Sequence record: PX930851.1
Length of the DNA: 64,000 bases
Strand: one strand, 5' to 3'
Source: a phage
Part shown: one piece after another, positions 1 through 64,000 of the stretch
Position numbering within the stretch: position 1 is the stretch's first letter
Layout of the letters: each line of letters opens with the position of its first letter
The notes under the pieces: model-generated
The model's input: only the letters and a program-made list of their open reading frames with translations
Database searches by the model: none
What the model was told of the DNA's origin: nothing
Translations under genes and position numbers: made by a program

Positions 1-2178
1 TTAGGCCGCAAGGGCCTTCATAGTTTTAGCGATTTGGGAAACTTCATCATCACTTAAAGAGTTGCGATATCCGATGAAGTCGGAAACAATACGGAATTTC
101 TTGGTAAACTCAGCAACCATTTTATCACTGTTTTTTGAAGCATTATTTGATAATACATCAAAAAGATTAGTTACTGTCCAGATGTCATGACCGATGGTAT
201 CTTTTCCACCATTAAAATATACACCGCGCAATGAACTAACTATATTAGCAAGTCGTGTATATTCTTCAGAAACTTCATCTGTACTGAAGTACTTCATCAT
301 AAAATCTAGTTCAGGATACTTGATAATTTTATCAATATATCGTTGAGCTGAACTTGAATAACCTACATACTTATCATAATCTACATCATCAAAAGCATCT
401 ACATATAAATCACGCAAAGCTTCAAAAATACATTGGCACTGACCGAGTTCTTTTACCTTTTTCTGTAAAAGCGGACGAATAACATAAAATTCATTAATGC
501 CAATAAGATTAGCCATACGAATTAAAATATTCATAGATGGATGACAAAGCGATGTAGTACCATCCATAGAGAAAATATCAGAACGATGCATATACGCTAC
601 ATAACCAGTAATTTCATCTGCTTCTGATGTAAGTGTAAATAGTTCCTCTTTTTCCCATCGCCCATCTTTAATTTCAAACTTAAATGCTGTAGCAGCTTTA
701 GGACGAGGAGCTTTACTTTTAACTACCTTTGGAATATAGCTTTTAACTAAAGTTTCAATTTCTGACAAATAATGAATGTTAACTTCATCACTTTCAAACA
801 TTGTCATAATATCAGGTAGTAAATCAATCTGCGATTCTACTTCCGGATTAATAAACAGAAGACGCTCATTGTGATGAATATTCAAAGTGTTATTAAATTC
901 ACTATCATCTAACGCGTGTGCTAATCCACGGACAATATTAACACGATTTTTAATATTATCAATAACGATATTAATTTTTGTTGTATTAATACCAAACAGA
1001 CGATAACTTGATGCAACGGCTGAAGTTTCATGGCTTTGCTTAATGCGTTTCAGTCGAGGGTCAAGATTTACTTCATACACAACCCCTGCATTGCATAACT
1101 TACTGTCAGGTTCAAACATGCTCTGCATCTTTTTATATGACAAATTTTTAGTCGTGAATTTGACTGAATTACTAATCATATAATCTCGAGCAGAATACCC
1201 CATCTTCATCAATTCACGATATGTGTGACGAGGAGATGTAGATTCTTTAAATCGTTTTACATCTTCATTAAATGCTTTCTCACTAAGCTCTTTAACTCGT
1301 TCAATAATATTTTTACGAGTACGATCATCCAATGAAAGAGCTTCACGTGATGGAGCAATATCAAGTGAACCCATTGGAAACTTAATGTAATTCACTTCAT
1401 TGCGAATGCTTAGCCAGTTACGGTCTCTAATAACACCATCGATAGGATAAACGATACCGCCGTAGATAGCATATAATCCACCACGATCAGGCCAGTATCT
1501 TTCTGGATTTACACCGTAATAATCATCAAAATCCGGAAAATAATCAATTTCGCGGTCAAGGCCATTAATGATAGCCAAATCTTTGAATGGTCGCATGATA
1601 TAAGAAACTTCATAAGCAAAGTTTCTAAAGTCTTTTTCTTCAACTGGAACTACGATTTCAATACCAGTTTTATCGTCTGGACCCATTTCTTTCACGAATG
1701 TAGGTTTAATTTGCGGACCATCACCATCCATATAAGCAACATATCCACGAATTTCACCTTTATGATACGAAGTAATACTAAATGTATCAGTATAACTAAA
1801 TGGAGATTTAGAACCTAAACCAAATCCGCCAATAAAGTCATTAGATTCAGCTTTAGATGAACTGAAGTATGAATTATACAACCCAGGAGAATTATCATCA
1901 CCTTGAATATCAAAATCACTCATACCCGGACCAAAATCTCGGCAAACAAATCGTGGATCTAAACGTCCAGGAACTTGAATGATAAATTTTTCAGGATTTC
2001 CATTGAGAGCATGGGCATCAATCATGTTGGTAATCAATTCACGAACAACTGCGCGAATCTTATTTGTATACAAATCAGATGATAAGATTTTAAATACTTT
2101 AGGAGATGCTGTGATGCTAAATGCTTTTGATTTAGAACCATTACCAAGAATTGTTTCTTTTTCAGTGGTGATAATCAT
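1..2178 (-). CDS. rIIA: rIIA protein (membrane-associated, GHKL ATPase-like N-terminus)
   Basis: 725 aa ORF; GHKL-like N-box [10 protein letters not shown] and G1 box DFGPGM; position at the start of the rIIA-39 block. Confidence 0.85.
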
Positions 2179-2188
2179 AATTTCCTCA

Positions 2189-2392
2189 TTAATTCATATT
2201 ACGCTTAATAACTTCAGCAACTTCTAGTAGTTCGTCTTTAGTTGCGGTGTCGGATTGAATTTTATCTCTAATATCTTTAAAGCGGTTTTTAAATTCTTCG
2301 GCTTCTCCCATATCGAAAAAGCGTTGAATGATTCTATATTCTCGATGAACTGCTTTATCAAAAAGTTCTAAATTTACTTTATATGATTTCAT
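2189..2392 (-). CDS. hypothetical small protein (rIIA.1 position)
   Basis: 67 aa ORF directly downstream of early promoter 2418..2447; SD-like GAGGA upstream. Confidence 0.5.
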
Positions 2393-2417
2393 TCCAATAT
2401 CCTCATTTGCCCAATTA

Positions 2418-2447
2418 ATTATACCACATCCTTGTGGTAAAGTAAAC
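2418..2447 (-). promoter_or_regulatory. T4-type early promoter (GTTTAC-N18-TATAAT)
   Basis: minus strand reads gtttac, 18 nt spacer, tataat; upstream of rIIA.1/rIIA. Confidence 0.6.
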
Positions 2448-4267
2448 TACTGGCTCATCCATTCTTTACGAAGGTCAGCATTATCTCCCATGAGCATTTC
2501 AAAAAGCTCTTTCCAGTTCTCAGGAAGTTTAACAACATCATATACTGGATTTTGAATCATCTCACGATATTCAGATTTTTCCAAAGAGCCAAGTCCCTTA
2601 ATATAACGGATGCTATGTTTAGGTAGAGCATCTTTAGCACTCTCATATTCAGCGACTGTATAAAACCATTCTTGTTTTTTACCGACCTGAGCGATGATTA
2701 CAGGAGTTTTGACAAAGCGAATTCTTCCTTGTTCAAACAGTTCTGGCCAATTACTAAAAAATCCGAGCAGAGAAGGATAAATGCTTCCTAGACCATCATG
2801 GTCAGCATCAGTCATAATAGCAATATTATGATAATTCAAGTTTTCAGCTTTTTCACCTAGAACTAAACCCGTGATTGCGCAAATATCAAACAGTTCTTTG
2901 TTTTTAAGCATATCAGCATATGACATACCCCAACTGTTGAGAACTTTACCACGTAATGGATAACCACCATGAAGTTCTTTATCACGAACATCAATAAGAT
3001 ATCCGATAGCAGAATCACCCTCAGTCAAGAAAAGAGTAGTGTCAGCATCTTTACCACAAAGATTCGCTTTGATATGTTTATGAACCTTAGCTTTAGAAGC
3101 CTTTTTAGCTGCTTTAGTTTCTGCTGCTTTTTCTGCTGCTAATTTACGTGCTAAAGCAGCTTCAATAATCGGCATTAAAATTGCTTCATTATTTAGAATA
3201 GCGCGTGAAATCTTTTTAGCATCAAGTTGAATATGACTACGAATTTCGCCAAATGGAGAAGTCAAACGCTCTTTAGTTTGAGAATCAAATCGCATGTTTT
3301 TCATATCACGGACAAACATAACGATAGTCAAACATTCTTTGACACGTGCTTTAGTCACATCAATTTTGAACTTACGTTTGATTTGCGGAATAAGGTCTTC
3401 ACAAATATCATCCATAACACAGTCAATGTGATGGCCACCATTCTTAGTGTGAATGTTATTCACATAAGTTAATTGACGAAATCCATCCGGTGAACGACCA
3501 ACCGCAATAGAACAATTTTCTTGTTCTTGAACAATAGCATGTTCATCATACTGTCGTGCATATTTCTTAAAATTGCCCTGAACCTTTTTACCATTAAAGG
3601 TAAATTGAATATCAGGATAAACAACAGCAAGTGTCTGGAGACGATCTAGTGTAATGTCAAGATAAACTTGGGACAGCTCATTAGTTTCAAATGACATAAA
3701 ATCAGGAATGAAAGTAACACGAGTTCCTTTCCATTTTCCTGGAATAGTTTCCCATGATTTATTTTCCATGCCATTTGAACAACGAACTACAATATTATTT
3801 TGACCATCGCCAGTTTCACCGATAAACATCACAGAAAAAATGTTAGTTAAACTAGAACCAACACCATTCATACCACCGGTGACACGTTCTTTATCATCAC
3901 CGAAGTTACCACCTGCTTTTGGAATAGTCCAGGCGGCAACAGGACCAGGAATTTCTTCACCAGTAGGTGTTTTAACCATCGCTTGTGGAATACCGCGACC
4001 GTTATCTTCAACTGTTACTTGATTGTTTTTAATAGTAACATTAATTTTATTCGCGAATTTAAACTTAGTACGAATACCTTCATCTACTGAGTTATCGATA
4101 ATTTCATCAATAAGCTTAACAAGACCAGGTACATACTGAACACTTTCCCATTTACCAAACAGAAAGCGCTCATGCATTTCATTAGCAGAAGAACCAATGT
4201 ACATGCCGCTACGCTTTTTGATATGTTCAATATCGCTCAGAATTTTAATTTCATTCTTAATCATCAC
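2447..4267 (-). CDS. 39: DNA topoisomerase II large subunit, uninterrupted (equivalent to T4 gp39 plus gp60)
   Basis: 606 aa; GHKL ATPase motifs (IDNSVDE, EDNGRGIP) and TOPRIM motifs (LTEGDSAIG, MTDADHDG); no gene 60 split and no mobA. Confidence 0.9.
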   Translation of the reverse strand: MMIKNEIKILSDIEHIKKRSGMYIGSSANEMHERFLFGKWESVQYVPGLVKLIDEIIDNSVDEGIRTKFKFANKINVTIKNNQVTVEDNGRGIPQAMVKTPTGEEIPGPVAAWTIPKAGGNFGDDKERVTGGMNGVGSSLTNIFSVMFIGETGDGQNNIVVRCSNGMENKSWETIPGKWKGTRVTFIPDFMSFETNELSQVYLDITLDRLQTLAVVYPDIQFTFNGKKVQGNFKKYARQYDEHAIVQEQENCSIAVGRSPDGFRQLTYVNNIHTKNGGHHIDCVMDDICEDLIPQIKRKFKIDVTKARVKECLTIVMFVRDMKNMRFDSQTKERLTSPFGEIRSHIQLDAKKISRAILNNEAILMPIIEAALARKLAAEKAAETKAAKKASKAKVHKHIKANLCGKDADTTLFLTEGDSAIGYLIDVRDKELHGGYPLRGKVLNSWGMSYADMLKNKELFDICAITGLVLGEKAENLNYHNIAIMTDADHDGLGSIYPSLLGFFSNWPELFEQGRIRFVKTPVIIAQVGKKQEWFYTVAEYESAKDALPKHSIRYIKGLGSLEKSEYREMIQNPVYDVVKLPENWKELFEMLMGDNADLRKEWMSQ

Positions 4268-4291
4268 TTATCCTCGTTTGGTTTCGGGAAT

Positions 4292-4316
4292 ATTATACTC
4301 CGGCATTCATAAAGCT
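4292..4316 (-). promoter_or_regulatory. possible MotA-dependent middle promoter for gene 39
   Basis: minus strand AGCTTTA (MotA-box-like), 12 nt gap, then TATAAT. Confidence 0.35.
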
Positions 4317-4317
4317 A

Positions 4318-4335
4318 AAGGCCCGAAGGCCTTTT
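4318..4335 (-). terminator. UUCG-tetraloop hairpin (RNA stabiliser/terminator)
   Basis: aaaggcccgaaggccttt; on minus-strand RNA forms GGCC-UUCG-GGCC, follows stop of 4334..4603. Confidence 0.5.
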
Positions 4336-4603
4336 ATTTAAAACGAATAGTTGAATCCTTAAAGAACAGCCCAGAACATACTGTTCCTTCTACTTTCTGC
4401 CCGGTAGGTCCAACAGCACGAAATCCAGTATGTTGGAAATCATTTTCAGAGCAACCGAACCAGTTATATCCAGTGATTTCAATATTCGTAAAACCACTTG
4501 ATGATAAAATTTTAGTTGCATTATCAGCATCAGTACATCCTACTAAAGATACTGCTAATACTAATGCTGCGATAGAACGATTAACATATTTCATAATTTT
4601 CAC
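4334..4603 (-). CDS. small lipoprotein (signal peptide plus lipobox LVGC)
   Basis: 89 aa; N-terminal hydrophobic segment and LVGC cysteine. Confidence 0.5.
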   Translation of the reverse strand: MKIMKYVNRSIAALVLAVSLVGCTDADNATKILSSSGFTNIEITGYNWFGCSENDFQHTGFRAVGPTGQKVEGTVCSGLFFKDSTIRFK

Positions 4604-4974
4604 TTAAATTTAATGGCTTGAAGGAGACTAATAATTCTCAAACGGCTTCTTTCATCTTTAACTGTAAAAGAAAGAGGGTCGCCAGATTTCATGGTAATAG
4701 TGCATTCAAAATCAAAATCTTCAGTGACTTCTTCGAAGAAGTCAAATTCTTCATCATAAATTAGAACACTACTTTGCAGACTGTGAAGAGTTTTTCCAGC
4801 ATTTCTGCTAACTGCTGTACTAATCATTGTAACATTATGACCTTTCATATCTTCAACGATAAATTCACTAGTCAATATTACAGCATTAATAGAACTATTC
4901 CTATTACTAGCAGAAAGTAGAAATTTCTTTTCTTCGCCTTCGCGAATACGATACTTCTTACCAATTTTAAACAT
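4600..4974 (-). CDS. hypothetical protein
   Basis: 124 aa ORF, start overlaps upstream stop. Confidence 0.45.
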   Translation of the reverse strand: MFKIGKKYRIREGEEKKFLLSASNRNSSINAVILTSEFIVEDMKGHNVTMISTAVSRNAGKTLHSLQSSVLIYDEEFDFFEEVTEDFDFECTITMKSGDPLSFTVKDERSRLRIISLLQAIKFK

Positions 4975-4976
4975 AA

Positions 4977-5153
4977 TTACCCTTTAAGTAAATCGTAAAA
5001 TCCACCATTCACATGCTTAGGAGCAGAAGGCCGACGAGTAGACAAACGATGACATTTAGGACAAACATCATTTTCTCGTTCAGAAATCTTTTTAATTTTT
5101 TCATATTCATGCCCGCAATCTTCGGATTGGCATTTATAATCATACATTGGCAT
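4977..5153 (-). CDS. small zinc-ribbon protein (CxxC...CPxC), not in supplied ORF track
   Basis: 58 aa MPMYDYKCQSEDCGHEYEKIKKISERENDVCPKCHRL...; hand-translated; stop abuts next start. Confidence 0.45.
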   Translation of the reverse strand: MPMYDYKCQSEDCGHEYEKIKKISERENDVCPKCHRLSTRRPSAPKHVNGGFYDLLKG

Positions 5154-5155
5154 AA

Positions 5156-5581
5156 TTATTCCTTAAAATGAGCTTTCAGCATCTGATACAAGGACCATGC
5201 CTGTTCATTATTTTCAATAGTAACTTTCATGACCGGGAATTCTGTGAAATCTTCTATCTGTTCTTGCTCTTTCTCTTCCTGCTCTTGCTCTTCGGCTGCC
5301 TGGTATGGATTTTCCACTTCATCAAAGAACACAGCTTCGCTCGTTGAAAGCCAGATAAAATCTTCATCCAAAATATCTTTACCAGAAGATAACGCCAATT
5401 TTCCACTAGATGTCACAAGTTTAGTAGGACGACCAAGATAGTCAATATCTGTAACTCTAAAAGGTTCCATACCAAGACGACGTGCATAAATTCCGTTTTC
5501 AGTATGGTCCTTGATAAAATCTTCTTGAGCTTGTTTATTTTTAAATTGATACCATTTATTAACTTCAAATTTAATAGCCAT
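5156..5581 (-). CDS. hypothetical acidic protein (goF position and length, 141 aa)
   Basis: 141 aa with acidic [10 protein letters not shown] stretch; assignment by position only. Confidence 0.4.
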
Positions 5582-5796
5582 TAATAAGTTTCCTTCCAGT
5601 AAGTTGTGCCATCTTCAGTAATTTCACGAAACACACCATAAATTGGTTGTTTATCACCAACTTTTTCGTACACATAAACCGAAGTCAAGTGAGTAAACTT
5701 ATTAGTATGTTCCTTTTGAACTACTACCAAATCTGGATCAAATAATACATCTTCAAATTCGTTATTAGTGCAATTCTGAACAATTTTACGTTTCAT
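5581..5796 (-). CDS. hypothetical small protein (cef position)
   Basis: 71 aa ORF. Confidence 0.4.
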
Positions 5797-5809
5797 TACA
5801 ATTTCCTCA

Positions 5810-6091
5810 TTAATTGAACAGTGGAGCGATGCGTTTCAGAAGAGTAGCAGCACCTTTAGCGAATTTTACATCATGAAAAACAGTTTCTTCTTCCGTTACA
5901 ACACGAGCTTTAATGTTTTCACAATCCCAATTTTTACGAACAATCTTCAAAAGCTGCAGTAAATCTTTACATTCAGCAATATCGATAACACATCCACGAG
6001 AATCTTCCATTATCGCACGATAACCGTAAGCCATACCATAATCGTTGAAAGATTGCTCGATGATAATTAAGTTTTCCATTTTATTCTCCAA
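5810..6091 (-). CDS. hypothetical protein
   Basis: 93 aa; SD GGAGA upstream. Confidence 0.45.
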   Translation of the reverse strand: MENKMENLIIIEQSFNDYGMAYGYRAIMEDSRGCVIDIAECKDLLQLLKIVRKNWDCENIKARVVTEEETVFHDVKFAKGAATLLKRIAPLFN

Positions 6092-6105
6092 GTTGTTTTC
6101 TGTAT

Positions 6106-6144
6106 CAGTAGTTGATATTGATATAGTACCATAATCAACTACTG
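6106..6144 (-). repeat. perfect 11-bp inverted repeat (cagtagttgat / atcaactactg) around promoter-like core
   Basis: arms 6106..6116 and 6134..6144 with 17 nt between; intergenic. Confidence 0.5.
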
Positions 6145-6176
6145 ATGTATATAGTTTTATGAAAAAATTTTAAACT

Positions 6177-6668
6177 TTATGCATAGCGAGCTTTGCTATA
6201 GTGTTTAATCCAACTTTCAGGAATGACTTTGTATGTTCCTAAAAATACCGCGTTGTACAGCTTAACACCGTCTTCTACCCACTGATCGGTAATGTATGCG
6301 CACATAGCACGAGTACGGTTAACAACACCTTCCTCACCTTCAGTAAATTCAAACTCATAAGGAGCAACGAACTTGATAGCTTGACCGAGTTTCCACTTAA
6401 AGTCTACACCTACATGCGAAGTATCAATCGTTTCAATTCCTTTAGCGGGAACAGCTTTCAAAAACGCAGGCTCAAGAAATTTCCATCGAACATAACCAAA
6501 CTGAGGTTTAGACATTCCATCTTTAGGAATGATACGCACTTTTACTTCAGAATCTTCATCTTTAACACCATGTTTAAGCTGAATGCTTACGACTTCAACC
6601 AATTTTCCTGCTGCTTTAGAACGGGATTTATCAGATACACGAGCAATTTCACCAATATTAATATTCAT
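6177..6668 (-). CDS. hypothetical protein (MotB position); paralog of 6742..7242
   Basis: 163 aa; C-terminal ITDQWVEDGVKLYNAV resembles VTDQWIEDGVELLNVV of neighbour. Confidence 0.5.
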   Translation of the reverse strand: MNINIGEIARVSDKSRSKAAGKLVEVVSIQLKHGVKDEDSEVKVRIIPKDGMSKPQFGYVRWKFLEPAFLKAVPAKGIETIDTSHVGVDFKWKLGQAIKFVAPYEFEFTEGEEGVVNRTRAMCAYITDQWVEDGVKLYNAVFLGTYKVIPESWIKHYSKARYA

Positions 6669-6712
6669 AATTATCTCTCACTTGTTAAAAAGATTTTATA
6701 CTCCGCAGGACC

Positions 6713-6742
6713 ATTATACTCTGGTCCCAAGAGTTTGTAAAC
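6713..6742 (-). promoter_or_regulatory. T4-type early promoter
   Basis: minus strand gtttac-N18-tataat. Confidence 0.55.
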
Positions 6743-7242
6743 TAGCTTACACGAACATTAATCACTGCGCTGCGAGGAACTACAGAGTACTCTCCAGCAT
6801 GAACTACGTTCAGAAGTTCAACACCATCTTCAATCCACTGATCAGTTACCCAACCGCCAATCGGATTCGCGAATGGACGACGAATATAAACTGCCTTACA
6901 CAACAAATCAGTCGGGTCTTCAATTTTTTCAACTGGTGTTACATACATAGAAACTAAATCCATATCAATATGGGATTTTTCTTGTTCTTCTTTTTCAATT
7001 TCTGTCAATAAATTGAAATCTTCTTCATAGATGATGAATGATGATATCCTTCCATAATAGTTTCTAATTTCCATGTACACTGTACCAATGAGAATTCCGC
7101 TATTAACACTAATAACAGTAAAAGGATATCCGCCAGTTGTACCAAGAAGTTCCCAAAACTTGCTATCAGTCGTATTCGACATTGTCTGGAAATCAATTTC
7201 AGATGGTTTTTTCATTTGATACGTAGTATTAATTTTAATCAT
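6742..7242 (-). CDS. hypothetical protein, paralog of 6177..6668
   Basis: 166 aa; shared C-terminal motif; SD AAGGA. Confidence 0.5.
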   Translation of the reverse strand: MIKINTTYQMKKPSEIDFQTMSNTTDSKFWELLGTTGGYPFTVISVNSGILIGTVYMEIRNYYGRISSFIIYEEDFNLLTEIEKEEQEKSHIDMDLVSMYVTPVEKIEDPTDLLCKAVYIRRPFANPIGGWVTDQWIEDGVELLNVVHAGEYSVVPRSAVINVRVS

Positions 7243-7251
7243 AATTTTCCT

Positions 7252-7764
7252 TTAATCTAAGGTAATAAAGCCTTTTAATTCGGCATGCGATTTGCGAAAC
7301 ATTACTTGATGCCCACCAATGATAACTTGATCATCTGGCACTTCATAAATCGCAATGTACATTCCACGATCTTTTAAGTCTTCACGCTCTTCTCGAGTAA
7401 ACCATCTCATTATATCATATTCACTAGCGAAAGCAAAATGATATAATGCAATAAACCACAATGGAATATAATTTTCAATTCGTGAATAATCTTTATTCCA
7501 TTTAGTTTTAATAGCATCATTAGCATTTTCAACTAATAACTTATCATCGTGTGGAATAGGAATACTTTCATGGCTTTCATAATTATCGCTATGATGATGA
7601 AATGACGATGAATTAATACCGCAAAATTTTAGCCAAGTTCGAGTTTTCATAGAATCAAATCCACGATAAGGAGTTGATTGAACGCATAACTCTTGCCTAA
7701 TTTTCACTATACCACTATCATCATTTAATGCGCTAAACGATGATTCAACACGATAAATTTTCAT
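7252..7764 (-). CDS. hypothetical protein
   Basis: 170 aa taking ATG at 7764 (track start 7803 lies inside promoter); SD GAGGA. Confidence 0.5.
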   Translation of the reverse strand: MKIYRVESSFSALNDDSGIVKIRQELCVQSTPYRGFDSMKTRTWLKFCGINSSSFHHHSDNYESHESIPIPHDDKLLVENANDAIKTKWNKDYSRIENYIPLWFIALYHFAFASEYDIMRWFTREEREDLKDRGMYIAIYEVPDDQVIIGGHQVMFRKSHAELKGFITLD

Positions 7765-7791
7765 TTTATTATCCTCAGTAGCTATTGTGTT

Positions 7792-7821
7792 ATAATACCA
7801 CAACTAACCGAGGAAGTAAAC
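7792..7821 (-). promoter_or_regulatory. T4-type early promoter
   Basis: minus strand gtttac-N18-tattat preceded by tgg. Confidence 0.5.
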
Positions 7822-7827
7822 AACTTT

Positions 7828-8511
7828 TTATCGTTTTGTTGGAAGAGACAGAGGATCGCATTCTTCCTCTGACGGAGCATCTTCAAGACCCATAGCATAT
7901 CGCAAAGCATACTTCATCATCAGGATGTCTTTCGCACAGTCATGAATAGAATCATGCGCAACGAATCCATCTAAAGTTCCTTTTGGAAGAGGACACGTGG
8001 TCATATCACGAACAAGGAGAAGTGCTTCAATTCTGGTACGAATATCACGCTGATTCCAAAATTTACAAGGTTCTAACTTAAATGTGTCAAGCTCATTCTC
8101 GGAAACGCCGTTAAGACGTTGAATATCGCGAATGAGATCGACTAAAATTGGAAAATCAAACGACATTCCACGGCACCAGCCTTGAGATTTCCAAGGATCG
8201 ATATTATGCGCATTGATGTAATCGTTGAATTTTGCAATACCATCAATGGTGCTTACATCTTCATCTGATGGTGCAATATTTTTTCTAGCTTCAGGAGATT
8301 GATTCTTCCACCATTCGATAGTGCTTTTAGTAAAAAGACGATGTCCTTTTTGGCTTTTTAAATCAAATTTGATTTTAATGCCACGTGAAACTAATTCATC
8401 AAATGTTTCAACGACTTCTGGATTAGGGTCAAAAGCAATTACAGCCAAATCAATAACAGCTGCTTTTTCACCGCTTCCCATCGTTTCAAAATCTATAATA
8501 AAATCAAACAT
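7828..8511 (-). CDS. dexA: exonuclease A (DEDD 3'-5' exonuclease)
   Basis: 227 aa; Exo I motif FIIDFETMG; position upstream of dda. Confidence 0.8.
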   Translation of the reverse strand: MFDFIIDFETMGSGEKAAVIDLAVIAFDPNPEVVETFDELVSRGIKIKFDLKSQKGHRLFTKSTIEWWKNQSPEARKNIAPSDEDVSTIDGIAKFNDYINAHNIDPWKSQGWCRGMSFDFPILVDLIRDIQRLNGVSENELDTFKLEPCKFWNQRDIRTRIEALLLVRDMTTCPLPKGTLDGFVAHDSIHDCAKDILMMKYALRYAMGLEDAPSEEECDPLSLPTKR

Positions 8512-8753
8512 TAAACTTTCCTCGCTAAATCGCGAATTTGACCTACAGTATAATCTTGGATATAAACTTTATTAATGGGCTCATCAATAAATTTTGCCAT
8601 AGATTCAATATCTTTTTGTATCTCTTCAAGACTGTATACTATCTTTGAAGCTTTTTCACGAATAGTTGCATTTTCAGGTCCTGGATTTTCTTCAATGACA
8701 GCTTTAACATTTGCCATAAGAGATTTAAACTGATACCAACTTAATTCAATCAT
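8511..8753 (-). CDS. hypothetical small protein
   Basis: 80 aa. Confidence 0.45.
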   Translation of the reverse strand: MIELSWYQFKSLMANVKAVIEENPGPENATIREKASKIVYSLEEIQKDIESMAKFIDEPINKVYIQDYTVGQIRDLARKV

Positions 8754-9006
8754 TAATAATCGCCTTATAAAGATGGCTAATTTCGCCTAAAACATAATCA
8801 CTGATTGTAACAGTTTTCACTTCACCACAAAAGAATTCTAACGCAATTAAATCTCGTTCAATTTCTTCTAATTGAAGCATTAACTTGCCTGATTCAGTTT
8901 TCACATTTTTGCGATTTTTGCTATAAGCTATTTCATAAATTTCGCTTACTTTATCTTGAAGAAGATAAAACTGATCTTTAGTTATTTCCACGAATAGCTT
9001 CCTCAA
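8746..9006 (-). CDS. hypothetical small protein
   Basis: 86 aa. Confidence 0.45.
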   Translation of the reverse strand: MRKLFVEITKDQFYLLQDKVSEIYEIAYSKNRKNVKTESGKLMLQLEEIERDLIALEFFCGEVKTVTISDYVLGEISHLYKAIIND

Positions 9007-9238
9007 ATTTAATTAGTAATTTACAGACACTTTCATCTAGTGTAATTACCGTATCTGTATTACTGTGATATGATTGTTTTTCAATTCGTTTAATTGCTAA
9101 TATAGTATCACTTATAAGATAAAGCTTATGAAGGAGCTCAGCTCCTGTTACCATAACATCGAGATTATCTTGCTTATTAGTATGCTTCCTTATACCATCT
9201 ATTAGACGATTTAAATATTTTGAATTGATGTTAATCAT
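8978..9238 (-). CDS. hypothetical small protein
   Basis: 86 aa. Confidence 0.4.
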   Translation of the reverse strand: MININSKYLNRLIDGIRKHTNKQDNLDVMVTGAELLHKLYLISDTILAIKRIEKQSYHSNTDTVITLDESVCKLLIKFEEAIRGNN

Positions 9239-9244
9239 ATATCC

Positions 9245-10564
9245 TCACACATAAAATACGTCATAACGACCACGGGTAACACCAACATAAAGAAGTTGTT
9301 GAGCTAATTCAGCATCTGCATAATGAATACAAGGCGTATAAATGAAAGCACGGTCTACAGACATACCCTGAGCTTTATGGAATGTTGATGCAGGAAGTGC
9401 TTTCACTTTACTAAACTGTGATTTAGCATCCCAAAAATCACTCCACGGAGCTTTTCCGCCTTTATTCCAATTTTTATAAGTTTCTGCCGTTTTACCTAAA
9501 AACAGGTTAAACTTATATAGCTCTTCATCAGATGAAATTATTTTAATCTTTTCACGATAATATTCATCATCGCCGTAAGTTTCTACTGTTAAATCCCAAT
9601 GACGAATTAGATATTCTCCAGGAACACCACGAGCTTTAACAAAGGTTGATGTATACTCTGCTTCTATAATACGAACTAATTGTCCGTTATTAAAAATAAT
9701 TTCTGATACCGGTTTTCCGTCAATTTTATACGTTTTAATTAACGGTTCTTGCATTACAATAATTTCACCGACAATAAAATCTTTATCAGTTTCAAAAATC
9801 TTTTTACGAATAATGCTATTTAACTTGTCAACAGATTTATTCGTAAATGCCATTACGCGATTTTCAAACAAATCATCTAATGATTTGACGATTGAAAAAT
9901 AATTTACCATAAAATCGCGTAAAGCGGTATCACCAGTAAATCCACGTACTCCATGACCGTCAACAACTTTATCATAAATCCACTTACCATTACGAACATC
10001 AGTAGCTACATCAATAATAGGAGCATTACTGCGTTTAACTTCAGTAAGTTCACACTGATAAAAATCTTTGTGTGTAAAGAATGGACTGATATAAGCAGTA
10101 TTTTCTCCTGGATCAACAGGTCTAATTTGCTTATTATCACCTATTCCAATTATAGTACACCAAGGTGGAATAGTTGAAAGCAGAATTTTAAATAGCTTTC
10201 TATCATACATTGACACTTCGTCGCAGATTAATACCCTGCATTTAGCTAAATCTGGTACTTCCTTCTGTTCAAAAAGAACGTTTTCTTCATACGTAACTGG
10301 GTTAATTTTAAGAATACTGTGAATAGTACTCGCTTCTTTCCCCGACAGTTTTGAAAGAATCTTTTTAGCTGCATGTGTAGGAGCTGCTAAAATAATACCA
10401 GTTTCGCCTGTTGATATTAAAGCTTCAATGATGAATTTTGTAAGAGTAGTCTTACCAGTACCAGCAGGTCCATTAATAGTTACATGATGTTTCTTTTCTT
10501 TAATAGCCCTCATAACGATGTTAAAGGCATTTTTCTGACCTTCGGTCAAATCATCAAATGTCAT
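9245..10564 (-). CDS. dda: Dda SF1B DNA helicase
   Basis: 439 aa; Walker A GPAGTGKTT, Walker B LICDEVSM. Confidence 0.9.
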   Translation of the reverse strand: MTFDDLTEGQKNAFNIVMRAIKEKKHHVTINGPAGTGKTTLTKFIIEALISTGETGIILAAPTHAAKKILSKLSGKEASTIHSILKINPVTYEENVLFEQKEVPDLAKCRVLICDEVSMYDRKLFKILLSTIPPWCTIIGIGDNKQIRPVDPGENTAYISPFFTHKDFYQCELTEVKRSNAPIIDVATDVRNGKWIYDKVVDGHGVRGFTGDTALRDFMVNYFSIVKSLDDLFENRVMAFTNKSVDKLNSIIRKKIFETDKDFIVGEIIVMQEPLIKTYKIDGKPVSEIIFNNGQLVRIIEAEYTSTFVKARGVPGEYLIRHWDLTVETYGDDEYYREKIKIISSDEELYKFNLFLGKTAETYKNWNKGGKAPWSDFWDAKSQFSKVKALPASTFHKAQGMSVDRAFIYTPCIHYADAELAQQLLYVGVTRGRYDVFYV

Positions 10565-10872
10565 CGTAAATTCCCTGCAATTGGTATACTAACAATACGC
10601 CCAGTATCTAAAATTCGCCGATATAATCTTTGTGTGTCTACATCAGGCTTAACATGTTTAACTTCTATTTTATTAAACCAAAACTTGCGTGGAGTCTCAA
10701 CTAGTCTTGGAATTCCTATACCTAAAGCTAGTTTATATTGGTCTTTGAGAGTAGTAAAAACTCTATCAGCAATCTCTCTTTCAAAAAACACAGCAGGACG
10801 ATGTTCATCAAGTGGAACTGGCGCCGTAAATCCGTCTTTGTCTCGGTAAACTATCGCATATACATAAACCAT
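10561..10872 (-). CDS. hypothetical protein (dda.1 position)
   Basis: 103 aa, overlaps dda start. Confidence 0.5.
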   Translation of the reverse strand: MVYVYAIVYRDKDGFTAPVPLDEHRPAVFFEREIADRVFTTLKDQYKLALGIGIPRLVETPRKFWFNKIEVKHVKPDVDTQRLYRRILDTGRIVSIPIAGNLR

Positions 10873-10873
10873 A

Positions 10874-11620
10874 TTATCCTCGGATAAGTTTAAAAATTGA
10901 ACAATTTAGCGGGTATCCTCTTTTCAGTTTAAGTTTATCAATAAAAGACAAGTTTTGATACCGCTCTACACCTTGAATAATTTTATCACACATATCATAT
11001 TGCATTTCTGCTTCTGACAACTTTTTCACAATTTTCCAATCCGAGCCTTTAAGAAGAACGTTCAATTTAACAACTTCAGCGCCTTCTGCTATGCGAGAAC
11101 CATCAATACGTGCTTTAAGTGCTATAATCCTTAGCTTAATGTCAGAGGTCTGTTTTGATTTAGAAAGCTGAGAAATGTGCTCAATTCGGTTTTCACGTTT
11201 TTTCTGTATAGCTTTAATTTGATTATAAGTCTTTTTGATTTTAGCCCATTTCTTTTCATCTAAATTTAGTTTATGAACTTTTTTCGCAGATGAACGACCA
11301 ATTCGCAAAGCAAATAAATCCCGTTTTTCAATCAACTCTTCTAAAGTATAATCAGAACGAAATGTATTATACTTTTTCTTTACTGTAATAACATTCCCTT
11401 TAATGTATCCAACGTTATTATCAAAACGTTCTAATGATAATTTCTCTCCTTCAATACGATTATCAAAAGGTTCTCCCGAGTAAGCGCAAACTTTTTGATC
11501 TAAAATGTTCTTAATGTAATTGAAGTCTAAGTTAAAATCTTTAGAACGTCTTTTTGCAGATGCCTGAGTATGCTCTAGACGACGTTTAATTTTACGAATT
11601 TGGTTATTAGACAGCTTCAT
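10874..11620 (-). CDS. basic protein at srd position (possible Srd-like)
   Basis: 248 aa lysine-rich; between dda.1 and modA; assignment by position. Confidence 0.4.
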   Translation of the reverse strand: MKLSNNQIRKIKRRLEHTQASAKRRSKDFNLDFNYIKNILDQKVCAYSGEPFDNRIEGEKLSLERFDNNVGYIKGNVITVKKKYNTFRSDYTLEELIEKRDLFALRIGRSSAKKVHKLNLDEKKWAKIKKTYNQIKAIQKKRENRIEHISQLSKSKQTSDIKLRIIALKARIDGSRIAEGAEVVKLNVLLKGSDWKIVKKLSEAEMQYDMCDKIIQGVERYQNLSFIDKLKLKRGYPLNCSIFKLIRG

Positions 11621-11656
11621 ATTTTTCTCACATCTTACGGACGGTTAACTACTTAT

Positions 11657-11686
11657 ACTATAACATTTTTACCTTAACTTGTAAAC
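11657..11686 (-). promoter_or_regulatory. T4-type early promoter
   Basis: minus strand gtttac-N18-tatagt. Confidence 0.55.
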
Positions 11687-11743
11687 AACTTTATGTAAAA
11701 ATGCTTTAAAACTTTCATGGTATAATGAATCTAAGTCCTTCCA

Positions 11744-12346
11744 TTATAGATTAAATCCTTCAAAATCAAGAGTATAGATAGTATATGTTGAATACTTTTT
11801 GTACTCATATCTATCTGCAATTCTAAATACACTTCCAGCTGGTATCATTACTTCTTGTTCATCTGAAACTAATTCCATATTACGATAACGATGGCTATCC
11901 GGAAACTTAAAGTTTGGATTGTATTCTTTACAGCGCAGAGCTTTTATAGCATACTCCTGGAAATTGAATACCATAGGAGCTTTGAATTCAAAAATAACTT
12001 GTGTGTTATACTCTAAACCGGAAGCAAAATGTAGAGCTATATTTTTATCATATGAAGCTGATACGACTTTATCAAATGTAATAATATCAATTCCTTGATT
12101 TAATACTTGTTTAGTCTCAGCTGGAACACCTCTCCAAAGAGGTTTATCGTTTGGTTCCAAACGAGATTTGATTATTTCATTTAACCAAGTATGGTCATCT
12201 GGTTTATTAGTAATACAATGAATTAAAAGTTCAATTTCAGATAAATTAAACCCTTCAGAAAGTAATTCTTCACGAATAGAAGCACGCACCGATGCATCCA
12301 TTGATTTTATTTTAAAATCTTTTAGTTGCATTACCGAGTATTTCAT
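11744..12346 (-). CDS. modA: ADP-ribosyltransferase ModA
   Basis: 200 aa; R-S-E type motifs (WRGV, SASY, QEVMIP); adjacent paralog. Confidence 0.6.
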   Translation of the reverse strand: MKYSVMQLKDFKIKSMDASVRASIREELLSEGFNLSEIELLIHCITNKPDDHTWLNEIIKSRLEPNDKPLWRGVPAETKQVLNQGIDIITFDKVVSASYDKNIALHFASGLEYNTQVIFEFKAPMVFNFQEYAIKALRCKEYNPNFKFPDSHRYRNMELVSDEQEVMIPAGSVFRIADRYEYKKYSTYTIYTLDFEGFNL

Positions 12347-12966
12347 TCAACTACCTCAATATCATAAACTTTAAATGTTCCAAATGAATCGTGTAATTTT
12401 TCTTTTGAAATAGAAGTTATTCTATACTTTCCAATTGGAATCATCCATTCCTGTTCACGCACAATCATCATTAAGTTATCAGTACGCTCTGAATCTAATC
12501 CATCAGTATCTTCATACGTGTACTTAAACTCAGTATTAGGAGAAGAAAGTATAATATCGCTGATATGGTCAGAATAATTAAAAGCTTTATCAGTTTTTAA
12601 GCGAAGTATTATTTTAGTAAAATATTCAGCGTAAGAAAAAGAACATGCTGTGAGCAAACTAGTAGTAAATGAATCTACTCTATTCGTTGAAAACACTTCT
12701 CCAACTTGTAAATCTTTAATAAGTTCTTCTGTTGATTTTGATATACCACGATATAACTGATATGGTGATTTAGTTAAATGCTTTTTAATGATTTTATTCA
12801 ATTGCCGATGAAGAGCTTCATTCTTTTTGGCTTCCATACATTGCCAAAGAACTGACTGCTCAAAGTCAGTAAATTTTTCACAGACCTTTTTATACATATC
12901 ATATTGAAAATCGACGCTTTCAGCTTTTATAGATAACTGTTCAACATCTGCAAGATTAATAATCAT
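12343..12966 (-). CDS. modB: ADP-ribosyltransferase ModB
   Basis: 207 aa; YRGIS, FTTS, EQEWMIP motifs. Confidence 0.6.
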   Translation of the reverse strand: MIINLADVEQLSIKAESVDFQYDMYKKVCEKFTDFEQSVLWQCMEAKKNEALHRQLNKIIKKHLTKSPYQLYRGISKSTEELIKDLQVGEVFSTNRVDSFTTSLLTACSFSYAEYFTKIILRLKTDKAFNYSDHISDIILSSPNTEFKYTYEDTDGLDSERTDNLMMIVREQEWMIPIGKYRITSISKEKLHDSFGTFKVYDIEVVE

Positions 12967-12992
12967 GATAGCCTCCGTATACTTCAGAAGCT

Positions 12993-13022
12993 ATCATATC
13001 ATCGTTAGAAAGGAAAGTAAAC
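12993..13022 (-). promoter_or_regulatory. T4-type early promoter
   Basis: minus strand gtttac-N18-tatgat. Confidence 0.5.
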
Positions 13023-13033
13023 AACTTTTTGAA

Positions 13034-13216
13034 TTATTTTGCCCAGGGAGCCCAGGGCGGAGGGTCAAGATGGTATGAAGCTAGTTCTTCTAGAAGAGCA
13101 TCTGGGGCTTCAATTCCATAATTCTGTAATACTATACGGTACTCTTTCTTATAATCACTAGAATCATTCTGGATATTCGTAGAATGATTATCTTCTAACA
13201 TCTCAAATAAATCCAT
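13034..13216 (-). CDS. hypothetical small protein
   Basis: 60 aa; GC-rich 3' end encoding PPPWAPWAK. Confidence 0.35.
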   Translation of the reverse strand: MDLFEMLEDNHSTNIQNDSSDYKKEYRIVLQNYGIEAPDALLEELASYHLDPPPWAPWAK

Positions 13217-13224
13217 ATTAATTC

Positions 13225-13707
13225 CTAGCGATAAAAACCAAATTGACGATTAGCTTCAATAATCTTTCTTTCTTCTTCGGACATTCTCCAGCGTAGTCCA
13301 ACATCAAAATGAGCCCAGACCATCTTAACAAATGCATTTATATCTTTAATATCTTCAATAATGAATGTTTTACTTTTAAAAGGCTGACCTGCTAAATTAA
13401 GCGCTAATTTAACTTTATCAACTTCAAACAGGTCAAAAAGACCATATTCATGAGCTCTTTTATAGCCTTTAATAGTTAAAGCTTCAGAAGAAGAAAACGG
13501 TGAATCAGTATTCTGCAAAATATCTTCAGTATGCTTTATAATTAGAATAACATTTTCTGGATATTTTCTTTCTTTTATATCTTTAATTAAAATATCCGGA
13601 TTTTCTGCTAAAGGAATAATTAATGAGCACTCTTTATCAAGTGTATTTACTGATTTACCTTCTTTAGACATAAATTCTATTGAATAGTGTTTTGCTACTT
13701 CAATCAT
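13225..13707 (-). CDS. hypothetical protein
   Basis: 160 aa. Confidence 0.5.
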
Positions 13708-13852
13708 GTGATTTCCTTTTGCCTACTAATGGACCGTCAGGAATTTTGTTTTCCTGAATGTATTTCTCATTTTCTTCCATCATTTTACTGCCAATTTTAA
13801 GAAGCAAATCCATTGCTTCATTTGCTTTAGCTTTAGCCTCTTCTAACGTCAT
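13700..13852 (-). CDS. small ORF, not in track
   Basis: 50 aa [21 protein letters not shown]...; stop overlaps next ATG. Confidence 0.3.
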
Positions 13853-13860
13853 ATCTCTGT

Positions 13861-14064
13861 TCACGATTTATCCCCATAGATGTCTCTCATTAATTTAAGC
13901 GCTGAGCGTTCTAATTTCTTTTCTTTCTCAGCACTAATCATTGATTTCATCCATTCTTCTGATTCGTTCTGCATTTCTTTATTTGCTTGTTCAACCCAAC
14001 CATCATCAATATACATTGAGTTTGGTCTATTGAACCATTCAAGCATCTTCTTCAGAACTTTCAT
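13861..14064 (-). CDS. hypothetical small protein
   Basis: 67 aa. Confidence 0.4.
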
Positions 14065-14536
14065 CTGTTTTACCTAAAACAACAGTAGGAGCATCATCAA
14101 ACTCATGAATTTTTAGCAAATTTGGATGTAAACTATTCCATACAGAAGAAATAAAGTATGATAAAGCATCTTCGTCCACAATTATAAATTTATTTCCTTT
14201 ATCTATTTTCCAACTATATACTGAATCGTACGAATAAAAAGATAAAGGTTCATCATTATATTTTTCTGTGTTAACATTAATGTATTCTGATTTAGTAAAT
14301 GCTTCAATTGCTCTAAATGGAATATTTGGCACAGTTTCAATAATACCAATCTTTTTAAGTTTTATTTCAGCATCTTCTGGAACTGGCATTGAAACGAAAT
14401 TTTCTACGAGATACATTGGGTCACAATAACCCTTATCAATCATTACCGCTACGGTAATTGGAACATCTTTAGCAAACGACAAACTATTACTGCTAATATA
14501 CATTTCAAACAAAATCGCTTCCATAATTTTCCTCAA
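14039..14536 (-). CDS. hypothetical protein
   Basis: 165 aa. Confidence 0.5.
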
Positions 14537-14871
14537 TCACAAGATGTAGATGAACAACTAGAATCACAAGAACTTCCGCATGAATCGCCCGTCCATACAT
14601 GAACAGGAACATTAGTATCATATGAATCAGAACTAGACTGTGTATTCTGCGTATTAGATGATGTAGGTGTTGACCAACGCCAAGGATTTTTATAATATTC
14701 CTGGGCTTCTTCATAAGTCATAGTAACTGCTTCTACTGTTCCATCTCCCATATAAACATATTCAACTACAGTTAAAGGAAGGTAGTCATTTGAAATAGGA
14801 ACTACACCTTCTCCGGGAGTTGTAGAGAAAAAATCCGTAAAGAAACTTTTAAACCAATTAAAGATAAACAT
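14533..14871 (-). CDS. hypothetical protein with Cys/Ser-rich C-terminal tail
   Basis: 112 aa ending [18 protein letters not shown]. Confidence 0.5.
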
Positions 14872-15077
14872 TACAAAAAGCCTCTTTTGAATTCGACTTG
14901 CTTTTCGCCATAATCATATCGAATCTCTGCATTAAATTCGACAGAACCATCTGCGTACATCATAAATGAATGCACAACAACTTCTGTAGACCATGGCTGT
15001 AGTTCATATTTCTTCATTACATGCCGTGAAATGATAATATCTAAATCTTCATTTGGTTTAATCCAGCGATTTAACAT
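14871..15077 (-). CDS. hypothetical small protein
   Basis: 68 aa. Confidence 0.45.
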   Translation of the reverse strand: MLNRWIKPNEDLDIIISRHVMKKYELQPWSTEVVVHSFMMYADGSVEFNAEIRYDYGEKQVEFKRGFL

Positions 15078-15147
15078 AGTGCTCTCCTCTATAAGATAAT
15101 TCTATTATACCATACTCATTTTGATATGTAAACTGCAAAAACGAAAA

Positions 15148-15169
15148 AAGGAACCCCGAAGGATTCCTT
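15148..15169 (-). terminator. UUCG-tetraloop hairpin after soc
   Basis: aaggaaccccgaaggattcctt; minus RNA stem with UUCG loop. Confidence 0.5.
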
Positions 15170-15174
15170 AAATT

Positions 15175-15432
15175 TTAACCACCAATACCTGGAGTTGGCG
15201 TAACAGTCCAAAGACCTTCATTAGCAGTGATCCATTCAGTACGCTGATTTTCTTCATATACTGTAGAATATGCTGCTTTTTCAGAAGGGAATGTCTGATA
15301 ATGAGCACCAGAAATTTTGTGAACATCAGAATAAAGAGGGAAAGCTACAGAAATTTCTTTACCCTGAATTGTACCACCATCAACTGCTTGGTCAAATGTT
15401 TTGATATTAACATAACCGCGAGTACTAGCCAT
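15175..15432 (-). CDS. soc: small outer capsid protein Soc
   Basis: 85 aa MASTRGYVNIKTF...SVAFPLYSDVHKISGAHYQTFPSEKAAYSTVYEENQRTEW; late promoter upstream. Confidence 0.85.
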   Translation of the reverse strand: MASTRGYVNIKTFDQAVDGGTIQGKEISVAFPLYSDVHKISGAHYQTFPSEKAAYSTVYEENQRTEWITANEGLWTVTPTPGIGG

Positions 15433-15448
15433 GTAATTCTCCTTTTAT

Positions 15449-15658
15449 TTAAATTACATGATTATTTATAATAAATTCTCGCGGAACGTTAAAATATCCG
15501 ATTTTAGTTAATATAACAACATCACCGTTAATAATTACCGGAGAATAATCTTCTGGAGCATTAAATTTCCAATGGGCTCTAATATTATATCCATCAGAAC
15601 CAAATGCTCGAGTAGCCGGTCTCCCGGCTTTTTGCCACGCGTAGAAATCAAATTTCAT
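15449..15658 (-). CDS. hypothetical small protein
   Basis: 69 aa. Confidence 0.45.
   Translation of the reverse strand: MKFDFYAWQKAGRPATRAFGSDGYNIRAHWKFNAPEDYSPVIINGDVVILTKIGYFNVPREFIINNHVI
15463..15470 (-). promoter_or_regulatory. T4 late promoter (TATAAATA) for soc
   Basis: exact TATAAATA on minus strand about 30 nt upstream of soc ATG. Confidence 0.65.
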
Positions 15659-15855
15659 TTTGAATGCTCTATAATTAATTTTAAGGCTTCTTCGCTGACA
15701 AAAATTTCGTCAGGACCTTCTTCTATAACCCAATCAACCATACGAAGTTGATTAGTTAAGAGCTCACATACGAGCTCCTTGTTATAATCTTTAAATAGCT
15801 GGTCAATACGTTTCTTATGGGCTTTCTTAAGCTGACGCTTATTTAAACGAGCCAT
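15655..15855 (-). CDS. hypothetical small protein
   Basis: 66 aa. Confidence 0.45.
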   Translation of the reverse strand: MARLNKRQLKKAHKKRIDQLFKDYNKELVCELLTNQLRMVDWVIEEGPDEIFVSEEALKLIIEHSK

Positions 15856-16373
15856 TAATAACCTCGGTCTTGACGAGCGAAGTTTTCAGCATTTTTCAGG
15901 TAATAAAGTTTAAAGATTTCTTCAGCTGACATTCCAAGAGCAATAAATTTATTCATGAAAAAGTGAAATTGGTCAATCAGTTCAAATTTAATTTCAAGCT
16001 GATCTTCGGGAGATAAATCTTGAATTTTCTTGGATTGCATTTCAGAATAACGTTTCTTCCAAGGTTTCCATACAGCAGAAGCTTCTTTTTCACCATTACT
16101 CATACCACCAAGAGAAGTATATAGTTCGCGAGTTTCATCTGCGATATAATCGTCTTGGTTTCGCAACCAAGCAAGAACTTCTCCTGCGGTTTCAAGTGAA
16201 TCAGGATGACGATTTGTTTCTGGTTTATCATTAGCCAAACGAATCTGTAAATGCCGCTGCATATCAAGCATAACCTGCAGTGGGTCAATATTGTGCATAA
16301 TATTCTCAGCATATGCACGATTTGCTTTATCAACACCTTCGATCAAATGAGCACATTCATTAAAGTAAGCCAT
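15855..16373 (-). CDS. 56: dCTPase gp56 (dCTP pyrophosphatase, MazG-like)
   Basis: 172 aa from ATG at 16373 (MAYFNECAHLIEG...); SD GAAAGGA; track ORF extends further upstream. Confidence 0.75.
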   Translation of the reverse strand: MAYFNECAHLIEGVDKANRAYAENIMHNIDPLQVMLDMQRHLQIRLANDKPETNRHPDSLETAGEVLAWLRNQDDYIADETRELYTSLGGMSNGEKEASAVWKPWKKRYSEMQSKKIQDLSPEDQLEIKFELIDQFHFFMNKFIALGMSAEEIFKLYYLKNAENFARQDRGY

Positions 16374-16444
16374 TATTTTTCCTTTCAATTCATGGGTTAG
16401 TAGATTAATTATACAATAAATATATAAAGCAATAAGGAGGACAT

Positions 16445-16645
16445 ATGGTACAAAAATTAATGGCACTTGTTAATGCCATAAAAGGTAATAAAAAACGTAT
16501 AGCTTTTACTATTTCTGCTATGGTAGGAATTTTACTCTGGAACTTTATTCTATCACCTGTTGCAATTGCGCATGGTATTAATATTCCAGTAGTTACTCTT
16601 GATACATTTGTAGATTTAGCATTTGCTTTAGTTGGGTTGATTTAA
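16445..16645 (+). CDS. small hydrophobic protein on the plus strand
   Basis: 66 aa, consensus SD taaggagg 4 nt before ATG; only plus-strand ORF not overlapping a minus-strand gene. Confidence 0.4.
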   Translation: MVQKLMALVNAIKGNKKRIAFTISAMVGILLWNFILSPVAIAHGINIPVVTLDTFVDLAFALVGLI

Positions 16646-17670
16646 ATCTTAGCATATTTAGATAGCCGCATTTTAGCCATCAACCCCTGGGCAATATTAT
16701 TTTTCATATATTCCATAATTTGTTCAGGGGTTGCACCTTCCTTTCTAATCATATCATTGACATCTTTTGATTTCCAGGGAGATTTATCCCAAAACATAAC
16801 CCTTTCTCCTGCATCAACTAATTTAGTCATTCGTTTGATAGTGTCAGGGTGACGAGGTTCATTATCTAAAACCCACACTCGTCTATCTTTAAATGGAACA
16901 ACTTCTAGGTCTAATTGACCACCTGTAATAGCTATACCATTTTCAATAAAAAGTGAATCTATAGGTCCTTCTAGAACATATACATCACCATCTTTAACTC
17001 GTTCAACACCGTAAATTTTTGTTGCCTCAGGATAAGCTTTAATGGTGATATATTTTTGAGGAGCATCTTTCTTTAATGCACGTCCTTGAAAAGACTCAGC
17101 TTTTCCATTAGCATTATAAATTGGAATAACAAGACGAGGCTCAGAAATTTCCTTTTTGTATGTTCCCGGTGCTATGCTATTAACTAATTTAGGCCATTCG
17201 GTTGTAAACCAAAGATATTTCCATTTATCCTTTGGAATACAACGAGCTTTTACATATTTTATAATTGGATGGTCTTCCGCCAGTTTATCTAATCTAACAC
17301 ATGACGGAAGAGATTTAATTATTTTCTTCTCAGGTTGTTTAGGAAGTTCTTTAGGTTTTTCTACTGGACGACTTTTACCTTTTTCTTTTCTTATTTCAAA
17401 GATATACTCACGATATAAATCAGGTTCAAACTCCTTTAAATATATTCCGATTGGTGCGTGATAGTTACAGTTATAACAATGAATATTTCCTTCATTATTA
17501 TCACCATAATACCATCCACGAGCTTTATTATGATCGGTTTTTGAATCTCCACAAACAGGGCATCTAAACCGCAATTTAAAAGTTGAACTATTATTTACTT
17601 GCGTGAATTTAGGTAAATGAGCTAATGCACGATACGCAAACTCATTATCAATCCAAGGTATTGATGACAT
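16642..17670 (-). CDS. 61: DNA primase gp61
   Basis: 342 aa; zinc ribbon CPVCGDS...CYNCNYH; TOPRIM-like VLEGPIDSLF. Confidence 0.9.
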   Translation of the reverse strand: MSSIPWIDNEFAYRALAHLPKFTQVNNSSTFKLRFRCPVCGDSKTDHNKARGWYYGDNNEGNIHCYNCNYHAPIGIYLKEFEPDLYREYIFEIRKEKGKSRPVEKPKELPKQPEKKIIKSLPSCVRLDKLAEDHPIIKYVKARCIPKDKWKYLWFTTEWPKLVNSIAPGTYKKEISEPRLVIPIYNANGKAESFQGRALKKDAPQKYITIKAYPEATKIYGVERVKDGDVYVLEGPIDSLFIENGIAITGGQLDLEVVPFKDRRVWVLDNEPRHPDTIKRMTKLVDAGERVMFWDKSPWKSKDVNDMIRKEGATPEQIMEYMKNNIAQGLMAKMRLSKYAKI

Positions 17671-17672
17671 TT

Positions 17673-17837
17673 TTACTCTTCTTTTTCTTTAGATTCCTCT
17701 TTCTTCTTTTTAGGAATCTGTTCAGGACCTTTATTTACTACAGCGCCTGACGTTGTTCCAGTAGAGATATTTTCAGGATTACCACCTGAATCTCCAGCTA
17801 CCATATCTTCTTTAATAAATTCTTTATATGTTTTCAT
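17673..17837 (-). CDS. small protein with capsid-targeting-sequence-like N-terminus, not in track
   Basis: 54 aa MKTYKEFIKEDMVAGDSGGNPENISTG...KKKKEESKEKEE; hand-translated. Confidence 0.4.
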   Translation of the reverse strand: MKTYKEFIKEDMVAGDSGGNPENISTGTTSGAVVNKGPEQIPKKKKEESKEKEE

Positions 17838-17883
17838 ATTAACCTCTATTCATAAAAGCATTAAAAATTTGGTCATCAATAGA
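17835..17883 (-). repeat. about 49-bp near-identical direct repeat (second copy 18193..18241)
   Basis: both copies encode SIDDQIFNAFMN(R/K)G, stop, and the next gene's ATG. Confidence 0.6.
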
Positions 17884-18195
17884 TGGCACAGTAATATTTT
17901 CTGCATCATTTAGCAAATCATTAATTTCATCAGATAGCATAACACATGTGCCTTTATTTCCTGTAATTGTTACTGCACAATTACGAACGTTTTCTTTATC
18001 AAATTTTAGGTTAATATTTTCGTAGTGAAAATCCTTTAATGCCGAATATATCTTTAAAATGAAATTGTCTTTTACTACAATAAACCCAACCTCACTATTA
18101 AAACGTGGTTCATGGAAACTGTAATAAACCTTTTCATCTATAAAATCGTATGAAATTTTTTCCATTTTTAAATATGAAAATTCAGAACTATACAT
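17839..18195 (-). CDS. hypothetical protein (61.1 position)
   Basis: 118 aa; C-terminus SIDDQIFNAFMNRG shared with next gene. Confidence 0.5.
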   Translation of the reverse strand: MYSSEFSYLKMEKISYDFIDEKVYYSFHEPRFNSEVGFIVVKDNFILKIYSALKDFHYENINLKFDKENVRNCAVTITGNKGTCVMLSDEINDLLNDAENITVPSIDDQIFNAFMNRG

Positions 18196-18196
18196 A

Positions 18197-18838
18197 TTAA
18201 CCTTTATTCATAAAAGCATTAAAAATTTGATCGTCAATAGAAACATTTACTTTAGACTGTTTTTCTGATGGTAATTCATATCCACATATTACAATTTTGT
18301 GATCAATATCAAAATACACAGAAGCAATATGATTAATGATGTTTTCAGTAAAGTCTAAATCAACATCAATATCTTTTTGACCACAGCCCAAAGGATAAAT
18401 AATGCGAGTAATTCGATTATCTTTAACAAATATTCCACCGACATACTCTGTGCTGCGTTTAAAGTTTACACGTTTCCTAAATGAAAAATATTCAGGTTCT
18501 TTATGAGCCCGACTCATAGGACACAATGAGTAGCTAGAATAAGAGATGTCAAATCCTACACCTTCAATATGAGCCAACGCGTCATGATTAAACCAATTAT
18601 AATCATATGCCAAATCCATTATATTGTAATATGTGAAAGGCACCGGATTAACATCATGTGTTGTACCTTTAAAATCTGCCCAGGCAACGATTTCGTTATC
18701 TTTAACAATTACAAAAATTGTGTCAATAAGATATCCACGGTTATTTTCATCAGGCGTTATATTATAACATTGTGCATCAGGAAATTTACCGTATTTAAAC
18801 GGCGGATTTTTGTGCATATAATAAATCATATTATTCAC
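18197..18838 (-). CDS. hypothetical protein (61.2 position)
   Basis: 213 aa; C-terminus SIDDQIFNAFMNKG. Confidence 0.5.
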   Translation of the reverse strand: MNNMIYYMHKNPPFKYGKFPDAQCYNITPDENNRGYLIDTIFVIVKDNEIVAWADFKGTTHDVNPVPFTYYNIMDLAYDYNWFNHDALAHIEGVGFDISYSSYSLCPMSRAHKEPEYFSFRKRVNFKRSTEYVGGIFVKDNRITRIIYPLGCGQKDIDVDLDFTENIINHIASVYFDIDHKIVICGYELPSEKQSKVNVSIDDQIFNAFMNKG

Positions 18839-19124
18839 CTGTGATTTCGGTTACGATATTTTTGTTATTAAAGTTTTTATCGCAATACAGAACATAATTA
18901 TACTGCATTACACCACCAGACTTAAGTTGTTTTTGCACTTCAGCTTTCATTTTAGGACGATCGCGCTCAACAATATTCATAATATCCGCTTCAATTTGAG
19001 TTTCAACTTCAGTCTGATCTGCAGTCATAGACCATTCACACAAGTCTTTATCATATCCTGCCATAGCAGGCTGAGCAGCACAAGAAGCCAAAGTAAAAAT
19101 TGTAGCAAAAATAAATTTTTTCAT
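18831..19124 (-). CDS. periplasmic protein, Spackle-like (61.3 position)
   Basis: 97 aa with signal peptide MKKFIFATIFTLASCAAQPAMA; position and length. Confidence 0.55.
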   Translation of the reverse strand: MKKFIFATIFTLASCAAQPAMAGYDKDLCEWSMTADQTEVETQIEADIMNIVERDRPKMKAEVQKQLKSGGVMQYNYVLYCDKNFNNKNIVTEITGE

Positions 19125-19184
19125 GATAATCTCCTCAGTAGTTTATGTTTATATAGTATCTCAATTTCCAACAAAAGTAAACAG

Positions 19185-19484
19185 CTATTTTAAAACTTCT
19201 GCATAATCACATGTTACAAACTGTTTCTCTAGCTTAACGATCTTACGAAAGTATCTTTTGCATTGACGAATCTGCCGTTTCGTAGGACGTACAGCAAACT
19301 TAATAAATTCCACTCGACCAAATGGAGGGCTTTCTTCTGCCGGAATATCTAACACCAATTCCCACGTATCCGCAATAAGTGCTTTGAATTGAGTATTTTT
19401 CCTGACGTTATACGGAGTAGGTTTAAATAAAACAATATGCATATTATCCTCGGCAATCCACTTCGCACACTTTCTTGTCATCAA
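19185..19484 (-). CDS. hypothetical basic protein (61.4 position)
   Basis: 99 aa. Confidence 0.5.
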   Translation of the reverse strand: MMTRKCAKWIAEDNMHIVLFKPTPYNVRKNTQFKALIADTWELVLDIPAEESPPFGRVEFIKFAVRPTKRQIRQCKRYFRKIVKLEKQFVTCDYAEVLK

Positions 19485-19626
19485 TGAAAGCTTTAACTAA
19501 TGCTTTATTAACTTCAGCATATTGAGTAGTAGCCCATTGAACGTCATCTTTCATCATTGTGATTTCTTTAGTAAACATGCTTTCATTCTTAAACCACCCC
19601 ATAAAAACTACCTTTACCAATTCCAT
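19444..19626 (-). CDS. dmd: Dmd-like antitoxin (61.5 position)
   Basis: 60 aa; position next to gene 41 and early promoter upstream. Confidence 0.55.
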   Translation of the reverse strand: MELVKVVFMGWFKNESMFTKEITMMKDDVQWATTQYAEVNKALVKAFIDDKKVCEVDCRG

Positions 19627-19655
19627 AACAATCTCCTCATTTAACCAACAAGACT

Positions 19656-19685
19656 ACTATACCATAGTCTTGTCAGCTTGTAAAC
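19656..19685 (-). promoter_or_regulatory. T4-type early promoter
   Basis: minus strand gtttac-N18-tatagt preceded by tgg. Confidence 0.55.
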
Positions 19686-21112
19686 TAAAATTTTAATTCA
19701 TTTGCCAAAGCATCTAACTGAGCTCGAGTGGATTCATTTCTTTGATAGCGATTCTGCTCAGCCTGAATCTGTTGTGAACCTGCTACTTCACTCACTTCAG
19801 TTGGAGTAGAATCTTGTTCAATTTCTACCCATTTTTGATTTCCTTTTTGAACACCCATCAAAAACTTATTCCACTTATTCTTATCACCATATCGTGATTT
19901 GATTTGCTTAATAAGTTGTTGTTCAGCAGCTGCTAGCTCCTCGGTTTCAATGACCGCAAGCATAAAATCAGCTGTTGCTGGAAGACCAGCAGATTCTGCA
20001 ATATCGCTCATGTTAACATCGGAAGAGTCCCAAGCTTGTTTACCGACCTGTGCTGCAGTCCAAAGAACAGTTTCGGTTTCAACAGCCAGAGCACGCAATT
20101 CCTCTGCGATAGCTTTAACAGTTGTGTAACTATTTTCTGAATAAACTCTAATGCGGCAAGATTTACAAATACCTAGATAGTCGACAATAATGATTGTTGG
20201 AACAAAATTCTTTTTGAGCTTTAATTCATTTAAAAGCGATCGAAATGTATTAGCGTCTGCCCCACCATTAGGATACTGTTTAACGATTAAACGACCGAGA
20301 GTAGATTTCTCACGCCATTTTTCCATTTTTCCTTTATACTCAGCGTAAGAAATATGCCCATCATCAATATCGTCAAGAGAAACATCGAGCATGTTAGCAT
20401 CAATACGTTTAGCACAGACTTCTTCTGCCATTTCCATGGAGATATAAAGAACGTTATGACCAAGCTGCAAATAATCTGCTGCTAATGAACAAAGTCCTAA
20501 TGACTTACCAACGTTAACGCCAGCCATTAAAACGTTCAGTGTTCCTGTTTCAGCTCCGCCTTTAGTAATTTTGTTTAGAATTCTGAGTTTAAATGGAACT
20601 TTACGAGCTTTATTCATATAAGATAGCCAGCGTGCTTCGTAGTCATCCATCCAATCATGACCAACGTAGCTATCAAATGAAATTGATAATGCTTGACGCA
20701 TGATGTCAGGAATAGCACCAACATCCGGCATTTTCTTATTTCGTTTTTCCGGAGGAAGCTCAGCATTAGTTTGAATTTCGATTATTTTAGACGTAGCATT
20801 AAACATCGCCCTTTGCTGAACATATTTTTCTGTTTCTTTTACTAACCAACTGTGGTCTTCTGGAGAATCGGCTAGTTTTGAAATAAGTGTTTTTACACCA
20901 GAATATTCTGTTTCAGTAAATGAACTATTTTCTAATGCAACATTTAACGCATTAATAGATGGAACGCTATGGTACTCATTAACGTGAGATTTAATTAATT
21001 TGAATGTATTTTTAGCTGGACCACTTTCAAAATATTCTGAATCCATATATGGCCAAACTTTTGAAAAATAAGCTTGATCAAATATGAGATGAGAAAGAAT
21101 AATTTCTACCAC
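19685..21112 (-). CDS. 41: replicative DNA helicase gp41 (DnaB-like)
   Basis: 475 aa; Walker A GVNVGKSLGL. Confidence 0.9.
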   Translation of the reverse strand: MVEIILSHLIFDQAYFSKVWPYMDSEYFESGPAKNTFKLIKSHVNEYHSVPSINALNVALENSSFTETEYSGVKTLISKLADSPEDHSWLVKETEKYVQQRAMFNATSKIIEIQTNAELPPEKRNKKMPDVGAIPDIMRQALSISFDSYVGHDWMDDYEARWLSYMNKARKVPFKLRILNKITKGGAETGTLNVLMAGVNVGKSLGLCSLAADYLQLGHNVLYISMEMAEEVCAKRIDANMLDVSLDDIDDGHISYAEYKGKMEKWREKSTLGRLIVKQYPNGGADANTFRSLLNELKLKKNFVPTIIIVDYLGICKSCRIRVYSENSYTTVKAIAEELRALAVETETVLWTAAQVGKQAWDSSDVNMSDIAESAGLPATADFMLAVIETEELAAAEQQLIKQIKSRYGDKNKWNKFLMGVQKGNQKWVEIEQDSTPTEVSEVAGSQQIQAEQNRYQRNESTRAQLDALANELKF

Positions 21113-21121
21113 ACTTACTCC

Positions 21122-21484
21122 TTAAAAGAATTTAAACTTTTTCTTTGACCTTTTATTAAATGCATCTTGTAGTTGCATTGTAATACATTTTTCTACATGA
21201 GGAGCTAACTCAGCTTTTCTTTCTTGGTCAAGAACAGCAAAGTCCATTACGACTTTTCCATCAACCCAATCTAATTTTGTCACATACACAATGTGTGTAG
21301 AACCATCTTCTAGTTTAATGACAATCTCCTGGATAACATTTTCCATGGCAGATTTAATTATCTTAAGAGATTCATTAAAAAGACGTTCTTTTCTTTCTTC
21401 TTCCCCCTCCGAAGAGGGGGATTCATCGATAATTTCTAGATCTAAATCTAAATCATCTTTATTCATTAAATTCTTCCATATCAC
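21122..21484 (-). CDS. 40: gp40 (head vertex assembly protein), start uncertain
   Basis: 120 aa acidic ORF between uvsX and 41; 5' end overlaps uvsX. Confidence 0.55.
   Translation of the reverse strand: MIWKNLMNKDDLDLDLEIIDESPSSEGEEERKERLFNESLKIIKSAMENVIQEIVIKLEDGSTHIVYVTKLDWVDGKVVMDFAVLDQERKAELAPHVEKCITMQLQDAFNKRSKKKFKFF
21403..21420 (-). other. UUCG-type hairpin inside gene 40 coding sequence
   Basis: ccccctccgaagaggggg, 7-bp GC stem. Confidence 0.4.
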
Positions 21485-22640
21485 TTAACTGCTCGAGGTC
21501 AGTTTCTAAATCAGCAGCTGATTTACTTTTACTTTCTGGAGATTTAAATTTTTCAACCTTTGAGTTAATTAATTCATCAACTTCAGCTTCAACAATTTCA
21601 TTACTATCAATAGCACCTAACTGATAAGCGCGTTTAATAGCATCTCGGAATGGTTGATGCTTAAATAAAGGACCCCAGAATGTAGTGCAGTTGGTATCTT
21701 TTGCACGCCAAGATTTTTCTTCGCGAATCATCTCACCGGTTTCTTCATCAAGAAATTCACGAGCATACCAACCATTCTTAGGTTTTACTACAAATCCTAA
21801 TTCTAGAGCCATATCTAACAATCCAGAATAAGGATCGATACCACCGTCAAATTTAACATCAATAAAGAATTTACTTTTTTCTTTAACGGTACGAGATTTT
21901 TCTACATTTAGAACAAATTGATACCCCTGAAGATCAGAACCATCTTTAATCTGACGCTTACCGATAATGAATACGGTATCAGCCGAATACATTACGCCTG
22001 TACCACCTGTCATCACGGTTTTACTAAACATTTCAATTGTTTCAATTGTATGGTTAACCGCAACGCATGGAATATTTTTAATGCTAAAATAAGGAGTAAC
22101 AATACGAAATAATGACTTCAGTGATTTAGCACGAGTCATATCTGCCACAGATTTTTCATTCAAGGCGTCTTCCGTTTCTTTCTTAGAAGCCATATTACCG
22201 ATTGAGTCGATGAATACAATAACCTTTTCACCACGCTCAATAGCTTCAAGCTGATTCACCATATCAATTTTCAGCTGTTCAACTGACTGAATCGGCGTAT
22301 GAATTACTCGTTCCGGGTCAACTCCCATGGATCGCAAATAAGCTGGAGTAATACCAAATTCGCTATCATAGAATAGACAAACCGCGTCAGGATATTTGTT
22401 CAAATATGCCGCAACCATAGTCAAAGACATATTTGATTTAAAGTGTTTAGAAGGCCCTGCGAAAATAGTTAAACCAGACTGCATGCCGCCATCAATCGCA
22501 CCAGAAATAGCAATATTAAGCATTGGAATTTTTGTACGAATTACATCCTTTTCATTAAAGAATTTAGATGTAGTCAGTTCAGCAGTCATTTTAGAAGTGG
22601 AAGCTTTAATCAAACGGGATTTTAAATCTGCAATAGACAT
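21459..22640 (-). CDS. uvsX: UvsX recombinase (RecA-like)
   Basis: 393 aa; Walker A GPSKHFKSN. Confidence 0.9.
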   Translation of the reverse strand: MSIADLKSRLIKASTSKMTAELTTSKFFNEKDVIRTKIPMLNIAISGAIDGGMQSGLTIFAGPSKHFKSNMSLTMVAAYLNKYPDAVCLFYDSEFGITPAYLRSMGVDPERVIHTPIQSVEQLKIDMVNQLEAIERGEKVIVFIDSIGNMASKKETEDALNEKSVADMTRAKSLKSLFRIVTPYFSIKNIPCVAVNHTIETIEMFSKTVMTGGTGVMYSADTVFIIGKRQIKDGSDLQGYQFVLNVEKSRTVKEKSKFFIDVKFDGGIDPYSGLLDMALELGFVVKPKNGWYAREFLDEETGEMIREEKSWRAKDTNCTTFWGPLFKHQPFRDAIKRAYQLGAIDSNEIVEAEVDELINSKVEKFKSPESKSKSAADLETDLEQLSDMEEFNE

Positions 22641-22693
22641 TCATTTTTTCCATAGGCATCATTATATTTTCCTCACTGGTTAAAGATAGAGTA

Positions 22694-22719
22694 ATTATAA
22701 CACAATAAATTTAGGCATT
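22694..22719 (-). promoter_or_regulatory. possible middle promoter for uvsX
   Basis: minus strand TGCCTAA (MotA-box-like), 11 nt, TGTTATAAT. Confidence 0.3.
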
Positions 22720-23566
22720 AATCAACTGCTATTGGATGAATAGCATTAAACTTATGAAATGCTTCTGATTTTTCTTTACGCGAAACGCACATGCGAAGAA
22801 CCTTTAATGGCTCGTCTTCTTCACCCAACGATTTTCGTTTTTCAATATTCGACGTTTTCCAACGAGCTTGCTCTGGAAACTCTCTATTGATTTGCTCAAG
22901 CGCTCTATTATGTTTAGAATTACTACGAATTGAACTACACCCACCAGGAGCTTGCGCTTTTCCAGATACAACCAGATATTTGAACAAGGCCAAATGCGGA
23001 TAACCTTGATTAATTAAATTGAGAAATGCATACATATCTTCACATAAATCAATTTTTCCATACCCAATTTGTTCTGTCGTAAGTTTTCCGAGGTCATACC
23101 ATGTATTCGTGAATCCATATGAATTTTCACGGTAATTACCCCAAGATGAAGTAATTTTAAAAATTGGTAAACGAGCATGACCATGATAATACCCGCAATC
23201 CATGGCATCTTCAACGTATTGAATCAATTCATAGAACTGTTCACGGGTTAATTGATTGACTTTATCTACACAACGACGGTCATCTCTTTTTCGCATTGAA
23301 CTCATACGAATAGTAGTATCATCGTCAATCATCCAGATTCGTTGACCTGCATACATATCAGTAATTGCTTTACGAGTACCGGCAATTCCGTTTACATCAT
23401 CAGGAATAGTTATAATTTTAGCTCTAGACCCATAGGCATCATAATAAGCTTTTTCTTCATGTTCACGTACTACGATATGAGGTTCATAATCAGTCGGAAA
23501 CATATCAAGGGCAGAAACTGCCCCTACACGTTGATAGCTCGGAATTACGAATTGAATCATTTCCAC
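22718..23566 (-). CDS. glycosyltransferase with DxD motif at the beta-gt locus (possibly T2/T6-type beta-alpha-glucosyltransferase)
   Basis: 282 aa; WMIDDDTTI; between uvsX and 42; shorter than T4 beta-gt. Confidence 0.45.
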   Translation of the reverse strand: MEMIQFVIPSYQRVGAVSALDMFPTDYEPHIVVREHEEKAYYDAYGSRAKIITIPDDVNGIAGTRKAITDMYAGQRIWMIDDDTTIRMSSMRKRDDRRCVDKVNQLTREQFYELIQYVEDAMDCGYYHGHARLPIFKITSSWGNYRENSYGFTNTWYDLGKLTTEQIGYGKIDLCEDMYAFLNLINQGYPHLALFKYLVVSGKAQAPGGCSSIRSNSKHNRALEQINREFPEQARWKTSNIEKRKSLGEEDEPLKVLRMCVSRKEKSEAFHKFNAIHPIAVD

Positions 23567-24297
23567 TCACCGTTATAATCTTTTTTCATAATATGAGTTT
23601 CGCCAGTATTCCACCAATGATCAACCAAGTAAAAATGACGAGAATATACATGAAGACTTCCAACATTCCATATAATAGAACCTGCTTTATACTGACGAGT
23701 TGAATCGCCTGCATTCAAATCAGATACTAATTTATCTAATACGTATTTTTGCCATGCATAATCATTACGGAATCCGAAGACCACGTCATTTGAGCGCATG
23801 CTTACTACTGCATTGACTTTCTTATCACGAATCAGGTACTGTACTGTATTAGTACACATGAAATCTGACATACCGTCTTTATTATAGTCAAACTGCATAG
23901 ATGGACGAGTATAAATCATGATACCACGTCGAGAATCAGGATTTTGACCAAGTTCAGCTAAACACATGTCATACTGGGCATAGTTATCTTCTGACCAGAT
24001 AGCCCAACCATAATTCGAGTTAATTTCACCTTTAGAAGATGCTACTTGTTGCCAAATCTTTGGTGTTTCGCCTGGAATATCTTTAACAAACAAGCTCTTA
24101 GATTTATACCATTCAAGTTCACGCTGAATGTATTCATCATTGAGAGCGCCAAAAATAAACGGTTCATCTGCTACAAATGATGCGCCAATAATTTCAATAG
24201 TTTTAACACCGGTTTTATCAACTACGAAATCTTTTTCTTTTAATGCAAGCCCCAAATGAAGACGGATTTCTTCAACTGTCATAGAGTCACTAATCAT
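23557..24297 (-). CDS. 42: dCMP hydroxymethylase gp42
   Basis: 246 aa; position upstream of imm. Confidence 0.9.
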   Translation of the reverse strand: MISDSMTVEEIRLHLGLALKEKDFVVDKTGVKTIEIIGASFVADEPFIFGALNDEYIQRELEWYKSKSLFVKDIPGETPKIWQQVASSKGEINSNYGWAIWSEDNYAQYDMCLAELGQNPDSRRGIMIYTRPSMQFDYNKDGMSDFMCTNTVQYLIRDKKVNAVVSMRSNDVVFGFRNDYAWQKYVLDKLVSDLNAGDSTRQYKAGSIIWNVGSLHVYSRHFYLVDHWWNTGETHIMKKDYNGEWK

Positions 24298-24304
24298 TTA
24301 AACC

Positions 24305-24454
24305 TCAATTGATACATTCATATTTAACTTGTAACAGTAATAAGCTCCAACCTAAAATAATAGTTGGAATCATAAGAGGAACCGTTACACTATAGTATAT
24401 ACTTATTATAATCATCAAGATTAAAAGCAACACTGCTATAATTTTGCTTTTCAT
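24305..24454 (-). CDS. small hydrophobic ORF, not in track
   Basis: 49 aa MKSKIIAVLLLILMIIISIYY...; ATGA overlap with imm stop. Confidence 0.3.
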   Translation of the reverse strand: MKSKIIAVLLLILMIIISIYYSVTVPLMIPTIILGWSLLLLQVKYECIN

Positions 24455-24702
24455 TCCTTCTCTCTGATGATAATTACCTGATTTGGCTGTGCAGACTTTT
24501 TAGTTTCACCCGCAATTGACCAAATAAATGTAATAAACCAACCAATAATTGACCAGTTAAACAGTAAAGACGTGAAAAAGATTCCTACTGTCGATTTTGA
24601 CCCACGCATCAAGGCGATGAACCATGGAAGCATGTATATAATAATAGCCAACACACCTGAAACTAAAACCATAAAAATTGAACCTGCTACTAAAGTTTCC
24701 AT
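24451..24702 (-). CDS. imm: Imm superinfection immunity membrane protein
   Basis: 83 aa, two hydrophobic segments; position between 42 and 43. Confidence 0.75.
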   Translation of the reverse strand: METLVAGSIFMVLVSGVLAIIIYMLPWFIALMRGSKSTVGIFFTSLLFNWSIIGWFITFIWSIAGETKKSAQPNQVIIIREKE

Positions 24703-24709
24703 GTTTTCC

Positions 24710-25090
24710 TCACTTAGTTAAATTTTTTACGCATGAATTATAAGAATTCACTACATACTCCATCGGAGCATTTTTACCGGTACGCCATTGGTAATTATTA
24801 GCCCAATTTGCCCAAAGCTCGGCGCAGTAATTTTCAATTTTTTCTTCGCGTGTAATTACATCTGAATTACGATATGCTTGAGCAGATTCATCTGGACGAA
24901 TAGCTTCGTCAAAATTCGCCTGCATTTGTTCTACTGTTTGCTTTGGAGCTTCTTTATAACACTTGACATTAGGATTATAAAATTTGCTTGAACAGTTTAC
25001 AATTTTTCCTGCATCAGACTGATTTACTACCGGTCCTTGAGCTACACAACCAGTAAGACCTAATGCAATAACCAAAATAGCGATTTTCAT
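24710..25090 (-). CDS. lipoprotein (imm.1 position)
   Basis: 126 aa; signal peptide with lipobox LTGC. Confidence 0.5.
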   Translation of the reverse strand: MKIAILVIALGLTGCVAQGPVVNQSDAGKIVNCSSKFYNPNVKCYKEAPKQTVEQMQANFDEAIRPDESAQAYRNSDVITREEKIENYCAELWANWANNYQWRTGKNAPMEYVVNSYNSCVKNLTK

Positions 25091-25100
25091 AATAATTTCC

Positions 25101-25349
25101 TCAAATGCAAGTAGTAATTACTCCAGTAGTGCTTATGCAGGTATTACCCATTTGCACACCTAAAGATCCATTTGTATTCACATGAAGATTATCATCAATT
25201 TTAACTGATATTTTACCATTAGTGTGAATAACGGTGCTAGATTCAATCACAGGTTGAGTATCATTTTCAACACTAACAAATGGAACTGCTGCTAATGCAA
25301 CTAAACAAACTGCTAAGCATCCCATAACAATTTTCATTTTATTCTCCAA
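25101..25349 (-). CDS. small secreted protein
   Basis: 82 aa with N-terminal signal-like segment. Confidence 0.45.
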   Translation of the reverse strand: MENKMKIVMGCLAVCLVALAAVPFVSVENDTQPVIESSTVIHTNGKISVKIDDNLHVNTNGSLGVQMGNTCISTTGVITTCI

Positions 25350-25371
25350 ATCCGTATTAGTTGATAGTTGT

Positions 25372-25401
25372 ATAGTACCATGGAAGAACAGTCTTGTAAA
25401 C
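25372..25401 (-). promoter_or_regulatory. T4-type early promoter
   Basis: minus strand gtttac-N18-tactat with A/T-rich upstream tract. Confidence 0.5.
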
Positions 25402-25487
25402 AGTTTTGTGAAAATTTTTTAGGGAATTCTAAAGGTCCAGAACCATCTGTTTTTCATAAGTATAGATTTATATTACTTGTATGAAAA

Positions 25488-25505
25488 AGGGACCCGGAGG
25501 TCCCT
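25488..25505 (-). terminator. intrinsic terminator after gene 43
   Basis: agggacccggaggtccct hairpin followed on minus RNA by UUUUU. Confidence 0.6.
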
Positions 25506-25517
25506 AGATTTATTCTA

Positions 25518-28214
25518 TCAGCCAAACAGGAAGTCTAACGAAGCTTTTTCTTCATAGTCCATACCAGCCGATTCACACATACCCGCAAGCGGTTTAACAA
25601 ACGATTTTTGGAACAAAGTTGAGTAGTCAATCCAAGACAGTACGTCAGAACGAATTTCTTTTGGAAGTTCTGTTCCCGACGGCCAAGCAATGCACTTGTC
25701 ACCAAATGGATTTCCTTCACGCAATGGAAGGACCATTACTTTATTTCCATCCAAAATTGGAGCTACACCCAGACCACTAACAGCTCGACGATAAGTTAGC
25801 ACACCACGAATATGGAACGGACATTTAAATCCTGGCCAACCTTTATCATCATATTTCGCTATATCGTTCGCAGTTTTTACTTCAGCAATAACTTTATAGT
25901 CAAGTTGACGATATTCTTTCTCGAAGTTCTTGTAATATTCTTGGACAGACTCTTCACCTTCCTGAAGAATACGACGAATACTTTCTTCGAGAGCTTCTTG
26001 GACCGCTTTAGGCGTTGAACTCTGCTGAGTTTCCATACCCATGATTTTTAGATGTGGTTCAGCAAATCGCTTATCTTCCATATCATAAACGTTCAGAGCA
26101 TAACGCTTTTTCGCTTTCCAAAATCCACCAACGCCCTTTGAACCAAGTGGAGGGCAAGAAATAGCTTCACGGTCCATATGCATCAGATGCTCGCGGTTAT
26201 TCATATAATCACATAACTCACGATATGCAACATCAATCATAGGTTCCATCTTTTTCTTACCGAACTGATTCATGAATTCAACTAAATCGTTCTGCTCTTT
26301 GAATCGGTCAAGACCAACTTTTTCAATAACTTTATCTACACAAACATATACCGAATCAGTATCACCTGCTGCGATGAAATCTTCACCATTAGTTCCGCAC
26401 ACTTTATTCAGATACTCATTAATTTTACGAGCAATCCACTGAATACCAACTTGACCAAAAATTGTGATAGCAGTAGCATTTCGCAAATCATAGTAACGGA
26501 AATGAATATTACCAAGAGCACCGTAAAGGCTGTTAATAAGAATTTTACGGTTCAGCTGATTTGTATTAGCAAGTGTAGCCGCTTTTTCACATTCCTCAAT
26601 CAGACTATTGAGAACAGATTCAGTATAATTCGATAGTTCATTTAAGAAATCATCACTGAACTTAACATATCGTTCAACTTCAGGTTTAGTTGAACAAGAC
26701 CCTGCGCCTTTCATAATAATCTTTTTAATAGCTTCGGCATTCATTTCTTCAGCGAACATTTTCTTTTTCCAATCTTTACGCTGGAAAAATACTTTAGCGA
26801 TTTCCTTTGGAATGATACCTTCTTGATGCTTATCATACATCCATCCATTCGGAGAACAAGAATATTCATCACTCGGTTTAGGAGCTGTTCCTGCGATATA
26901 TTCATGAATTGGATGAACTTTAAACTGACCACGAATAGTCTCAGGACTAATGTTAACCTGACGAATAATGCTAGGATACAGAGACGTCAAGTCAAAACTC
27001 ATAATATATCGACGAGCAATTGGTTTAGGTTCAAATACAAATGCACCTGGAAAACTTTGTTTAACGTGCGAACCTTGTTGAGGAATAACCTTATGTTCAC
27101 CTTTCAATGAGTTAAAAATAATAGCATCCCAGGTTTTAATAGGACTCATTACACCAGAAAAAGGCATTTTAGCGTAATAAGACATACTTAAAACTAGATC
27201 GATAAACCCGCGAATTTTATCAATTGCTTGAACTGATTCTACGTCAATGATGTTATAACTAATATATCGTTGATGATTAGTCTCACGAAGTTTATTAATA
27301 GGACCGTCGTATGGTAATTTGCCCTTTTTAGTTTCATGCTGAGCAACTGATTCCAAAGAGAATGACGGCAAATTAGTAAATGCGAATTTCTTATACAAAT
27401 CTAAATAATCAAGAATAGATACGCCATCAATAGAATAAATTTCTTTGCTACCGTACATATTTTGAATTAGTTTAGATTTTACTCGACCGATTGGAGAGAA
27501 ACGTTTCATACTGCGTTCACCGAGAACCATTTTAACGCGATTCATGATATACGGAACGTCAAATCCCTCAATATTCCAACCAGTAAAAATAGCAGGTCGT
27601 TTCTGTTCCCAAAGATTGATATATTCCATGAGCATATCGCGCTCATTATCGAATGGCATATAAATTACTCGGTCAAGAATTTCTTGAGGAACTTCATCAC
27701 CACCTTCACAGTCAAGCTTAGCAGCTAACTTTGCATCCCATTTTGATACTGAACCGTACATTGAATTCAAAAGGTCGAAAACATAAAAACGATCATCAAT
27801 TGAATCGTAATGAGTGATAGCATCAATTTCATATTCAGCTTTCATTGGGTCAGGAAATTTATCACCAGTAACCTCAATGTCACAGTTAGCTACACGAACA
27901 AATTTTCGGTCATAAACAATTTCTGAACCATATGTATCACTGATATAAGCGAGTTTAAAATCGTTCATACCGAGAGCTTCGAGACCGATGTCTTCCATTC
28001 GTTTCATCCAATCTCGAGCATCTTTCATTGATGGAAATTTTTGAGGAGCGCAGTTTTTACCATAAATGTCTTTGTACTTTGACTCTTCCTTACAATGTCT
28101 AAACATAGTTGGAAGATATTCTACTTCACGAGTACGTTCCTTTCCGTTTTCATCAATATAACGTTCAACAATGTTATTTCCGACTGTTTCAATAGAGATA
28201 TAAAATTCTTTCAT
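25518..28214 (-). CDS. 43: DNA polymerase gp43 (family B)
   Basis: 898 aa; exo motif ANCDIEV, polymerase motif AAGDTDSVYV. Confidence 0.95.
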   Translation of the reverse strand: MKEFYISIETVGNNIVERYIDENGKERTREVEYLPTMFRHCKEESKYKDIYGKNCAPQKFPSMKDARDWMKRMEDIGLEALGMNDFKLAYISDTYGSEIVYDRKFVRVANCDIEVTGDKFPDPMKAEYEIDAITHYDSIDDRFYVFDLLNSMYGSVSKWDAKLAAKLDCEGGDEVPQEILDRVIYMPFDNERDMLMEYINLWEQKRPAIFTGWNIEGFDVPYIMNRVKMVLGERSMKRFSPIGRVKSKLIQNMYGSKEIYSIDGVSILDYLDLYKKFAFTNLPSFSLESVAQHETKKGKLPYDGPINKLRETNHQRYISYNIIDVESVQAIDKIRGFIDLVLSMSYYAKMPFSGVMSPIKTWDAIIFNSLKGEHKVIPQQGSHVKQSFPGAFVFEPKPIARRYIMSFDLTSLYPSIIRQVNISPETIRGQFKVHPIHEYIAGTAPKPSDEYSCSPNGWMYDKHQEGIIPKEIAKVFFQRKDWKKKMFAEEMNAEAIKKIIMKGAGSCSTKPEVERYVKFSDDFLNELSNYTESVLNSLIEECEKAATLANTNQLNRKILINSLYGALGNIHFRYYDLRNATAITIFGQVGIQWIARKINEYLNKVCGTNGEDFIAAGDTDSVYVCVDKVIEKVGLDRFKEQNDLVEFMNQFGKKKMEPMIDVAYRELCDYMNNREHLMHMDREAISCPPLGSKGVGGFWKAKKRYALNVYDMEDKRFAEPHLKIMGMETQQSSTPKAVQEALEESIRRILQEGEESVQEYYKNFEKEYRQLDYKVIAEVKTANDIAKYDDKGWPGFKCPFHIRGVLTYRRAVSGLGVAPILDGNKVMVLPLREGNPFGDKCIAWPSGTELPKEIRSDVLSWIDYSTLFQKSFVKPLAGMCESAGMDYEEKASLDFLFG

Positions 28215-28232
28215 AGATATTCCTTAGTTTAT

Positions 28233-28250
28233 AGCCCGAGTTATTAGGCT
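28233..28250 (-). promoter_or_regulatory. gene 43 translational operator hairpin
   Basis: minus RNA GAGCCUAAUAACUCGGGCU (5-bp stem, 8-nt loop) just 5' of SD AAGGAA and ATG. Confidence 0.6.
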
Positions 28251-28272
28251 CTTGATATATTATACTCCAAAT

Positions 28273-28290
28273 AAGGGGCCGAAGCCCCTT
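28273..28290 (-). terminator. UUCG-tetraloop hairpin
   Basis: aaggggccgaagcccctt. Confidence 0.5.
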
Positions 28291-28292
28291 GC

Positions 28293-28514
28293 TTAAATTA
28301 GTACTATTTGCCGGGTGAAAATTGTCAATCCATCTGCATTAATTGACTTAACGACTGCAGTAAAATGTTTTTGTTCTGGGTGAACTAATTTTTGAAATTC
28401 TACCTGAAATTTTAATTGGAGGTTTTCTGGTAAATCAAAAAGTGTTTCTGTTGCAGAAAGATTATATTTTTCTTTAAGAGACGCCATGTATTCTTGCGGA
28501 GTTATAGCAGTCAT
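28293..28514 (-). CDS. hypothetical small protein
   Basis: 73 aa from ATG at 28514, just after regA stop. Confidence 0.4.
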   Translation of the reverse strand: MTAITPQEYMASLKEKYNLSATETLFDLPENLQLKFQVEFQKLVHPEQKHFTAVVKSINADGLTIFTRQIVLI

Positions 28515-28515
28515 A

Positions 28516-28884
28516 TTAATTACCAATCGTATATTTAGGAACGAGTTTCCATTCATGTTTTTGTTTAAAAGAAATAACTCGGAAGTTATTAGTTAAATCT
28601 TTCATAAAAGTTCTTTGACCAGGAACGATTTCAATCAGTCCCCAATCTTCTAACAGCCATGCAATCGAATCACGACGAACTTCATCTTCTTCTGTCATTT
28701 CAACTTGACGGCCATCCATACGAAGCATTTCTTTAAAATGAACGATATAGTATAGTCCTTTTTTCTGAAGAATATGACAGGACTGATACAGAACTTTATC
28801 TTTATTATTAGCAATTCCCATACGAGTCAAAGTTTCTTTTACTTTCAGAAAATCTTCAGGTTTTTTAAGAGTAATTTCAATCAT
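28516..28884 (-). CDS. regA: RegA translational repressor
   Basis: 122 aa MIEITLKKPEDFLKVKETLTRMGIANN...; position between 43 and 62. Confidence 0.85.
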   Translation of the reverse strand: MIEITLKKPEDFLKVKETLTRMGIANNKDKVLYQSCHILQKKGLYYIVHFKEMLRMDGRQVEMTEEDEVRRDSIAWLLEDWGLIEIVPGQRTFMKDLTNNFRVISFKQKHEWKLVPKYTIGN

Positions 28885-28885
28885 T

Positions 28886-29449
28886 TTACCATTCCAATGC
28901 TAGTTTTTTGAGTTGTTTCTGTTCTTTTACGTTCTTAGTCACTTCTTTCAAAAAATCATCCGTGACTAATCCTTTAAGTTCTTTTAATACTAAAGGTAGT
29001 TTTCCATTTTTAGTAAGAATTGATTTATAGTTAATTGCATCATTTGTATTAACTTGATAACGCTTAGCAAGTAACTTAATAATCAATACTTCGGTGGAAT
29101 CTTCAACTAGTTTTGCCCATTTACCATATCTTTTACCACGAGGAACTGCAGCCATTAGATAATTAAAATGGGCTTCATCACTTAAGCCTGATCCAATTAA
29201 ATTCATAGCATATACAGCTGGCATGCACTCTGGAAATTGTGATAATGCATTTTCAACCATGAATTTTGAATAATCTTTTTGAGCAATAGAGCATTTAGTT
29301 TTATTATTAATAGCTCCAATTATTTCAAAAAACTCATTTTCAGCTTTTTCTTTAAAAGAATCAGCAGCGGATTGGACAGCTGTCCAATCTTTTGAATACC
29401 AAGCAACTTGATGCTCGTTTAATTGAATATCATCTTCAAATAAGCTCAT
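28886..29449 (-). CDS. 62: clamp loader small subunit gp62
   Basis: 187 aa from ATG at 29449 (overlaps gp44 stop). Confidence 0.8.
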
Positions 29450-29450
29450 A

Positions 29451-30410
29451 TCACTTCCACTGCATTTCACATGCTAACTGAATGAAAAGATAAGCTAAAT
29501 GCAATTCAGTATTAGCTGCAATACCATGATACTGATTATTTTCGCCGACAATTTCGTACATACGAATAATACTCTGTGGAGTTACACGTGAATAGATTTC
29601 TTCGGCAAGTTTACCCACGAACCACGAATAATCGGTTGCATATTTTGGTGCTAAAGCTCTGAGTTGTTTAACATCTTTATTTTTGAGAGACTCAAGAACA
29701 TCATCAATAGCACCACGATCGTTAGTAACCAGTGATAAAATACCAGCATCCAAAACACCCTTAGATGAATAACTATCGAGCTCGCCAATAGTTTTACGAA
29801 AATCAGGAAAATTCTTTTTAACCAAAGCTGCTACAACTTTCATATCAGCTATAGCAATTCCTTCATGCTTGCAGATTTCAGTCAATCGACGAATCATCTG
29901 CTTCATCATTTCAATTTTATCTTCATCAGTTGGTTGACCGAATGTAATAACTCGGCAGCGTGACTGAAGTGGTTTAATAATACCATCAATATTGTTAGCA
30001 GTAATAATAATACTACAGTTTGAACTATAAGCTTCCATAAAGGAACGAAGATGTCGCTGAGACTCTGCTAGCCCTGAACGGTCAAATTCATCAATAACGA
30101 TTACTTTTTGACGACCATCAAATGAAGCTGCGCTGGCAAAATTAGTCAAAGGACCGCGAACGAAATCAATTTTACAATCTGACCCATTCACAAACATCAT
30201 ATCAGCATTTACATCATGACACAATGCTTTTGCTACAGTTGTTTTACCTGTTCCTGGAGAAGGAGAATGAAGAATAATATGTGGAATCTTACCTTTACTT
30301 GTAATAGATTTAAAGGTTTCTTTATCAAAGGCGGGAAGAATACATTCATCGATAGTAGATGGACGATATTTCTGTTCAAGAATGTGTTCTTTTTCATTTA
30401 CGGTAATCAT
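29451..30410 (-). CDS. 44: clamp loader ATPase gp44
   Basis: 319 aa from ATG at 30410 with SD GAGGA; Walker [10 protein letters not shown]. Confidence 0.9.
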
Positions 30411-30444
30411 AATTTCCTCATTCAAGTTTTAGTGTAAATTATAA

Positions 30445-30458
30445 AGGGCCGAAGCCCT
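30445..30458 (-). terminator. UUCG-tetraloop hairpin
   Basis: agggccgaagccct between 45 and 44. Confidence 0.45.
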
Positions 30459-30461
30459 CTA

Positions 30462-31148
30462 TTAAAAATCGTGGGTAGAATCAGCTTCAAGAGCTACTAC
30501 ATAATTCGCGTGTTCACCTTCAAATTTAGCAGCACCTTGTTTACCTTTTGCCCAGAGCAGAAGTTTATAATTTCCTGGTTGCATTTTCATATTTGCCATA
30601 TTGATAATGAAATTAAATGTATTTTCACCATCATAATCACCAAGAGTCAAAGAATATTTAACACGGGTCAGAGCAGAATCTTCTACTTTATTAAAACCGT
30701 TAATTACGATTTTACCTTCTTTTACCGTGATAGCAATTGTATCAATTTGCAGACCACGAGATACACGCAACAGTTGTTGAAGGTCTTCAGCTTTAATTTC
30801 AGTAACAACAGATGCTACCGGAAATGGAATTGGTTTATTAGGAGCAACTACTGTACTCGGATCGGCTGCTGGCCAAAAAATTGTTGAACGAGCATCAGCA
30901 ATTTTAATATTTCCATCTTCTGACTGGGAAATTTCTGCATCATCATTAACTAGCGACAGAATACCGAGAAAACCGTTCAAATCGTAAATTGCTACATCAA
31001 AATCAATAACGTCAGAAATATTTGCTTCCGCGTAAGTTGTACCATTAACTGCGCGAGTCATAATAAATTGACCGGATTTAAGCATAATGCCAGAGTTAAT
31101 AGTAGCGAAATTTTTCAAAATATTCAGTGTATCTTTAGACAGTTTCAT
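30462..31148 (-). CDS. 45: sliding clamp gp45
   Basis: 228 aa; position in 45-44-62 block. Confidence 0.9.
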   Translation of the reverse strand: MKLSKDTLNILKNFATINSGIMLKSGQFIMTRAVNGTTYAEANISDVIDFDVAIYDLNGFLGILSLVNDDAEISQSEDGNIKIADARSTIFWPAADPSTVVAPNKPIPFPVASVVTEIKAEDLQQLLRVSRGLQIDTIAITVKEGKIVINGFNKVEDSALTRVKYSLTLGDYDGENTFNFIINMANMKMQPGNYKLLLWAKGKQGAAKFEGEHANYVVALEADSTHDF

Positions 31149-31179
31149 GTAATTTCCTTCAATTCAAATGAGATTTAAT

Positions 31180-31202
31180 TTTATAACTAATTTAATAAAG
31201 CA
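31180..31202 (-). promoter_or_regulatory. possible MotA-dependent middle promoter for gene 45
   Basis: minus strand TTGCTTTAT MotA box, 10 nt, TATAAA. Confidence 0.35.
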
Positions 31203-31203
31203 A

Positions 31204-31593
31204 TTAACGATTAAAATCAGCCGCAATTGTTTCCGCAACAATTTGAGCAGCAACAATTAGACGTTCATCTGCATTACCACAATAATCATCTTCAAGGCGT
31301 TCACCACATGAAGTCATAATAAATTTAGCACCGGCGTTTAGGGATTCTGTAGTATGTTTGCGCATTAGTTCAATCCATTTATTACTTACTTCACGATCGA
31401 TAGCTTCATAATACGCATGACGAGCAGGTGCAGATTTAATTTTATTCTGAATAACTTCCATTGCGTTATCAGAAAGAGACAAAACCCATGCGCGACGAAT
31501 TTTATTTTGGTTTTGTGGATTTGATTCAGAACGCACGTGTTTTGGCTGAATATCTTTTACATCAACAGTATAATTCACAGTAATTTTAGTCAT
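31204..31593 (-). CDS. rpbA: RNA polymerase-binding protein RpbA
   Basis: 129 aa between 46 and 45. Confidence 0.65.
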
Positions 31594-31602
31594 AATACAC
31601 CT

Positions 31603-31791
31603 TTAGTCATAATAATCAGTAACAGTCCAAGCTTCATTTCTATTGGACATTATTTTTGTATATTCTGCTTTAAATGCATTCCTAAGCATAGATTCAGTAA
31701 CTATATGCTCTTCATTAGAAAAATTATTTCTCAGAATATATCGTTTTATTTCAGGAATAGTTAATAGATGCTGTCCAGTTGAATATTCCAT
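31603..31791 (-). CDS. hypothetical small protein
   Basis: 62 aa. Confidence 0.4.
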   Translation of the reverse strand: MEYSTGQHLLTIPEIKRYILRNNFSNEEHIVTESMLRNAFKAEYTKIMSNRNEAWTVTDYYD

Positions 31792-31846
31792 GTTTTTCCT
31801 CCATAGAGATTATACTCTAATAAATTAAAGCATAATCTCTTATAAA

Positions 31847-33529
31847 TTAAACCATTATAGTAAATCGACCAACTTTCTTCATTTGAAGATGCTGACCATA
31901 TTCTTGCGGGTCATGGTCTTTATGCGAAATTATAAAAACATTAGTGTTTTTCATTGAATTTATAATATTAGCTACACCTTTAATACCTTCGGCATCAAAT
32001 GACCCATCAAACACTTCATCAAGAATTAATGTACTAATACTAACACCAGATACGATAGAAGCAATATCACGCCAAGTAAATAAAAGAGCAATATCAATTC
32101 GTGCCTTTTCACCTTCACTAAATGAAGCATAACTAAAATCTTCACGACCACGGGATTTAATTGTCTCATTAAATTCTTCATCTAATGTAAACACATAATC
32201 CGCTTCCATTATTTTAAGATAATGGTTAATCTGCTTATTAAATAATGGAATGTACTTTTTAATAATAGCACCTTTAATACCAGAATCTTTGAGCATATCA
32301 GTCAAAATTCCTCGGTGGTATTTTTCCATTACTAAATTAGTTTTTGTCTTAACAATTTTATCAAGTTCTTCTTGAAGCAGTGCTATTTCATCAGCATGGT
32401 CAATAAACTCAGAAGATGCTTTTTCTATAGCCGCTTTAACTTTTTTAGCTTTATCTACCGTCGTGATTAGAGATTGCTTTTTATTGCGAATATCATTTGC
32501 CAACGACTGCTGGGTTTTAATATTATCTCGGTATTCATCAACAAGAACTTTTAAATTATCACGGTGTGTTGAAAGCTGTTCAAATGAATGCGTACATTCA
32601 GAAACTTTATCTTTAATTTTAGAAACAACTTTATCACCGGAACTTAATTGTGACAAACAGGTTGGACATAATCCACCTTCATGATACATATTAATGACTT
32701 TATTATACGAGTCAATTTTTGATTTAATTAAAAATGCTTCTTGACCGATTTTATTAAATGCATCAGTCGGGTCTTCATCTAAAACAATATTAACTAATCT
32801 TTCATTAGCTTCTTCTATTTCCGATTTTAGCGTTCTAGCTTCTTTTGCCAAATCATCATACATATTCTGCAGACGAGTAAGGTTGTCACCAGACAATTTT
32901 TTCTGGCGTTCAACGTTATCATTATATATTTTAATTTGTTGGATAATACTATCTTTTTTAACATCAAGCACTTGGTTCTGCGAATTTAATTCACGTATTA
33001 GTGCTTTATTAAGCTTATCCATTTCAGCTAATGTTCCTACCTCAAGCAGGTCTTCCACAAGCTTTCTTCGTGCAGGGGTCGACAAACCCATGAAAGGGGT
33101 ATACCCTGCTGTACCAAGGACAACAATCTGCTTGAAACTGGCATATGACATTCCGATAAGCTGTTCAAATTCTGCTTGGAAATCTTTACTGCTGGCAGAT
33201 TCATTAAGACGTGTACCGTTAACGGTGATTTCGAAAACGTTTGGTTTTTGTCCTCTTTTGATATAGTACTTTTTCTCATCATATTCCATCCACAGTTCAA
33301 CTAAAAGTTCTTTCTTATTTGTGCTGTTTATTAATTGACCTTTCTTTACATCACGAAATGGCTTACCAAAAAGCCCAAATGTGATGGCTTCTAGCATAGT
33401 AGACTTACCACCGCCATTTCGTCCAGTAATAAGAGTTTTTTGAACCTTATCTAATTGAATGTCAATAGGATTTCCACCTACTGACATTATATTTTGATAC
33501 CTAACTCGGTTTAGTTTAAAATTCTTCAC
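31847..33529 (-). CDS. 46: recombination nuclease subunit gp46 (Rad50/SbcC-like)
   Basis: 560 aa; Walker A GRNGGGKST, coiled-coil middle, zinc hook CPTC. Confidence 0.9.
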   Translation of the reverse strand: MKNFKLNRVRYQNIMSVGGNPIDIQLDKVQKTLITGRNGGGKSTMLEAITFGLFGKPFRDVKKGQLINSTNKKELLVELWMEYDEKKYYIKRGQKPNVFEITVNGTRLNESASSKDFQAEFEQLIGMSYASFKQIVVLGTAGYTPFMGLSTPARRKLVEDLLEVGTLAEMDKLNKALIRELNSQNQVLDVKKDSIIQQIKIYNDNVERQKKLSGDNLTRLQNMYDDLAKEARTLKSEIEEANERLVNIVLDEDPTDAFNKIGQEAFLIKSKIDSYNKVINMYHEGGLCPTCLSQLSSGDKVVSKIKDKVSECTHSFEQLSTHRDNLKVLVDEYRDNIKTQQSLANDIRNKKQSLITTVDKAKKVKAAIEKASSEFIDHADEIALLQEELDKIVKTKTNLVMEKYHRGILTDMLKDSGIKGAIIKKYIPLFNKQINHYLKIMEADYVFTLDEEFNETIKSRGREDFSYASFSEGEKARIDIALLFTWRDIASIVSGVSISTLILDEVFDGSFDAEGIKGVANIINSMKNTNVFIISHKDHDPQEYGQHLQMKKVGRFTIMV

Positions 33530-33741
33530 AAAAGATTCCTTTTAATGTATCTTTTAGACCATTCTATCATATCATCATAATCTAAAAAGTATTCATCAAA
33601 TTCAGCCATGCAAACAACACCTTGTGCTGTTTTTGATGTAATATAAATTATTCCAACATATCTAGAATCTTCTTCGGTATAATCAATATTTGCTATGAAT
33701 TCATCATTAATGTCAAATGTCGAAAACTTCACAATATGCAT
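33526..33741 (-). CDS. hypothetical small protein
   Basis: 72 aa from ATG at 33741. Confidence 0.4.
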   Translation of the reverse strand: MHIVKFSTFDINDEFIANIDYTEEDSRYVGIIYITSKTAQGVVCMAEFDEYFLDYDDMIEWSKRYIKRNLL

Positions 33742-33976
33742 CCTTAATACAAGATACAGCCATATCTCGTAATGATTTAGGTGTGTCATTATCTAAAATG
33801 TTGAAGTTAAAAGATACAGCCCAGTCAGTGCAGACCGTAACCTTTTTAATACAATTATCTTCAACCTCTAGCGGTTCAAACCAATATTCAATAATTTCTT
33901 TATGACCAATATCATCTTTTACTTCGCATTCAAAATGCTGACTCATCATAACATTTTTAAATTCATCAAAAGTCAT
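33713..33976 (-). CDS. hypothetical small protein
   Basis: 87 aa. Confidence 0.45.
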   Translation of the reverse strand: MTFDEFKNVMMSQHFECEVKDDIGHKEIIEYWFEPLEVEDNCIKKVTVCTDWAVSFNFNILDNDTPKSLRDMAVSCIKDAYCEVFDI

Positions 33977-34992
33977 TGTGTTGCCTCTACATATAACTGA
34001 TTTGCATATTGAATAAGTGCTTCGCGATCAGAATCAGTGATGTCTGGAATTGCATTAATGTATTCTTCCATCAACGTCTGAAGAGATTGAACTTCAACTT
34101 CTTCACTGTCATCTGACTCGACAGAGTTATCAATCTTTGACACAACTCGTAATGAATGCACAACTTTTTCTAGTTCAGATTCGAACTTCGTTAGATTTTT
34201 GTCTACTTCAGTTACTATAACACGTACTGATAGATTTGTAAAATCTTTATAGTCAATTTTTCCTTTAAATGGATAATGAATTCTACGATGCCAGGTAGTA
34301 TTGTTTGGAATAAATTCCATTCGTTCTGTTTCTGTATCAAACATCCAGAACCCACGAGGGTCATTCTCGTCACCTGCAGTTAGTGTCCATGGTGTCCCAA
34401 TATATCTGACGTTTGCAGCCTCAGAAATAGTATGGAAGTGACCAGACCACACTTCTTTATAAGTCTTAAGGAAATCAGGTTCAAGACCATGAGATTTCAT
34501 TCCTTTATAAAAATAAAATCCATTCAGTTCCCAGTGACCAACACAAAAAGAAGCAGATGAAGTTTTGATGTGTTCAAGAATTTCACCAGTATTTTCTTCA
34601 CACATCCAAGGAATTAAATCAATTAAACATCCGTCAAAATCTACTGTAGTAGGCTTATCATATACTTTAACATTAGGATATTTAGCCAAAAGCTCAGTAG
34701 AGGCATTTGGAGTTAAAGTATTTTTAAAGTGCATATCATGGTTTCCTACAATAGTATGTAGGGTAATACCAGCATCATCAAGCATTTGAACTATTTCACG
34801 AGCAAACTCCATAGTTTTATGCGTGATCGCTTTTCGCACATCAAAAATATCGCCGTATTGAATCCAGGTAGTAATTCCATTTTTCTTAGAATATTCTATT
34901 GCTTGTTTAATTCCATCCAACTGAATGGATTGAACCCACTCATCATCAGCTTTAACGCCTAAATGCCAATCACCTAAATTTAAAATTTTCAT
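33973..34992 (-). CDS. 47: recombination nuclease subunit gp47 (Mre11/SbcD-like)
   Basis: 339 aa; phosphoesterase motifs GDWHLG and GNHDMH. Confidence 0.9.
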   Translation of the reverse strand: MKILNLGDWHLGVKADDEWVQSIQLDGIKQAIEYSKKNGITTWIQYGDIFDVRKAITHKTMEFAREIVQMLDDAGITLHTIVGNHDMHFKNTLTPNASTELLAKYPNVKVYDKPTTVDFDGCLIDLIPWMCEENTGEILEHIKTSSASFCVGHWELNGFYFYKGMKSHGLEPDFLKTYKEVWSGHFHTISEAANVRYIGTPWTLTAGDENDPRGFWMFDTETERMEFIPNNTTWHRRIHYPFKGKIDYKDFTNLSVRVIVTEVDKNLTKFESELEKVVHSLRVVSKIDNSVESDDSEEVEVQSLQTLMEEYINAIPDITDSDREALIQYANQLYVEATQ

Positions 34993-35129
34993 ATATCAAG
35001 AACCGTCATTGAAATGCAAAATAAAATTATTGAAATAAATCCATCTGGAGTGCTAAAGAACCCAATCCAACATGCTCTAGTGAATAGATAAAATGCAAGA
35101 AAAAGTATCACATATCCAAGAAATATCAT
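34989..35129 (-). CDS. small hydrophobic ORF, not in track
   Basis: 46 aa MIFLGYVILFLAFYLFTRACWIGFF...; stop overlaps gp47 ATG. Confidence 0.35.
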   Translation of the reverse strand: MIFLGYVILFLAFYLFTRACWIGFFSTPDGFISIILFCISMTVLDI

Positions 35130-35152
35130 TATATCAAACTCCGTATAAAGCT

Positions 35153-35170
35153 AAAGGGCCGAAGCCCTTT
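35153..35170 (-). terminator. UUCG-tetraloop hairpin
   Basis: aaagggccgaagcccttt at alpha-gt stop. Confidence 0.45.
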
Positions 35171-36371
35171 ATTTTGTAATAATGTCAAACTGTTCTTTAA
35201 AGCAGAAGCTTGAATCTTGATGCTGATACAAAAATTCATAAGCTTTTTCACGTTCACGGTCATAAAGAGCTCGGTCAGATGACAGTTCTTTAATACGTTC
35301 AAATGTTGATTCCATGTCATTTTCATCAAACCAAACGATACCGCTATCATGAGAAATTAATGGAGTATTATCAACACGGAATTTTAAATTTTCGCCCGTA
35401 GATTTCCAAAATACCGGAATTGTTCCACATGCACCAAGCTCGAGATGAGTGTATTCTAAAGAACGTTGTAGATATTTTTTATCCAACTTACTCAACTGAT
35501 AACCAAAACCGGATTTACTCATACGTTCAAGCATTTCGCTATTTACATAACGGTCAAGAATTTGCGTTGGCAAATTAGGAGCAATTTTAATTTGGTCTAC
35601 TTGATGAAGACGATAATACTCATATGGAATTCCTTTTTCTTTAATAGGAATGAACGCAGGAGAACGTTCCAGACCTTCCATAATAGTACTTAGCCCAGCA
35701 GGTTTAAGATGTTTTTCGTGAAAATCAAACATCTGATAAAAACCTTTCCATGTAGTCGTACGACCAATCCAACGGTTGATATTCATGTTAATTTCAGAAA
35801 CATCTTTCCAGTAGGTTGATCGAACCTTCGCAATATCCATCGGAGGCTGAAAGTTATATACTGTCGGTGCTTCTTCAATATCATCAAACAGAGAAACAGT
35901 TTCTGGATACCACTCTTTCATCAGAACTTTATTAAAATCACCATTATCGGAATGGCTAAAAATAACATCAGCTCGACGAACAGTTTCTTCTAATCCCAAA
36001 TTTCGACGCAAAGAAAGAGAAGAATGGTCATGCTGATAAACTACAACACGAACCGAAGGTTTAATGTTATCAATAATTTTTTTATAGTTATTAATAGTGT
36101 CTTCTTCAACTGAAGTAGCAGGAACTGAATTGATAATTAGAATATCACAATCATTTACCAGCTTAAGTGTTTTATCATATTCTTTTGCCAATAAAACCGG
36201 AATTGAAAATGATTTATAATCATGCGCGCAATTACGAGTAAATGATTTATCTTTAGCATAAACCAAAGTTACTTCATGACCATTTTTAATAAACCAATCA
36301 CGTTGCTCAAGAGAAAATTTAGTTACACCGCAACCTTCAAGACCTCGAGCCATAAAAATACATACTTTCAT
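35169..36371 (-). CDS. a-gt: alpha-glucosyltransferase (hmC DNA)
   Basis: 400 aa; position between 55 region and 47. Confidence 0.85.
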   Translation of the reverse strand: MKVCIFMARGLEGCGVTKFSLEQRDWFIKNGHEVTLVYAKDKSFTRNCAHDYKSFSIPVLLAKEYDKTLKLVNDCDILIINSVPATSVEEDTINNYKKIIDNIKPSVRVVVYQHDHSSLSLRRNLGLEETVRRADVIFSHSDNGDFNKVLMKEWYPETVSLFDDIEEAPTVYNFQPPMDIAKVRSTYWKDVSEINMNINRWIGRTTTWKGFYQMFDFHEKHLKPAGLSTIMEGLERSPAFIPIKEKGIPYEYYRLHQVDQIKIAPNLPTQILDRYVNSEMLERMSKSGFGYQLSKLDKKYLQRSLEYTHLELGACGTIPVFWKSTGENLKFRVDNTPLISHDSGIVWFDENDMESTFERIKELSSDRALYDREREKAYEFLYQHQDSSFCFKEQFDIITK

Positions 36372-36421
36372 TTAATATCCTCTTTGTTTTGGTTTATTTT
36401 ACCAAAAATTTATAAAGCAAT

Positions 36422-36441
36422 ATAGGAGCCGAAGCTCCTAT
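36422..36441 (-). terminator. UUCG-tetraloop hairpin
   Basis: ataggagccgaagctcctat. Confidence 0.45.
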
Positions 36442-36458
36442 CCGCATAATACACCGTA

Positions 36459-36480
36459 TAGAGGCTCATTAGAGCCTCTA
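36459..36480 (-). other. 9-bp stem hairpin
   Basis: tagaggctc atta gagcctcta. Confidence 0.45.
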
Positions 36481-36611
36481 AATTTTATACGCTTATATGT
36501 TATAGTTCCTTCTGCTTTAGCTTTATCATGAGACTCTTTAAAGCGTCTCATCATTTCCTCTTTAGAGGAACGAATTTTATTATCTATTTCAGAAGTCTGG
36601 GTGTTCATCTT

Positions 36612-36818
36612 TCATAACTGCCACCATTTTTTGACTTGATAAGAATCAACCCACACTTTCATATTAGGGTCTGCTCTTACAATAGGAGGATTAACTTCTT
36701 TAATTGAACTATCATGGTATTCTTTTTCAGAAATTTTCACACAAAGATGACCATTCAAAGATTCAGTAAATCCTGCATTAATTTTAAGACGCTTGAATTT
36801 TACGTGTGTAAGCATCAA
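36612..36818 (-). CDS. hypothetical small protein
   Basis: 68 aa. Confidence 0.4.
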   Translation of the reverse strand: MMLTHVKFKRLKINAGFTESLNGHLCVKISEKEYHDSSIKEVNPPIVRADPNMKVWVDSYQVKKWWQL

Positions 36819-37101
36819 TCATATCCTCAATCTGTGATCTAGTAGTCTTCCAAAGAATACTGATGAGTTCATCGTTATATGGCTGTTTTAGAATATCCCG
36901 ACTTTTCTTGATAGCATATTCGTATTGAGCAAAATTATTATTTTCAGCTGCGATCTGAGCGTGCTTATAAAGACGATTCAGTTCGCGTTTGTTTTTAGAC
37001 AATAACTTATTTGCTTTTCTTTCTGCTTCAAGACGGTTCTTTTCTTCAATAGAAGAAATAAGCTTTTCAACTTCATCATTAATTTCGGGTTTATCAGTCA
37101 T
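36784..37101 (-). CDS. hypothetical coiled-coil protein
   Basis: 105 aa. Confidence 0.45.
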   Translation of the reverse strand: MTDKPEINDEVEKLISSIEEKNRLEAERKANKLLSKNKRELNRLYKHAQIAAENNNFAQYEYAIKKSRDILKQPYNDELISILWKTTRSQIEDMIDAYTRKIQAS

Positions 37102-37102
37102 A

Positions 37103-37321
37103 TTATTTCTCTAATATAAAATAAAAATCATCATCTGTTAAATGATACCTGTAATTTAATTCTACACCATTAGATTTAAAAGCGGTATCATACGGATTTT
37201 CTGGATCAATATCAATGTCAAGAGCTAAAACTTCCCTGAGATACATTTTAAGTAAATAGGGAATAGCTTCAACTTCAGGTATTTCTTCCAAGAATCCGGA
37301 GAGGTTAATCGTTAGCCTCAT
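37103..37321 (-). CDS. hypothetical small protein
   Basis: 72 aa. Confidence 0.45.
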
Positions 37322-37862
37322 ATAAAAAATCCAAACTAGGAGAATCGTCTACAACACTTTTCTTTTCAGCCCCCGGTGTTCTATAGGTTGATTCTTCGTA
37401 ATGCGTCATTTTATCATAGATGTCTTGAATAAAAGTTTCATCTACTAACGCAACCATATCGTCGTCACGACTGTCATAGACATTGTGAACGAAGTAACTA
37501 TATTTCTTTGCAACTTCCTTACGTTCTTTTTTAATACGCTGGACGAATGCATTAAAACAAGCTTGAGTTATATATGCATGTGGGTTTTTATATTTCGTTT
37601 CATCAAAATTGTGAAGCCCCTTAATAGAAGCTTCTATACCATCTGCAATCATTTCTTGTTTCCAAGACTGGGTGTATCCTGAAAAGTTGAAACGCTTAGA
37701 TAAGCCTTCTGCAATAAGCATAATGGCTAATCCGATAGTATCATTCTGACGAACTACTTTATTTGGGTCTTTATTATTTGCTAATTCTGTTTTCCAATCA
37801 ATAATAGCTTGTAAAAGCTCTTTATTGTTTACGTAATTATATTTAGGCTTAGTTTCTGACAT
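37305..37862 (-). CDS. 55: late-transcription sigma factor gp55
   Basis: 185 aa from ATG at 37862 ([23 protein letters not shown]...). Confidence 0.9.
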
Positions 37863-37940
37863 TTTCACCTCTTAGCTCAATTCATAGATCTATTATATCA
37901 TAATATTTGAAGATCCATCTTAAAGCATAGAGGATATCAG

Positions 37941-38210
37941 TTATCTAAGTAAACAGTATGCTTGGAATACTTTCTCCATCATCTTTTTAAATTCATGAAT
38001 ATCTATATAATGACTAGTTAGATCAGCATGATATAAAAAGTCTAAAAACTTTTCATGTGTACTAACATATTCGCTTTCATTTAATTCAGAAACATGGCTT
38101 TCCCAATATCCAACACCAGTCTTATTTGGGAAAAATGAAATTTTCATGTATTGGTCAACATAGAAAATGCCATAATTTTCAATAGTAATAGAAATATTAA
38201 TAAATTTCAT
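37941..38210 (-). CDS. hypothetical small protein
   Basis: 89 aa. Confidence 0.45.
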   Translation of the reverse strand: MKFINISITIENYGIFYVDQYMKISFFPNKTGVGYWESHVSELNESEYVSTHEKFLDFLYHADLTSHYIDIHEFKKMMEKVFQAYCLLR

Positions 38211-38422
38211 ACATTCATCAACTTAGCCGCTCCAAGAGCTGCATCTAGTGAATCAAATTGGTCAACGTATTCAATCAATTCGCCGTAATTGGCATATAAC
38301 CACCATTGGCTAAATTCATACTCAAGGATGAATCCGTTTCCTTCAATTTGAGTTAAACCATTGCCGTTTGTATTTACTTCATATCCGGCAAGACGCAAAT
38401 CGTTAATAAGAGCTTCGTTCAT
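38207..38422 (-). CDS. hypothetical small protein
   Basis: 71 aa. Confidence 0.45.
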   Translation of the reverse strand: MNEALINDLRLAGYEVNTNGNGLTQIEGNGFILEYEFSQWWLYANYGELIEYVDQFDSLDAALGAAKLMNV

Positions 38423-38424
38423 AA

Positions 38425-38751
38425 TTATACCTTAGTAATTTTCAGGTCTGCAAATTTTTTCTTGCGTTGATTTTTCATGCGACGAATAGTTTTATCGGAA
38501 ATTTCATGCTTTTGATAAGCTTTAGATTCTACACCAAAAGCTTTAACATCAAATTCTGACAAGATATATTGAACCAACAATTCACGGACAGTATTGCGTC
38601 CAATCTTCTGATCATTCTGTTTCATCGTTTGATGAAGCTCTTTTTCCCATTTATCCAAACTTTGAGGAGTTACAATATCGCCTTTTTCTAGCAAAGAAAC
38701 TACTTTATCATATGCGTAAGAATTGATGGCGTTTTTAATTTGAATAGTCAT
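38425..38751 (-). CDS. hypothetical protein
   Basis: 108 aa. Confidence 0.45.
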   Translation of the reverse strand: MTIQIKNAINSYAYDKVVSLLEKGDIVTPQSLDKWEKELHQTMKQNDQKIGRNTVRELLVQYILSEFDVKAFGVESKAYQKHEISDKTIRRMKNQRKKKFADLKITKV

Positions 38752-38789
38752 ACATTATCCTCAATTGCGTTAAAATTTTATTATCCAAA

Positions 38790-38805
38790 AAGGGCCGAAG
38801 CCCTT
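38790..38805 (-). terminator. UUCG-tetraloop hairpin
   Basis: aagggccgaagccctt. Confidence 0.45.
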
Positions 38806-39004
38806 AGCTAAACTTTTTGGCACCCTTCCAGCCTTCGTACATCATTGCGGCTGATATTAATATTGCTCCTGAGCAACTTGAATATTTGTGATTCCAAAAC
38901 CAGTTTAGAAAAACTTCGTCATCAATACCTTGGGCTATCATATTTTCAAAGAACTGACGACGAGCTTCGGCAATTCGCTGCGATAATTTAGATTCAGGAT
39001 TCAT
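38804..39004 (-). CDS. hypothetical small protein
   Basis: 66 aa. Confidence 0.4.
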   Translation of the reverse strand: MNPESKLSQRIAEARRQFFENMIAQGIDDEVFLNWFWNHKYSSCSGAILISAAMMYEGWKGAKKFS

Positions 39005-39143
39005 TTAAATTTTCCAGTTACCGTTTTCATCAATAAATTCAATCCAGTCATTTACTGACCACTTAGTTGTATCACCTTTTGGAGTAACATTTAAAGTGTA
39101 TAACCCCTGCTTAAAAAGCATTCGTTTGATATTCATATTTTCC

Positions 39144-39437
39144 TCAGCTGTAACGATAACACTCGTTTGATTTACGTTTAGCAACTCGTTGAGATGTATT
39201 ATAATCTAATTCATCGTCGATGTAAACATCTTTTTTCAACTTTCTCACTTCATTACGTAATTGACGATTTAATTCATTCTTAACCTCTGAATCAACACCT
39301 CGCATACGTCGCCATTTATCTGAACGAAAAATGTTTTCAACCATATCTTTATGACTTACACCATCAGGAGCTTTACGCTTTCCGAAATAGTCATAATCAC
39401 GTACTTTTAAATCTTTACGACGATACGTTTTACCCAT
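39144..39437 (-). CDS. hypothetical basic protein
   Basis: 98 aa from ATG at 39437 (MGKTYRRKDLK...). Confidence 0.4.
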   Translation of the reverse strand: MGKTYRRKDLKVRDYDYFGKRKAPDGVSHKDMVENIFRSDKWRRMRGVDSEVKNELNRQLRNEVRKLKKDVYIDDELDYNTSQRVAKRKSNECYRYS

Positions 39438-39606
39438 GGAGTTTAATTTCCTTAGCAACTGAACTAAATACAGCACGATCGCAAATCATCTGTTTATTCC
39501 ATTTAAGTACAGTATAATGAACATCTAGATCATCTACTGCTGTAACAATAACAATATGTCCGTTAACACGATAATACTGATCTCTTTTAATCTCTTTATC
39601 AACCAT
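39430..39606 (-). CDS. small ORF, not in track
   Basis: 58 aa MVDKEIKRDQYYRVNGHIVIVTAVDD...; follows early promoter 39637..39666. Confidence 0.3.
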   Translation of the reverse strand: MVDKEIKRDQYYRVNGHIVIVTAVDDLDVHYTVLKWNKQMICDRAVFSSVAKEIKLHG

Positions 39607-39636
39607 ATCAAATCCTCAAAGGCAATTCATATGTTA

Positions 39637-39666
39637 ATAATACCACAGTTTGAACTTCTTGTAAAC
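39637..39666 (-). promoter_or_regulatory. T4-type early promoter
   Basis: minus strand gtttac-N18-tattat preceded by tgg. Confidence 0.5.
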
Positions 39667-39747
39667 AACTTTGTGAAAATTATTTTAGGGAATGATAAGA
39701 AGGGAACGATAGCTTAGAATGGTAATATACAGAATGTGAGAAAGAAA

Positions 39748-39760
39748 GGCCCAGAGGGCC
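39748..39760 (-). other. short GC hairpin after nrdH
   Basis: ggccc aga gggcc. Confidence 0.3.
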
Positions 39761-39764
39761 CGTC

Positions 39765-40088
39765 TTAATCTTCTATGATATCTCTATCATATCCAAGTGA
39801 AATGAGAGTTTCTTTGAAGTGTTTAATGTTCTTTTGTCTAGAATCATTAATGAAAATGACTGGATAACGAATGTTAAGAGATGTGAATCCGGCACGTTTG
39901 GCAAGAGATACAATCAGTGGACGATCATACTCAATCTTACCATTATTTGTAAGAACTTTATAGAAAGTAAAAGGAGCATTGAGCTCCTTTAGAAGTTTTG
40001 TAACTGATTGACATCCAGGACAACGACCTACTTCATCTGGAATTCCATAGACTTCAATCTTATTCTTTAAGTTCGAGTTTTGTTCCAC
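39765..40088 (-). CDS. nrdH: thioredoxin-fold redoxin at nrdH position (start uncertain, possibly GTG)
   Basis: KIEVYGIPDEVGRCPGCQ redox motif; track ORF begins upstream at a likely non-native start. Confidence 0.55.
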   Translation of the reverse strand: MEQNSNLKNKIEVYGIPDEVGRCPGCQSVTKLLKELNAPFTFYKVLTNNGKIEYDRPLIVSLAKRAGFTSLNIRYPVIFINDSRQKNIKHFKETLISLGYDRDIIED

Positions 40089-40371
40089 GAGAAATAATTC
40101 CTTGGTAAGCCCAATAAGGAGGATTAACAGAATCCTCACCAGAGTTTTCTTCAGGAAAATAAACCTGGATAACGAAGCCGGATTCATCAAAGGTGAAATA
40201 AGTAGTAGGCAGTTCACCTAACAAATCGGCACGAGCGTTGATTTCTTCGAGGTCTTGTTCACGTCCAGCCCAGAAGCTTGGGTTCAGACTACATTCATAG
40301 AAATAATAGTCATTACCGAACATATCAAAACCATTCCAACTCTCTACTACATACCGCTCAAAACTAATCAT
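40060..40371 (-). CDS. hypothetical protein
   Basis: 103 aa. Confidence 0.4.
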   Translation of the reverse strand: MISFERYVVESWNGFDMFGNDYYFYECSLNPSFWAGREQDLEEINARADLLGELPTTYFTFDESGFVIQVYFPEENSGEDSVNPPYWAYQGIISRGTKLELKE

Positions 40372-40373
40372 AA

Positions 40374-40589
40374 TTAAGCCTTTTTATCAAGAACAGCATT
40401 CAGCTTGTTAGTAATTTTATCCAGACGCTCATTGAACTCACTAGAAGATAAGCCCTTTTCTGGAGAAATTAAACTAATAACGAAAAATACAACAATAAAA
40501 GGAATAAGAAAAATAGCTCCAACTGCCATAAACAGAAAGAATGTTACAGTTGTAAGAAAATCAGCTAAACCTTTACGAAATTTATACAT
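40374..40589 (-). CDS. small membrane protein
   Basis: 71 aa with one long hydrophobic segment. Confidence 0.45.
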   Translation of the reverse strand: MYKFRKGLADFLTTVTFFLFMAVGAIFLIPFIVVFFVISLISPEKGLSSSEFNERLDKITNKLNAVLDKKA

Positions 40590-40704
40590 ATTTTACCCTT
40601 AATTGATTAACCAAGCATTGATAAGCACTAAACTATATTGCGAATAAAATTCTGGACCAAAATGAAAAATCATATCATTTATAGTATCCATAATGTAATT
40701 CAAT

Positions 40705-41175
40705 TTAATCATGTTTCCACACCCCATCGGTATTTGACCAAAGTCGCTGATTATCTGATCCTCGCCACAGCTTTTTAGTCGGAAGATTTTTCTCATACTT
40801 CCCATCAATAATAACATCAACATATTTAAGCATTTCTAGTTGTTTAATATCTTCAAACTTATATCCTGTCCACAACCAAATGCTTTTATTGGGATAAAGA
40901 TTTTTTACTGTTTGAACAATGCAATGAATAACATCTCGGTTATCAGGATAGAGAGGGTCTCCTCCAGTTATAGTTAATCCTTCTATATAATCATTATTCA
41001 AACATTCAATTAATTGTTCCAGCGTTTCACCAGTGAATGGAACACCGTTTCTAGCATTCCATGTTGATTTATTATAACACCCTTCGCATTTATGCAAACA
41101 ACCTGTAACGAAAAGAACGACCCTGCATCCAGGGCCATTCACAAAATCACAAGGATAAAATCTATCATAATTCAT
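40705..41175 (-). CDS. nrdG: anaerobic ribonucleotide reductase activating protein (radical SAM)
   Basis: 156 aa; CLHKCEGC (CxxxCxxC) cluster motif. Confidence 0.85.
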   Translation of the reverse strand: MNYDRFYPCDFVNGPGCRVVLFVTGCLHKCEGCYNKSTWNARNGVPFTGETLEQLIECLNNDYIEGLTITGGDPLYPDNRDVIHCIVQTVKNLYPNKSIWLWTGYKFEDIKQLEMLKYVDVIIDGKYEKNLPTKKLWRGSDNQRLWSNTDGVWKHD

Positions 41176-42989
41176 TGGTGTTTAACCCTATGCATGATTT
41201 CTTTATTTTTTCCAAGATTAAATCCGCGTTCATTCGGATTTCCCAAATAGCCACAAGTTCTTCTTATTGTGTTCATCTTTTTAGGATCAGTTTCTCCACA
41301 AATAGAACAAACAAACCCGTTTTCAGTAGGAGTCATTTCATGGGTACTTCCACACGTAAAACATTTATCTACTGGCATGTTAACACCAAAATAATCTAAA
41401 TGTTGTGCAGCATAATCCCATACAGCCTCAAGACCTTTTAAGTTATTTTTCATATCAGGAAGTTCAACATAAGAAATGTGACCACCTGTTGCAATGAAAT
41501 GATATGGGGCTTCGCGAGAAATCTTTTCAAACGGGGTGATATTTTCTTCTACTGAAACGTGGAAACTGTTAGTGTACCAGCCTTTATCAGTAACATCCTT
41601 TACACTTCCATATTTTTCGGTATCAAGTTTACAGAAGCGATAACAAAGGTTTTCAGCAGGAGTAGAATACAAGCTAAAAGCAAAACCGGTTCTTTCAGTC
41701 CACTGCTTAAGACGAGCATTCATTTTAGTTAAAATTTCTTGTCCAATATCACGACCGGCAAGAATATTCAATTCGTGAATACCAATGTATCCTAAGGACA
41801 CTGAACTTCTACCGTTTTTAAATAACTCAATTATGTCGTCATCAGGTTTAAGACGAACCCCAAATGCACCTTCTTGGTAAAGAATAGGAGCAACAGTCGC
41901 TTTAACTCCTTTTAAGGAACTAATTCTGCACATCAAAGCTTCAAAACATAAATCCATTCGTTCATTGAACAATTCGATAAATTTCTGTTCATTGAACTGT
42001 GTTCCAATATAAGAATCTAACGCGATGCGAGGAAGATTCAGTGTTACAACACCAAGATTATTACGTCCATCAAGAATTTCATTACCGGTTGAATCTTTCC
42101 ACACACTCAAGAAACTGCTGCAACCCATTGTAGAAACAGGAATAGATGAGCCGGTGATAGCTTTATTGTTCTTAGCTGAAATAATATCAGGATACATTCT
42201 TTTGCTTGCGCACTCTAGAGCAAGCTGTTTAATATCATAGTTCGGATCGTCTTTATAAAGATTAACACCTTCTTCAACAAACATAACAAGCTTAGGGAAA
42301 ATAGGAGTTATCCCATCACGACCAAGACCTTTAATACGATTTTTCAGAATTGCTTTCTGAATCATTCGTTCAGTCCAGTCAGTTCCTGTACCAAATGTAA
42401 TTGTTACAAAAGGTGTTTGTCCGTTTGAACTAAAGAGAGTATTTACTTCATATTCATAAGCTTGGAATGCATCGTATACATCTTTTTCTGTTTTAGATTG
42501 AGCATAATTCAACGCATCAGCGATTTGCCATTTTTCTGCATCCTCAATATGTTTTGCATAGGTGCGTTTAACATAAGGAGAAAGTACTTTATCTACATTA
42601 GCAAAAGTCGTTCCGCCATATTGGTGAGAAGCAACCTGTGCAGTAATTTGTGCCATAATTGCAGTAGCAACACCGATTGATTTAGGAGTTTCAATCTGTG
42701 CATTACCAAGCTTAAATCCGTTCTCAAGCATTCCTTTTAAATCTACTAAACAACAATTAGTAAATGGAAGAGCAGGGGAATAATCAATATCATGGAAATG
42801 GATAATTCCGCTTTCATGCGCTTTCATAATAAAAGACGGGACCATATTTTTGGCAATGTGTTTAGACACAATACCAGCCATAAGGTCCCGTTGAGTTGGA
42901 AAAACACGAGAATCTTTATTAGCATTCTCGTTTAAAAGGTCTTTATTAGTTTTATGAATCAATCCTTCAATTTCTTTTTCAATTGTCAT
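41172..42989 (-). CDS. nrdD: anaerobic ribonucleoside-triphosphate reductase, uninterrupted
   Basis: 605 aa; C-terminal glycyl radical motif RRTCGYLG and zinc ribbon CFTCGS...CSICG; no intron. Confidence 0.9.
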   Translation of the reverse strand: MTIEKEIEGLIHKTNKDLLNENANKDSRVFPTQRDLMAGIVSKHIAKNMVPSFIMKAHESGIIHFHDIDYSPALPFTNCCLVDLKGMLENGFKLGNAQIETPKSIGVATAIMAQITAQVASHQYGGTTFANVDKVLSPYVKRTYAKHIEDAEKWQIADALNYAQSKTEKDVYDAFQAYEYEVNTLFSSNGQTPFVTITFGTGTDWTERMIQKAILKNRIKGLGRDGITPIFPKLVMFVEEGVNLYKDDPNYDIKQLALECASKRMYPDIISAKNNKAITGSSIPVSTMGCSSFLSVWKDSTGNEILDGRNNLGVVTLNLPRIALDSYIGTQFNEQKFIELFNERMDLCFEALMCRISSLKGVKATVAPILYQEGAFGVRLKPDDDIIELFKNGRSSVSLGYIGIHELNILAGRDIGQEILTKMNARLKQWTERTGFAFSLYSTPAENLCYRFCKLDTEKYGSVKDVTDKGWYTNSFHVSVEENITPFEKISREAPYHFIATGGHISYVELPDMKNNLKGLEAVWDYAAQHLDYFGVNMPVDKCFTCGSTHEMTPTENGFVCSICGETDPKKMNTIRRTCGYLGNPNERGFNLGKNKEIMHRVKHQ

Positions 42990-43459
42990 TTTAAACTCTT
43001 TCTAAGCTGCTTCTTGAATGAAGCTATTAATTGTGTTTTGGTGTCAGATTCATTATATTCAAATCCTCTTTGAAGCATCTCGGCCATCATTTCCTCTTTT
43101 CCTAAACGAGAAAATTCCTTTGATTTATCTCCAACGAAGTTAGGGTGAATATTATTTTGGGTGTAATCGGATTTTAAATAAGTAAGTAAATTTTCTAACC
43201 ATTCAAGATAATCAACACCTTGTCCCTTTAAGCCAGAACGATTAAATTTATGCTTCATTTGACCTTCTGCGGCATTGCAGAGATTACAGAGCAATCCACG
43301 TACCTTTCCTGCTTTTGGTCCATTTAATTCATGGTCATGGTCGAGGTGATTAGCTTGAACGTCAGGATTTAGTTCTCGTTGGCAAATTAAGCATTTACCA
43401 TTTTGTGCATCATAAAATTTCTGTTTTTCTTCTTTATATAATTTGCCAGTCAATAACAT
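42986..43459 (-). CDS. 49: endonuclease VII gp49 (Holliday junction resolvase)
   Basis: 157 aa; NHLDHDHELNG and CNLCN motifs. Confidence 0.85.
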   Translation of the reverse strand: MLLTGKLYKEEKQKFYDAQNGKCLICQRELNPDVQANHLDHDHELNGPKAGKVRGLLCNLCNAAEGQMKHKFNRSGLKGQGVDYLEWLENLLTYLKSDYTQNNIHPNFVGDKSKEFSRLGKEEMMAEMLQRGFEYNESDTKTQLIASFKKQLRKSLK

Positions 43460-43501
43460 AATAAAACCCTTACCTTAAATAGATAAGGGTATTTATTATT
43501 T

Positions 43502-43987
43502 TCAAGTATTGTAAAACATTTGATTCAATCGCTTATATTGCCGAATCTTTTGGTCAGAAAAAGAAATTTGGGTTTCAAGCCATTCAATATATTCTGCCGC
43601 AGCTTGCATCAAATTTCCTTCATAGCCATCGTTATTTTCTTGTGCAGCTAATTTAGCTAATGCGTACGGAATACGTTCACCTTGAAAATCGGCTTTAGGC
43701 TTCTGAACAACTTGATTAGTTCTCTCTACAACTTCCTCGATTTCACCATTTTCTACTGATTCAGTATTCCACAAGCACCAATACGCAGTTGGCTTATCGT
43801 AGATGTTAATAATCTTTCCATCAGAAAGTTCAATTTCAATAATTCCAGTATCAGGTTCTATATCATCTTCACATTCTTTTACAAGTTCACGAACTTTAAA
43901 GACAGTACCTGCACTAAGTTCCGGCCAGTAATTACATAGCTCTTTATCAGCACGATTAATTCTAAACCACTTATCTACTGTAATCAT
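43502..43987 (-). CDS. hypothetical protein at pin position (161 aa from ATG)
   Basis: track ORF starts at upstream TTG; ATG at 43987 gives 161 aa. Confidence 0.4.
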   Translation of the reverse strand: MITVDKWFRINRADKELCNYWPELSAGTVFKVRELVKECEDDIEPDTGIIEIELSDGKIINIYDKPTAYWCLWNTESVENGEIEEVVERTNQVVQKPKADFQGERIPYALAKLAAQENNDGYEGNLMQAAAEYIEWLETQISFSDQKIRQYKRLNQMFYNT

Positions 43988-44282
43988 GTCCCATCTCCAT
44001 ATCAATTAAGTCATTTATCGTTGGTTCATTATACATCGTTTCTTCATCAGTGTAAACCGGTTCTTCCGGCTCTGGCTCTACAGTTTCCCATCTAGCCGCC
44101 CACCAAGGTTTAACCCCGAAGCTTATTAAGTTCTTCATCATCAATCCAGGATTCTAGTCCTGTTGGCAGGTCACATTCAATTTCCCAAAGAAGTTCTTCA
44201 ATTTTCTGAAGACGATCTAGTTCTTCGGCTGGAATAGTAACCATTGACGGAGTTCGTGATACATTAATATCGTAAATCATAT

Positions 44283-44498
44283 TTACCCCAATTTAGCCAT
44301 ACAATCGCCGTATTTCCACTTAGAAATAGACTTTTCACCATTAGAATAATAAACTTCGAGTTTAGCACGATTATTTTTAATTTGAATAACCTTGGCTGTC
44401 ATCAAAGTTCCATACCCATAATAAACTGCAACTTCATCACCTACATATACCACGCTTCCGCGGTAATCGTGAATATAGTCAGTTCCTTCGAGCATCAT
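44283..44498 (-). CDS. hypothetical small protein
   Basis: 71 aa. Confidence 0.45.
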   Translation of the reverse strand: MMLEGTDYIHDYRGSVVYVGDEVAVYYGYGTLMTAKVIQIKNNRAKLEVYYSNGEKSISKWKYGDCMAKLG

Positions 44499-44758
44499 TT
44501 AAAATATTCTCGCAGTTGGTCAAATCCACCAATATGACTTCCATCAGGAGCAAATACCTGGGGCATTGTCAAGCCGATTTGAGTATCACGACCTAGTTTA
44601 GTCAGAAGCTCAGCGATTTTCTCATCATCAAAAACACCTTTTTCCGGCATAATGTTGATAAATTCAAACGGCTGTTTCTTCACGGTCAAAAGACGTTTTG
44701 CATTATCACAATACACACATTTATGAATGTTGCTATCATAACCATATACTTTAAACAT
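44495..44758 (-). CDS. nrdC: glutaredoxin-like thioredoxin NrdC
   Basis: 87 aa; active site CVYC. Confidence 0.8.
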   Translation of the reverse strand: MFKVYGYDSNIHKCVYCDNAKRLLTVKKQPFEFINIMPEKGVFDDEKIAELLTKLGRDTQIGLTMPQVFAPDGSHIGGFDQLREYFK

Positions 44759-44759
44759 A

Positions 44760-45002
44760 TTATTCCTTAATTCCTAGTACTTGTTTAAAAGTCTCGTCGT
44801 AATCAAGACTTTGGCACGTTTGTTCTTTATGTTTGTATATAATATCACTTACTTCTGATAGCATATTTTTATATGAACGAGTTAAAGCAGATTTAAGCAC
44901 GCTGTATCTATCAGGAAATTTACCGTGTTCATTATAATAAGCTATTGCTAATTCACGGACTGCCTTTTCAGCAGTCTCCATATATTCTTTACGCTTGGTC
45001 AT
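44760..45002 (-). CDS. hypothetical small protein
   Basis: 80 aa. Confidence 0.45.
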
Positions 45003-45004
45003 TT

Positions 45005-45394
45005 TTAATCCAAAATATTATTAGGCATTGGTTGAACACTCACAAGTTCTTTAAAGAACTCAGTAGAGTCAGGCAATTTAACCATTTCCGGAGCATGCTT
45101 ACTGAATTTATGTTTACATTGACGGCATTTATATTCAAGCTCTGGTTTACGCCAGTTAATCAACTGAACTTGTTCAGTACCGCATTCAGGGCAATTAGGA
45201 ACGTTTTTAGAAGCTCTTTCACGTCGTTCAACCATAGCCATAATAGCATCCCATGCTGGAGGTTTAAAATCTAAATCGTCGCAGCCGTGAATCTTTCCAC
45301 GCATTTCCATATCATCTTCCTCACCAGCCATAATAATTTTAATTAAACTGGAATTACTTGAAGCTGCAATGTCTTCTAATAAACGCTTTTTCAT
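45005..45394 (-). CDS. zinc-ribbon protein
   Basis: 129 aa; CPECG...CRQC. Confidence 0.5.
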
Positions 45395-46317
45395 TTCAAT
45401 ACCTCAATAGCATTACGTAAACCATGTGCTTTGGCGGTTAAAGCCTTAAGAACTTTAGTATGCTCTTCAATTTGTTTTTCAACTTCAATCAAACGAGCAT
45501 TGAGATATTCGTGTTCTTCTTTCATAGTATCATTTCCATGATTGGATTTTGGTGTAGGTTTAAATTCACTAGGGTCTTTTAATTTAATAACAAATTTAGT
45601 TTCAAACAGTGAAAGACCATAATTCGTATTATCATCAAAGGATTTGACTACATCCATATCAGATAATAACACGCGCAAATTATAAGCCAAAGAACTAATA
45701 GTTTCATTGTGTTTATTAGCTTCGCGTGGTTTCATATACGGAAGATTTTTATATATCTCATGCGGAGCGCAAACGATAATTGACAATTCAAATTGTCCAT
45801 TCTGGGACGATGGAATGAATTTAGCCGTAACCCAGTCTTTTACATTCACATTAATAGTACGGTTATCACCATGACAAAACAGTCTACGAGAATGCTTAAA
45901 AAGCATATTCACGTTATTATTGAATTCGTGTGAAAATTCACTAGCAAATTTTTCTTTACTATCTTTAGAAAACCATTCTTCTAAATAAGTTCTTTTCACG
46001 TCATTAATAATATTAAATGTAACAACACTAGCATTTGATACATTAGTCTTAATGTAGCTTGGATACATAAATTTTTTAACATTATTAACAGCTATCACAG
46101 AAGATAGTAATCGGGAACGTTTGAACCACTCGAGCAAAGAACCAAGAGAATGTGAATACGCATTTTGTGTATCTTTACAAATATGGTTTTCCCATCCAAT
46201 ATAGTCTAAAAAATCACGAAGAATATTATTGATTACTGCTCTGTGTCCAATCTGATAATTACGATGTTTAGTAATAAGACTGTCAAAATAATCAATATAA
46301 TGTTTACGAGTTTTCAT
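45391..46317 (-). CDS. paralog family member 1 (C-terminal coiled coil)
   Basis: 308 aa; N-terminus MKTRKHYIDYFDSLI; coiled-coil tail. Confidence 0.55.
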   Translation of the reverse strand: MKTRKHYIDYFDSLITKHRNYQIGHRAVINNILRDFLDYIGWENHICKDTQNAYSHSLGSLLEWFKRSRLLSSVIAVNNVKKFMYPSYIKTNVSNASVVTFNIINDVKRTYLEEWFSKDSKEKFASEFSHEFNNNVNMLFKHSRRLFCHGDNRTINVNVKDWVTAKFIPSSQNGQFELSIIVCAPHEIYKNLPYMKPREANKHNETISSLAYNLRVLLSDMDVVKSFDDNTNYGLSLFETKFVIKLKDPSEFKPTPKSNHGNDTMKEEHEYLNARLIEVEKQIEEHTKVLKALTAKAHGLRNAIEVLK

Positions 46318-46369
46318 GTTCTTCTCACTTGGTTAATGATTTATACTCCGAGCCATCCTTGGCTTTAAA

Positions 46370-47371
46370 TTACTTAATTAACTGTAAAGCTTGTTCCAGA
46401 CGATCAAGACGATTAACAGATTCTTCCCAAATCCTTTTAGCCTGCTTATATTCTTTCTGCGCTTTATTAGAAATTTCTAGAACTTCTTTATAAGCTTTTT
46501 CTAGTGCAATAACTTCTGGACGAATTTCTACCGGTTCAGGTGAATCATCAAGATTATCCATTAGTTCCTCAAGGGTAGTTTCTTCTTTAGGAGTATTCAC
46601 AATTTCATCACATTTTTGTTGATAAATTTCTTTATCAGTAGGTGAGTACGCGCACTTTACTTCACGAAGACTAATTACAATTTTATATCCTTCCCAACCA
46701 CCCATATTTTTGAAAGGATATGTATGAATACTTTTTACAGTTTCCATACAATCCAAAGCCGTCTCTAATTGATGAGTTATAGTGCTAGCAATTGAGAAAA
46801 ATTTATTAATATTCTTTTGGTTAGCTTCTGGTGTAAAAAATTCATAATTCACAAAAATAGCTGCTTTATTTTTATCGAGTTCATATTCTTTTATGATAAT
46901 CATATCAGAAGCCAAAGGATGAATTTGACGATAATCGCCATAACATAATTTAGAAGCTGATTTTAGAATTTGCTTTTTGAAAAGTCTGAAATTACTAATC
47001 CAACGACGAGTAAAAATATTCTTAGGGTCTTCTTTGATATTAAGATGATAAGAATTAACATCACCGAACCAATTGTATCCTATTACACCTTTAGTTCGTT
47101 TAATTTCTTTCCCAAAATTACCAAGAATATCCCGATTAACCAAATATGAAAGAAGACGAGACCCTTTAAAGATTATCTTAATATCATCTTTATCTACACG
47201 GCTAGAAATTTCACGAACTTCATGAATAAATTTACTGGAAGAAACAATACTTGCATCAATACTGCTGAGCCATTGATTGATAATAGAAAGAACAGCGTTC
47301 TGACTAGACATGGGTTTAACTTTATCATCAATAACGCTATTGAATGATTTGATATATTCGTTACGAGTCAT
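46370..47371 (-). CDS. paralog family member 2
   Basis: 333 aa from ATG at 47371 (MTRNEYIKSFNSVI); SD GAGGA; track start lies inside promoter. Confidence 0.55.
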   Translation of the reverse strand: MTRNEYIKSFNSVIDDKVKPMSSQNAVLSIINQWLSSIDASIVSSSKFIHEVREISSRVDKDDIKIIFKGSRLLSYLVNRDILGNFGKEIKRTKGVIGYNWFGDVNSYHLNIKEDPKNIFTRRWISNFRLFKKQILKSASKLCYGDYRQIHPLASDMIIIKEYELDKNKAAIFVNYEFFTPEANQKNINKFFSIASTITHQLETALDCMETVKSIHTYPFKNMGGWEGYKIVISLREVKCAYSPTDKEIYQQKCDEIVNTPKEETTLEELMDNLDDSPEPVEIRPEVIALEKAYKEVLEISNKAQKEYKQAKRIWEESVNRLDRLEQALQLIK

Positions 47372-47399
47372 ATTAATCTCCTCAGTAGAAAGTAAGAAC

Positions 47400-47429
47400 A
47401 TTATACCACATCCTTGTGGTAAAGTAAAC
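47400..47429 (-). promoter_or_regulatory. T4-type early promoter, 32-bp identical to the one at 2418
   Basis: minus strand gtttac-N18-tataat; 47400..47431 equals 2418..2449. Confidence 0.6.
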
Positions 47430-48448
47430 TAGTTTAGTGCGTTTAGTGCGTTGTTCAGTTTAGAACGTTGCTTCGTGAGATTTTTGACTTTTTCTTGTGC
47501 TTTTTCTAGCATCTTTTCAGCTTCTAACACTTCATTGGTCGCTTTAACGAGTTCATCATCTACTGCCTTAAGGGACTTCTCAATCGCATCCGCGTGCCAT
47601 TTTTCAACAGGTTTAAGACTCGGATTTTCAATAGGAAGAAAATTCACTTTATTGAATTTCCATGCATCCTTATTACCTGAGCTATACATCCAAAATTTAG
47701 GATCGTTTGATGAGCAATTAGATAAATTTAAGTTATCTTGCACTTCCTGCTTTTTCTCTTGCGTGACTTCGTCCTTTCTCAAAAAATCGTATTTAAATGA
47801 AACGATCATATCAAGTTCATACGTTGTTGTGTCTAATTTAAATCGTTCAAAACGAGGTAAAATCTTAGACTGAACAGCGGCAACAACATCCATATACTTA
47901 AATGCTTCTGTCAACTGTGATTTAAGGCATTCACAAATTGAAAGAGAATTTTTTGTATTAGGTTTAAAGCTAATTCGTGCAGTTCTATTATTTTCTTTTA
48001 ATGGTCTTACTTCCATCTGAAGAGTATAACCATCAAATTTCAGATTCTTTAAGTTAATATCAGAACCTTTTAATCGACTAGCAGTAGACAAAATTTGCTT
48101 TAATTGTTTACGGAATAGAGCAATAAATCTCCATTCAAGACGATAATGATTTGGATTAAAAAATCCTGTTGATAAATCGACCTTACTCTGACCAACGCCT
48201 TGAACAAATAGAGGATTTTTATAATCAATAGTTTTACAGAAATCGGTGAGCTGTTCGCGAGCAGTCATTTGCGTAATATATCCAGCTTTATCAAAATGTC
48301 GCAGCCATTCACTGCTATTCATATACTTAAAGTGAATATCACGATTAACTTTATCAGGGTCTAAATTATTTTGGCACAAAAATGTCATAACATTACGGGT
48401 ATAGCTGGCATTACGAACCATATCTTCAATTTGAGAACGAGTTTTCAT
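47429..48448 (-). CDS. paralog family member 3
   Basis: 339 aa; N-terminus MKTRSQIEDMVRNAS; coiled-coil tail. Confidence 0.55.
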   Translation of the reverse strand: MKTRSQIEDMVRNASYTRNVMTFLCQNNLDPDKVNRDIHFKYMNSSEWLRHFDKAGYITQMTAREQLTDFCKTIDYKNPLFVQGVGQSKVDLSTGFFNPNHYRLEWRFIALFRKQLKQILSTASRLKGSDINLKNLKFDGYTLQMEVRPLKENNRTARISFKPNTKNSLSICECLKSQLTEAFKYMDVVAAVQSKILPRFERFKLDTTTYELDMIVSFKYDFLRKDEVTQEKKQEVQDNLNLSNCSSNDPKFWMYSSGNKDAWKFNKVNFLPIENPSLKPVEKWHADAIEKSLKAVDDELVKATNEVLEAEKMLEKAQEKVKNLTKQRSKLNNALNALN

Positions 48449-48456
48449 AGTGTTCC

Positions 48457-49365
48457 TTAAGATTTAAGTAAATCAACAATTTTAATTAATTTTTCACGTT
48501 CAGATTTAGCTTTACTACTCAGTCCAGATAGTCTGAAAATTTCATCGTCATATTGTTGAATAGAAATATTCAGCTCTTCAATTTGCTTATTAAAATAATC
48601 AATTTGTTCAGAATGTTTTTCGTTACTACGAACTGGTACAGGTTTTGTAGGCAATTTAGTTAAACTGGATTCATCCGGGCGATAAATTAAAATACAATTT
48701 GAACCAATCGGGCATTTTGCACCAGACGAATATTCTAATGTTCCGGCTTCTTTTAAAACTTCAAAAGCTAAACAGAGATGATGCCCCATATTAACATAAT
48801 CTGTAGAGCGAGCTCTGACGTAATAATCATCGCCGCGAATACTAAATTTAAAGCATTTAAGGTCTTCTGTATTATTGGTCTTAAAAATCATTTGTTTATC
48901 TAGACCTTTAGCTAATCGAGCGCCTAATGCTAATAATCGTCGTTGATTTTCCCACAAATCCTCAATCATTTGATCGAATGATAATTTTGGCATTAGTCGA
49001 CCATAAAGGTCATATCCTTTATTATAATTACGAAGGATTTCACTCGCGTTAATACGAGACAATGCTCCAATTTTATTAAGAGCTTTCATAATGCGATTAG
49101 ATAAACCCATTCCAGACCCGTTTGTTCGCTGTAAATGTTTTTCTAATCCAAATCCAATATCAACTTTAAATTTATCTAAAATTTCAGCATGAACATCTTT
49201 GTCAATAACATTCAAATCCAAAGTTGGGTTAAATCTATGAAAAAATTTATCTGGCTCTCCACGACGAAGTACAGTCCATTCATTCAATTTTTTATTAACT
49301 AAAGATTTAATTACTGCATTGACATTATTAATTACTACTGACATATTTTCCTCACTCAATTTCAA
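48457..49365 (-). CDS. coiled-coil-tailed protein, possible fourth family member
   Basis: 302 aa; C-terminal coiled coil. Confidence 0.5.
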   Translation of the reverse strand: MKLSEENMSVVINNVNAVIKSLVNKKLNEWTVLRRGEPDKFFHRFNPTLDLNVIDKDVHAEILDKFKVDIGFGLEKHLQRTNGSGMGLSNRIMKALNKIGALSRINASEILRNYNKGYDLYGRLMPKLSFDQMIEDLWENQRRLLALGARLAKGLDKQMIFKTNNTEDLKCFKFSIRGDDYYVRARSTDYVNMGHHLCLAFEVLKEAGTLEYSSGAKCPIGSNCILIYRPDESSLTKLPTKPVPVRSNEKHSEQIDYFNKQIEELNISIQQYDDEIFRLSGLSSKAKSEREKLIKIVDLLKS

Positions 49366-49759
49366 TTTTACTAAATATACAGAATAAGATGGAACAGACT
49401 ATATAAGCACCACACACAGATTGAACTAATACCATTCCAAAGAACCAAACAATATTATCAAACAATGTCTGTTTTACGTCGAAAGGACGTAAACTTACAG
49501 TAATATTATCACCTTTTTCTATTGAAGAATACATCTCTGGTGAAATATATTCGCTAAATCTATAACCGTCATTTAGTTCATATACAGCAATAAACGATAA
49601 ACTAGACCCCTTTCCTTGAGTTCCTGTAAAGGTATTAACTACAGTAACATCATAATCTTTATAATGCATATAATCATTAATTGCGTAATAACCATATGCA
49701 ATTACTATACATAAACAACATATCAATAAATTCAATCTTTTAATTATCAACTGTTTCAT
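49352..49759 (-). CDS. membrane protein
   Basis: 135 aa with N- and C-terminal hydrophobic segments. Confidence 0.5.
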   Translation of the reverse strand: MKQLIIKRLNLLICCLCIVIAYGYYAINDYMHYKDYDVTVVNTFTGTQGKGSSLSFIAVYELNDGYRFSEYISPEMYSSIEKGDNITVSLRPFDVKQTLFDNIVWFFGMVLVQSVCGAYIVCSILFCIFSKIEIE

Positions 49760-49814
49760 AATAATCTCAATTAAAAGGGCTTAGAACCATTATACCATCC
49801 TTGGTATAAAGCGG

Positions 49815-50342
49815 TTATGCGAGTACCGTCTTTAACCGTTCTTCAAACTTCCGAAGAGTATTTTGGCGTTCAGCTCTTTGCTTTTTGTAAGTTTCAATAC
49901 GCTCTGAAATGAGAGTGTATCGTTCATTTACTGATTCTTTCATAAAATCAGGAATTTCACGAGAAGCTTTAATCTCATCAAATTTATCAATAACAGCTTG
50001 CTCTTCAGCAATTAAGTTATCATACATCAAAATATCTTTCTTGATGAACTCAATATCTTCTTGAGTTACACGAGATAATTTAGATGCTTTATCCTTTTTG
50101 TACTGTTCGTTAGTATCACGAGACCAGTGTAATGTACGATTTTTATTCGTGTTCTTGTAAATTTCTACAATACCAATCTCATCGATAATAACGATCCAAT
50201 TCCAACGAGATTTATAAATTTGTCCTCCATCAACTGTGATTTCACCTCCGATTGAGATGTCATTAAAGAACTTGCTTTGTGCTTCAGATTTAAATTTACC
50301 ATCATTGTAGTTTACCAAGTTGAAAATATCTTTAGCATTCAT
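49815..50342 (-). CDS. hypothetical protein
   Basis: 175 aa from ATG at 50342 (MNAKDIFNLV...); track start lies inside promoter. Confidence 0.5.
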   Translation of the reverse strand: MNAKDIFNLVNYNDGKFKSEAQSKFFNDISIGGEITVDGGQIYKSRWNWIVIIDEIGIVEIYKNTNKNRTLHWSRDTNEQYKKDKASKLSRVTQEDIEFIKKDILMYDNLIAEEQAVIDKFDEIKASREIPDFMKESVNERYTLISERIETYKKQRAERQNTLRKFEERLKTVLA

Positions 50343-50369
50343 TTTTGTTCCTCCGTAGTTGATAGTTGT

Positions 50370-50399
50370 ATAGTACCACAGAGGAACAGTCTTGTAAAC
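50370..50399 (-). promoter_or_regulatory. T4-type early promoter
   Basis: minus strand gtttac-N18-tactat. Confidence 0.5.
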
Positions 50400-50401
50400 C
50401 A

Positions 50402-50716
50402 CTAAAAGAAACTTCTTTCACAATTTTTTCCACTGAACCAAGCGCTCACTGCTTTCTTAGTCTCAGGAGCAGTGTTATCCATAAACCATTCAAAGGCAGC
50501 CTTTTTATGATTCTGGAGGGCTTCTCGGGCTTTAATCTGCTCACGGTCTATTAACACTAACATATGAGCCTTTCTTGTCACCAGGGGCTTCTTATGATTT
50601 TTTGAATGCTCCCAATCATTTGTCCATCGCATCGTTGTTGCGAACTGAAATACTGCTTCTTTAATTTTAGTTTCGTAAATTTCACGAGCCTTTGAGTATA
50701 ACATCACTACCTCCAT
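50402..50716 (-). CDS. hypothetical protein
   Basis: 104 aa. Confidence 0.45.
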   Translation of the reverse strand: MEVVMLYSKAREIYETKIKEAVFQFATTMRWTNDWEHSKNHKKPLVTRKAHMLVLIDREQIKAREALQNHKKAAFEWFMDNTAPETKKAVSAWFSGKNCERSFF

Positions 50717-50805
50717 TTACCAGTTTAATTCTAGTCATCTTTTTGATGGCAGTCCATATAATCTATTTCTGAACTGCCTTTTTATCTTAGAAGGCCTCTT
50801 ATGAA

Positions 50806-51786
50806 TTATTTCAGAAGAGTAACCTCAGCGATTTCTTCCCAACCGTTTTTGTCGGTCATAATAAAGTCAGCAAGATAAAGTGCAGTACGCAGTGAAACAT
50901 TGCGTAAACGGTTAACATTGACTTTCATCCATGATAATGCTTTATAAGTTTCTTCATCAGAAAGACCGCGTTTTTGCATCATGTCAGTTGAAAGAATAAC
51001 ATCTTCAACCCTGACCATAATTTCTTCATTAGTGTGAACACCCAAATCTAAATAAACTGAGCGGGAAACTAATGCTTGTAAATGTGGAGCAAGTTTAGTA
51101 CCACGGTCTAATTCGCGGTCAATGTCAACGTTTGTGATAAAAACAATCGTTCCTTTAAATTCAAACTCACGCTCAATGCCTTTTTCTTCTAAGTAAGAAG
51201 ATGCGGTGCTCCAGCAGACTTTACGGGTCTCTCCGGTGTCCAGAGCAGCTTTCAGAAGATTAAGAATGTCCATATCAGAGAAAACATCCACATCATCAAT
51301 CAAAAGGACAGAATTCTCTTCACGATTATTCCAAAGCTGTTCATAAAGACCGATACCAGAGATTTTACCATTAATGCTTTTATATTCGATGTATCCAATA
51401 TCATTTGCTTTATTTAAAGCTTTATCTAAAGAATACGTTTTACCAATACCTGCTGCTCCAGAGATAATTAATGAACGAATGTTTCCGTTAATAATACCAT
51501 TCGTCATCATTCCCATAACATTAAATCTTTTATTAATGCGGGTTTTCATATCTTCATACGATTCTTTAACTTCTTCAACTTTTACACCATCATATGAAAT
51601 GTCTGATTTGTAAACCCAAACACCGCGACGCTTACCGTCAATTTCAACAAAAACTTTACCATCTCCTTGTGCATCTACCGGAGCATTATCTGGGAACCAT
51701 TCACCTAAGAGCTCAAAAGTTCCAGAGATTTCTTTACCGAAGTAGATACCCTTATTGATAGTTACAGTTTTCATTTTATTCTCCAA
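50806..51786 (-). CDS. P-loop ATPase (AAA-like)
   Basis: 326 aa; Walker A GAAGIGKT, Walker B VLLIDDVD. Confidence 0.6.
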   Translation of the reverse strand: MENKMKTVTINKGIYFGKEISGTFELLGEWFPDNAPVDAQGDGKVFVEIDGKRRGVWVYKSDISYDGVKVEEVKESYEDMKTRINKRFNVMGMMTNGIINGNIRSLIISGAAGIGKTYSLDKALNKANDIGYIEYKSINGKISGIGLYEQLWNNREENSVLLIDDVDVFSDMDILNLLKAALDTGETRKVCWSTASSYLEEKGIEREFEFKGTIVFITNVDIDRELDRGTKLAPHLQALVSRSVYLDLGVHTNEEIMVRVEDVILSTDMMQKRGLSDEETYKALSWMKVNVNRLRNVSLRTALYLADFIMTDKNGWEEIAEVTLLK

Positions 51787-51843
51787 TTTTACATTTGTTT
51801 TGATAGGGTAATAATATCACACTACTACCCTGCTGTAAACAAT

Positions 51844-52107
51844 TTATTTTAATGTTTGCCAAATTTTTACTGCTTCACGACGAGATACTTCTACAGCTCC
51901 AAGTTCTACAGCTTTTTGGCGTCGCCGAGCGTGTAAGTCATAATGTTTAATGCGTTTATCTTGAAACCAAGAACGTTTCATTCCTATTGCTTCTGCCATT
52001 TCGTGAAGCTCTTCAATATCTCCATCAGTGAACATATGACAATTTTTAGTTGGATGACCGCGAAGTTTCCATCCATGATTCATTAAAACATCTACGTAAA
52101 CTGTCAT
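51844..52107 (-). CDS. hypothetical protein, DUF4031-like by recollection
   Basis: 87 aa MTVYVDVLMNHGWKLRGHPTKNCHMFTD... Confidence 0.45.
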   Translation of the reverse strand: MTVYVDVLMNHGWKLRGHPTKNCHMFTDGDIEELHEMAEAIGMKRSWFQDKRIKHYDLHARRRQKAVELGAVEVSRREAVKIWQTLK

Positions 52108-52253
52108 TGATTCTTCTCCAAATAAGTTTCGATAATTTTCTGGGCGAGATAAACCGCGTTATCTTCAGTTGCGTCTTCCAAGAAACTTTCAAAACACTCT
52201 GAAATTTCTTCTGTATCAATCAACTTTTTTACTTCAATTGGTGTAATTTTCAT
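52104..52253 (-). CDS. small acidic ORF, not in track
   Basis: 49 aa MKITPIEVKKLIDTEEISECFESFLED...; ATGA overlap with next gene. Confidence 0.3.
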   Translation of the reverse strand: MKITPIEVKKLIDTEEISECFESFLEDATEDNAVYLAQKIIETYLEKNQ

Positions 52254-52289
52254 TTTGTTTTCCGTTTAAGTGTTTGTTTTGATAGTTGT

Positions 52290-52319
52290 ATAGTACCATA
52301 AAGCTTTATGCTTGTAAAC
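52290..52319 (-). promoter_or_regulatory. T4-type early promoter
   Basis: minus strand gtttac-N18-tactat. Confidence 0.5.
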
Positions 52320-52348
52320 CGTTTTGTGAAAAATTTTTGAAATAAAAA

Positions 52349-52368
52349 AGGGAGCCCGAAGGCTCCCT
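52349..52368 (-). terminator. intrinsic terminator (UUCG hairpin plus U6)
   Basis: agggagcccgaaggctccct followed on minus RNA by UUUUUU; directly after nucleotidyltransferase stop. Confidence 0.65.
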
Positions 52369-52369
52369 A

Positions 52370-53383
52370 TCATTTATAATAACTTCGATGGTTTTCAAGA
52401 TAAACCTGTTCGAGGAAATTATTCCAAAAGCTCATATCTACTGTTTTAGGCATACCGTTCTTAGAAGCTTCAGTAGATGCTGCTTCTACTTGATCAACCA
52501 CATCTTCCAAAAACTCTTGAACTGTTTTAAATGGATGTTTACCCAGCTTCACGTCGAGAATAAATGGAGCATCTTGGAGTGGATAAACCAAGTCGCCAGT
52601 TTTGTAAATTTCCAATAGTTGAAGTCCACCACGACAAGCATGACTTAGTGCTTTCCAGTCAATGCCTTCATTAGCTTCGGCTTTACGAGCACGTTCACCA
52701 TATTCAGCATCTAATTTATTCAGTGACTGCTTAAGCTCGATAAGAGAAAGTGTTGTCTGATATTTACGACCCAACACAGTGTAGAACGTTTGCGGGCCTG
52801 TTTTCTCGTGATTATGGAACACCCATTCACAGAACTCATTTTCAGGGAGTCTGTGTTTGATATCTTCTATCTTAGTACGACGAAGTCTATCAGGGATTCC
52901 TTCTTGATAGTCGACCCACTGGTCAGGGATTTGATTAACTACTTTTAATACATCACGTAATGCGGCCAAACGAGAACCCTTGACACCGTATTTAGAAGCT
53001 TGCTTGCGGACATATCCTAAATAGGATTTCATGTTAGTTGTATAAAACCGTGAACGATTGTCTTGGATAAATTTCCATACATCAGGCAAATCAGATTTAA
53101 CCACTAGTTCAGGCGGAGTGTGAAGCATATCCAATGCTACAGTTTCACCATCTGCTGCTAATTTAAAGAAATACTTAAGACTGTATAGTTCATGGTCAAT
53201 ATCATCTTTAGTGTTTTTAGATGATGTGTTGTTAGTGTTTTTACTCATATGCTCTTTAACATTTCCGATAAGAATATCGCGAGCACGAGGAACAAAGATT
53301 TCTTTAAAATCTACATCAGATTCTGGAGTAGAAGTTCCATAAAGATGACTACCAAAATAGCTTTTCATTACTGTTTTCATCAT
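52370..53383 (-). CDS. Pol-beta-superfamily nucleotidyltransferase, unknown substrate
   Basis: 337 aa; YFGSHLYGTSTPESDVDF (GS-x10-DxD) and downstream VALDMLH. Confidence 0.6.
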   Translation of the reverse strand: MMKTVMKSYFGSHLYGTSTPESDVDFKEIFVPRARDILIGNVKEHMSKNTNNTSSKNTKDDIDHELYSLKYFFKLAADGETVALDMLHTPPELVVKSDLPDVWKFIQDNRSRFYTTNMKSYLGYVRKQASKYGVKGSRLAALRDVLKVVNQIPDQWVDYQEGIPDRLRRTKIEDIKHRLPENEFCEWVFHNHEKTGPQTFYTVLGRKYQTTLSLIELKQSLNKLDAEYGERARKAEANEGIDWKALSHACRGGLQLLEIYKTGDLVYPLQDAPFILDVKLGKHPFKTVQEFLEDVVDQVEAASTEASKNGMPKTVDMSFWNNFLEQVYLENHRSYYK

Positions 53384-53841
53384 TCAGCCTTATATTCAAT
53401 AACAGGACATACTTTAGCTTTACGAGCTTTTAAAAATTCGACGATAATAGATTTCTTGGGTTGAATAGGAGGTAAACCTTTATACGCCCTATCAATATTT
53501 TCTACATGTAAAGCATAATCCTTTTTCCATTTATAATCTTTATATTTTTCACGCAAATGTGCAGGAATAACAAATGAACCGATAATAAGTAAAACAACCA
53601 AAAGCGCAAGTATAAATGCTGATGGAAGCAAAGTCCATAAACTACCAAAAATAAGCCAGCGCTGTAAACTTTCTGCACAAATAATTGTCAGCCCTACGAG
53701 TATAGCACACCCAAAAATAGAAACGAAAAATGTAGGGATAACAATAGACCAAAAGTATGCACATAGCGTCTTAGGTCGTTGCCATTCGTCGTTAAACAAT
53801 TTGAATAATTTATAATGCCAAGAGTTTTCATTAATAATCAT
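53380..53841 (-). CDS. multi-pass membrane protein
   Basis: 153 aa with about three hydrophobic helices; ATG overlaps next gene. Confidence 0.5.
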   Translation of the reverse strand: MIINENSWHYKLFKLFNDEWQRPKTLCAYFWSIVIPTFFVSIFGCAILVGLTIICAESLQRWLIFGSLWTLLPSAFILALLVVLLIIGSFVIPAHLREKYKDYKWKKDYALHVENIDRAYKGLPPIQPKKSIIVEFLKARKAKVCPVIEYKAE

Positions 53842-53843
53842 AA

Positions 53844-54365
53844 TTATCCTTTCATTGGAGGCGTAACGGTTGTTAAATACTTAATCATAGCTTCAGCTTC
53901 TGATTTTGATAATGAAATTTCTTCATTGTTTTGACGAATAGAAATAAAATCCGGATGACGGTCACCACCAGCTTTTAAAACACACATATAAGTATCAACT
54001 TCGCCTTCAATATTTGAAATGATTGAAGCAGTTCCACATGAATGCGGTTTTTGATAAATCAATACAGCTTTTCTTCCACCGTTTGACTGTTCATAGGCTT
54101 TTAATACATCAAGCAAATCAGTTCTTTTATCAATAGCTAAAATATTATTTTCATCTTCAATGTTAAATCCTTCGGATACTTCATAAAGCGTTACCCATAA
54201 ATCACCGATGTCAATAACAGCATTTACTTTTCCACGGCTTTCAAGAGTATGACAAATTTTCTTGATTTCGTCATAACTCATTTTAATAATATCATCTCCT
54301 TGACTAAGAAAGATGTCATTTTTAAATTCAACACGAATTAAACCACTTCCACTTGAAATAAACAT
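53844..54365 (-). CDS. hypothetical protein, paralog of 54372..54929
   Basis: 173 aa; C-terminus SKSEAEAMIKYLTTVTPPM resembles TKDEAIALKTYLDSVIPTM. Confidence 0.5.
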   Translation of the reverse strand: MFISSGSGLIRVEFKNDIFLSQGDDIIKMSYDEIKKICHTLESRGKVNAVIDIGDLWVTLYEVSEGFNIEDENNILAIDKRTDLLDVLKAYEQSNGGRKAVLIYQKPHSCGTASIISNIEGEVDTYMCVLKAGGDRHPDFISIRQNNEEISLSKSEAEAMIKYLTTVTPPMKG

Positions 54366-54371
54366 ATTTCC

Positions 54372-54929
54372 TCACTTTGAAATCATAGTTGGAATGACAG
54401 AATCAAGATAAGTCTTTAGTGCAATAGCTTCGTCTTTGGTAAATGTGACAATATGTGCTCGAGAATCATCAATTTGGCGAATAGTTAAGACATCTCCCTC
54501 TTCATAACATTTTGATACATTTAAAAGAGTTTCATCATTCTGATTGCAATCGTTAGTAATAATAGCATTGCAATTTTTGAGCCATTTTAAACTATGTTTT
54601 CTTTCATTAGAATAATAAAAATATTTAATCTTAGCTATAAAACTATCCCAATGAATAACTGATAAACACATTGACTCACTTTTAATATTAAATCCTGGGC
54701 ATGAAGAATAAAAATGAATTTTGTGCTCATCATTGATGCTTACTATTTTATCAGTATAAGGATATTCAATTTGGGTTAAATGAATGATTTCACTAGGCGT
54801 AAAATACAGCATATCGTCTTCTTGCGTCAAACGATACATGTTATTTACTTTTTCTATAGCCAATTCACCAAAAAGCGGACTAACTTCTAATACTAATCGT
54901 TTCATATTGATTCTCTTCGACTCGCTCAC
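54372..54929 (-). CDS. hypothetical protein, paralog of 53844..54365 (GTG start likely)
   Basis: 185 aa; AGGAG 9 nt before GTG at 54929. Confidence 0.5.
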   Translation of the reverse strand: MSESKRINMKRLVLEVSPLFGELAIEKVNNMYRLTQEDDMLYFTPSEIIHLTQIEYPYTDKIVSINDEHKIHFYSSCPGFNIKSESMCLSVIHWDSFIAKIKYFYYSNERKHSLKWLKNCNAIITNDCNQNDETLLNVSKCYEEGDVLTIRQIDDSRAHIVTFTKDEAIALKTYLDSVIPTMISK

Positions 54930-55064
54930 AATTACATACTCCTTTGAATAATATCAATAATGTTGTTCACCAGATTATAAGTAAACATTGGGTAATTATA
55001 TTGAATCATCACATACACAACAAACAAAACTTTCATTCTCTTCTCCTTGGCAGTTGACAAGATT

Positions 55065-55094
55065 ACTATACCACAACCTTGCCAACTTGTAAAC
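55065..55094 (-). promoter_or_regulatory. T4-type early promoter
   Basis: minus strand gtttac-N18-tatagt preceded by tgg. Confidence 0.55.
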
Positions 55095-55259
55095 CATTAA
55101 ATGACGTTTTCAATAAAATTTTGAAGCTTTGTGTGAGCATCAACCATGATTTTCATTTCTTCTTTGGCGAAAGCTGTACCTCTTTCCCGAGAAGAACACT
55201 CATAGTCAGAAACTGCATTAGCATATTCTTCAATTAGTTTCATTAAAAACATCTGCTTT

Positions 55260-55454
55260 TCAGTTTTCATTATTCCACCTAATTATTTCAAGATATTGAA
55301 CTAACTTAGCTTTAGATTTATCCAAATCCTTTTTAGCTGCTTCTATACCGTCGTATGAATATCCTTCACAATGCTCAACTGCTAATTGATATGAATCTAT
55401 TTCAACATCACGTGCTAATTTAATGATTTTTTCAAACTGTTCATGTGTTAGCAT
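55260..55454 (-). CDS. hypothetical small acidic protein
   Basis: 64 aa. Confidence 0.4.
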   Translation of the reverse strand: MLTHEQFEKIIKLARDVEIDSYQLAVEHCEGYSYDGIEAAKKDLDKSKAKLVQYLEIIRWNNEN

Positions 55455-55456
55455 AC

Positions 55457-55660
55457 TTAAACTCTCGTATTATGATCGATAATTTCATCAAGAAACATAT
55501 CTAACGCTTCTAAAGCATTATCAACTTTAGCTTCAAAGTCTTTAATGCCTTTATTCGAAATACCCGATGAATACCAAGCAAAGTCAATCAGCTCTTCATC
55601 TGCTTTACGAATTGAAGCCACTAATTCCTTGATTTTATCTGCTTGCTCTATACTAATCAT
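55457..55660 (-). CDS. hypothetical small acidic protein
   Basis: 67 aa from ATG at 55660. Confidence 0.4.
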   Translation of the reverse strand: MISIEQADKIKELVASIRKADEELIDFAWYSSGISNKGIKDFEAKVDNALEALDMFLDEIIDHNTRV

Positions 55661-55848
55661 TATTCCACCACATATGACAGAGAGAATATTGCACACGCCA
55701 TGTGAGTTGCAACTTCATCACACATATTATAACGTTTCTTAAGAAGTTCTACAAGTTCTTCACTAGTAACTTCATCCATGTCGACGAAAAAATCACCATT
55801 AATGATGACGTAGATATTTCCTTCTTGATTAAGTGCTTCAATTTTCAT
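55660..55848 (-). CDS. hypothetical small acidic protein
   Basis: 62 aa from ATG at 55848 with SD GAGGAG. Confidence 0.4.
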
Positions 55849-55876
55849 GATGTTCTCCTCTTTATCCGATGGTTGT

Positions 55877-55906
55877 ATAGTACCACAGCTCAAACGGAAA
55901 GTAAAC
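55877..55906 (-). promoter_or_regulatory. T4-type early promoter
   Basis: minus strand gtttac-N18-tactat. Confidence 0.5.
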
Positions 55907-55921
55907 CGGTAAAATGAAAAA

Positions 55922-55939
55922 AGTCTCCCGAAGGAGACT
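55922..55939 (-). terminator. intrinsic terminator (UUCG hairpin plus U6)
   Basis: agtctcccgaaggagact followed on minus RNA by UUUUUU. Confidence 0.65.
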
Positions 55940-55943
55940 AATG

Positions 55944-56330
55944 TTATTCGAGGGAAAGAAGATACTTACTCTGGTAAAACATCCCAGTAATATCATCTAT
56001 CGTGCTTTGAATGGCTGGAGGCATTTCTTTATAAATGCTGTTAGATTGGTCTAGTATGCGATCAATCATTTTAATTGTGTCGGTAGGAAGTTTACTGGCA
56101 TCTGGAATTGAAGGTGTGTATTTTCTACCAGAATACCCCAAATATTGCTCACCAAATTTATCAATCAAATCTGGCAATTCGGAGAAAATAAAATCGTATG
56201 CTTTGTGTCTAGCATAACTTTTAGTTTCAAAATGTGCAGAATGAAAATAAGCTTGTGCAGCCATTAATAAACCTAAGTATTCATCTGCCTTTGAAGGTTT
56301 TCCACTTTGTGAAAAGTCGCTGAATTTCAT
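55944..56330 (-). CDS. hypothetical protein (rI.-1 position)
   Basis: 128 aa immediately downstream of rI. Confidence 0.5.
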
Positions 56331-56620
56331 TCAGTCTCCAATTTAATGTTCATAATTCTAGCGTATGATTGTGCCATCTCCGCGCCTCGTTCTATACATT
56401 CAAAATCAGAAGAGCACGGGTCATTTTTATAGGTCGTTCTCATAAAACTATAGAACTGTTCAGATGATTCTACGCTTTTATTTTCAAAAAGCATATAAAC
56501 ATGTCTAATACCAGATTCCATAAATTTATCAAAATGAGGATCGACATTCGCTTCAATCGATGGAGATAAAGCAAATGACAATCCTAGCATGGCAAATAGT
56601 GCCGTTGCTTTTAAGGCCAT
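56327..56620 (-). CDS. rI: lysis inhibition regulator rI (periplasmic antiholin)
   Basis: 97 aa with N-terminal signal-anchor MALKATALFAMLGLSFALSPSIEA. Confidence 0.8.
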   Translation of the reverse strand: MALKATALFAMLGLSFALSPSIEANVDPHFDKFMESGIRHVYMLFENKSVESSEQFYSFMRTTYKNDPCSSDFECIERGAEMAQSYARIMNIKLETE

Positions 56621-56632
56621 AAAGGCCTCCTA

Positions 56633-56845
56633 TCATTTTTGTCCTGTATTTACTTTATGCCGATGCACGGCCTTAACTTTATCAAGGTATTTTTCAAAAT
56701 TTCGCAATCTAGTATAGTCTGCCGGAGATTGGTTGAGTGATACTTCTCGACGCAAAGCTGAAATGATATTTCCAACTTCCCTACGAATTTCATCTAATTG
56801 AAGCACAGTAAGATTGCGAAGTTGCTTTTCAGTTAATTGTAGCAT
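56633..56845 (-). CDS. hypothetical small protein
   Basis: 70 aa. Confidence 0.45.
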
Positions 56846-56887
56846 ATATACCCCTTTAGTTAGATAAACCTATTTATAACTTTTGCA

Positions 56888-57469
56888 CTAACCGAGCTTT
56901 TTAGTTAATTCGTTCCAGTGTTTTCTACACAAAGAAACATAAATTTCATCACCAATACAGATTTGATTACCTTCTTTAACTGGTGTTCCATCTTCCATCA
57001 ATCGAGCTGTCATAATCGCTTTTTTGCCGCAATGACAAACTGCCTTTAGTTCAATAAGTTTATCTGCAATCGCTAAAAGTTCTTTAGAACCTTCAAACAA
57101 TTTTCCAGCGAAATCAGTCCTTAATCCATAAGCCATAACAGGAACATTATATGTATCAACAATTCGGCTTAATTGGTGCACCTGTTCAGTTTTTAAAAAC
57201 TGAGCTTCATCTACAAATACGCAATGAATATCTTTTTGTGCTTCAGCCCATTTATAGAACTCGAAAATATCCATATCATCTGTAATAATATTCGCTTCCT
57301 GTTTAATTCCAATGCGAGAAACAACTTCACAGACAGAATCGCGAGTATCAATAGCAGGCTTAAGAACTAATACACCCATTCCACGTTCTTTATAATTATG
57401 TGCAGCAGTCAAAAGAGAAGCAGATTTTCCAGCATTCATTGCTGCATAAGTAAAAATTAAACTCGCCAT
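56888..57469 (-). CDS. tk: thymidine kinase
   Basis: 193 aa; P-loop AAMNAGKSASLL; C-terminal zinc motif CHCGK...CRKH. Confidence 0.9.
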   Translation of the reverse strand: MASLIFTYAAMNAGKSASLLTAAHNYKERGMGVLVLKPAIDTRDSVCEVVSRIGIKQEANIITDDMDIFEFYKWAEAQKDIHCVFVDEAQFLKTEQVHQLSRIVDTYNVPVMAYGLRTDFAGKLFEGSKELLAIADKLIELKAVCHCGKKAIMTARLMEDGTPVKEGNQICIGDEIYVSLCRKHWNELTKKLG

Positions 57470-57470
57470 C

Positions 57471-57659
57471 TTAGTCCTTAGTTAAATTTTCTAAATATGT
57501 TTCTAAATCATTTTCAGCTTTATCGATAGATTTTACTAATTCGTAATATGTTTCGGCATCTCCATATTCAGAAGATATTTCAAAAGACAAATCCTTTTCT
57601 AAACTAACAATTTCACTAACTAAAAATAATATTTCGTTCTTTTGTTCGCGAGTAATCAT
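57471..57659 (-). CDS. hypothetical small acidic protein
   Basis: 62 aa. Confidence 0.45.
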   Translation of the reverse strand: MITREQKNEILFLVSEIVSLEKDLSFEISSEYGDAETYYELVKSIDKAENDLETYLENLTKD

Positions 57660-57841
57660 AATGAATTTATATAATCAATGAGTTCTTGTTCTTTATTATC
57701 GAATTCTTTAGAAAGTTCTTCGTACTCGTTTGCACTAAAAGGACCGCATTCATTACAAACTTTTTCCAATTCGCTATTTTTATCCATAACTTCGTGGATA
57801 AGAGAAAAGAGTTTGTCTTTTTGTTCTTTACTCAGACTCAT
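57656..57841 (-). CDS. hypothetical small acidic protein
   Basis: 61 aa. Confidence 0.45.
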   Translation of the reverse strand: MSLSKEQKDKLFSLIHEVMDKNSELEKVCNECGPFSANEYEELSKEFDNKEQELIDYINSL

Positions 57842-58007
57842 ATATTAAATCCTAGAAGTTTTAAGATAATTCGCTTTTGCTTAAATATTTCTATCGTTAA
57901 ATGATCAGTATCTTTTTGACCAATTCCAATAGCAAAACCCTTATTTACGGCAAGTTCAATTAAATTATCAATATTGCGTAAAACTTCATAGCGTAACTCA
58001 AAACTAT

Positions 58008-58235
58008 TCATTTTGGTTTACCTTCTTTAACGAAATCAGGATAAGGATAAAATCCTGAATAAAATCCTTCACCTTTATGATTGATGCATCCTTTATTAGA
58101 ACAATAGCACCAATAATCGAAATCACAAGCCATTTCATCGTTGCATAAAGCAAAAACAACCGGCCACTTACACTTTTCACAGTGGGCATTTTTAAGAATA
58201 CTAGTTTGGCTCATAACCATGTAACCTTTAAGCAA
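58008..58235 (-). CDS. Cys-rich small protein
   Basis: 75 aa with CEKCKW...CNDEMACD...CYCSNKGC. Confidence 0.4.
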   Translation of the reverse strand: MLKGYMVMSQTSILKNAHCEKCKWPVVFALCNDEMACDFDYWCYCSNKGCINHKGEGFYSGFYPYPDFVKEGKPK

Positions 58236-58423
58236 TATTCTTCTACATGTTGTTTACGACCTTTCTTATCAATAAAGGTATATTCAACGAATGTTCCAAT
58301 GTAGTCTTTATCTACATCATGTGGACTATTAATTGGACATTTAGTGCGGCAAATGCGTTCCCATTGACGAATAATTACTGCTTTGTTTTTAGGATCAAAC
58401 GGATGTGGGTAATGTACTTTCAT
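58211..58423 (-). CDS. hypothetical small protein
   Basis: 70 aa. Confidence 0.4.
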   Translation of the reverse strand: MKVHYPHPFDPKNKAVIIRQWERICRTKCPINSPHDVDKDYIGTFVEYTFIDKKGRKQHVEEYCLKVTWL

Positions 58424-58874
58424 AATCCACCACTATTAAATCAATATCAGGAGTAAACATGTCGATTAATTTAGAAACTTTATCCCAATCGCCGCCAGCA
58501 ATACCACAACCTATACGTGGAATGTAAATTACCGGTTTAAACAAAAGGGTTTCTGCCTGTAGATTTAATTCTATCATGCAGTTTACTAAAGCACCATAAT
58601 CAAGATTAGGACCTGGTTCGTATTGCGTATACAAGTTATAACATATGCCAAACCCATTAGGTTTATGTTTAAAAACAATAGACACATCACCGAGTTTTTC
58701 ACGCGAACCATATTCAGTTGTGGTCTTATCTATTTCTAAAATTTTGGGATAGGCTCTTGCTAATTGACCAGCTACACCACTGCCCATTGTATGAAAACAG
58801 TTACACCCGTGCGCAATAATATTACCTTCAAGAAAGAGGGCGACAATATCGCCCTTGATATATTTTACAATCAT
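58395..58874 (-). CDS. macro-domain-like protein (possible ADP-ribose binding/hydrolase)
   Basis: 159 aa; HGCNCFHTMGSGVAGQL and IPRIGCGIAGG glycine-rich motifs. Confidence 0.45.
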   Translation of the reverse strand: MIVKYIKGDIVALFLEGNIIAHGCNCFHTMGSGVAGQLARAYPKILEIDKTTTEYGSREKLGDVSIVFKHKPNGFGICYNLYTQYEPGPNLDYGALVNCMIELNLQAETLLFKPVIYIPRIGCGIAGGDWDKVSKLIDMFTPDIDLIVVDYESTLPTSV

Positions 58875-59218
58875 CTAGTACTCAATCCTCGATTATAAGA
58901 ATCTACTAAACGGTCAACCATTGAATGACAAGCGGCTTTATCTTTTTCCTCCGCAACTGAACATTCTAGGGTATTCCACTTTTTAGCATATCGTTTTAAT
59001 AATGTATCGTTTTTGTATCTGCTTGATTTATCTCTTTCTCCGTCTTTATATGCATATATTAATTTCTGCGCAAATTCAGCTTGGCATGCTTTATTTTTCC
59101 CACAATAATCTGCCGCAGTGCGGTTCACATACTCCCTAATTTCAGTATATGATGTATCTGCTGACGCATAAGCAGAAAATGAAATTAATCCTATACATAA
59201 AACCAAAATTTTAGTCAT
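58871..59218 (-). CDS. secreted protein
   Basis: 115 aa with signal peptide MTKILVLCIGLISFSAYASA. Confidence 0.5.
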   Translation of the reverse strand: MTKILVLCIGLISFSAYASADTSYTEIREYVNRTAADYCGKNKACQAEFAQKLIYAYKDGERDKSSRYKNDTLLKRYAKKWNTLECSVAEEKDKAACHSMVDRLVDSYNRGLSTR

Positions 59219-59756
59219 TTACTATTTCCAAAAGTTTATTATTTTTAAGGTAATTAGCCTTTTCTAGGACTTCAGAAGCATATTTAGAACCTGCTTTAAC
59301 ATTCCATCCCGAATTATAAGAGGATATTGCTTTTCTTATATCGCCCTTATGTATATTTAACCAATAAGAAAGTTCAATGTACGCCCAGGAAGCTGAATTG
59401 GATCGTTTATTCAACATTCTTTTTATTTCAGCATCGGTCATATTATAACCAAGTTCCTTAACTCTCGCTCGCATAGTAGGCAAATAATTTTGGAACATTC
59501 CGTAAGCATGATGTTTTGGTTTAGATTTTAAATTAACTCCGCCAGAGCTTTCTTGCCATAAAATGGCTGCCATTATATGACCTAATCCACTCTTATGAAC
59601 ATTTTGATGTGTTTTATATTTTCCATCCTTAGAAAACTGTTCCCCGAATTGATACGCGTAACGCATGTTATCGAGTTGGACATTACTGAAAGTATGCTCG
59701 GAGCTATGTGCCATCATAGAAATGGCCAATAGACCAGCGAGTAGTGCTTTTCTCAT
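59211..59756 (-). CDS. secreted protein, function unknown
   Basis: 181 aa with signal peptide MRKALLAGLLAISMMAHS. Confidence 0.5.
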   Translation of the reverse strand: MRKALLAGLLAISMMAHSSEHTFSNVQLDNMRYAYQFGEQFSKDGKYKTHQNVHKSGLGHIMAAILWQESSGGVNLKSKPKHHAYGMFQNYLPTMRARVKELGYNMTDAEIKRMLNKRSNSASWAYIELSYWLNIHKGDIRKAISSYNSGWNVKAGSKYASEVLEKANYLKNNKLLEIVND

Positions 59757-59763
59757 GTTTACC

Positions 59764-60225
59764 TCATTGAGTTTTAATTACTGCTTTAGAAGCCTTTCCT
59801 GGTAAACGACGACTGTTGATAATTGCCATCCTACATTGAAGTGACGGGTCTTTGAACTTCTCATTAGGCTTACAAACCGTAAATCCAAGCCAAAGATTTC
59901 CATCTGTAATTTCTAAACGTCCAGGGCGATATTCAACTCCATCAATAAAATCCTCATCAATGTCAGGACGCGGAGGCATACTCAGGAATTCATTAACTTC
60001 TAAAACATGGTCTTTTATTTTATGGAATAATTCAAAAACATATGTCTCATCAATCTCCCGTTGAATTGCACGATCAAGAAGATGTTGAGAATATTTTAGA
60101 TGAAACGATGAGACTCCTGCTGCTTTTGATGCCTCACGAATCTCATTGTTAATTTGACGAAACTCCGACTCAAAATGACGACGAAGCTTATTTCGACGGA
60201 TAAAAACTTCTGTATTGATAGTCAT
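59764..60225 (-). CDS. regB: RegB endoribonuclease
   Basis: 153 aa MTINTEVFIRRNKLRRHFESEFRQINNEIREASKAAG...; early promoter upstream. Confidence 0.8.
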   Translation of the reverse strand: MTINTEVFIRRNKLRRHFESEFRQINNEIREASKAAGVSSFHLKYSQHLLDRAIQREIDETYVFELFHKIKDHVLEVNEFLSMPPRPDIDEDFIDGVEYRPGRLEITDGNLWLGFTVCKPNEKFKDPSLQCRMAIINSRRLPGKASKAVIKTQ

Positions 60226-60252
60226 GTTGTTCTCCTCTTAACTGATAGAAAA

Positions 60253-60282
60253 ATTATACCACAGTCAAGAGGAAAAGTAAAC
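60253..60282 (-). promoter_or_regulatory. T4-type early promoter for regB
   Basis: minus strand gtttac-N18-tataat preceded by tgg. Confidence 0.6.
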
Positions 60283-60284
60283 AG

Positions 60285-60605
60285 TTATTCTTTAAATCTA
60301 ATCAATTTATTCATAGACTTTGAAACTTCTGCACGAACCTCATGTAAGTTTTTAAGCTGTTCAAGACGCTGCTCATAGTAAGCAATTTCATCTTCTTCGA
60401 GACAGTCCTGTGAATCTTCTTTAAGATAACGTGCATAGTCCTGAAAAGCTTTACGGACTACTTCCTGGAAGTCATCAAGACTTTGAATTTTCTTAGGAGC
60501 GGCAGATACACGACGAGGTGCAGTATAATACTCATAACCAAACCCTGCACTTAATTGAGCCATTAGTATTTTTCCTCTGGTTGGAACACTGCACGACAAG
60601 CCCAC
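60285..60605 (-). CDS. hypothetical protein
   Basis: 106 aa. Confidence 0.45.
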
Positions 60606-60865
60606 ATACTGGCTTCTTTGAGTTTCGTTTTAGCAATAGTTAACTGATCGAGGCTTTCAGCATAATTCTTCGCGAATTCACAGTCTTCACAATTATCTAG
60701 TGCTTCCCAGAATTCATCGTATAAAGCGTCAAAGATAAGTCCCAAACGAACTTCAGCGTCTTTGATAGCATTCACTTTACCGATTTTCTCTTCAGTATGC
60801 GGCTTATAACCCTTAATATCTTCAATCATATTTAACTTCCTCACCAGTACATAAATCGTATTCAA
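60563..60865 (-). CDS. hypothetical protein
   Basis: 100 aa. Confidence 0.45.
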
Positions 60866-61043
60866 CTAAACGAATAGGTTCATGAATGCCATATCCCTGA
60901 ACAGAAATTTCTGTCGTAGGATAAATTCCATCAATATCACCCATATTCCAGGCTTCATTAAATTGCTGTTCGCCTGAATTACTAAACCACTCGGCGAAAG
61001 CATTTAGTACATCTTTAGAACCTTCAATAATTATCTTTGCCAT
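60822..61043 (-). CDS. hypothetical small protein
   Basis: 73 aa. Confidence 0.4.
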   Translation of the reverse strand: MAKIIIEGSKDVLNAFAEWFSNSGEQQFNEAWNMGDIDGIYPTTEISVQGYGIHEPIRLVEYDLCTGEEVKYD

Positions 61044-61405
61044 TATAAGCTCTCAGTAAAGGTACGAGCGATAACGTCGCGCTGCTGTTCCGGAGTCAGA
61101 GAGTTAAAGCGAACTGCATAACCGGATACACGGATGGTCAGCTGCGGATATTTTTCCGGATGCTTAACTGCATCTTCCAGAGTTTCACGACGCAGAACGT
61201 TAACGTTCAGGTGTTGACCACCTTCAATTTTAACTGTAGGTTGTGTTTCAATTTCAATTTCACGGGCATGCAAACCGTAGAAAATTTCCGGGTCTACAAA
61301 AGAGTCCTCTTTAAAGGTTTTAGAGACAATAATTCGTGCTTGAATACCATCTTCAAAATAAATAGTACCTTTATGTGTGCCTTCAAGAATTTGATATGCT
61401 TTCAT
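61043..61405 (-). CDS. autonomous glycyl-radical cofactor (GrcA/YfiD-like)
   Basis: 120 aa; C-terminal half [59 protein letters not shown] with RVSGY glycine-radical motif; 3' half GC-richer. Confidence 0.8.
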
Positions 61406-61412
61406 ATAAACC

Positions 61413-61742
61413 TCAATTAGAAAATAAATTTATCCAAGATTGTTCTTTAATTAAAAATGGCTCAGAATCATATGCCATTAAACTTTGGGTGATTAGTCCT
61501 TTAAAAGGTCCATCAATAAATTCCATGGTAAAATATGGAATTTTATTCATTAGCCGTGCATTAGGAGCAGTACATAAAACTCTGCATCCTTTGAATACAC
61601 CCTTTTGTAATTTGTATTGCTTGGGATAAAATTCGCTCAAAATGTTATTATTTGCTAAAATTTCAAAATGATTCACCAATTTATTTTTAATAGTTTTTGG
61701 CGAAAAATAGAGATATTCGAAAAGCTGTGTGTCTGTCATCAT
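61413..61742 (-). CDS. hypothetical protein
   Basis: 109 aa. Confidence 0.45.
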
Positions 61743-62281
61743 TGCATTCCAATAACAAAAAATTGAGGACGAACTGTTTCACCTGTTTCAGCATTATAGC
61801 TTCGACAACAGTGTTGTACCGTTTTAATATGGATATTGTAAATCTTATCCATATCAGGAGCTTTAATAGGTTCGTCAATTATGTACAAGATACGAGAAAG
61901 CGATAACCCACGGAATTTATGACCTTCATTACCGATAAAACTACGGACAGAATCAGTAAATAAACGAAAACGTATATCATCATTAGAATAACGCGAAAAT
62001 TCCTTTTTAATGTTATTTGCAGAAATTTTAGCGTAAGCTGAAGTATTAGAAAGAACAATAACTGTTCCGCCATCATACAGCCAATTAGCAGCAAAGTTAG
62101 TCACAGCAATTGATTTACCGGATTGACGTCCACCATCTATACGAAGTGTGCAGTACTGTTTGAGCACATCTTCCATTGGTGGAAGATAATCATTCTTACA
62201 AAGTTCTTCTACTCTAGCATCAGAATGGTGTGTAAAAGCATTCATCAGGGATAGATAAGGACCAGTTAAAAATGTTCTCAT
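61739..62281 (-). CDS. small P-loop NTPase-like protein (start uncertain; alternative ATG at 62329)
   Basis: Walker A GGRQSGKS, Walker B ILYIIDEP; 180 aa from ATG at 62281. Confidence 0.45.
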   Translation of the reverse strand: MRTFLTGPYLSLMNAFTHHSDARVEELCKNDYLPPMEDVLKQYCTLRIDGGRQSGKSIAVTNFAANWLYDGGTVIVLSNTSAYAKISANNIKKEFSRYSNDDIRFRLFTDSVRSFIGNEGHKFRGLSLSRILYIIDEPIKAPDMDKIYNIHIKTVQHCCRSYNAETGETVRPQFFVIGMQ

Positions 62282-62422
62282 TTTATTCTCTCTAAGTTTG
62301 GGCCATTCCGTGGCGCATGAATTGTCCATTTCTGTATTTACCCATTACCGCACTTGGGCTCGACCTTATCACAGGTTGGCGGGAATCCCTCATAGAATCA
62401 TGAGGTCCAGGTTGTTCCCATA

Positions 62423-62896
62423 TTATTTGAACGATTTAACGTACTGAATAGAACCTTTACTATTCACAAAGGCAATTTTACCATTTTTATTATACATGGT
62501 AGCAGTACGCTGATAACCATAGGTTTGTTTACCAGATTGATAACCAACTAATGCAAAATTATCTTCACCCATTTTATTCTGTTTAGCGCGAATGCGTTCA
62601 TGACCATGTGCCATAAGAACCTTAGCATCACCAGTTGCAATGGATCGACGAGTTTTTTCATCTTCAACTGCATTAACAAAGTCGTCAAATGAATCAAATT
62701 TAGCATGAGATTTATTATACAATTTTCCATCTACTGCATAATTATATCCCTGTACATCCATCTCAACTTCTGTACCATCATCCAATACAGCAGTAATTTT
62801 TTGACCTTTTTTAAATTTCAAAAGATCAGTAAAAGATTCAGCAATAATTTGAGAATTAATAGCTGCTTCAGTGATAAATTCTTGATATGTTTTCAT
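62423..62896 (-). CDS. internal protein with capsid-targeting sequence
   Basis: 157 aa; N-terminus MKTYQEFITEA matches the T4 IP targeting sequence with I-x-E cleavage context; adjacent to denV/e. Confidence 0.6.
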   Translation of the reverse strand: MKTYQEFITEAAINSQIIAESFTDLLKFKKGQKITAVLDDGTEVEMDVQGYNYAVDGKLYNKSHAKFDSFDDFVNAVEDEKTRRSIATGDAKVLMAHGHERIRAKQNKMGEDNFALVGYQSGKQTYGYQRTATMYNKNGKIAFVNSKGSIQYVKSFK

Positions 62897-62905
62897 GGGT
62901 TTCCT

Positions 62906-63322
62906 TTAAATGTAAATATTTTTACCGTAATACTTATACCAATGTGGTTTCATTAAAATTTTTTCATCAAGTCGTTGTTGACTCAATTTAATAGCTGATT
63001 TGCATGGATTATAATCATTTTTCCATTCTATTGGAATATCGCTGATGTCAGGAACTTCAGTATCTTTTATACTGAACCCGCGTTTTAAGCATTCCGTTAT
63101 AATGTCTAATTGACGCTTTCGCAAAAATTCTAACTTATCGTAAAAGAACGTAACATGACCAGAACCTAAAATAAACTCGGAAGATATTTTAAAATCTTTA
63201 ACGCGCTTACCGTTTGCCACATGCTTACGAACTATACCAAAAACACGCGGCAATTCACGGTATTCTGCGATTAAATGTTGATCAGCAAGTTCAGATACTA
63301 AAGTCAAATTAATACGAGTCAT
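62906..63322 (-). CDS. denV: endonuclease V (pyrimidine dimer DNA glycosylase)
   Basis: 138 aa [29 protein letters not shown]...; early promoter upstream. Confidence 0.9.
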
Positions 63323-63347
63323 TTTATCCCTCCAAGTAACTGTGAAT

Positions 63348-63377
63348 ATACTATCACAATTCTAGGAGAAAGTAAAC
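63348..63377 (-). promoter_or_regulatory. T4-type early promoter for denV
   Basis: minus strand gtttac-N18-tagtat. Confidence 0.5.
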
Positions 63378-63381
63378 AACT

Positions 63382-63927
<546 letters not shown>

Positions 63928-64000
63928 TCATTATTCGGTAAAGTGAAGGACCCATCACATATTGCCACTGAGTACGAGGAATAAGAGCAAAAGCATCCAT

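Follow-up and report, generated by a model that had tools for sequence, protein, structure and literature searches.

The polynucleotide kinase-phosphatase and RNA ligase of phage T4 were the first RNA-repair system to be discovered, and RloC-like nucleases not only cut but also excise a nucleotide from the site. T4 further encodes NrdC.11 (NP_049709, annotated as "nucleotidyltransferase"), which was named an RlaP in a 2025 preprint (PMC12776372). RlaPs from Pseudomonas add one or two NMPs to the 3′-OH of RNA, and not to DNA or protein, favor mimics of tRNA breaks, and raise the aminoacylation of repaired tRNA that is short of one nucleotide (PMC12776372). Besides fragments, they label full-length tRNAs and rRNAs, with little NTP specificity, and the biochemically characterized RlaPs fall into a different similarity cluster from T4 NrdC.11 (PMC12776372). 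The T4 tRNA repair pathway, in which polynucleotide kinase-phosphatase and RNA ligase 1 counter PrrC, follows the same logic and is the proposed partner (PMC12776372); NrdC.11 would add a nucleotide-restoring step to it.

The window analyzed here, a 64,000-nt stretch of phage DNA (PX930851.1), comes from a Tequatrovirus (T4-like phage). It contains a unit of five ORFs between a promoter and a terminator, all on the minus strand, that corresponds by orthology to T4 mobD.2, mobD.1 and nrdC.11. In T4, the HNH homing endonuclease gene mobD precedes nrdC.11, whereas the phage studied here carries a second mobD.1 paralog (y05I family) and a gene for a two-pass membrane protein at that site. Of 780 phage records that matched, 429 showed the same arrangement at ≥80% query coverage. 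On its other side, nrdC.11 keeps the position before nrdC.10 and the terminator that it has in T4, but it is followed here by a 460-bp DUF4031 mini-unit that T4 lacks.

The early-type promoter (55065..55094, minus strand) matches GTTTAC-N17-TGGTATAGT and has the sigma-70 form TTTACA-17-TATAGT with an upstream TG (55093..55065). The window contains 23 sites fitting the T4-early pattern GTTTAC-N16-18-TAnnnT, where 2.6 would be expected; 20 of the 23 are on the minus strand, and 55065-55094 is the sole such site upstream of the unit. A pattern search of the window found no early-type promoter inside the unit, and no late-promoter TATAAATA lies within it. The next early-type promoter from this search (52290..52319, minus strand) marks the downstream boundary. 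Ahead of that boundary, the intrinsic terminator (52349..52368, minus strand) consists of an 8-bp G+C-rich stem with a UUCG loop, AGGGAGCC-UUCG-GGCUCCCU, followed by a U6 tail (read 52368..52349), and its folding energy is -17.7 kcal/mol (z = -4.1). It is identical in T4, compensatory stem changes preserve it in phages whose NTase is ~80% identical, and in phage DalCa the same element was independently annotated as a rho-independent terminator. The features that characterize a T4 early unit, namely the upstream consensus, the lack of an internal promoter of that type, and a downstream intrinsic terminator, are thus all found here.

Each of the five ORFs is preceded by a Shine-Dalgarno-like sequence. 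The original prediction of a promoter-to-terminator unit, with an early promoter, a UUCG-hairpin-plus-U6 terminator, and five real genes between them, therefore holds in every described feature. Going by these sequence signals alone, the five genes would be co-transcribed. The accompanying statement that none of the products has a function assigned from sequence does not stand, as all five fall within known Pfam or PHROG families and the NTase is an NrdC.11 ortholog that scores above the RlaP cut-off. NCBIfam and PADLOC scans of the five proteins returned no match.

The first ORF (54932..55036, minus strand; 34 aa) had been proposed as a possible hydrophobic peptide. It is the ortholog of T4 mobD.2 (phrog_3515, E = 6.5e-22), with a hydrophobic N-terminus and an AAGGAG ribosome-binding site upstream, and it is conserved at the protein level: 53-62% identity is kept in diverged T4-like phages, around the core VQY-x-x-P-x-FTYNLVN. 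The second (54372..54929, minus strand) is collinear with T4 mobD.1 and encodes 185 aa from a GTG start; homologs are annotated from an ATG, here at 54905, which gives 177 aa. This protein belongs to the y05I family (Pfam T4_y05I_N, E = 1.5e-38; T4_y05I_C, E = 1.8e-21). The third (53844..54365, minus strand; 173 aa), which T4 lacks, is its paralog. Both y05I domains (PF24449 and PF24448) exceed their curated Pfam cut-offs of 24.9 and 27 in both proteins, with 131.8 and 76.7 bits in the 185-aa protein and 115.3 and 78.1 bits in the 173-aa protein. The two are 27% identical over their full length (E = 4e-8), and the C-terminal motif that they had been said to share, K-x-E-A-x-A-L-x-x-Y-L-x-x-V-I-P-T-M, is where the family is most strongly conserved, in agreement with the predicted paralogy.

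A possible role for the y05I proteins is to bind single-stranded nucleic acid in the manner of Pur-alpha/Whirly proteins. This reading is tentative because the predicted structure, built from a shallow alignment, has a pLDDT of 57, falling below 50 in the C-terminal domain. The comparison with Pur-alpha, Whirly, and MRP1/2 was made through this low-confidence model, and a search of the family profile against the PDB gave chance matches only, with no sequence-profile support for a Pur-alpha/Whirly relationship.

The fourth ORF (53380..53841, minus strand; phrog_944) encodes a 153-aa inner-membrane protein that is also missing from T4. It had been described as multi-pass; the membrane assignment stands, but the protein has two hydrophobic segments (residues ~30-56 and 66-94), and is therefore two-pass, with a basic C-terminal tail. 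H9, C27, Y29, K143, and C145 are invariant. The family profile found no significant chain in the PDB, yielding only transmembrane or chance matches, and searches of Pfam and PADLOC gave no match to SLATT or other effector families. At all 34 loci with both genes, a y05I-like ORF lies directly upstream of the membrane gene. The two thus form a separate, tightly linked pair that happens to sit upstream of nrdC.11 in T-even-type phages. No recurrent neighbor family was found at 32 membrane-gene loci without the NTase, and the N-terminal extension of the long forms of the membrane protein (L036 and L042), considered as a fused y05I domain, gave no significant match. We also considered whether the 173-aa and 153-aa pair is a duplicate of nrdC.8 and nrdC.7, and rejected this, as nrdC.8 has no y05I match and nrdC.7 no significant similarity.

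The last gene (52370..53383, minus strand), whose start overlaps the stop of the membrane gene in an ATGA, encodes the 337-aa ortholog of T4 NrdC.11 and is 90.5% identical to the T4 gene in DNA sequence across its length. A Pol-beta nucleotidyltransferase had been predicted from its signature, and a possible additional substrate-binding domain from its size, and both parts are borne out. The AlphaFold model (pLDDT 93) comprises an NTase core (residues 1-113), helices (119-150), a beta insert (155-209), and a C-terminal helical domain (214-336), and the active site is intact, with G11 and S12 invariant and D23, D25, and D85 at least 90% conserved among 130 homologs. The order of an NTase domain and then a C-terminal helical domain resembles the published description of the PfRlaP crystal structure. 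The only Pfam match above a curated cut-off is RlaP (PF10127), at 42.3 bits (E = 9.4e-11; residues 7-136) against a gathering cut-off of 23 bits. The protein thus passes the threshold of the family that includes Pseudomonas PfRlaP and PaRlaP, and it has the same catalytic triad. When the beta insert was removed in silico, the score rose to 45.1 bits and the match extended to profile position 174.

Compared to canonical RlaP, the phage protein is ~55-70 residues longer, contains the beta insert, and has a C-terminal half that does not align with it. Between the long subfamily and canonical RlaP, only an 82-column NTase core aligns (hhalign probability 94%, E = 1.5e-7), which leaves the substrate-binding half and the beta insert of 55 residues as features specific to the subfamily. 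By sequence comparison, the phage enzyme exemplifies a separate, long subfamily of RlaP, whose bacterial members lie in tandem with canonical RlaP in RtcB and Pnkp/Hen1 operons. The RlaP biochemistry comes from the Pseudomonas enzymes, in a different similarity cluster, while the long form is known here from its sequence and model.

The neighborhoods of full-length bacterial and archaeal relatives (26-44% identity) bear on function. RNA-repair genes (RtcB, RtcA, Pnkp, Hen1, RNA ligase, or Ro60) lie within 6 kb in 12 of 78 loci, and a tandem pair of long and canonical RlaP is likewise present in 12/78. Loci confirmed by Pfam include those with the orders Ro60-RtcB-RtcA-long RlaP-RlaP-Hen1, Pnkp-long RlaP-RlaP, and Hen1-Pnkp-long RlaP-RlaP-RNA ligase. 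As the long form often stands in tandem with canonical RlaP in bacteria, the two are probably not redundant.

Because the protein passes the RlaP threshold, the preprint names NrdC.11 an RlaP, and bacterial relatives lie in repair operons, we infer that the addition of nucleotides to RNA 3′ ends for tRNA repair is the best-supported function of NrdC.11. RNA would be its substrate and repair its role. We hypothesize that the nrdC.11 product is an RlaP-type, template-independent nucleotidyltransferase that would act on tRNA halves short of one nucleotide at the break, as left by RloC-type anticodon nucleases. The polynucleotide kinase-phosphatase and RNA ligase, whose genes the phage carries outside this unit, would then reseal a functional tRNA, and the outcome would be counter-defense. 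We put a probability of roughly 0.55 on the overall reading, in which the region is one early sigma-70-driven unit of the accessory rI-to-nrdC region that encodes an RNA-repair NTase, NrdC.11, and a functionally separable y05I/membrane pair.

The phage loci themselves show a different neighborhood. Genes for an RNA ligase, a kinase-phosphatase, or a cyclase are absent from the unit and its flanks, and none of the recurrent neighbor clusters at 80 phage loci was recognized as an RNA-repair gene beside the NTase. The T4 repair genes lie outside the unit, and none turned up close to the NTase at the loci that we inspected. Among the bacterial and archaeal loci, too, repair neighbors are limited to the 12 of 78, which likewise counts against the repair reading. 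In distant T4-like phages, the NTase adjoins NadR/NatV-like, NadV, and Dcm-like genes, which we identified by eye from their sequences. Viable genome-reduced T4 mutants have been described in which loss of a large nrdC.11-to-mobD.3 fragment is tolerated in the laboratory. The same phage region holds the proven anti-defense genes nrdC.5 (anti-Dsr1) and 49.2 (anti-OLD), and a general counter-defense role for NrdC.11, via RNA repair, is plausible in this setting.

NrdC.11 might also act on RNA 3′ ends for purposes beyond the repair of breaks, either by restoring tRNA CCA ends attacked by host toxins or by tailing host or phage transcripts and so altering their stability. The family and the chemistry are common to this reading and to break repair, no repair partner is encoded beside the gene in phages, and the labeling of full-length tRNAs and rRNAs with little regard for the NTP would suit it (PMC12776372). 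However, the bacterial context points toward repair systems with ligase, kinase-phosphatase, and Hen1 and away from CCA or poly(A) pathways, and RlaP halts after one or two additions (PMC12776372). On balance, we consider such a role unlikely.

Fold searches raise another possibility, since HalB of the Hailong system, 3c18, and ANT/KNTase rank first and HalB is the nearest structural neighbor. The enzyme could polymerize short oligonucleotides like HalB, possibly replenishing DNA decoys that hold Hailong-type HalA channels shut, or nucleotidylate a non-RNA acceptor in the manner of KNTase/ANT or MNT. The likeness to HalB (PDB 9dbh) does not go beyond the generic NTase core, with 14% identity, and HalB, at 217 aa, has no equivalent of the C-terminal domain. 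We found no sequence relationship to HalB and no link of this kind to any PDB chain: a PDB sequence search with the NTase alone and with a 130-sequence profile returned nothing significant, the PfRlaP structure being evidently absent from the set. RlaP is also the only family assigned by Pfam, relatives of the NTase reside in RNA-repair operons, and the membrane protein has no detectable relation to solved chains, nor is its pairing with the NTase conserved. These observations make HalB-like polymerization or modification of a non-RNA acceptor quite improbable.

The original prediction likened the NTase to cGAS/OAS-like enzymes and suggested that it forms a module with its membrane partner. 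In such a signaling, exclusion, or anti-defense pair, a nucleotide signal from a cGAS/CD-NTase/OAS-like enzyme would act on the adjacent membrane protein. The overlapping genes in the window, the 13 of 42 related loci in which the two abut, and a diverged metagenomic T4-like phage in which genes of the membrane family lie a short way upstream of RlaP are in keeping with it. However, the NTase matches neither CD-NTase nor SMODS in Pfam or PADLOC, no cGAS or OAS structure appeared among the listed fold matches, and the membrane protein matches no SLATT or other effector family in Pfam or PADLOC. The genes also occur without each other. In T4, mobD takes the place of the membrane gene, and one close relative lacks everything between mobD.3 and nrdC.11 and has the NTase alone. 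Abutment is found in only those 13 loci, with one to seven genes intervening in most, and the distance grows to ~70-150 kb in several larger T4-like genomes. The NTase lies within 6 kb at only 25 of 59 membrane-gene loci (it does not at 34/59), and the membrane gene never appears as a recurrent neighbor of the bacterial NTase relatives. The gene distribution has thus already largely refuted the signaling pair, which we regard as very unlikely.

We give similarly little credence to a joint counter-defense device made of the y05I proteins, the His/Cys/Cys membrane protein, and the long RlaP, in which, for example, short oligonucleotides made or extended by the NTase, as by HalB, and held at the membrane silence a Hailong-type or other oligonucleotide-gated membrane effector of the host, and the mobD insertion in T4 is a recent loss.

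What is new here is the long RlaP subfamily, the tight pairing of the y05I and membrane genes, and the finding that the membrane protein is not supported as a partner of the NTase. None of this will surprise T4 or RNA-repair specialists, and the idea that NrdC.11 serves in repair has itself been published before as a hypothesis. If it is true, the restoration of lost nucleotides by NrdC.11 before ligation would be the phage's missing step against RloC-like nucleases.

A promoter, five ORFs and a terminator are present, as originally predicted, at 52349-55094 on the minus strand. The early promoter (TTTACA-17-TATAGT with an upstream TG, 55093..55065) is followed by the 34-aa mobD.2 orthologue (54932-55036), which shows protein-level conservation in diverged phages, a 185-aa ORF (54372-54929; 177 aa from the ATG at 54905, the start annotated in relatives), a 173-aa y05I paralogue (53844-54365), a 153-aa membrane protein (53380-53841) and the 337-aa nucleotidyltransferase (NTase; 52370-53383). 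All five ORFs lie on the minus strand and are preceded by a Shine-Dalgarno-like sequence, and an ATGA overlap joins the last two. The window contains 23 matches to the longer T4-early pattern GTTTAC-N16-18-TAnnnT compared to 2.6 expected (20/23 on the minus strand), with sites at 55065-55094 and next at 52290-52319 and none in between; no late-promoter box was found in 52349-55094. At the downstream end, the minus-strand terminator AGGGAGCC-UUCG-GGCUCCCU followed by U6 (-17.7 kcal/mol, z = -4.1) has the same sequence in T4, retains its stem through compensatory changes in phages with only ~80% NTase identity and is independently annotated in the phage DalCa record. From the sequence, we infer that the genes of the unit are co-transcribed.

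Outside the unit, the hairpin AGUCUCC-UUCG-GGAGACU plus a U-run forms another terminator with a UUCG loop (55922-55939, minus). An early-type promoter (55877-55906, minus) comes directly after it, a terminator-then-promoter layout like that of 52290-52368. Three consecutive ORFs of 57, 64 and 79 aa at 55097-55696 (minus), equivalent by position to T4 mobD.2a, mobD.3 and mobD.4, each have a match to Pfam DUF7438 (E ~1e-15); they are a tandem triplication directly upstream of the promoter of the unit.

The predicted NTase fold of the 337-aa protein is borne out by a confident AlphaFold model (pLDDT 93) and by a match to Pfam RlaP (PF10127) of 42.3 bits, above the curated threshold of 23. The protein also matches phrog_388 along its whole length. 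It belongs to a large family: cluster representatives, almost all of them full length, number 3324 at a cut-off of E <= 1e-3 and 831 at E <= 1e-30. Across a 130-sequence alignment, G11, S12, Y132, H248, R251 and P268 are invariant and D23, D25 and D85 reach at least 90% conservation; the proposed GS-x10-DVD and VALDMLH motifs are therefore a true catalytic signature. The model consists of an NTase core (residues 1-113), helices (119-150), a beta insert (155-209) and a helical domain (214-336), the last of which lies beyond the core; the suggestion of an added substrate-binding domain is supported. No PDB chain matches the NTase by sequence, and the nearest solved fold is that of a DNA-oligomer synthase. 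The statement that no protein of the unit has an assigned function no longer holds, as the enzyme can be identified as NrdC.11/RlaP.

Biochemical data are available for two Pseudomonas RlaPs whose genes lie between rtcB and rtcA (December 2025 preprint, PMC12776372). These enzymes add one or two NMPs at the 3′-OH of RNA, do not use DNA or protein, favour the 3′ end exposed where a tRNA is broken, are stimulated by Mn2+ and raise the aminoacylation of repaired tRNA that lacks one anticodon-loop nucleotide. The authors propose that RlaP is an antidote to nucleotide-excising nucleases such as RloC, which excise after cutting, and explicitly include T4 NrdC.11 in the family, in a similarity cluster different from that of the enzymes studied (PMC12776372). 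A 2021 comparative paper made the same RlaP prediction for jumbo phages.

A search for relatives across bacteria and archaea, with each species represented by one genome, yielded 78 loci (26-44% identity, mostly full length). Recognisable RNA-repair genes lie within 6 kb in 12/78: RtcB (4), Pnkp (4), RNA ligase (4), Ro60/TROVE (3), Hen1 (2) and RtcA (1). A long NrdC.11-like protein (~325 aa) followed in tandem by a canonical RlaP (255-287 aa), usually with a 4-nt gene overlap, is likewise found in 12/78. Pfam confirmed the operons Ro60-RtcB-RtcA-long RlaP-RlaP-Hen1 in a Nitrosospira, Pnkp-long RlaP-RlaP in an Asticcacaulis and Hen1-Pnkp-long RlaP-RlaP-RNA ligase in a Chlamydiales genome. The tandem arrangement suggests that a single repair system uses two NTases that are not redundant. 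In profile-profile comparison of the long with the canonical form, alignment is limited to the 82-column NTase core (probability 94%, E = 1.5e-7). When the beta insert is removed in silico, the Pfam match grows but reaches no further than profile position 174. NrdC.11 is thus a distinct, uncharacterised branch of RlaP with the repair context in common. The tandem pairs, located at L107 6004-7746, L121 6001-7802, L163 5992-7802 and nine further bacterial loci, lie within or next to RtcB and Pnkp/Hen1 operons.

No repair gene was recognised among the recurrent neighbours of the NTase in 80 phage loci; its neighbours in more distant T4-like genomes are, by sequence appearance alone, NadR/NatV-, NadV- and DNA cytosine methyltransferase-like. 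The most constant downstream neighbour in T-even-type phages is nrdC.10, whose orthologue here (50806-51786, minus; 326 aa) contains a Walker A motif and gives weak matches, below threshold, to AAA and STAND NTPase families.

The original suggestion of a signalling NTase with a membrane partner is contradicted by the distribution of the two genes. Of the 80 phage loci found via the NTase, we scored 42 as having a membrane-family gene on the NTase strand and upstream of it; the genes adjoin in 13/42 and are 0.3-2.6 kb apart in the others. In all 34 loci that carry both a y05I-like ORF and the membrane gene, no more than 30 nt separate the end of the former from the latter; the ORF is either full length or a 65-87-aa C-terminal-domain-only form. 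Searching by membrane family placed an NTase within 6 kb in only 25/59 loci, and those without a nearby NTase have no recurrent neighbour. The two genes are ~70-150 kb apart on the same contigs in several larger T4-like genomes, and T4 lacks the membrane gene. These counts, together with the absence of the membrane gene from T4 and a close relative, therefore show that the membrane protein forms a conserved unit with y05I and not with the NTase. In a diverged metagenomic phage, the occurrence of two membrane paralogues in tandem upstream of an RlaP gene reflects shared T4-like genome synteny.

The membrane protein, a phrog_944 member, combines two hydrophobic segments with a basic C-terminal tail, a layout that probably places both termini in the cytoplasm; H9, C27, Y29, K143 and C145 are invariant among 24 diverse members. 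Tandem paralogues of 165 and 129 aa occur in diverged T4-like phages (L004 4507-5390, L057 3712-4592), followed by a 94-98-aa gene and the start of a larger ORF, which is the RlaP gene according to sibling contig L006. Long forms of 242-245 aa (L036 2430-3167, L042 2607-3335) carry an additional soluble N-terminal domain of ~90 aa with no detectable relation to y05I.

Paralogy of the 185- and 173-aa proteins was correctly predicted (27% identity, E = 4e-8): each matches Pfam T4_y05I_N and T4_y05I_C, labelled "putative transcription factor". Their most conserved part is the C-terminal helix K-x-E-A-x-A-L-x-x-Y-L-x-x-V-I-P-T-M.

Many Escherichia, Shigella and Yersinia Tequatroviruses match the region at 94-95% identity, and at least 80% of it is covered in 429 of 780 matching phage records. 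The T4 counterparts are mobD.2, mobD.1 and nrdC.11. In T4, the HNH homing endonuclease gene mobD (T4 56450-57257) exactly fills the place of the 173-aa paralogue and the membrane gene (window 53385-54346), a replacement rather than a simple insertion between genes. The listed insertion site of mobD is between nrdC.11 and mobD.1. T4 also lacks window 51787-52246, a mini-unit found in many relatives that comprises a 49-aa ORF (52104-52253, minus) and a gene for an 87-aa DUF4031 protein (51844-52107, minus) with its own early-type promoter (52290-52319). In a close relative (L008 4820-6014), whose NTase is 95% identical, nrdC.11 comes immediately after a mobD.3-like gene, and mobD.2, mobD.1, the paralogue, the membrane gene and mobD are all absent. 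Naming errors are widespread in public records: NrdC.11 orthologues appear as 'thioredoxin' or 'putative HNH homing endonuclease', and mobD.1 and mobD.4 orthologues as 'molybdopterin-guanine dinucleotide biosynthesis protein MobD'.

As the most probable mechanism, we propose that the NrdC.11-type NTase would add nucleotides to RNA 3′ ends, feeding a phage tRNA repair pathway that would act in counter-defence. We put the probability of this reading at roughly 0.55, since the biochemistry comes from the other RlaP cluster and the nearest solved fold makes DNA oligomers. T4 genome-reduced mutants lacking a large fragment from nrdC.11 to mobD.3 are still viable. The same phage region encodes the proven anti-defence genes nrdC.5 (anti-Dsr1) and 49.2 (anti-OLD), a setting that a counter-defence repair mechanism would fit.

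Follow-up and report, generated by a model that had tools for sequence, protein, structure and literature searches.

A 159-amino-acid open reading frame on the minus strand of a 64,000-nucleotide stretch of phage DNA (sequence record PX930851.1; the window) encodes a stand-alone, ALC1/TARG1-like macrodomain, whose probable role is the removal of ADP-ribose from DNA and thereby escape from the DarTG2 defense. The open reading frame is the positional orthologue of tk.4 of phage T4, and it carries an allele of that gene that is strongly diverged from the one in T4 itself. The present analysis establishes the fold of the protein, its family, the conservation of its motifs and its positional orthology, and the function of this particular allele would follow from that orthology, together with the conservation of the active site.

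The open reading frame is clearly a real gene rather than a chance reading frame, because it matches one database cluster at E=5e-100, has 789 homologues at E<=1e-5, belongs to a family with tblastn matches in 2787 phage records, and matches PHROG 335, a group named 'phosphatase', at E=2.5e-71. The surrounding 1.3 kb matches 729 T4-like phage records and shares 99.3% identity with Escherichia phages EPIMRB01 and AUBRB02, and the window is itself from a T4-like phage (Tequatrovirus). Genes in the window follow the order rI, rI.1, tk, tk.1, tk.2, two extra small open reading frames, tk.3, the 159-amino-acid open reading frame, vs, vs.1 and regB; the order at the T4 locus (tk.3-tk.4-vs) is the same, the two small open reading frames between tk.2 and tk.3 being additional in the window. 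Occupying the slot between vs and tk.3, the open reading frame is therefore the positional orthologue of T4 tk.4. The junctions on either side are compact (Table 1). The ATGA overlap of the vs stop codon and the tk.4 start codon suggests that the two genes are translationally coupled, and at the other end a 13-nt deletion relative to T4 accounts both for the overlap of tk.4 with tk.3 and for four extra C-terminal residues.

The first-pass annotation had described this open reading frame and quoted two glycine-rich motifs from it; it is indeed present, ATG-initiated and on the minus strand, and both motifs are found in its translation, GCNCFHTMGSGVAGQL as residues 23-38 and IPRIGCGIAGG as residues 118-128, the codons of the latter having been checked by hand. 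A terminator-like hairpin at 58837-58855 on the minus strand, inside the 5' end of tk.4, was considered as an attenuator and rejected, because its folding energy is like that of shuffled sequences (z = -1.64, with 14 of 200 shuffles folding equally well) and because the same DNA encodes the conserved residues KGDIVALF. Sigma-70-like promoter sites were fewer than in shuffled sequence (12 as compared to 21.1), and no promoter was assigned.

Table 1. Coordinates of the features discussed, numbered along the window.
Feature	Position	Strand	Basis or remark
tk.4 / adfM orthologue, single-domain macrodomain protein, 159 aa	58395..58874	-	ATG start; Pfam, AF2, Foldseek and T4 match
H22-L38 (HGCNCFHTMGSGVAGQL), conserved Asn N25 and Gly-rich phosphate-binding loop 1	58761..58811	-	alignment
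N80-Q84 (NLYTQ), Q84 at the catalytic Lys position of DarG K80 / TARG1 K84	58623..58637	-	alignments
I118-G128 (IPRIGCGIAGG), Gly-rich loop 2 of the ADP-ribose cleft	58491..58523	-	alignment
Divergent allele patch, 47-68% DNA identity to T4	about 58380..58800	-	sliding 60-nt identity, global alignment
ATGA overlap, tk.4 start codon / vs stop codon	58871..58874	-	ORF coordinates and sequence
vs (valyl-tRNA synthetase modifier), upstream neighbor of tk.4	58871..59218	-	99% identity to T4 Vs
tk.3 (DUF7202), downstream neighbor of tk.4	58211..58423	-	96% identity to T4 Tk.3; Pfam DUF7202, 132 bits
29-nt overlap, tk.4 3' end / tk.3 start	58395..58423	-	13-nt deletion as compared to T4; encodes the extra C-terminal tail
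ModA	11744..12346	-	intact ORF, 98.5% identity to T4 ModA
ModB	12343..12966	-	intact ORF, 96% identity to T4 ModB

From the two glycine-rich motifs the first-pass annotation had proposed a macrodomain, and this proposal was right. The protein scores 34 bits against the Pfam Macro family (PF01661), for which the gathering cut-off is 22, and its residues 22-136 span positions 2-117 of the 118-position model. A single-sequence AlphaFold prediction was unusable (pLDDT 36.4) and was rerun with an alignment of 101 homologues, yielding a model with a pLDDT of 93.8 and a pTM of 0.89 in which strands and helices alternate, and in which residues 156-159 of the C-terminal tail fall below a pLDDT of 50. 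Structure prediction, which had been put forward as a check on the macrodomain proposal, thus gave a three-layer alpha/beta/alpha macro fold, as judged from the AF2 model and from Foldseek, where each of the 50 PDB matches listed is either a macrodomain or a designed enzyme built on a macrodomain scaffold (probability 1.00 each). The best of these is human TARG1 (4j5r; E=2.7e-10, TM 0.82), and the other top matches are Poa1p (6lfr), BT1257 (2fg1/2afc), DarG (5m31/5m3i/5m3e) and SCO6735 (5e3b), with coronavirus Mac1 coming after them. Comparison of the family profile with PDB sequences returned BT1257 (1e-19), TARG1 (1.6e-16), SCO6735 (9e-16), Poa1p (8.5e-15) and DarG (1.7e-11). Because the structural and the profile searches give the same set, the window protein is assigned, on sequence and on its predicted structure, to the ALC1/TARG1-like macrodomain class.

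The alignment of 101 family members shows which parts of the protein are held constant. H22, G23, N25, C26, G33, A35, N80, Y82, Q84, P119 and W130 are invariant, and G122, G124, A126, G127 and G128 are nearly so. N25 aligns with an Asn of DarG and with N23 of the macrodomain AdfM of phage PhiKZ, and substitution of the equivalent Asn in SCO6735 (N27S) nearly abolishes activity (PMC9411070). In the segment around the catalytic Lys position, NLYTQ84 of the window protein stands opposite YLITK84 of TARG1 and NFPTK80 of DarG, an arrangement on which a profile-to-PDB alignment, hmmalign to the family HMM and MAFFT L-INS-i all agree. The other member of the TARG1 dyad (K84/D125) is also replaced, A126 being found where TARG1 has D125. 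Precedent for such an active site is provided by SCO6735, which is without both of the TARG1 residues, has Gln85 at the catalytic Lys position and loses its activity in the Q85A mutant; it nevertheless removes ADP-ribose linked to thymidine in DNA, by a mechanism proposed to start with water, and it gives protection against DarT toxicity (PMC9411070). Since SCO6735, likewise a Gln-type enzyme, is active, Gln in place of Lys is not evidence that the window protein is an inactive enzyme. The equivalence of Q84 with Gln85 of SCO6735 rests on the Lys column shared by TARG1 and DarG together with a published structure-based alignment (PMC9411070), a phmmer comparison with SCO6735 having given the loop-2 segment only.

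That loop-2 segment is informative in itself, as the window protein (PRIGCGIAGGDW), SCO6735 (PRIGCGLAGGTW) and BT1257 (PRIGCGLAGGKW) share the motif PRIGCG[IL]AGGxW and are all without Asp125 of TARG1. Because the motif and the Asn corresponding to N25 are both shared with SCO6735, the Tk.4 family is placed by sequence in a Gln-type, SCO6735/BT1257-like branch of the class, and a SCO6735-like mechanism can be inferred for it. The region following the Gln is less uniform. SCO6735 possesses a mobile loop that is reportedly five residues longer than in DarG and TARG1 and carries K89 and K94, of which K89 contributes to activity on DNA (PMC9411070). In the window protein the loop after Q84 reads YEPGPNLDY and is without Lys; the profile alignment to BT1257, an indirect guide to the SCO6735 loop, puts a 6-residue insertion in BT1257 after the Gln as compared to the Tk.4 family, and pairwise phmmer puts the gap elsewhere.

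Comparison with characterized macrodomains brings out how the protein resembles and departs from each of them. BT1257 of Bacteroides (2afc/2fg1) is the best match among PDB sequences and shares the Gln for Lys and the loop-1 Asn, and SCO6735 of Streptomyces coelicolor (5e3b) shares these two features, the loop-2 motif being present in both; unlike Tk.4, both are cellular rather than phage proteins, and they are about 24-28% identical to the window protein. Yeast Poa1p (6lfr) has a similar fold (TM 0.74-0.78) and the same H-x-C-N-C motif, but is a phosphatase acting on Appr1p. DarG (5m31/5m3e of T. aquaticus, 5m3i of M. tuberculosis) shares the macro fold (TM about 0.75) and, presumably, the substrate, and is the best model in both the NCBIfam and the PADLOC searches, over its macro part only: the NCBIfam DarG model NF048014 scores 26.3 bits over positions 2-142 of 338, as compared to an equivalog cut-off of 250. 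Membership in DarG itself was rejected, since the score is far under this cut-off, Q84 replaces the catalytic K80, the C-terminal DarT-binding domain is absent, and the neighboring genes are vs and tk.3 with no adjacent darT.

A further comparison involves gp104 of phage PhiKZ, which was independently named AdfM and which removes DarT2-made ADP-ribose from DNA in vitro, an activity that is reduced by the N23A mutation (Cell Reports 2026, PMC13309987). Like Tk.4, gp104 is a phage macrodomain that stands alone and acts against DarTG2, and it has the Asn equivalent to N25; unlike Tk.4, it belongs to a DarG-type subfamily (E=9e-25 to M. tuberculosis DarG) and keeps the lysine of an FPTK motif. BLASTP aligns it with the window protein over a 31-residue local match only (E=0.001). 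By these comparisons T4 Tk.4 and PhiKZ gp104 are regarded as analogous members of one macrodomain class and not as orthologues, and the name AdfM is now carried by two non-orthologous phage macrodomains.

Much about the T4 orthologue was known beforehand, although the first-pass annotation, while correct about the macrodomain, did not recognize the gene as T4 tk.4, which bears macro/A1pp labels in GenBank. The RefSeq label on T4 tk.4 is "phosphatase; Tk.4; contains A1pp phosphatase motif", and a protein of phage vB_EcoM_G4507 that is 99% identical to the window protein is labelled "macro domain protein" or "phosphatase". Labels in some GenBank records that read YmdB / 'RNase III inhibitor' or 'ABC transporter ATP-binding protein' were rejected as mis-propagated annotation; against the NCBIfam O-acetyl-ADP-ribose deacetylase models (MacroD/YmdB-type), the window protein scores 18 bits as compared to a cut-off of 291. 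T4 without adfA and adfN, the latter being gene 30.3, a NADAR, still resists DarTG2, and a further factor was accordingly predicted (PMC11825919). A T4 transposon library grown on a DarTG2-expressing host (HIDEN-SEQ) subsequently gave tk.4 as the single significant hit, a clean knockout of tk.4 makes T4 sensitive to DarTG2, and the gene was renamed adfM, for anti-DarT factor Macrodomain, in a 2025 preprint whose own grading of enzymatic removal of ADP-ribose from DNA is "seems likely" (bioRxiv 10.1101/2025.11.20.689424). A trial against ADP-ribosylating defense toxins, which the first-pass annotation had suggested, has thus been carried out by others, with a positive outcome and on the T4 allele; the genetic requirement against DarTG2 was demonstrated for that allele only. 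In the CmdTAC paper, macrodomains appear in the references only. Recognition of the gene as a macrodomain is therefore correct, ordinary and already known, and its value as a discovery is small, given a macro/A1pp annotation that dates from the annotation of the T4 genome and a T4 orthologue that is a genetically demonstrated anti-DarTG2 factor.

The function considered probable for the window protein follows from this precedent. Transcribed from the early-gene strand within a run of overlapping small genes, tk.4 would supply the protein to an infected cell in which the host toxin DarT2 puts ADP-ribose on N3 of thymidine in single-stranded phage DNA. Tk.4 most likely binds this ADP-ribose, and would hydrolyze the glycosidic bond between it and thymidine to restore replicable DNA, such that the phage escapes the DarTG2 defense. 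Catalysis probably follows the scheme proposed for SCO6735 and not that of DarG: the invariant Q84, held by the conserved N25, would position the distal ribose, and in place of a catalytic Lys a water molecule would start the reaction. For the allele in the window, 58% identical to that of T4, both the DNA glycohydrolase activity and the Gln/water mechanism are proposed by analogy. Several points tell against this reading. The phages tested, T4, T2 and T6, all have the other allele; the protein is without the Lys on which DarG catalysis depends and, by the indirect comparison through the BT1257 profile alignment, may be without the longer mobile loop too; and in sequence it is about as similar to the ADP-ribose-1''-phosphate phosphatase Poa1p as it is to DarG.

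The window protein and T4 Tk.4 differ far more than do the proteins encoded around them. The two are 58% identical over 155 aa with no gaps (E=5e-70), as compared to 99% for tk, 97% for tk.1, 98% for tk.2, 96% for tk.3, 99% for vs, 99% for vs.1 and 100% for regB, and DNA on both sides of the divergent patch (Table 1) is 97-100% identical to T4. The alleles nevertheless remain recognizably one gene: they occupy the same slot between vs and tk.3, are of similar length (155 and 159 aa), can be aligned over their full length, are almost identical over the first 35 residues, and possess the same active-site residues, including H22, N25, Q84 and G128. In addition to the C-terminal extension and the tk.3 overlap, the window protein is distinguished by its loop 2, GCGIAGGDW, which is the family consensus; T4 has GAGIGKGNW. 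Neither allele is rare. The Tk.4 proteins of T2 and T6 are of the T4 allele (100% and 99% identity), which is found in 221 records at >=95% identity and, at 80-90%, in another 159, and the window-type allele is found in 317 phage records at >=90% identity. Among Tequatroviruses, tk.4 exists in at least two common and highly divergent alleles, swapped into backbones that are otherwise nearly identical.

Other functions can be proposed for a phage macrodomain, and the long-standing phosphatase label makes one of them familiar, namely that Tk.4 hydrolyzes small ADP-ribose derivatives, as an ADP-ribose-1''-phosphate phosphatase like Poa1p, an O-acetyl-ADP-ribose deacetylase, or a degrader of ADPr-based immune signals. 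This is unlikely. The label, which T4 and many relatives carry ('phosphatase; contains A1pp phosphatase motif') and which PHROG 335 repeats, was assigned by homology only, and although Poa1p, which ranks among the top matches in sequence as well as in fold, has the N-terminal H-x-C-N-C...G-x-G in common, and a survey argues that phage Macro domains target mostly small ADPr derivatives (PMC9503650), sensitivity to DarTG2 is the sole phenotype that has been described for tk.4. The deacetylase models score far under their cut-off, as given above, and the neighborhood examined contains no gene annotated as making Appr1p, such as a Tpt1/KptA homologue. Phosphatase activity on Appr1p and DNA-ADPr hydrolase activity are compatible, and the former may be a side activity of the same protein. 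A different possibility, and a very unlikely one, is that Tk.4 neutralizes its target toxin, be it DarT2 or another, chiefly through binding rather than catalysis, whether by stoichiometric inhibition or as a reader of ADP-ribose. Through interaction with DarT, the catalytically dead Q85A mutant of SCO6735 remains inhibitory in vitro, to a greater degree than mutants of DarG or TARG1 (PMC9411070), the window protein is without the catalytic Lys, and a sharply localized allele replacement would fit co-evolution with a protein partner. However, the Gln, the Asn and the Gly-rich loops on which SCO6735 catalysis depends are invariant in 101 diverse family members, so a conserved active site, and hence catalysis, is favored over a variable binding surface; moreover, at 159 aa the protein has no room given over to the C-terminal domain with which DarG binds DarT. 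Equally improbable is action on some other nucleic-acid substrate, such as RNA carrying uracil-ADPr, or against another DarT-like toxin, with the alleles differing in their target. TARG1, DarG and SCO6735 do also reverse uracil-ADPr on RNA (PMC13036486), and an allele that is 58% identical to that of T4 lies inside flanks that are 96-100% identical, but the active-site residues are alike in both alleles.

The first-pass annotation had offered three functions, namely reversal of ADP-ribosylation by the host, reversal of ADP-ribosylation by the phage itself, and binding of a nucleotide signal; the first is borne out by the DarTG2 sensitivity of the T4 tk.4 knockout, and the link to the phage's own ModA and ModB is not. 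Both transferases are encoded in the window, as had been claimed, by intact open reading frames (Table 1), and their identity rests on their 96-98.5% identity to the T4 proteins because a Pfam search of the two gave no family. That they share a window with tk.4 is what suggests that Tk.4 might reverse or edit the ADP-ribosylation or RNAylation carried out by Alt, ModA and ModB, a role that is extremely unlikely. The Mod genes lie 46 kb away and are not in one operon with tk.4. Matches to the ModA family occur in 929 phage records, all of enterobacteria among the genera listed, whereas the 2787 records of the Tk.4 family include 184 Pseudomonas, 139 Vibrio, 93 Acinetobacter and 86 Aeromonas phages; most carriers of Tk.4 thus have no detectable Mod homologue, and the implied tie is unsupported. 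In all, phage records with a match to the Tk.4 family outnumber those with ModA about threefold. The chemistry points the same way, since Alt and Mod enzymes modify arginine and the substrates of the TARG1-like class are Glu/Asp esters and the N3 of thymine or uracil. Arginine is not known to be a substrate of that class, although the existence of MavL, a distinct arginine-specific macrodomain, keeps this point from being absolute. Arginine-specific macrodomains of this kind, with MavL as the example, cited in the reference list of PMC13036486, are in turn an argument for such a role. The panels of PMC11833690 show no activity of SCO6735 on ADP-ribosylation linked through a 5'-phosphate or a 2'-OH, although the discussion in the same paper also calls SCO6735 active on RNA phosphate ends.

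AdfM of the T4 type falls, on the residues compared here, in the Gln-type branch of its class and is without the catalytic lysine of DarG, and thus a DarG mechanism should not be assumed for it. The replacement of one tk.4 allele by another could reflect diversifying selection in an arms race, with the window allele and the T4/T2/T6 allele neutralizing different DarT2 variants or different ADP-ribosylated nucleic-acid substrates; this proposal is speculative and on balance doubtful. If it were true, the tk.4 locus would be a site of interchangeable specificity cassettes in the Tequatroviruses.

The boundary between the macrodomain gene and its downstream neighbour, tk.3, is not the one seen in T4. 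The T4 copies of these genes share no more than 4 nt, whereas in the window the 3' end of tk.4 is overlapped for 29 nt by the start of tk.3, which is read in a different frame; the longer overlap is accounted for by 13 nt deleted where the divergent allele joins the flanking DNA. At the opposite end of tk.4, a terminator-like hairpin lies 20 nt into the coding region; its DNA is 100% identical between the window and T4, and its folding energy did not differ significantly from that of shuffled sequences (z = -1.64).

Additional DNA is found in the interval between tk.2 and tk.3, where approximately 370 nt (57842-58210) present in the window are absent from T4. This segment carries two small ORFs, both of which also occur in T2 and T6, where they are annotated as RB32ORF110c and RB32ORF111c. 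A second locally divergent gene of the window is the gp61.2 homologue, which stands out against its neighbours dda, srd and modA, whose identity to T4 is 98-99.6%; gp61.2 may correspond to AdfA, an anti-DarT factor.

Features of the window discussed in the text
Feature	Position	Strand	Description
T4 gp61.2 homologue	18200-18829	minus	78% identical to T4
Small ORF 1, tk.2-tk.3 interval	57838-58011	minus	
Small ORF 2, tk.2-tk.3 interval	58008-58214	minus	68 aa, Cys-rich; Pfam Phage_zn_bind (PF23895), 101.7 bits
tk.3	58211-58423	minus	DUF7202, 132 bits
Hairpin in tk.4	58837-58855	minus	GC-rich, 8 bp, then T-rich run; terminator scan

The name AdfM has been coined independently for two non-orthologous phage macrodomains, Tk.4 of T4 and gp104 of PhiKZ. 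With respect to the residue at the catalytic Lys position of DarG and TARG1, T4 Tk.4 is Gln-type and resembles SCO6735 and BT1257, whereas PhiKZ gp104 is Lys-type and DarG-like.

Tk.4-like macrodomains are also encoded by other phages. In the unrelated Vibrio phage VF16, such a gene (LC811684.1, 19927-20340) adjoins one annotated as ribose-phosphate pyrophosphokinase, a pairing that could point to a connection with the recycling of NAD+ or ADP-ribose by the phage, and not with DarT. A further match, in a Microbacterium phage (94264-94695), lies inside a feature annotated as an ADP-ribosyltransferase, which suggests a transferase and macrodomain pair, either fused or adjacent, and an arrangement resembling that of a toxin-antitoxin system.

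Follow-up and report, generated by a model that had tools for sequence, protein, structure and literature searches.

The 64,000-nucleotide stretch of phage DNA analysed here (sequence record PX930851.1; hereafter the window) carries on its minus strand a small gene, the two halves of which differ in base composition. The question raised by this locus is where the 3' half of the gene came from, by what route it arrived and how recently. The answer proposed here, and held with good confidence, is that the phage has long had its own copy of grcA, with a spare-part function, the glycyl-radical block of which has been overwritten very recently from the grcA gene of the host, in a process that recurs.

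The vs.6 gene, its product and its surroundings

The open reading frame occupies positions 61043..61405 (minus strand) and was given in the program-made ORF list as encoding 120 amino acids from an ATG start. Its product shares 98.3% identity with T4 vs.6 (NP_049730), and across the gene the DNA is 99.2% identical to vs.6 of RB51, to which the T-even-type window is closest. T4 vs.6 lies in the same position between vs.7 and vs.5, has the same mosaic structure with the same host-identical tract, and differs by few substitutions, for example at residue 73, which is His in T4 and Arg in both the window and the host (gene nucleotide 218). Identity and position together make the ORF the true orthologue of T4 vs.6/Y06I and more than a relative of it; the T4 homologue named in the first-pass annotation thus proved to be the same gene. 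Neither the gene nor its biochemical role is new: Y06I is textbook T4, and a vs.6/GrcA annotation is present in hundreds of phage records.

The sole Pfam match in the protein was Gly_radical (PF01228; residues 60–101, E 2.2e-18). The best PDB match was E. coli GrcA (6owr; a protein of 127 residues), aligned over residues 22–120 of the phage protein (E 4.6e-42), and the next was PflB (1h16/1cm5), residues 697–759 of which aligned with residues 58–120, beyond the O2 cleavage site (E 4.8e-26). In the translation, the RVSGY glycyl-radical motif falls at residues 92–96 (61118–61132, minus strand), and the codon for Gly95 (61121–61123, minus strand) corresponds to G102 of GrcA and G734 of PflB in alignments to 6owr and 1cm5. 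Residues E61–L120, RVSGY included, are identical to GrcA residues 68–127; the match to the GrcA C terminus, which had been put at 55 residues from the sequence alone, in fact extends over 60. As a small stand-alone protein with an RVxG[FWY] motif close to the C terminus, the vs.6 product fits the GrcA/YfiD class of autonomous glycyl-radical cofactors (~120–130 residues). E. coli GrcA is likewise a small stand-alone protein. The phage protein is 7 residues shorter, and the N-terminal halves of the two are weakly homologous, the N-terminal 59 residues of vs.6 being about 36% identical over 39 aligned residues (E 5e-6). With the C-terminal domain of PflB (1h16, 697–759), vs.6 shares a fold family and the RVSGY motif.

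T4 Y06I reconstitutes O2-fragmented pyruvate formate-lyase (PFL), according to the account of Wagner et al. 2001 given in PMC8683613, in which Y06I and YfiD are both presented as biochemically validated spare-part proteins. A role for vs.6 as a PFL spare part is predicted by carrying over that of the 98% identical T4 protein. The host PFL-activating enzyme would put a radical on Gly95 of vs.6, and the activated protein would dock on host PflB that had been cleaved by oxygen at Gly734, substituting for the lost C-terminal domain; the supply of acetyl-CoA, formate and ATP from fermentation would then go on in an infected cell unable to make its own PflB or GrcA. A copy in the phage genome would be needed because infection shuts down host gene expression and destroys host DNA. 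The literature yielded no in vivo study on how vs.6 benefits the phage.

A different client had also been considered in the first-pass annotation, namely NrdD, the anaerobic ribonucleotide reductase. This enzyme is likewise oxygen-sensitive, and both nrdD (41172–42989) and the gene for its activase, nrdG (40705–41175), are present in the same window, as might be expected if vs.6 served the phage's own NrdD and not host PFL. However, a BLASTP comparison of vs.6 with the phage NrdD revealed no significant similarity (best E 5.8), the C-terminal 60 residues match host GrcA at 100% with PflB as the next-best PDB match, and it is PFL that Y06I rescues biochemically in the account of PMC8683613. Given the lack of detectable similarity to NrdD and the full identity of the domain to that of the host PFL type, the client is expected to be PFL, and the suggestion of NrdD is highly improbable.

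The gene order on the minus strand is e (63382–63876), denV, Ip4, vs.8, vs.7, vs.6, vs.5, vs.4, vs.3, regB and vs.1. The block vs.8-vs.7-vs.6-vs.5-vs.4-vs.3-regB follows the T4 order, the RB51/T4 annotation agrees with it, and neighbouring ORFs matched the Pfam families REGB_T4 and Acb2/Tad1 hairpin. In the wider neighbourhood, Ip4 takes the place of T4's ipII/ipIII, as in the RB51/T2 type.

Several expression signals could be read from the sequence. A Shine–Dalgarno element, GAGG (61411..61414, minus strand), precedes vs.6 and overlaps the vs.7 stop codon, and the start of the vs.5 ORF (60822..61043, minus strand) overlaps the vs.6 stop codon in the sequence TAATG. The 3' end of vs.6 (61043..61052, minus strand) is phage-specific and departs from the host by three synonymous changes (GAG AGC TTA vs GAA AGC CTG). 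This ending creates a GAGAG Shine–Dalgarno-like element ahead of the vs.5 start, and the annotation of the Klebsiella phage Mexia has a ribosome-binding site at the corresponding place. A promoter and terminator scan detected no sigma-70-like promoter on the minus strand between Ip4 and vs.3, and none adjoining vs.6; the gene is presumably co-transcribed with vs.8-vs.3. A plus-strand ‘terminator’ at 61209–61223 was disregarded, since it lies inside the coding tract and on the non-coding strand. An Rfam scan of 59000–64000 returned zero matches at E <= 0.1, and the GC-rich spacer between Ip4 and vs.8 was unstructured on folding (z 0.22).

Composition and host identity of the two halves

Alignment with E. 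coli grcA separates the gene into two parts. Positions 61053..61227 (minus strand; gene nucleotides 179–353, codons 60–118) form a tract of 175 nucleotides that is 100% identical to E. coli grcA. By megablast, the tract was at least 99% identical in 5156 of the 5426 complete E. coli genomes searched, with 100% identity in many strains, while blastn matched grcA in all 5426 (98.4% over gene nucleotides 179–363). When the whole 64-kb window was compared with the same genomes by megablast, the tract was the sole match. The identity begins one base past an A/G difference in codon 60, which is ATT (Ile) in the phage and GTT (Val) in the host, and ends 10 nucleotides short of the end of the gene; downstream of the vs.6 stop codon no host likeness was found in the alignment to E. 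coli grcA.

Phage and host agree in synonymous codon choice at all 58 codons, with 0 third-position differences, and the shared codons include the non-preferred GTA, CAA, AAG, CAT, TAT and TTT. Identical synonymous codons at 58 of 58 positions must therefore reflect common descent, and chance and convergence are out. The pflB gene was considered as a donor and rejected, because its nucleotide identity to the tract is just 80% and the encoded residues differ (PflB TKEQQQDVITRTFTQSM); the donor is grcA.

The tract also stands out in composition. Two 100-nucleotide windows within 61050–61199 have a GC content of 0.53 and 0.48, as against 0.25–0.39 on either side. The 177-nucleotide 3' part as a whole has a GC content of 0.49 vs a window mean of 0.343 (sd 0.039), which corresponds to a z of 3.8, and only 0.02% of 177-nucleotide windows in the 64 kb reach this value, at a single other place. 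The GC content at third codon positions (GC3) is 0.42 in the tract, equal to that of E. coli grcA, vs 0.20 in the 5' half of vs.6.

The claim of GC-richer DNA in the 3' half is thereby borne out, with limits for the host-like stretch of 61053–61227 in place of the 61043–61210 originally proposed. The larger claim of the first-pass annotation, a mosaic gene with a host-derived 3' half, also holds: the 175 nucleotides are 100% identical to grcA and 80% identical to pflB. The two observations that would have counted against it, a lack of elevated identity to grcA and a GC content within the phage range, are the opposite of what was found (100% identity; z 3.8).

The 5' part of vs.6 (61228..61405, minus strand; codons 1–59 and the first base of codon 60) is AT-rich and of phage lineage, with a GC content of 0.34 and the low GC3 given above, which agrees with its earlier description as phage-like. 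Its nucleotide identity to the 5' half of E. coli grcA is 46%. An alignment showed the phage-type N terminus (MKAYQILEG...) to be conserved in six genera, Tequatro-, Mosig-, Jiaoda-, Slopek-, Pseudoteven- and Karamvirus. Judged by this conservation and by the weak protein homology to GrcA, the 5' half is an old, diverged grcA homologue common to these six T4-like genera. Because the 5' half is itself homologous to grcA, vs.6 is best described as an old copy plus a freshly overwritten block, and not as a fusion of unrelated parts. The simplest reading is that an ancestor of these phages would have taken up the whole grcA gene long ago. As it stands, vs.6 is unlike E. coli grcA in its AT-rich 5' part, its place in a phage operon and its translational coupling to vs.5, and it has neither a host promoter nor a host terminator, because the identity ends within the last 10 coding nucleotides.

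Age of the tract and its match to the host

The relationship between the tract and its surroundings was compared in Mosigvirus genomes (PHB12, phi25-307, PNJ-9, TH12 and two IMG/VR genomes). Identity to the window was 68% in the upstream gene vs.7, about 90% in the 5' half of vs.6, 98–100% in the tract and 69% in the downstream gene vs.5. The Mosigvirus tracts differ from E. coli grcA at 0–4 of 171 sites, and these differences are mainly G/C to A/T; L089 has 0/171 differences from the window and from E. coli. Among ~648 Tequatro-/Mosigvirus records, identity to the window fell below 95% in 190 for the 5' half vs 6 for the tract. These identities make the tract far more recent than the divergence of the phages in which it is found, although Fisher tests carried out for each phage on third-position differences, 5' half vs tract, gave a spread of p = 0.003 to 0.15.

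Phages of a second host genus gave a second allele. In Jiaodavirus (Mexia, KP179, PKO111), a phage-type 5' half with 73% nucleotide identity to the window ends at the same 5' junction and is followed by a 3' block with a GC content of 0.53–0.55 vs 0.37–0.39 in the flanks. This block encodes two Klebsiella-type residues (LLDAVEH where the E. coli type is LEDAVKH). A metagenome scan with a 44-mer common to phage and Klebsiella recovered the commonest Klebsiella grcA allele, in 21 bacterial contigs, and also the complete Jiaodavirus genome L194, while a metagenome scan with a Mexia-specific 45-mer gave no matches. A GTDB scan had no K. pneumoniae among the 80 loci listed, the best Jiaodavirus match there being 89%; a protein search combined with contig look-up gave matches of 94–95%.

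The number of differences from each host allele was then compared over 171 sites. L194 differs from the commonest Klebsiella allele at 4/171 sites, all at gene nucleotides 339–351, leaving 158 nucleotides at 100% identity; the differences from the Klebsiella allele number 5/171 in L109, 8/171 in Mexia, 15/171 in KP179 and 18/171 in PKO111. The E. coli and Klebsiella grcA alleles differ from one another at 21/171 sites, and the window differs from the Klebsiella allele at 21. Conversely, L109 and L194 differ from E. coli at 22–23/171 sites (22 in L194). By these counts, the allele in a phage is that of the host it infects, E. coli in the one case and Klebsiella in the other. Of 300 bootstrap neighbour-joining trees of the 171 nucleotides, none united the host-like phage tracts in a clade of their own; Escherichia grouped with its phages in 61%, and an exclusive clade of Klebsiella and Jiaodavirus appeared in 11%. 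Because such bootstraps on 171 nucleotides are too weak alone, it is the difference counts that carry the host-tracking argument. Two independent replacements, one from E. coli into Tequatro-/Mosigvirus and one from Klebsiella into Jiaodavirus, are the minimum, and there were probably many more.

Not every phage copy of the domain has kept a host-like sequence. The copies in Karamvirus (Enterobacter), Krischvirus (E. coli) and T5-like phages (E. coli, Salmonella) contain the same domain, with the host-like tract absent; their nucleotide identity is 70–82% to any bacterial grcA, and their GC3 has drifted toward the phage value (0.27–0.29 in Karamvirus). Protein-level selection alone therefore fails to preserve host nucleotides, as these diverged copies attest. 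Slopekvirus retains the Klebsiella-type residues at a nucleotide identity of about 80%, and its changes run 24:5 in favour of host G/C becoming phage A/T, a pattern expected of a replacement that is older and in decay.

Polymorphism within E. coli provides a further comparison. Four E. coli genomes with 99.4% tract identity were read for SNPs, which were 192 A>G, 219 T>C and 282 C>A (gene numbering), with one transversion among the SNPs shared with phages. All three (3/3) recur among only 13 phage sequences, a recurrence that parallel third-position mutation could also produce among ~650 related genomes. Over 175 nucleotides, the allele of E. coli O157:H7 strain NE1127 is matched at 100% by 9 phage records and that of O43 strain RM10042 by 5; the phage L084 unites two SNPs that are found on different E. 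coli alleles. The Shigella phages sb1, sb2 and sb3, which come from one study, show ~6% differences over 8.2 kb, including 12 sites in the 5' half of vs.6. In their tracts just 2 sites differ, where about 10 would be expected at the local rate, and these are the host SNPs 192 and 282. The sharing of host SNPs with phages is suggestive of ongoing exchange, although not decisive.

One interpretation of these data is that only a few replacements took place, one into an E. coli phage and one into a Klebsiella phage, and that the products then spread by recombination between co-infecting phages. Movement of vs.6 between phage genera is shown by the Mosigvirus gene, which is far closer to the window than its flanks are, about 90% in the 5' half vs 68–69%. 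The same 5' junction in all phages fits few founding events, and phage-to-phage spread could explain much of the homogeneity within the E. coli phages. However, the 5' half is ~10% diverged where the tract is 0–2% diverged, and phage–phage transfer alone is therefore insufficient for the tract. In addition, tract variation coincides with E. coli SNPs, the transversion included, and such SNPs are the sole tract differences between sb1, sb2 and sb3. Few founding events followed by spread is thus an unlikely history, albeit one to be taken seriously.

An ancient capture of grcA could also have been followed by nothing but purifying selection on the domain, perhaps with codon-level selection. The glycyl-radical domain protein is indeed extremely conserved across phage and bacterial homologues. 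Against this stand the 0 differences at 58 third-codon positions, non-preferred codons included, the divergence and AT-shifted GC3 of the same domain in the Karam-, Krisch- and T5-like copies, and the presence of the Klebsiella allele in Klebsiella phages; a history with no recent exchange is effectively refuted. The reverse transfer, in which the 3' half of E. coli grcA would be of phage origin, is scarcely credible either. Identity by itself gives no direction, and nor do single SNPs, but the E. coli tract groups with enterobacterial grcA (for example Citrobacter, 90%), its GC3 (0.42) is the same as in the 5' half of the E. coli gene, while the phage 5' half has 0.20, and the tract is present in all 5426 E. 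coli genomes at the ung-grcA-eamB locus. Finally, a short piece of host-identical DNA in a phage grown on that host might come from host reads chimerised into the phage contig, but the chance of such an assembly or contamination artefact is negligible, as the same mosaic and junctions recur in about 650 independently sequenced phage genomes, reference T4 included, and the vs.6 reading frame and its coupling to vs.5 are intact.

A possible route of replacement and its precedents

Very recent and recurrent overwriting of the old phage copy from host grcA remains the likely history. A stronger form of it, a self-perpetuating ‘update’ loop in which frequent, ongoing gene conversion into a strictly lytic phage would hold the block at full identity with whichever grcA allele its present host has, is favoured by a narrow margin of confidence. 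T4 has very active homologous recombination of the UvsX type. The conserved domain would be similar enough to host grcA for the two to be paired by T4-type recombination, with either host DNA fragments or intact host DNA as the donor; a mechanism of the UvsX type is suggested by general T4 biology. The heteroduplex or copied block would reach the limits of usable homology, which may be set on the 5' side by the onset of the diverged half at codon 60/61 and on the 3' side by the Shine–Dalgarno and start region of vs.5 (nucleotide 353 in E. coli phages, nucleotide 338 in Jiaodavirus). Since a replacement would restore full homology, the next event would be favoured and the process would be repeatable. 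Between replacements the tract would decay toward A+T, and copies that had decayed too far, such as the Karam-, Krisch- and T5-like ones, would leave the loop.

Host–phage intragenic recombination in cyanophage psbA/psbD was reportedly described by Zeidner et al. in 2005. In these genes, which are metabolic genes carried by T4-like phages, patchy GC and intragenic recombination between host and phage are documented (Sullivan et al. 2006, PMC1484495). Like psbA/psbD, vs.6 is a host-derived metabolic gene with patchy GC and an exchange of host and phage segments; by the kind of criterion applied to psbA, the tract has 100% host identity vs 46% in the 5' half, and a GC content of 0.49 vs 0.34. 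Unlike psbA, vs.6 contains one sharply bounded tract of 100% identity, and its carriers, the T-even phages of enterobacteria, degrade host DNA. Direction and donor are unambiguous for vs.6, because each of two host genera is matched by a phage allele of its own. No prior description of the nucleotide-level mosaic of vs.6, or of its host tracking, was found in the literature searched, and an earlier mention is possible. Recurrent gene conversion from host to phage is the only point here that is possibly new, with cyanophage psbA as its precedent.

As a compact natural reporter, vs.6 could be used to follow the frequency of recombination between virulent phage and host DNA, the speed at which acquired DNA is ameliorated toward phage composition, and the recent host of a T4-like phage. 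If true, the update loop would provide a natural, quantifiable marker of gene flow from host to virulent phage and of recent host history. The tract also bears on a practical use of the gene, because typing of Straboviridae by PCR/qPCR with grcA as the marker has been put forward (PMC12845203). Since the 3' half of vs.6 is host DNA, primers placed there would amplify E. coli DNA.

Other GC-rich sequence in the window

Apart from the host-identical tract in the 3' half of vs.6, which encodes a GrcA-like glycyl-radical protein, the sole place in the 64 kb where the GC content reached at least 0.49 over 177 nt was 19920-20108. This stretch is contained in an ORF of 475 aa on the minus strand (19685..21112), which we take, judging from its sequence, to be the gene 41 helicase. 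The possibility that 19920-20108 represents a second host-derived tract was rejected, since a megablast comparison of the whole window with E. coli genomes gave no match there. The spacer between Ip4 and vs.8 (62330-62422) also showed a high GC content of about 0.5; a search of Rfam gave no match to this spacer, and its folding was no better than that of shuffled sequence.

GrcA- and PflB-like sequences in other loci

The matches on a group of IMG/VR 'viral' contigs (L153-L163) were found to terminate in a PflB-type C terminus (TKEQQQDVITRTFTQSM) with a GC content of around 0.5, and these look like fragments of bacterial pflB rather than homologues of the phage vs.6 gene. A GrcA-like ORF of 150 aa was present on a 19 kb IMG/VR contig (L112), and its 3' block was 91% identical to Yersinia grcA. 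This locus could be a bacterial region, a prophage region, or a further host-like copy.

The T4 reference carries a non-synonymous G>A change at nt 218 of the gene, exchanging Arg73 for His, within the tract that is otherwise identical to the host. Eight further phage sequences were included in the same comparison, and all of them lack the change.

Glycyl-radical enzymes and the genes downstream of vs.6

The phage encodes an anaerobic ribonucleotide reductase, NrdD (605 aa), together with its activase NrdG, on the minus strand at 40705-42989, some 18 kb away from vs.6. NrdD belongs to the glycyl-radical enzymes, and comparison of vs.6 with the phage NrdD and NrdG revealed no similarity.

The second gene downstream of vs.6 is vs.4 (60563-60865, minus strand), a 100-aa ORF matching the Acb2/Tad1 hairpin domain of Pfam (E 1.1e-19), a family of phage sponges acting against cyclic-nucleotide immune signals. 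In two Klebsiella phages of the genus Jiaodavirus (L002 and L165), the gene overlapping the vs.6 stop codon starts with MSIEDIKGY or MAIEDIKGY, which is more like the start of vs.4 in the window than that of vs.5. Judged by this vs.4-like start, vs.5 appears to be missing downstream of vs.6 in both.

Phage grcA as a typing marker

The grcA gene has been chosen as a conserved PCR/qPCR typing marker for Straboviridae phages of E. coli (PMC12845203). Primers placed in the 3' 175 nt of the phage gene would cross-react with E. coli DNA, because this part has the same sequence as the host gene.

Follow-up and report, generated by a model that had tools for sequence, protein, structure and literature searches.

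SroH has been known as a small RNA of E. coli since 2003, T4 is the reference virulent phage, and ROOL and GOLLD are orphan structured RNAs that phages carry near tRNA genes. SroH has been detected experimentally, its function is described as ‘still unknown’, and its sole reported phenotypes are the sensitivity of a deletion mutant to envelope stress, binding to (and being a substrate of) PNPase and polyadenylation (PMC5389530, PMC13572404). SroH is not among the established targets of Hfq, although one PAR-CLIP set showed its enrichment (bioRxiv 10.1101/2020.06.29.178624), and its distribution among E. coli strains is patchy (PMC3318445). Among catalytic RNAs, the theta (HDV-like) ribozymes of phages associate with tRNA genes (PMC10879173). 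Here we describe a 120-nt element of a T4-like phage, unannotated in most genomes, that is probably a phage branch of the SroH family not recognised before, and misread as protein in the T4 reference record. In the literature we found no report of a relationship between this phage RNA and SroH, of the core sequence described below, or of an RNA between denV and vs.8.

The window analysed here is the whole 64,000-nt stretch of phage DNA (PX930851.1). The phage is T4-like (Tequatrovirus), the locus is 98.8–99.6% identical to those of ECML-363, wV7 and RB51, and the gene order on the minus strand is e lysozyme, denV, Ip4, RNA element, vs.8 and vs.7. The element, whose core occurs once in the window, completely fills the gap between the Ip4 stop codon and the vs.8 ribosome-binding site (Table 1). 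An earlier, sequence-only reading had pointed to a G+C-rich segment at this place, and the composition bears this out: positions 62300–62419 are 51.7% G+C against a window mean of 34.3% (SD 4.6%, 120-nt windows), a value reached by just 0.02% of 120-nt windows. In line with the remark that the segment lacks a tRNA T-loop consensus, ARAGORN found no tRNA in the window and the Rfam tRNA model gave no match to the segment at E ≤ 10. A terminator scan of the minus strand (61600–63400) detected neither a terminator-like site nor a U tract, the 3' hairpin being followed by CCAAAC, and a promoter search around the element gave no significant excess and no promoter of its own. The next strongest G+C peak in the window (61031–61180, up to 51.7%) falls in the 3' portion of vs.6, a gene that T4 RefSeq lists as an autonomous glycyl-radical cofactor (GrcA-like); the composition of that peak looks host-like.

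Table 1. Parts of the RNA element, its flanks and related pairings (window coordinates; positions left empty where none apply).
Feature	Position	Strand	Remarks
Whole conserved non-coding RNA	62300..62419	-	120 nt, first G of P1 to end of 3' hairpin
P1 outer stem, 5' strand GGGAA	62415..62419	-	pairs with 62381-62385
L1, 5'-side internal loop CAACCUGGA	62406..62414	-	
Proposed pseudoknot, 5' strand CUG	62408-62410	-	in L1; by homology to RB69-type loop
P1 inner hairpin CCUCAU-GAUUCU-AUGAGG	62388..62405	-	
P1 outer stem, 3' strand UUCCC	62381..62385	-	
Pa, 5' strand CCA	62377..62379	-	closes three-way junction; pairs with 62342-62344
Pb hairpin ACCU-GUGAUA-AGGU	62363..62376	-	invariant in 34/34 distinct cores except loop purine (R)
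Pc	62349..62362	-	CGA, short GC/GC stem with variable loop CCAAGU, then G
Invariant junction strand GUAA	62345..62348	-	same in all cores and SroH
Pa, 3' strand UGG	62342..62344	-	
Proposed pseudoknot, 3' strand CAG	62332..62334	-	homologous to alignment A2 columns 114-116
T4-group-specific 3' module	62300..62331	-	AUGGA motif 62325-62329; hairpin GCCA-CGGAA-UGGC 62302-62314
Ip4 internal head protein gene (DUF7412 / internal virion protein)	62423..62896	-	flanking; stop codon 3 nt ahead of P1
Spacer after Ip4 stop codon (62423-62425)	62420-62422		
vs.8 ribosome-binding region	62282-62299		
vs.8 gene, 180 aa	61739..62281	-	start MRTFLTG; flanking, outside RNA
Pseudoknot pairing, T4-type			CUG/CAG
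Pseudoknot pairing, rV5-type			CCAG/CUGG
Pseudoknot pairing, L023			GGGUA/UACCC
Pseudoknot pairing, L027-type			GAGG/CCUC
Pseudoknot pairing, PsgM04F-type			CGGAA/UUCCG
Rejected Duganella/Rugamonas loci			L067, L069, L071-L073, L076, L078, L079, L085, L086, L090, L092, L094

The segment is widespread among phages. By blastn it matched 1003 phage records, 557 of them over at least 80% of its length, and the carriers include Tequatrovirus (T4 among them), Mosigvirus (RB69) and T4-like phages of Klebsiella, Yersinia, Salmonella and Citrobacter. A core of 40–45 nt alone, ~90% identical, is present in Vequintavirus (rV5-like) phages, and the core was also found in Pseudomonas phage PsgM04F and in two uncultured lineages. 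Scans with an exact pattern returned 31 IMG/VR loci and 27 metagenome loci, and among 185,579 species genomes of bacteria and archaea the phage-type exact pattern had 0 matches. Conservation sets in abruptly at the GGGAA of P1 (62419), regardless of whether the gene upstream is Ip4, denV or another, and fades past GGCCC at 62300. As judged from these comparisons, purifying selection acts strongly on the element across phage families. It had been suggested from the sequence that the segment might be a terminator or a remnant of foreign DNA, from the host or another phage, without function; the hypervariable ip region and the atypical G+C content would fit a remnant. We now consider both ideas very improbable, as the segment has sharp boundaries, is under strong purifying selection, carries compensatory changes (see below), gave no BLAST match in 5426 E. 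coli genomes and is without a U tract. The proposed BLASTN comparison with phage and host genomes had a divided outcome, positive for phages and negative for E. coli.

Two sets of bacterial matches outside Escherichia and Shigella, from a second genome scan, were set aside. A degenerate DNA pattern matched 13 loci of Duganella and Rugamonas (Oxalobacteraceae), which all represent one conserved protein-coding gene to which the RNA model had no match, and a Bdellovibrionota match lies inside a 311-aa ORF.

T4 itself offers a reason to consider that the segment encodes protein, either as an N-terminal extension of vs.8, as part of a 196-aa ORF or as a small leader peptide. The vs.8 gene of T4 NC_000866 is annotated as 64253..64912 (219 aa; L063 1754–2413), so that its first ~40 codons cross the element in a frame that is open in T4, and the window has ORFs of 196 aa (ATG at 62329) and 33 aa at the element. 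However, in the window the long T4 frame runs into a TAG and does not share the frame of vs.8, and in RB69-type sequences it is interrupted by stops and 1-nt indels. Across the relatives no frame is conserved or open in all types on either strand, which upholds the earlier judgement that there is no convincing ORF; the indels among them are not multiples of three, and substitutions in the helices are compensatory rather than synonymous. The PHROG 1488 profile begins at MRTF, its positions 2–177 aligning to vs.8 residues 3–180 with the ATG at 62279–62281, and the RB69 annotation uses the same MRTF start. The 196-aa ORF, raised before as a possible upstream extension (62282–62329) that would make the region coding, does not hold: its frame is broken upstream of MRTF in relatives, its ATG at 62329 is part of the conserved AUGGA motif, and that start is spurious. 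The N-terminal extension of vs.8 in T4 RefSeq, which is made of the RNA element, is very likely wrong, and the vs.8 gene model can be corrected. A coding role for the segment is, in our view, extremely improbable. What keeps the spurious reading frame open in the T4 RefSeq sequence is a tandem duplication of 9 nt, CTTATAGAG, immediately upstream of the vs.8 ATG; this duplication is missing in another T4 assembly, OZ209057 (L063 2290–2315 versus L001 1495–1515). Antisense ORFs were also discounted, open frames being common in G+C-rich sequence and the open frame differing between T4-type and RB69-type sequences.

RNA folding had been proposed as a check, and here the outcome was negative: the folding energy of the single sequence was no better than that of shuffled sequences on either strand (z = +0.74 for the minus strand, −0.73 for the plus strand), so the evidence for structure comes from comparison with relatives alone. 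This comparison confirmed both hairpins that had been picked out by eye, gccattccgtggc (GCCA-CGGAA-UGGC on the minus strand) and cctcat-agaatc-atgagg (CCUCAU-GAUUCU-AUGAGG on the minus strand), as helices conserved in relatives. The most informative sequences are of RB69 type, of which 25 distinct ones were analysed with RNAalifold and explicit pair counts. In these, 97.1% of cells in the alignment pair, against 20–43% when the partners are slid by 1–3 columns, and 45 cells have changed on both sides where shuffles gave 14.5, none of 500 shuffles reaching 45. Six pairs are compensatory, distributed over P1, P1b, Pa and the pseudoknot. RB69-type P1 reads AAAGG/CCUUU, and one of its pairs, equivalent to one in the outer stem of the T4-type P1, varies between G-C, C-G and A-U; P1b is C-G in 15 of the sequences and A-U in the other 10. 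A long-range helix joins the 5' bulge of P1 to a segment ~8 nt beyond Pa, and appears as CCG/CGG in 15 sequences, CAC/GUG in six and CGC/GCG in four; this helix is a pseudoknot.

The T4-type subgroup, which includes the window, varies little and has two compensatory pairs, one in the outer stem of P1 (A-U to G-C in L024) and one in the inner hairpin (C-G to U-A in L050), the latter hairpin also showing U-A to U-G in L041 and L049. The covariation of the pseudoknot is limited to RB69-type sequences, with none within T4-type sequences, where the pair is invariant (CUG/CAG) and the pseudoknot is thus assigned by homology. In every family the P1 loop has a complement in the tail (Table 1), although complements of 3–5 bp are frequent by chance in single sequences, and counting Watson-Crick pairs only, the cross-family pairing receives modest support (Fisher p = 0.029). 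In the cross-family MAFFT alignment (A5) the registers of P1 differ by one column between families.

The three-way junction, which lies between P1 and the pseudoknot, is nearly invariant in sequence. In 34 distinct cores it runs ACCUGURAUAAGGUCGAG, the short Pc stem capped by a loop of free sequence, and CGGUAA. Within this frame the junction-proximal pair of Pa occurs as A-U, U-A, U-G and C-G across T4-like sequences, and the Pc stem has the sequence GC/GC in the majority of phages, with GU/AC in L023 and GG/CC in SroH. All T4-like copies retain the 3' module, in which the first loop base is the single free position, and the rV5-like, Pseudomonas-phage and SroH versions lack it. In Tequatroviruses like JEP6 (L004, phage JEP6, 1495–1610), P1 and the junction core are gone and the 3' module (GGGUAAAUACAG...GCCACGGAAUGGCCC) is kept and joined to vs.8, which indicates that the element is modular and its core dispensable in these T4 phages. 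Overall, the comparative evidence supports a fold made of the stem-loop P1, a three-way junction (Pa, Pb and Pc) and a pseudoknot, and we are highly confident that the element is a conserved non-coding structured RNA. The suggestion of a small RNA or structured element has in this respect fared well, being backed by ~1000 phage records, by compensatory changes and by the SroH-like core.

The setting of the RNA differs between phages. In PsgM04F, L046, L023 and L062 the core lies inside arrays of tRNA genes and on the tRNA strand; in L062 its neighbours, within ~25 nt, are a tRNA and a sub-threshold tRNA-like sequence (26.7 bits, directly 3' of the RNA), so that ~110 nt are left. In rV5-like contigs of the L042 type (L042 2401–2632, also L043 and L048) the core has a near-consensus sigma-70 promoter on either side, the two being 203 nt apart with no ORF between them. 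These promoters read TTGACA-17-TATACT and TTGACA-17-TAAACT with TG (11/12 and 10/12 matches); in rV5-like phages a promoter is found 3' of the core. In nearly all T4-like phages vs.8 is the next gene after the element, and in L010, L012 and L018 it is an IP gene instead. Taken together, the tRNA-array, promoter-flanked and IP-gene settings speak for a discrete module of RNA and not for the leader of a single gene, and its location in other phages, within a tRNA array or downstream of a promoter of its own, further favours the small-RNA reading.

Several observations were made at these loci in passing. A 22-nt motif, CCCUUAGAGGGCUUGAUAGUGC, consisting of a small hairpin and a tail, flanks the RNA on either side in L027-type contigs, is found as a single upstream copy in the rV5 type (L027 54–245; L003 1560–1620, minus strand), and may be a processing or protein-binding site. 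In the L042 lineage the gene that comes next codes for a protein of 115 aa (PHROG 3330) whose N-terminus is rich in Arg (KKRRRRGRP). ARAGORN reported ‘tRNA-???’ genes with four-base anticodons (ctgg, atcc) at L062 3587–3669 and 3407–3475 and at L038 2501–2599. Phage tRNA arrays have ORF-poor spacers of 500–1000 nt (L064 2414–2908, L046 1012–1507 and L023 3342–4337); the SroH-like core fills part of each, so that further structured RNAs may be present there, and an Rfam search of these spacers found nothing.

These settings bear directly on the alternative that the element acts only in cis and is never a free RNA, being a leader or processing element of the vs.8 mRNA that controls translation or stability or, in a variant of this idea, protects the upstream Ip4 or denV message from 3' exonucleases. 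At the T4-type locus several features fit it: the element fits exactly between the Ip4 stop codon (3 nt away) and the vs.8 ribosome-binding site, precedes vs.8 in nearly all T4-like phages, has in the window neither a promoter nor a terminator of its own, and leaves its 3' module with vs.8 when the core is lost, as in the JEP6-like phages. The loops of this module also hold two GGA motifs that resemble CsrA sites, namely the A(N)GGA-type sequences AUGGA and, in the GCCA/UGGC loop, NGGAA; in the RB69 type the AUGGA of the 5' domain is base-paired, and the universal core is without A(N)GGA motifs. A vs.8-bound role does not, however, account for the phages in which an IP gene follows the core, for the promoter that follows in rV5-like phages or for the tRNA genes that flank it elsewhere, and the E. 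coli relative SroH is an sRNA gene standing by itself, with a -10 element and a terminator of its own. A purely cis-acting element is therefore unlikely, and a cis role could apply to the T4-specific 3' module alone.

The reading that we favour, with moderate confidence, is that the element is a non-coding, pseudoknotted phage relative of SroH that is released from its transcript and acts in trans by binding a partner. The RNA would be made within the early transcript running from denV/Ip4 to vs.8 and would be freed from it as a discrete stable species; the covarying helices would then hold the invariant junction in the shape needed by a partner, in trans. Such a partner would be conserved across gamma-proteobacterial hosts from E. 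coli to Pseudomonas and would most likely be a protein, and the effect would be to supply or mimic SroH activity during infection. That the RNA is trans-acting and binds a partner is the more tentative part of this proposal, for which we would not claim even chances.

A catalytic or ligand-binding RNA, either a new self-cleaving ribozyme that cuts polycistronic or tRNA-array transcripts or a small-molecule aptamer, would explain some of the same features. The ~25 invariant nucleotides at the junction, held by covarying helices and a pseudoknot, are what such an RNA might display, as are its independence of context and its presence in phage tRNA arrays, as for theta ribozymes (PMC10879173). The helix order P1(5')-PK(5')-hairpin-P1(3')-domain-PK(3') also matches the nested double pseudoknot of HDV-like ribozymes, a likeness of topology in which the pseudoknot covaries in RB69-type sequences only and has a cross-family p of 0.029. 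The details do not agree with this identity. The catalytic cytosine of HDV-like ribozymes is the first position of J4/2 (PMC10879173), whereas the base after the 3' strand of Pa is U and not C in T4-, RB69-, rV5-, L023- and PsgM04F-type sequences; the closing pair of P1 is G-C (T4-type) or A-U (RB69-type) where an HDV-like ribozyme needs a G.U pair at the cleavage site; and the inner hairpins are of 4–6 bp, several with tetraloops (GACG or GCAA in the rV5 type and L023) that cannot form an HDV-like L3/P1.1. The conserved nucleotides are, moreover, in the domain equivalent to P4 and not in the strands of an HDV-like active site. With these defining residues missing, we rejected an HDV-like ribozyme. 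Rfam ribozyme and riboswitch models gave no match at E ≤ 10, and there is neither an expression platform nor a constant downstream gene, which makes a ribozyme or aptamer quite improbable as a whole.

Other likenesses were set aside. Mimicry of, or antisense pairing with, rRNA was rejected: GCGGUAAU matches the 530 loop of 16S rRNA and GUAAUA the H44 loop of 23S rRNA, the shared words are of at most 8 nt, and the energies of the duplexes were no better than those of shuffled cores. Resemblances to the anticodon loops of tRNA-Tyr and tRNA-His (CUGUAAU/CUGUGAU), to boxB/nut, to the RfaH ops element, to the U-turn of the SRP Alu domain and to the P4 loop of twister found no support from structure or Rfam scans. 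A T4 replication origin was likewise rejected for the element, as oriC is near rI.-1 and the T4 origins have no motif in common (PMC3016281).

The relation to SroH was detected with a covariance model. Rfam had been named as a check on the structure and by itself gave nothing above threshold: a scan restricted to the 141-nt segment yielded a weak match to sroH (RF00372; 8.1 bits, E 4.8, gathering score 80), a 901-nt scan gave no sroH match, and gathering-free scans of the window, T4, RB69, rV5-like and other loci returned tRNAs and noise, bar this weak lead. A model built from the 34 phage cores only, with no SroH among them (R1, roughly calibrated), did match: E. coli K-12 sroH scored 28.3 bits with E 1.3e-8 in 6 kb (~1e-5 when scaled to the genome), and four other Escherichia/Shigella sroH loci (E. 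coli, E. albertii, Shigella) were also matched. SroH and the phage RNA have in common the junction core CAACCUG...AAGGUC-R-AG...CGGUAAUGG and the order Pa (with a possible bulged G), Pb, Pc, GGUAA strand and tail complementary to the P1 loop. The likeness to the rV5 type extends to a 5-bp P1 (GGAUG/CAUCC in SroH), a 7-nt 5' internal loop (CAGCAGA in SroH, CAGCCAG in the rV5 type), a 5-bp inner hairpin with a tetraloop followed by a single bulged nucleotide (A in SroH), and a loop-tail pseudoknot (CAGA/UCUG in SroH, CCAG/CUGG in the rV5 type). Pb is longer in SroH, where the position of the phage hexaloop holds an added helix, GCGA-UUA-UCGC, which supports Pb as a hairpin. From the match of the model and these parallels, we consider that the phage RNA is probably related to SroH. 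The absence of a BLAST match to the element in E. coli is explained by the longest shared word, which is shorter than 11 nt; a BLAST search of phages with sroH gave nothing relevant.

The phage relatives add sequence diversity that is absent from the near-invariant E. coli gene, and thereby provide the first fold supported by covariation. They also give a list of invariant nucleotides to mutate, and the function of SroH becomes testable from the phage side. More far-reaching, and in our opinion improbable, is the possibility that SroH and the phage RNA form a new functional class, either a ribozyme or aptamer or a decoy that titrates a host protein such as an RNA-decay or defence factor, with sroH as a domesticated phage gene.

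Among known phage RNAs, the species 1 and 2 RNAs of T4 (rnaC and rnaD) are small stable RNAs that lie with tRNA genes, a setting they share with the members of the present family outside the T4 group. R1, run over T4 62.5–74.5 kb, matched the denV-vs.8 element only and nothing at rnaC or rnaD. A tRNA-like T arm is present in rnaC and absent from the SroH-like RNA, and T4 carries both kinds at different loci. ROOL and GOLLD are five to eight times larger than the phage RNA, which has no Rfam match to either. Unlike the element in the window, SroH has an extra 5' hairpin, a different 3' hairpin, its own promoter (-10 element) and a Rho-independent terminator; as a free-standing gene with its own promoter it differs from the window copy, which has none, and resembles the L042-type phage copy, which has one. 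The sroH gene (L066 3328–3488) was found in 3740 of the 5426 complete E. coli genomes, nearly always at ≥99% identity, and among species-representative genomes in Escherichia and Shigella only, an accessory-like pattern of recent spread. The phage family is far more diverse, with hosts from E. coli to Pseudomonas. A family that is broad in phages and narrow and patchy in bacteria suggests an RNA that is primarily a phage tool, and its greater breadth and diversity in phages suggests, by inference only, that sroH is of phage origin.
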